Shown: in pieces, positions 1 to 6,819 of the stretch
How the letters are laid out: each line of letters begins with the position of its first letter
Position numbering within the stretch: the stretch's first letter is position 1
Assembly: GCA_051294375.1 (NCBI GenBank)
Contig: JBJCIZ010000811.1
Coordinates: forward strand, 1 to 6,819
Direction of reading: 5' to 3'
Origin: Paraspadella gotoi
Taxonomy: Eukaryota > Animalia > Chaetognatha
Length of the DNA stretch: 6,819 nucleotides
Made by a program: the position numbers and the translations under genes
The notes under the pieces: model-generated
What the model was told of the DNA's origin: nothing
The model's database searches: none
What the model saw: only the letters and a program-made list of their open reading frames with translations

Positions 1-77
1 ATTCAGCTCCAGCTCCAGCTCCGGCCAAATATGCCAGCTCAGGCAGCTCCGACTCCAGCTCCAGCTCCACATCCCTG
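1..77 (-). mobile_element. Terminal fragment (TIR/subterminal GGAGCY array) of a non-autonomous hAT-like DNA transposon, truncated by the window edge
   Basis: The minus strand from 77 reads CAGGGATGTGGAGCTGGAGCTGGAGTCGGAGCTG...GGCCGGAGCTGGAGCTGGAGCTG. A CAGGG end followed by (GGAGCC/GGAGTC)n hexamers resembles widespread invertebrate hAT MITE ends; here most CCGG appear decayed to CTGG. The other end is not in the window, and the family call is from recall. Confidence 0.55.
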
Positions 78-110
78 CTTTTCTGAATTGTTTAAAAACG
101 AGTTCAGGCT

Positions 111-180
111 CTCTCTCCGTCTTTCTCAGTCTCTCTCAGTCTCTCTCTGTCTCTCTCTGTGTGCATCTGTCTCTCTCTGT
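111..180. repeat. CT-rich 10-bp tandem repeat, (CTCTCTCWGT)~7
   Basis: Successive decamers: ctctctccgt, ctttctcagt, ctctctcagt, ctctctctgt, ctctctctgt, gtgcatctgt, ctctctctgt. Confidence 0.9.
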
Positions 181-252
181 ACGATCTCTTGCGTGATCGT
201 TCGTTTTTTTAAAAATTCTTATTATTTTTTTCTTTCTCATAAGTTTTATTAT

Positions 253-309
253 CGCCATTTATTTTTTTTCTCAATACAAACCCAAATTACATCCGAGATT
301 TTGTGAATT
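253..309 (+). repeat. Left copy of a ~55-bp imperfect direct repeat (partner at 5424-5476)
   Basis: cgccatttattttttttctcaatacaaacccaaattacatccgagattttgtgaatt aligns with cgccatttttttttaatacaaatcccaaatttattccgagatttccgtggatt. Confidence 0.8.
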
Positions 310-415
310 CATTTTAGAAAAAGGGAAAAATAACTTATAATGCAGAAATGTCACACATGTACATTCAACTTGTTGACAGGTAGGCGATACCTGCTATATA
401 TCCGGAATTGCACGG

Positions 416-420
<5 letters not shown>

Positions 421-448
<28 letters not shown>
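421..448. repeat. T28 homopolymer (A28 on the strand carrying the ORFs)
   Basis: 28 consecutive T residues. Confidence 0.95.
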
Positions 449-451
<3 letters not shown>

Positions 452-1639
452 TTAGATTTAGACGAGAATCTCGCTTAAAAAAAATTCAACATTTTTCTAA
501 TAGAGATTTCCGTTAAAATCTGACTACCCAAATTGCAAACGAGATTGCCAGAAATTCGGGTAAAAAACAGTTGTAAAAACACACGATTCGATAGCGTTAT
601 ATCTTAAGAGCAAGCCAAATTCGTCTTATGGCATTTGATAAAATATTTATATCAAACAAGCCAGGGGAAATGCACTAGTCATCTCGGAGAATTTTCAAAC
701 CTTGTTTTTACTATAAAAATGAAAGGGAAATTTTGCTTTTCAAAAATTGTAAACGGGGCTAGGGTATGTTAACATATAAATATTACTTCAAATTTGAGAT
801 TTAGAAAGCTCTTGTCTCAAGAGCTTGCCAAATTTTTCTTTTCATTATTGACCAACTCTTCATAGTAAACCAACGTTGTAAAGTCCATTGGTCTGGTTTG
901 ACAACATGAAATTTTTATTTAATAAGGAATTAAAAGGAAGGTTAGAGAAAAACTGATTTTTCCTGATATCTCTTGAAGGAACAAAGATACAGGGATGGCA
1001 ATAGTACCAAAATGAAGCCATAATCATTGGGCACATACAAGTTACAATATTAGAATTATTTTTGCTGAAACCTCTTTACAGGGTGAGTGTCAAACTAAGT
1101 CAAAATTATAATGAATTTTAAAACTAATGAAACCCTATAAAAATAAATGAAAATTAAATTCTTTTTAGTGATTCAGAAAGAAAAAAGGCTAAATTGTACT
1201 ATAGTAAAACTTTAAAGTTTTTTGGATAAAGAAAATATAATTTTTTTTCACTTAAATATTTGGTTGACTGATATTACAAGCATGCTTACAAAATTCTACA
1301 AAATATTATTCAACCCATCACAGCCTAACTATTTATTTTCTTTTTCCACCAGCAAAAAGTAAACATTATTTATGTTAGAGAACAGGGATGTTTACTGAAA
1401 TGAGCTGGAAGACGTTCAACTACTTCACTTTAATGTCATTTTTCAATAATAAAATATAGGCGAATCTTTAATTATTTAACTCTCACAGGCTTCACAAGAC
1501 ATTTTACTTTCTTAATATCCCAATAAAATGTAATTCATTATATTTTTTTACCCAGAAATCATAAAATAACAGAAAGTTATAGGATCCCTTCGCTCTTTTA
1601 GAAAAAAAAATTAACTAGCGGAATTATAAGTTTGTAAGA

Positions 1640-2221
1640 GGAGTCAGAATCGGCGAAAATCTTAAAAGGCGAGAATGTTGAAAAAAGGGTGGAATTTTGA
1701 TGGGTTTCCTAAGATTTCTCCACAATGTGAGGTCCGATTAAAGCGAAACTTGTTTATCAATATTCCCTCATTCCACATCTATCGATATAAAATATAAGAA
1801 AAAAGTCACTGGCTTCTTTTTCTATAGCGGCTTCCTATTAGATTACTAGCTCCTTCCGAAAAAGAGCAAAGATCTCTTTGTAGCTTCCATTGGAATCCCC
1901 CGCGAGTTCGCCATAATTATGACTTTTAAGGATTGTGTGCCATGGAAACTACGCCAAGACTCCGCACCCCTCTCACAAAGAATTCGCAACCAAAATTTCT
2001 AATTTATATAAAAATGAAACATGTTTACCAAAAGATATTTTAAAAATTTGAATTCTGAAGCAGAATTCGTAACTGAGAATTAAAAACTCGTATATAGGAG
2101 ACAAAAAAATAGACTCGTACATACGAGACAAAAATAAGCACTTCTCAGTTAAGATCGTGGATTGTTCGCCTTGTCGAGTGACGTTCAAGTCCTAACCATA
2201 AGATCCGTCCGAATCTTAAGA
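1640..2221 (-). other. Putative structured 3' UTR of the ORF1/ORF2 transcript
   Basis: Dense inverted repeats downstream of the ORF2 stop: 2199-2218, 2070-2079/2142-2151, 2050-2068, and 1648-1653/1734-1739 enclosing 1657-1664/1710-1717. CpG appears more often here than in the AT-rich 1090-1560 flank (judged by eye). The distal boundary is uncertain. Confidence 0.5.
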
Positions 2222-3907
2222 TTAGCTAGGAGCAGGTGTGGGCCTTTCTAATGAGGCTGACATGGGATAAGCTGCTGCTTGTTGATCTGAAAAGATCACC
2301 TTTTCCCATCCCAGGAAAGCCGCCATTATGCCATAGATTACAAAAAACGGTATGCCGAATACGATTCCTATAGTGACAAGTTGTATGCTTTGCTTTCGTT
2401 TAGGATACATGCTAACGCTTACCATACCTGAAAATATCCCCAAAACCAAAATCATAGTTAACCACCTTGGAAATGAGCACATCTGAAAACAAAGTCCTAA
2501 AGAGCCAGATATTAAAAATAAAACGTTAATTGCCAAGTTAGCGAGCGCTCCAAAAATTGGTCCAAAAACAACTCCATCTCTGTGAGTCGTCGAGGCAATA
2601 AATGGGGCATAAGCCATAGCGATTGTCGTTTTACTAACAAATGTAAAGAAAACTAAACATGCTAAAAAGATCCCAACTACACACTCTATTAACCCAAATT
2701 GGATCATATGAAAAACAAGGTAGAGAAGCAAATGCGCCGCAAAAATGGGCCTATGCCACATTCCAACCATGAACGCGACAACATTCGACATCCATCCCTC
2801 AGTAGCTGTTCCAAGAAGACGTTCAAATATTTCGATACCTTTTGCACCGTGGAAAACCGCTGCAACCTCGCTCTGCTTTCGATTAAGCAGGACTCTAGTT
2901 GTAGGCTCAAACGTTGCAATCAGTACAACAAGAAGCAAACCCCCAAATCGGTTGACGGTACTCCACGCAGCCGTCCACCAATCCAGTGTGTGATATGGAT
3001 AAACCCACGTCCACATCTCCGTCATCCATGAAAGTGAAAATTCATATGTCTTCTCACCAGAGGAAAACCATGATGTAGGTTCGTCCTGTTTAACGTAATA
3101 ATTGTACGCCTCCTCCTTTTTGTTCAAATAATAATCTTCAGGAGGGTCAAAGTAATACCAGTGGCAAGGCCAACCGGTTACTTTCCCCGTAAATCTTATC
3201 ATTCTATCTAGAATATAATTAGCATTAAAACTTAACCCCGCTGTTCCAACAGAAATACTAACCAAAACTGATATTAGTAAACAAATCCTAATAATCTCCG
3301 TAACAGAGTGCTGTGAAAACCTTGGTATAAATAATGTGAATACTCCCACCATAAAACCAAATATGCATATAATTGCTGTACTAAATGTCAAAAATTCAAA
3401 TTTTAAACTTAAGCCAATTCCTACTACTCCAAAAAATATCAAGAGAAATTTAAGCAATGGTCCTATAAAATCCGGAATTCTACAAAATAATCCTATTATT
3501 CTAATAAACCCTGAACCAACACAAACATATCCTGACCATGAAAATATGGACAATAAACCTCCTAAACCTATTCTCGCGTACCAAGGTAGAAAGTAAAGTA
3601 GCCAAAACAGTGTCATGCCTCCAAGGCCATAGACACATATAAAGACTACCCCAGGTTTTGCCCCTGTCTCATCGCATATCCATCTAACAATGTTTGAAAT
3701 TCTAACCAAATCTTCTTCTAATCCCTGTGGAAACCTAGCTAATTGATCCTGAACCATATAGAGTATAGTTTCAACTGTATCGTTACCCAGATCCTCCGTA
3801 TCTAAAATCACACTCTCACCAAAAGCCAAAGCCTCAAGTTCGAATTGCGACAATAGATCAGAGAGATTTTCCCTCTCCGTCTGGGTGCGATCGGAGAGGG
3901 AAATCAG
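2222..3907 (-). CDS. ORF2: multi-pass membrane protein (~10-13 TM), probably made as the -1 frameshift extension of ORF1 (561 aa after the shift); jingmenvirus VP3-like architecture
   Basis: Uninterrupted frame from CTG at 3907 (LISLSDRTQTERENLSDL-LSQFELE...) to TAA at 2224-2222. The ORF track start at 3853 is TTG; the first ATG is at 3757. There are many hydrophobic ~20-aa segments and an aromatic-rich hydrophilic loop (GWPCHWYYFDPPEDYY...). The VP3 likeness is inferred from size, topology and frameshift context, not from alignment. Confidence 0.85.
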   Translation of the reverse strand: MISLSDRTQTERENLSDLLSQFELEALAFGESVILDTEDLGNDTVETILYMVQDQLARFPQGLEEDLVRISNIVRWICDETGAKPGVVFICVYGLGGMTLFWLLYFLPWYARIGLGGLLSIFSWSGYVCVGSGFIRIIGLFCRIPDFIGPLLKFLLIFFGVVGIGLSLKFEFLTFSTAIICIFGFMVGVFTLFIPRFSQHSVTEIIRICLLISVLVSISVGTAGLSFNANYILDRMIRFTGKVTGWPCHWYYFDPPEDYYLNKKEEAYNYYVKQDEPTSWFSSGEKTYEFSLSWMTEMWTWVYPYHTLDWWTAAWSTVNRFGGLLLVVLIATFEPTTRVLLNRKQSEVAAVFHGAKGIEIFERLLGTATEGWMSNVVAFMVGMWHRPIFAAHLLLYLVFHMIQFGLIECVVGIFLACLVFFTFVSKTTIAMAYAPFIASTTHRDGVVFGPIFGALANLAINVLFLISGSLGLCFQMCSFPRWLTMILVLGIFSGMVSVSMYPKRKQSIQLVTIGIVFGIPFFVIYGIMAAFLGWEKVIFSDQQAAAYPMSASLERPTPAPS

Positions 3908-3913
3908 TTTTCC
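3868..3913 (-). promoter_or_regulatory. -1 programmed ribosomal frameshift signal: slippery heptamer G_GAA_AAC (3913-3907) plus stimulatory stem-loop (3903-3868)
   Basis: Minus strand: TCG GAA AAC TGA TTTCCCTCTCCG-ATCGCACCCAGA-CGGAGAGGGAAA. The heptamer is in the correct ORF1 phase, the 0-frame stop follows directly, and the GC core of a 12-bp perfect stem starts 6 nt after the heptamer. The -1 frame is ORF2. Confidence 0.85.
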
Positions 3914-4941
3914 GATAACGCCTCACGCCTAACCTCTATATATGCACTATGTTCTTGTCCTCCATGACGAATAAGTCCTTTCCTCAAAGCCAGGAACCAC
4001 GCATTTTGACCTCGGACCATCTCCTTTGGACAGCATGCGCTTGAAGGCAATAGAACTAGCTCCTTCTCCAAGTAATCCCGATTCCAATGTAGGTTACGAG
4101 AATGTAACTCGGAGAAGCGTCTACACTGTGATGGTGAGTTGACTGATTTCGTTCTATCAACCTTTTGACCATCAACAGAAAAGACACGTTGGAATCCGGA
4201 TATTGGAAAATAGGCGTAATGCCTCAATGTGGTAATGGGTAGCACGTCCACTTCTTTCTCACCAGCCACACAGGCGTATCCATACATATGTCCGCCTCGT
4301 AGTTTCAAGTGAGGAGATTCCAAAGTTTCACGAAAAACATTCAACTTAAAGAACCCCGAATAAATCAAGTAGTGTTTCAACACGCCTATGAACCAACCAT
4401 GGGTCTCCCCAAATTGGTAGCCCATTCCCACAAGGTAAGATTTTACGTCCTCCAACTTAAATGCCTCCCTAATCAACTCCTTGGCTAGATCTGGATTTTT
4501 CTTCGAAACGGCTGTCTGCAACTTTGAAACAATTGATGAAATCTTATTTAAATAATCAGAGTCCTCTCCCTCTGACTTATGCTTATGTTCCTTTTTTAAA
4601 AAAGTTTCAAACTTCTTGGCACCATCGTCATGAACTTCATCACAAAGTTCAATTACTGCTTCCGTTTTGTTTTCCATATCCAGAATTTCTTCAAACTTAT
4701 CCGAACTCTCTTCAATGTCCAGTTTATTTATACCATTAATCAAAATATCTGTTTCCTCATTTTCTTTACAAGTCTCTAATTCTTTACTAAAGGCCTTTGC
4801 ATACGACTGATTCACACCTTGGACAAAACCTAAGTACTCACCATCTGGTTTTTCTGATTTAACCTCGAATTCTTTAACTGCTATAAAAAAGTTCCCATGA
4901 ACTGTCAATATTAAAAGCAAAAACGTCACTTGTTTAATCAT
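3904..4941 (-). CDS. ORF1: 345-aa signal-peptide-bearing secreted/luminal protein; jingmenvirus VP2-like position
   Basis: ATG at 4941 in an AAAATG context (the track start at 4953 is GTG). The N-terminus MIKQVTFLLLILTVHG/NFF fits a signal peptide. It has an acidic/Lys-rich N-terminal half, N-glycosylation sequons NQS and NKT, 6 Cys, no further TM segment and no introns. Confidence 0.85.
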   Translation of the reverse strand: MIKQVTFLLLILTVHGNFFIAVKEFEVKSEKPDGEYLGFVQGVNQSYAKAFSKELETCKENEETDILINGINKLDIEESSDKFEEILDMENKTEAVIELCDEVHDDGAKKFETFLKKEHKHKSEGEDSDYLNKISSIVSKLQTAVSKKNPDLAKELIREAFKLEDVKSYLVGMGYQFGETHGWFIGVLKHYLIYSGFFKLNVFRETLESPHLKLRGGHMYGYACVAGEKEVDVLPITTLRHYAYFPISGFQRVFSVDGQKVDRTKSVNSPSQCRRFSELHSRNLHWNRDYLEKELVLLPSSACCPKEMVRGQNAWFLALRKGLIRHGGQEHSAYIEVRREALSEN

Positions 4942-5009
4942 TTTAAAAAACACCTTTGAAAAACAATGTTGTTATGTATTTATCAAGAAGAATTTGTTCG
5001 TTTACCGGA

Positions 5010-5034
5010 ACTGTCCTATTAACAAACCTTTATA
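5010..5034 (-). promoter_or_regulatory. Possible TATA box (TATAAA, 5034-5029) and CAGT initiator-like motif (5013-5010) upstream of ORF1
   Basis: Minus strand TATAAAGGTTTGTTAATAGGACAGTT lies about 70-90 nt before the ATG. The spacing (~22 nt) is shorter than typical and the region is AT-rich, so support is weak. Confidence 0.25.
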
Positions 5035-5423
5035 ATAGAAAAATGTAACAATCTAAAATTTCATTCAAGATTAAAATTTTTAAGATGAGGAAATAAAATT
5101 TATTTTAATAAGTAAAAAAAATATTTGGAAGTCAAAAAATATCATAGTCGTTAACTGATTATTGTCAACTATATATTTTGTTAATAGAGATTATAATTTT
5201 TTGACCGTTATTATGAAAATAGTTTAGCTTTATAGCGACGAGTTTTCATTTCATACAATCAATATCAATCTCATTCATTTTCAATAATATGCAAAAAATT
5301 AAGGTTTTCAAACCTCATTTTGAACTAGATGAAACAAAAGACTTCAGTCTTATTTCAATTGAAAAAAATAGAAATTTAATTGATGCTTCATCACACTCTA
5401 ATAAAACAATTTTATTTTTAACA

Positions 5424-5476
5424 CGCCATTTTTTTTTAATACAAATCCCAAATTTATTCCGAGATTTCCGTGGATT
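5424..5476 (+). repeat. Right copy of the ~55-bp imperfect direct repeat (partner at 253-309)
   Basis: Shares CGCCATTT, a T-tract, AATACAAA and CCCAAATT-N5-CGAGATTT with 253-309. Confidence 0.8.
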
Positions 5477-5542
5477 TTTATTTTTTCCTTCTAAAAACTT
5501 GTATTATTTTTATTATTCTCTTTATATTTCTCTCTCAATCAA

Positions 5543-5575
5543 CTCTCTCTCTCTCTCTCTCTCTCTCCTCTCTCT
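5543..5575. repeat. (CT)n microsatellite
   Basis: About 16 CT units with one interruption. Confidence 0.95.
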
Positions 5576-5593
5576 TAATTTAATCATCACGTC

Positions 5594-5832
5594 ATGAATG
5601 ACTAGCATCGCATCAATGAATGACTATCATCGCATGCAATGAATGACATCATCGCATGCAATGAATGATTATCATCGATCAATGAAGGACTATCATCGCA
5701 TCAATGAATGACTATCATCGCATCCATCATTTGGTTATCATCGCATCAATCCTTCGGTTATCATCGCATCACATATTTGGTTATCATTGCATCAATATTT
5801 GGTTATCATCGCATCAATATTTGGTTATCATC
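5594..5832. repeat. ~22-bp minisatellite, ~11 units, with constant core TATCATCGCATCA
   Basis: About 6 units of ATGAATGAC-TATCATCGCATCA followed by about 5 units of ATATTTGGT-TATCATCGCATCA. Confidence 0.92.
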
Positions 5833-6819
5833 AAAAGCAGGCTCGATCCCTATTGCTTTTAGATTTTTAGTACTTATTCTTAACCTGTCTTTAACCTCCC
5901 ACTGTCTTTTTCTTATTTTTTTGGAAACCTCTATCTCTCTCCCTCTTTCACGTTTCACACCTTATACTTTGTCAAAAATTTTCACAAATGACTTATTAAT
6001 TTTTTGCGCTAATGAAGACTTACGTCTAAAGTTTAAAAATTTTCCTTTTTAAAATAAAATTGTTGCATAAACAAAACAATATCGGTACATCCAATGTTTT
6101 GCGCCACAGTGACTTTCTTTTTATGAAATTGGTACAACCAATATAAAAATTATCCATTCATTCAATAAATAAGCTATCTTGCCCCTGACTTTGGACAGGC
6201 TTTGGTGGTTTAAGGCCTCCATCACTCTTACAAGATAATTACATAGCAGGTCCCTGCAAGCTTTCAATCAAGACTCTCTGACAGTCCTGTTTATTCACTC
6301 CCAGAGTACCTGGCCTCCCTATCAATGAAGTGGAAAATATTTCAAAGAATGTTTCAATTGTATGAAAAGACCACTCCCTTAAGTATTTGTATATTTATAT
6401 GTGTATTTCCATATGATCACATGATTAGAAAATTATTTAAAAAAAAGTTTTATGGTTGATCACTACTGTGCAAAGTTTCATTACAAACAACCAGACATTA
6501 CAAGAAATATAATGAGTTCGGGGTTCCAGCCTACACTATATGACAGTATGTGTCAACTGACTACACAAGTATGAAACACATGCACAAGAAGCATTTAGTA
6601 ATGACTTACCAGTCTGCCAAGTATTACCTAAAATAACTTTCTTAGCCCGTGTATTTATGGCATGCAATATATTTATAGTATTATCTTTATAAAATAATAA
6701 ATTTTCAAAATAAATTTTCTTTAATTTTTATTAATGTTTTAGATTTTTCGTAAAAAATTAGACCAAAAAATATAAAACATTATCATAAATTTTTTTGTAT
6801 TCAGTGTCAAAATTGGAAA

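Follow-up and report, generated by a model that had tools for sequence, protein, structure and literature searches.

The closest described counterpart of the locus reported here is segment 4 of the jingmenviruses. This segment encodes VP2, a 254-aa protein with a signal peptide, and VP3, a protein of 505-538 aa that is predicted to cross the membrane 11-12 times (PMC6893481); in an insect virus, VP3 has 471 aa and at least 6 predicted membrane spans (PMC9229714). A −1 frameshift is proposed to join VP2 and VP3, and in Guaico Culex virus mass spectrometry has confirmed it (PMC12036656). Structural proteins of the jingmenvirus group share only 18-26% identity in the comparisons reported, and a further study describes jingmenvirus structural segments as being without known homologues (PMC12262179). 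Jingmenvirus sequence has also been found in host DNA. In an earlier genome survey, midges and a water strider were listed as carrying polymerase- and helicase-derived elements, and a 2.6-kb integration derived from segment 4 is described in the tick Ixodes persulcatus (PMC13155725). Separately, the heptamer G_GAA_AAC placed directly before an ORF1 stop is a predicted −1 frameshift site in insect and fungal double-stranded RNA (dsRNA) viruses (PMC3832450, PMC4881467).

The locus compared with these systems lies in a window of 6,819 nt of DNA from the chaetognath Paraspadella gotoi, the window being the whole stretch that was analysed. Two open reading frames on the minus strand, ORF1 and ORF2, are open over 2.7 kb with one break, giving 906 codons without a stray stop. 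The parts of the cassette are as follows.

3904..4941, minus strand: ORF1 of 345 aa with its stop codon, from the ATG at 4941; predicted secreted or lumenal protein, with a putative VP2-like role
4876..4932, minus strand: the sole hydrophobic segment of ORF1, residues 4-22 (Kyte-Doolittle 1.84), predicted signal peptide
3907..3913, minus strand: slippery heptamer G_GAA_AAC, in zero-frame phase and abutting the ORF1 stop
3904..3906, minus strand: ORF1 stop codon TGA, doubling as a 3-nt spacer
3868..3903, minus strand: hairpin with a 12-bp stem and a 12-nt loop, predicted frameshift stimulator
2222..3907, minus strand: ORF2, 561 aa, in the −1 frame, with a putative VP3-like role
2040..2221, minus strand: strongly folded tail 3′ of the ORF2 stop, candidate viral 3′ untranslated region

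The signal peptide of ORF1 was called from hydropathy alone; ORF1 has an acidic, helical N-terminal half and 6 cysteines, and its start codon lies in the context AAAATG. ORF2 has 9-11 hydrophobic segments in two clusters that flank a Trp/Tyr-rich loop, and the count depends on the threshold (8 at 1.8, 9 at 1.6 and 11 at 1.3). Single-sequence structure models of the two ORFs are of low confidence (pLDDT 44 and 33).

The anatomy of the junction between the frames is that of a −1 frameshift signal, both real and strong. A reading made from the sequence alone had described a G_GAA_AAC heptamer followed by the stop and a perfect 12-bp stem with a 12-nt loop, and these elements are present at 3913-3868 on the minus strand, with stem arms at 3903-3892 and 3879-3868 that pair entirely by Watson-Crick pairs. 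That reading had the −1 frame closed just upstream of the heptamer, then open for 561 codons with the first ATG at 3757, and had products of 345 aa and about 906 aa; the frames bear out both statements (345 + 561 = 906). Upstream of the heptamer, the −1 frame is stopped at 3949, 3931 and 3925, so ORF1 and the −1 frame overlap only at 3922-3904. The heptamer falls inside this 19-nt overlap, has the form X_XXY_YYZ and is in the phase of the zero frame. The stem is the longest perfect hairpin across the window when loops of up to 30 nt are considered, and within ORF1 and ORF2 it is the only stem of at least 9 bp. The 51 nt 3′ of the heptamer have a folding energy of −23.5 kcal/mol (z −4.66), a stability equalled by none of 200 shuffles and none of 2000 synonymous-codon null sequences, and of 139 permissive heptamers on the minus strand, none is followed by a more stable fold than the GGAAAAC at 3913-3907. 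Slippery heptamers in phase are found at 9 of 900 codon positions. Stem, fold and phased heptamer form a signal far beyond chance. Over longer stretches the fold stands out less: z is −1.9 for 111 nt, and a scan of 80-nt segments places it 17th of 338. Rfam returned no frameshift element, with three matches below threshold.

The spacing proposed by the sequence-only reading, 5-9 nt between slippery site and structure, needs correction, as the full stem begins after a spacer of 3 nt, the stop codon. Structure at 5-9 nt is nonetheless provided by the core of the stem, which retains 9 bp and −19.6 kcal/mol at a spacer of 6 nt and −16.5 kcal/mol at 7 nt. Stretches that lie 54 and 76 nt downstream could each form 7 bp with the hairpin loop, a possible pseudoknot that is not counted as evidence. 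Two other routes to ORF2 were considered. Stop-codon readthrough is ruled out because the zero frame closes again at 3810. Independent initiation could use the ATG at 3757, which has T at −3 and a weak start context. The −1 shift is the best-supported route to ORF2 expression, with slippage itself deduced from the anatomy, and it was very probably the mode by which the cassette was originally expressed.

Under established rules of −1 frameshifting, a ribosome would reach G_GAA_AAC with the hairpin at its entry channel and the stop codon next, and tandem slippage on the heptamer would take place during a pause at the hairpin and stop. Most ribosomes would then terminate at UGA and release the 345-aa secreted or lumenal protein. 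The slipped fraction would move back by one base, enter ORF2 and make the 906-aa form, in which about ten membrane spans would serve as an anchor.

Parallels with jingmenvirus segment 4 extend over most of the cassette. Segment 4 (VP2-3; VP1-3 in Guaico Culex virus) is likewise about 3 kb with two frames, and likewise has an ORF with a signal peptide, a −1 slippery site, a multi-pass membrane ORF of 470-560 aa and a structured untranslated tail. By hydropathy, the first ORF here carries its predicted signal peptide at the N terminus, as in segment 4, and the second, entered by a −1 shift, has a span count within the range of 6-12 (561 aa versus about 470-540 aa). There are also differences. 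ORF1 is about 90 aa longer than its counterpart, no similarity of sequence or fold to segment 4 was detected, and the locus sits in host DNA. In a published table of frameshift sites, GGAAAAC appears in none of 29 rows of segment-4 type, and 26 of these 29 sites end in UUUU, whereas the heptamer here ends in AAAC. The slippery site here is 1029 nt past the ATG, compared with 757-1010 nt from the segment start in that table. The terminal motif of tick-clade jingmenviruses given in PMC9589506, GCAAGUGC, is absent from the window; one match with a single mismatch lies on the wrong strand inside ORF2, against an expectation of 2.23 such matches. As the match to segment 4 is one of layout, the locus is described here as working like segment 4 and is not filed in the family.

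The other known systems each share part of the arrangement. The Ixodes persulcatus integration is also a near-whole structural segment retained as host DNA; the tick copy is close enough to known tick viruses to have been mislabelled as such, whereas the locus here matches nothing. Fusagraviruses and the insect dsRNA viruses resembling Spissistilus festinus virus 1 have the identical heptamer abutting the ORF1 stop; their sites are predictions, and their −1 frame encodes an RNA polymerase in place of the membrane protein seen here. A third comparison is with host genes derived from retroelements. Some of these use −1 frameshifts, as does PEG10, and they are gag/pol-derived and conserved. Such genes resemble the present locus in having a virus-type −1 signal within a chromosomal gene. 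Unlike them, the locus has no gag/pol domain, its products are predicted to be secretory-pathway proteins, and it is disrupted in some samples.

Searches for relatives of the two proteins were blank. Nothing exceeded the curated cut-offs of Pfam, NCBIfam or PHROGs for either ORF (best E 0.1, 0.1 and 0.049, respectively), and among PDB sequences, ORF1 had two weak matches (E 0.18 and 1.6) and ORF2 none. Homologue searches with ORF1 and ORF2 gave sets of 1563, 7997 and 3078 candidate proteins from which none passed; ORF2 alone was compared with 1.84 billion protein representatives, with no homologue among them, and the ESM Atlas held no usable match for either ORF. Related loci were absent from viral (IMG/VR) contigs and from metagenome contigs, and, for ORF2 alone, from prokaryote genomes and phages. 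Searches against viral folds with the low-confidence models gave no match at E <=0.001, and a wide search of PDB structures gave generic helical matches (Z up to 6.2). Jingmen tick virus VP3 appeared at rank 24 among the best 50 rows with an E value of 0.87, from a low-confidence model; this match is not significant and is not counted as support. In the ORF1 fold search, no row was named as a jingmenvirus protein among the matches listed, many of which are unnamed. A literature search found no paper attributable to the locus, which does not establish the locus as unpublished. Given identities of 18-26% within the jingmenvirus group, a blank search is what would be expected for a remote member.

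The genomic setting and the sequencing runs bear on how such a cassette came to lie in this DNA, and involve four further features.

5047..5100: deep host repeat bounding the element upstream (depth 17699 versus 32.7 in run X2)
5010..5034, minus strand: TATAAA and, 21 nt further on, CAGT, roughly 70-90 nt upstream of the ATG; weak candidate for an RNA polymerase II promoter
4539..4542: insertion at codon 134 of ORF1 in runs X5 and X6, accompanied by a duplication of 4 bases
3128..3175: 48-nt ORF2 stretch that recurs in a second copy, diverged and located elsewhere, in the same samples

The ORF part has 40% GC, compared with 22-31% in the outer flanks, which carry micro- and minisatellites. The repeat at 5047-5100 is up to several hundred times deeper than the ORFs, and a single contig links the two, so the ORFs lie in host DNA; the locus is read as eukaryotic chromosomal DNA. 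At the other end, the tail of about 185 nt from the ORF2 stop has four stem-loop domains and a duplicated 22-mer (repeat D20), and folds more strongly on the coding strand (z −5.11) than on the opposite strand (z −2.91). The region at 1600-2040 still has raised GC (36%), with moderate folding of 1800-2040 on the coding strand (z −2.24), and the 3′ end of the element may extend into it. On the plus strand, a long hairpin at 2200-2300, opposite the end of ORF2, tops the 80-nt scan (z −3.06). Only one of nine TATAAA words on the minus strand has a CAGT partner like that at 5010-5034, and the nearest AATAAA past the ORF2 stop is at 1337, about 900 nt away.

The stretch is present in eight of nine listed runs, from two studies and all marked as probable DNA, and contigs from four of those eight (X1, X2, X5 and X6) were compared over 2100-5100. 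A contig crosses the junction without a gap in all four, two of them from the second study and independent of the likely source; at the level of contigs, as distinct from raw reads, this rules out the assembly indel that the sequence-only reading had named as an alternative. Contigs of X5 and X6 stop at 4542 and resume at 4539 with foreign ends. The insertion site is bridged by none of the five X5 contigs and by none among 8 of the 15 X6 contig records; depth in X5 halves to the right of the site (from 21 to 11), and X1 contigs break nearby too. A 4-base duplication is typical of transposon insertion, and the foreign ends look LTR-like by eye. Single-base differences listed for the second study are at 3063 and 4502, both second codon positions and both changing the amino acid. 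The second copy of ORF2 was found in all four runs, in X2 on a contig of 1042 nt at similar depth. It aligns at 82% or more only over 3128-3175, within the Trp/Tyr-rich loop, with 5 differences in 48 nt in X2, X5 and X6, and X1 shows loose ends at the same places.

We favour, with slightly better than even confidence, a reading in which positions of about 2040-5040 (3 kb) are an endogenous copy of one structural-protein segment from a jingmenvirus-like RNA virus that has so far escaped sampling, the frameshift signal still being intact; the viral origin and the VP2- and VP3-like roles are drawn from layout alone. The layout is a known viral arrangement, which makes a viral relic likelier than a new kind of cellular gene. 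The insertion that interrupts ORF1, seen in two samples from a single study, speaks against the gene being essential, and intact frames together with a disrupted allele suggest a fairly recent capture whose proteins would be of little or no present need to the host. Against a viral origin stands the lack of sequence or fold evidence, together with the low-confidence models, and the TATA-like word and the second diverged copy would fit a resident gene family equally well. Such a family, whether it goes back to a virus segment domesticated long ago or has another origin, in which the −1 shift sets the ratio of secreted to membrane-bound protein, is unlikely; it would account for 906 codons free of stray stops, for a second diverged copy in all four runs, and for the upstream TATAAA and CAGT and the AAAATG start context, but is weakened by the interruption of ORF1 in X5 and X6, by two listed single-base differences that both change the amino acid, by the distance of about 900 nt to the first AATAAA and by the blank searches for relatives. 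Slightly less probable still is a frameshifting cassette from another source, be it a DNA virus, an accessory gene of a retroelement or an RNA virus unrelated to jingmenviruses. With jingmenvirus homology not shown, such a source would fit, and a TATA box with CAGT, which typifies early promoters of insect DNA viruses, is counted in its favour. The exact heptamer-stop word does occur in dsRNA viruses (PMC3832450, PMC4881467), but the −1 frame of those viruses encodes a polymerase and not a membrane protein. The window holds no further viral or retroelement gene, and no IMG/VR contig matches the locus. It is very improbable that a germline indel of one base split a once-continuous gene, or that the assembly is in error: broken genes are common and this locus tolerates an insertion in some samples, but the junction is identical in four of four runs from two studies, and the change of frame coincides exactly with the slippery heptamer, the ORF1 stop and the strongest hairpin.

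A rival to the frameshift itself is a candidate intron that spans the junction.

3881..3933, minus strand: candidate GT-AG intron, 53 nt, phase 0 at both ends

Here the sequence-only reading was incomplete: its proposal of frameshifting stands as the best-supported route to ORF2, but it missed this in-frame candidate and did not take up the origin of the cassette. As both ends are in phase 0, splicing would likewise join the ORFs in frame. In an ordinary gene of this kind, removal of 3933-3881 would take out the stop and join ORF1 (336 codons) to ORF2 (from its codon 10) in a protein of about 888 aa, with the heptamer and hairpin incidental, or with the hairpin regulating intron retention. In eukaryotes, introns far outnumber frameshifts, and the candidate has GT-AG ends, a branch-like CTGAT word, a pyrimidine run ahead of its CAG and a restored frame. 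By rough weight tables, its donor ranks 9 of 166 and its acceptor 2 of 179. An equally good GT-AG pair spans 23 of 753 other codon positions, and one that also has the branch word spans none of the 753 (these positions overlap and are not independent). On the other side, an intron would leave unexplained both the 12-bp stem (0 of 2000 nulls) and the in-phase heptamer (9 of 900 positions). Its GC content is 55%, against a flank median of 28% and with only 2 of 3180 flank windows as high, composition being a typical and not a strictly defining property. The pyrimidine run is paired in the stem with a probability >0.9, and five other short GT-AG pairs within the open frames score higher. An ordinary spliced gene is an unlikely explanation. 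Frameshifting and splicing could coexist in a nuclear transcript, and one reading combines them: a domesticated, multi-copy host family, derived from segmented RNA viruses of a lineage that current databases lack and placed under a host promoter, whose 36-nt hairpin both drives the −1 shift and hides the in-frame intron and so fixes how much secreted protein is made relative to an 11-span membrane protein. That combination is improbable.

If the locus is an endogenous copy of a segment from a jingmenvirus-like virus, it would be the fossil, nearly whole and with its coding frames intact, of a lineage of segmented RNA viruses beyond the reach of the searches that were run, and would offer a probe for that lineage and for the origin of jingmenvirus structural segments. 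Being short, the cassette also lends itself to direct testing of G_GAA_AAC followed by a stop, an arrangement that the cited papers only predict. If the host still uses the locus, a switch between secreted and membrane forms would join a short list of chromosomal −1 frameshift genes.

Several minor observations concern the outer parts of the window. A weak match to the Rfam type-P5 twister ribozyme lies at 6184-6226 on the minus strand (score 25.8 bits, below the cut-off of 37.6; E 0.035), where folding is not notable (z −0.15). The element is flanked at a distance by a host repeat in two related copies, at 240-320 and 5405-5480. A minisatellite at 5583-5818, with 10.6 copies of a 22-nt unit, adjoins a CT microsatellite at 5543-5575. 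The run of 28 T at 421-448, which corresponds to a minus-strand poly(A) tail 1.8 kb past the ORF2 stop, is probably the end of an unrelated retroposon.

What the first reader, a model, noticed from the sequence alone, without database searches (positions are those of the whole stretch)
2222..4941. Intact virus-like structural cassette with jingmenvirus segment-4 architecture in an animal-like genome
Seen: a 2.7-kb intronless coding block (signal-peptide soluble protein, -1 frameshift, ~560-aa polytopic membrane protein). It has no RT, integrase, protease or polymerase motifs and sits in repeat-rich AT-rich DNA. Established: Jingmen tick virus segment 4 (under 3 kb) encodes signal-peptide VP2 and a multi-pass VP3 of roughly 540 aa expressed by -1 frameshifting. 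Inference: this is an endogenised segment of a divergent jingmen/flavi-like segmented RNA virus, or a homologous module carried by a DNA element or domesticated by the host. Both ORFs and the recoding signal are intact, which implies recent insertion or purifying selection. I recognise the architecture, not specific residues.
Basis: partly seen in the sequence, partly recalled or inferred. Interest (0 to 1): 0.85.

Follow-up and report, generated by a model that had tools for sequence, protein, structure and literature searches.

The report
Intact jingmenvirus-like segment in animal DNA
An unbroken 2.7-kb pair of overlapping genes, joined by a predicted ribosome-slippage signal and ending in a predicted eleven-pass membrane protein, sits in repeat-rich, likely animal DNA; it is likely a captured genome segment from a distant, unsampled relative of the jingmen viruses, and would add a far-off example of two viral proteins whose jobs are unknown.

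Summary
Two minus-strand ORFs (345 aa with a signal-peptide-like start; 566 codons with 11 hydrophobic segments) overlap by 19 nt. A G_GAA_AAC slippery site precedes the first stop, followed by a 12-bp hairpin (z -3.65). Neither protein has a detectable relative in any library searched.

I fetched Jingmen tick virus (JMTV) segment 4 for direct comparison. Residue-level similarity is not significant (BLASTP, HMMER, hhalign). The membrane layout, however, matches segment by segment (5, long loop, 1, 2, 3; first helix 87 versus 89 residues after the slip). It outscores 50 of 50 control membrane proteins and at least 99 of 100 loop-order permutations in 8 of 8 settings. JMTV VP3 also ranks second in a viral fold search (E 0.18, poor model).

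Best reading (0.66): an endogenised segment-4-type RNA of a divergent jingmen-related flavi-like virus, outside the tick clade. Homology is inferred from topology, not shown. Integration, age, expression and host could not be tested. Segment-4 endogenous copies are already known from a tick, so this is a new variant of a known kind.

The parts
3904..4941 (-). ORF1, 345 aa, VP2-like position: signal-peptide-like N-terminus, acidic helical first half, predicted beta-richer second half
   Evidence: low-confidence model; no significant similarity to JMTV VP2
3907..3913 (-). -1 slippery heptamer G_GAA_AAC, directly before the ORF1 UGA
   Evidence: the same G_GAA_AAC_uga site is predicted in a dipteran dsRNA virus contig (PMC3832450)
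3868..3903 (-). 12-bp frameshift-stimulator-type hairpin (12-nt loop)
   Evidence: z -3.65, 0 of 200 shuffles fold as well
3785..3867 (-). second long predicted stem-loop, followed by a 7-nt stretch (3791..3785) complementary to the first hairpin's loop and closing bases; possible pseudoknot or alternative pairing
   Evidence: prediction only
2222..3922 (-). ORF2, 566 codons in the -1 frame, VP3-like polytopic membrane protein with 11 hydrophobic segments (5, 99-aa aromatic loop, 1, 2, 3); predicted fusion with ORF1 about 906 aa
1760..2221 (-). structured non-coding region after ORF2, candidate viral 3' UTR, with a 22-nt duplication (2086-2107 / 2113-2134); far boundary uncertain (GC falls near 1600)
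   Evidence: (1850-2230: z -5.23, 0 of 100 shuffles)
4942..5040 (-). candidate 5' leader; boundary with host DNA not defined
   Evidence: GC drops to about 21-28% beyond 4950; no target-site duplication identified

Best explanation
The cassette is likely a DNA copy of one genome segment of a divergent jingmen-related (segmented flavi-like) RNA virus, equivalent to segment 4, likely reverse-transcribed by a host retroelement and integrated into a likely invertebrate genome with both reading frames unbroken. As RNA it would be read from the ORF1 AUG into the ER. Most ribosomes would stop at UGA and release a soluble luminal VP2-like protein. A fraction would slip -1 at G_GAA_AAC, stalled by the hairpin, and make a fusion of about 906 aa: the same luminal domain anchored by an 11-pass VP3-like membrane domain, the virion membrane or matrix module. 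Shown: the ORFs, overlap, heptamer, hairpin sequence and hydrophobicity layout. Inferred: frameshifting, topology, homology to VP2/VP3, viral origin, integration route.
For: (1) Same organisation as JMTV segment 4: signal-peptide ORF, slippery site with the stop in the spacer, G/C hairpin, then a 530-570 aa membrane ORF. (2) Both have 11 hydrophobic segments at KD>=1.2 in the order 5-loop-1-2-3; the first starts 87 (window) and 89 (JMTV) residues after the slip; loop lengths Spearman 0.77, p 0.006. (3) Hydropathy-profile alignment to 3 of the 8 tick VP3 sequences scores 59.9, against mean 29.0, sd 6.2, max 45.3 for 50 controls (25 bacterial polytopic proteins, forward and reversed) and 28.5 for reversed ORF2. 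In 8 of 8 scale and gap settings, 0 of 50 controls and 0-1 of 100 loop-order permutations reach it. (4) JMTV VP3 is rank 2 among 60,000 aligned BFVD candidates, over 562 columns. (5) Structured 3' non-coding region, no introns, GC above the flanks. (6) Missing sequence similarity is expected: JMTV/ALSV membrane proteins are reported as not closely related to that of Wuhan cricket virus (PMC7150890), and Pfam, NCBIfam and PHROGs also miss JMTV VP2/VP3 themselves. (7) Precedent: a 2.6-kb segment-4 endogenous element in Ixodes persulcatus (PMC13155725) and a 394-aa VP3 relative from that tick (P0011).
Against: No residue-level homology. ORF2 vs JMTV VP3: best BLASTP E 1.2, hhalign probability 0.1% against an 8-sequence profile, hmmsearch score -1.7; the global score is reached by 31-56 of 150 local shuffles that keep hydropathy; none of 11 sub-profiles stood out (best 59 of 1000 shuffles, wrong register). 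ORF1 vs VP2: local 151 of 1000, global 26 of 500 shuffles, and VP2 is not among the top 50 fold matches for the ORF1 model. The controls are few and bacterial. The heptamer matches 0 of 29 listed segment-4-type sites, ORF1 is 91 aa longer than JMTV VP2, and the JMTV terminal motif is absent. Flank windows fold as strongly as the 3' region (3 of the 7 windows with z<=-3, of 84, lie outside it). No adjacent poly(A) or target-site duplication.
Confidence: 0.66

Rival explanations
1. The proteins are true VP2/VP3 relatives, but the locus is no longer a passive fossil: it is a domesticated host gene, or cargo of a mobile element, expressed as a secreted protein plus a frameshifted membrane form, for example to interfere with related viruses.
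For: Both ORFs and the recoding signal are unbroken over 2.7 kb and no close viral relative exists in the libraries searched. Similar ~85-nt repeats lie on both sides (234-315, 5396-5484), and an A28 run lies 1.77 kb downstream on the sense strand.
Against: Intactness is equally explained by recent insertion. No TATA consensus or polyA hexamer at expected positions, no target-site duplication, no transposase or RT ORF in the window, no look-alike window in this scan.
Confidence: 0.13
2. It is a structural module from another, unsampled virus group that reached the same design independently (secreted protein, -1 frameshift, polytopic membrane protein).
For: No sequence similarity to JMTV proteins. 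G_GAA_AAC is used by unrelated insect dsRNA viruses (PMC3832450) and by none of 29 jingmen segment-4-type sites. The control panel held no viral or eukaryotic membrane proteins.
Against: The order and spacing of 11 segments and the 87/89-residue offset match JMTV VP3. The only BFVD entry ranked above JMTV VP3 is a partial 309-column match to a 323-aa herpesvirus envelope protein, E 0.16.
Confidence: 0.13
3. An ordinary cellular membrane gene (transporter or channel) carrying a frameshift mutation or a sequencing error.
For: Eleven to twelve helices and 500-570 aa are typical of transporters (general knowledge).
Against: No hit at E<=0.001 among 1.84 billion representatives or in the 5.8-billion collection, and no Pfam or NCBIfam family, which is unusual for a cellular transporter. 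The frame change coincides with a slippery heptamer and a z -3.65 hairpin. No introns.
Confidence: 0.04
4. An assembly chimera: sequence of a co-sequenced virus or symbiont joined to host repeats.
For: Junctions are undefined and lie near low-complexity repeats. No read evidence could be obtained.
Against: An RNA virus segment would not normally enter a DNA library (general knowledge). No match in IMG/VR, JGI metagenomes or phage records.
Confidence: 0.04

Closest known systems
Jingmen tick virus segment 4 (VP2 / VP3), locus L001
   Same: About 2.7 kb coding block; N-terminal signal-type ORF; -1 slippery site with the stop codon in the spacer and a G/C hairpin; membrane ORF with 11 hydrophobic segments in the same order and offset.
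   Different: No significant sequence similarity; ORF1 345 vs 254 aa; G_GAA_AAC vs G_GUU_UUU; central loop 99 vs 76 aa; no JMTV terminal motif; embedded in DNA.
Guaico Culex virus segment 3 (VP1-3) and insect-clade segment 4 (VP2-3)
   Same: G_GA-type heptamer (G_GAU_UUU in 8 of 29 listed sites); frameshift shown by mass spectrometry for GCXV (PMC12036656); helical N-terminal and beta-rich C-terminal first protein.
   Different: Could not be compared directly: four probe scans found no such record in IMG/VR.
Ixodes persulcatus segment-4-derived endogenous element (BK083034; PMC13155725) and other tick jingmenvirus EVEs
   Same: A single jingmen segment integrated in an animal genome, near full length (2.6 kb).
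   Different: The tick's VP3-like protein is 64% identical to JMTV VP3 and only 394 aa (P0011). The window's element has no detectable sequence relative, has both ORFs whole, and lies in 23-31% GC DNA.
X2 'jingmenvirus-like' endogenous lineage (PMC9752770)
   Same: Deep jingmen-related lineage known only from animal genomes (copepod, fish), with no living representative.
   Different: Listed there as an NS5 alignment; no link to this locus was tested.

Membership tests
Jingmenvirus-group segment 4 (VP2-VP3) | Bicistronic segment: signal-peptide ORF followed by an overlapping ORF in the -1 frame | tested here: met
   (signal peptide by hydropathy only)
Jingmenvirus-group segment 4 (VP2-VP3) | Slippery heptamer at the end of ORF1 with downstream RNA structure | tested here: met
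   the heptamer sequence differs from all 29 listed sites; slippage itself not measured
Jingmenvirus-group segment 4 (VP2-VP3) | VP3 multi-pass membrane protein (9-10 helices in the literature) with conserved layout | tested here: met
   literature counts
Jingmenvirus-group segment 4 (VP2-VP3) | Sequence homology to VP2 or VP3 | tested here: inconclusive
   Not significant against tick-clade sequences only; profile shallow (Neff 1.8); other clades unavailable; cross-clade homologues are themselves reported as barely similar
Jingmenvirus-group segment 4 (VP2-VP3) | Shared fold with VP2 / VP3 | tested here: inconclusive
   VP3 rank 2, E 0.18, TM 0.13, model pLDDT 43.8; ORF1 model pLDDT 34.2, VP2 not in the top 50
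Tick clade (genus Jingmenvirus) specifically | Conserved terminal motif seen at both ends of JMTV segment 4; VP3 at 61% identity or more | tested here: not met
   Motif at L001 25 and 2688, absent on the window's sense strand between 400 and 5400; identities. Not filed in this clade.
Jingmenvirus group (whole virus) | Companion NSP1 (NS5-like) and NSP2 (NS3-like) segments | not testable with these tools
   No genome; sequencing-run search gave no answer
Endogenous viral element | Joined to host chromosomal DNA, supported by reads or PCR | not testable with these tools
   Flanks are repeat-rich and AT-rich, but no reads; no target-site duplication found
Cellular transporter or channel families | Match to a curated family profile or solved structure | tested here: inconclusive
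   No Pfam, NCBIfam or PDB sequence hit; fold searches rest on a poor model

The most novel reading that the evidence does not exclude
This is the first structural segment recovered from a deep jingmen-related lineage so far known only from polymerase fossils (such as X2) or not known at all, and the host has kept it as a working gene: a domesticated viral membrane protein still made through a programmed -1 frameshift.
Probability: 0.12. Interest if true: 0.85.

Novelty: new variant of a known kind. Interest (0 to 1): 0.55.

Why it matters
VP2 and VP3 are the least understood jingmenvirus proteins: function unknown, no structural homologue found for VP2/VP1 models (PMC12036656), no Pfam family. 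Surveys of endogenous and environmental jingmenviruses rely largely on the polymerase or helicase, so divergent structural segments are missed. If the reading holds, this locus marks an unsampled lineage and host, shows that the frameshift-plus-11-helix design survives after sequence similarity is gone, and gives a distant sequence for finding the conserved core of VP3. It also shows that membrane-topology matching can find such segments. An intact copy makes host co-option directly testable. If it is only a recent passive insertion, it is one more endogenous viral element, though an unusually divergent one.

Tried and rejected
Searches with no hit. PDB sequences (one E 0.18 chance hit). Pfam, NCBIfam, PHROGs. 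ESM Atlas by features. IMG/VR, JGI metagenomes, phage records. Rfam: 3 matches, all below gathering score. Six look-ups in this scan's earlier findings.

VIA-align of the ORF2 model against 48,161 PDB chains gave only generic four-helix bundles (best Z 8.5, rmsd 3.5, 111 aligned, acetylcholine-receptor pore), below the level the tool calls meaningful for helical bundles. This neither supports nor excludes any family.

Attempts to obtain insect-clade segment-4 sequences failed. By-eye motif resemblances (central loop of ORF2 with the tick VP3 loop; a 14-residue stretch of ORF1 with VP2) did not survive shuffling and are not used as evidence. A retroposed copy ending at the A28 run (448..421) was considered; no target-site duplication was found. 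No complex prediction was run.
Full report
Observation. The window holds only two ORFs above 130 aa, both on the minus strand: 4941..3904 (345 aa) and 3922..2222 (566 codons stop to stop), overlapping by 19 nt. At the off-frame stop rate, open frames of these lengths have chances near 1e-11 and 1e-18. ORF1 has one hydrophobic stretch, at its N-terminus. ORF2 has 10-11. G_GAA_AAC sits in frame just before the ORF1 UGA, and a 12-bp hairpin follows that no shuffle matched (0 of 200). ORF2 is open for 55 codons before its first Met (chance 0.018), ending exactly in the overlap, as a frameshift fusion would need. The same G_GAA_AAC_uga arrangement is a predicted -1 site in a dipteran dsRNA virus contig (PMC3832450, passages).

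Search for relatives. Neither protein has a detectable relative in the 5.8-billion collection, and ORF2 has none among 1.84 billion representatives. PDB, Pfam, NCBIfam, PHROGs, the ESM Atlas, IMG/VR, JGI metagenomes and phage records gave nothing. These family libraries also miss JMTV VP2 and VP3, so their silence says nothing against the jingmen reading. Single-sequence AlphaFold models were poor (pLDDT 43.8 and 34.2). With the ORF2 model, JMTV VP3 ranked second in BFVD, over nearly its full length, but at E 0.18 and TM 0.13. The ORF1 model found nothing relevant.

Direct comparison with JMTV. A published primer retrieved JMTV segment 4 (L001), and its VP3 retrieved 7 relatives at 61-98% identity (alignment A1). 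At the residue level nothing was significant: BLASTP E 1.2 and 5.3, hhalign 0.1%, hmmsearch and 11 sub-profiles at background. The global BLOSUM score beat full shuffles (2 of 150 reached it) but not shuffles that keep local hydropathy (31-56 of 150). So the signal lies in the hydrophobicity pattern, not in specific residues.

That pattern is specific. Both proteins have 11 segments at the same threshold, arranged as five, a long aromatic-rich loop, one, two, three. Loop lengths are 90-21-3-9-10-99-45-0-21-17-9 against 90-19-15-5-10-76-33-4-45-2-11 (Spearman 0.77), and the first segment starts 87 and 89 residues after the slip. Against 3 of the 8 VP3 sequences, ORF2 scored 59.9; 25 bacterial polytopic proteins from 47 chance loci, forward and reversed, averaged 29.0 (sd 6.2, max 45.3), and reversed ORF2 scored 28.5. 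Over 8 parameter settings, 0 of 50 controls and at most 1 of 100 permutations of ORF2's own loops and helices reached the observed score. ORF1 has no support of its own.

Differences from known jingmenviruses. The heptamer matches none of the 29 segment-4-type sites in Table S1 of PMC12036656; ORF1 is 91 aa longer than JMTV VP2; the JMTV terminal motif is absent. It is therefore not a member of the tick clade. Cross-clade divergence of this size is documented: VP2/VP3 of insect-clade viruses share about 25% with each other (PMC9229714), JMTV and Wuhan cricket virus membrane proteins are not closely related (PMC7150890), and nematode jingmen structural segments have no detectable similarity to known ones (PMC12770441). 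I could not fetch any of these for comparison.

Surroundings. The coding block is about 40% GC against 23-31% in the flanks. The 380 nt after ORF2 fold strongly (z -5.23) and include a 22-nt duplication, as a viral 3' UTR might. But 3 of the 7 windows with z<=-3 (of 84) lie in the flanks, so this is weak. The flanks carry microsatellites, a minisatellite, a T28 run and a pair of similar 85-nt repeats, which look like host repeats. No poly(A) next to the cassette and no target-site duplication were found. With no genome and no read data, host identity, true integration, copy number, age, selection and expression stay open.

Mechanism. Inferred from the anatomy and from jingmenvirus literature: translation into the ER from the ORF1 AUG; termination gives a soluble luminal protein; -1 slippage gives a fusion of about 906 aa with an 11-pass membrane domain. 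Frameshifting at the equivalent site has been shown by mass spectrometry only for Guaico Culex virus. Integration would have used a host retroelement's reverse transcriptase, as proposed for tick elements (PMC9501327).

What is known. Jingmenvirus endogenous elements are described for segments 1, 2 and 4 in ticks (PMC13155725) and for polymerase and helicase in insects, with a deeper X2 lineage in fish and a copepod (PMC9752770). In searches of the open-licence library I found no report of a segment-4 element outside ticks, nor of one with both ORFs and the frameshift signal intact; subscription papers are not covered. Verdict: new variant of a known kind, interest 0.55.

Papers seen: PMC12036656, main-text parts 1-5 of 7 and its supplement (one page a picture, one figure legend only). 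Passages only: PMC13155725, PMC9752770, PMC7232203, PMC12262179, PMC11971299, PMC9229714, PMC9551281, PMC11074636, PMC7447037, PMC7150890, PMC9501327, PMC3832450. Passages plus supplement text: PMC8709010 (part 2 of 3) and PMC12770441 (search hits only; its alignments of nematode jingmen proteins, Supplementary Figs 11-12, are pictures I could not see and may bear on ORF1). The supplements of PMC13155725 were not opened.

Noticed in passing
window 234-315 and 5396-5484 (+): Two similar ~85-nt AT-rich copies (core 39 nt at 85%), each near a CT microsatellite; a third partial copy at 526-546. Likely one host repeat family on both sides of the cassette.
   Followed up: partly
window 5583-5818: 22-bp minisatellite, 10.6 copies, 85% matches, next to a CT run; this arrangement recalls Helentron-type non-autonomous elements (from memory, untested).
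   Followed up: no
window 378-448: A short hairpin (378-394) followed by a T28 run (421-448; A28 on the cassette's sense strand, 1.77 kb after the ORF2 stop). No target-site duplication found.
   Followed up: partly
window 4060-4220 (-): A long predicted stem-loop inside the 3' part of ORF1 (z -3.6), about 150 nt before the slip site; possible cis-acting RNA element.
   Followed up: partly
window 6184-6226 (-): Weak match to the type-P5 twister ribozyme model (25.8 bits, gathering 37.6, E 0.035).
   Followed up: no
window 401-520 and 801-920 (-): Two strongly folding non-coding stretches in the left flank (z -4.0 and -4.7); an imperfect inverted repeat links 406-429 with 1602-1625.
   Followed up: no
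window 1-80: CCAGCT-type short repeats (family D7), cut by the window edge; resembles the end of a small DNA transposon (impression, untested).
   Followed up: no
P0011: A 394-aa Ixodes persulcatus 'hypothetical protein' on a 31-kb contig is 64% identical to JMTV VP3 and ends early; probably the tick's segment-4 endogenous element annotated as a host gene.
   Followed up: partly
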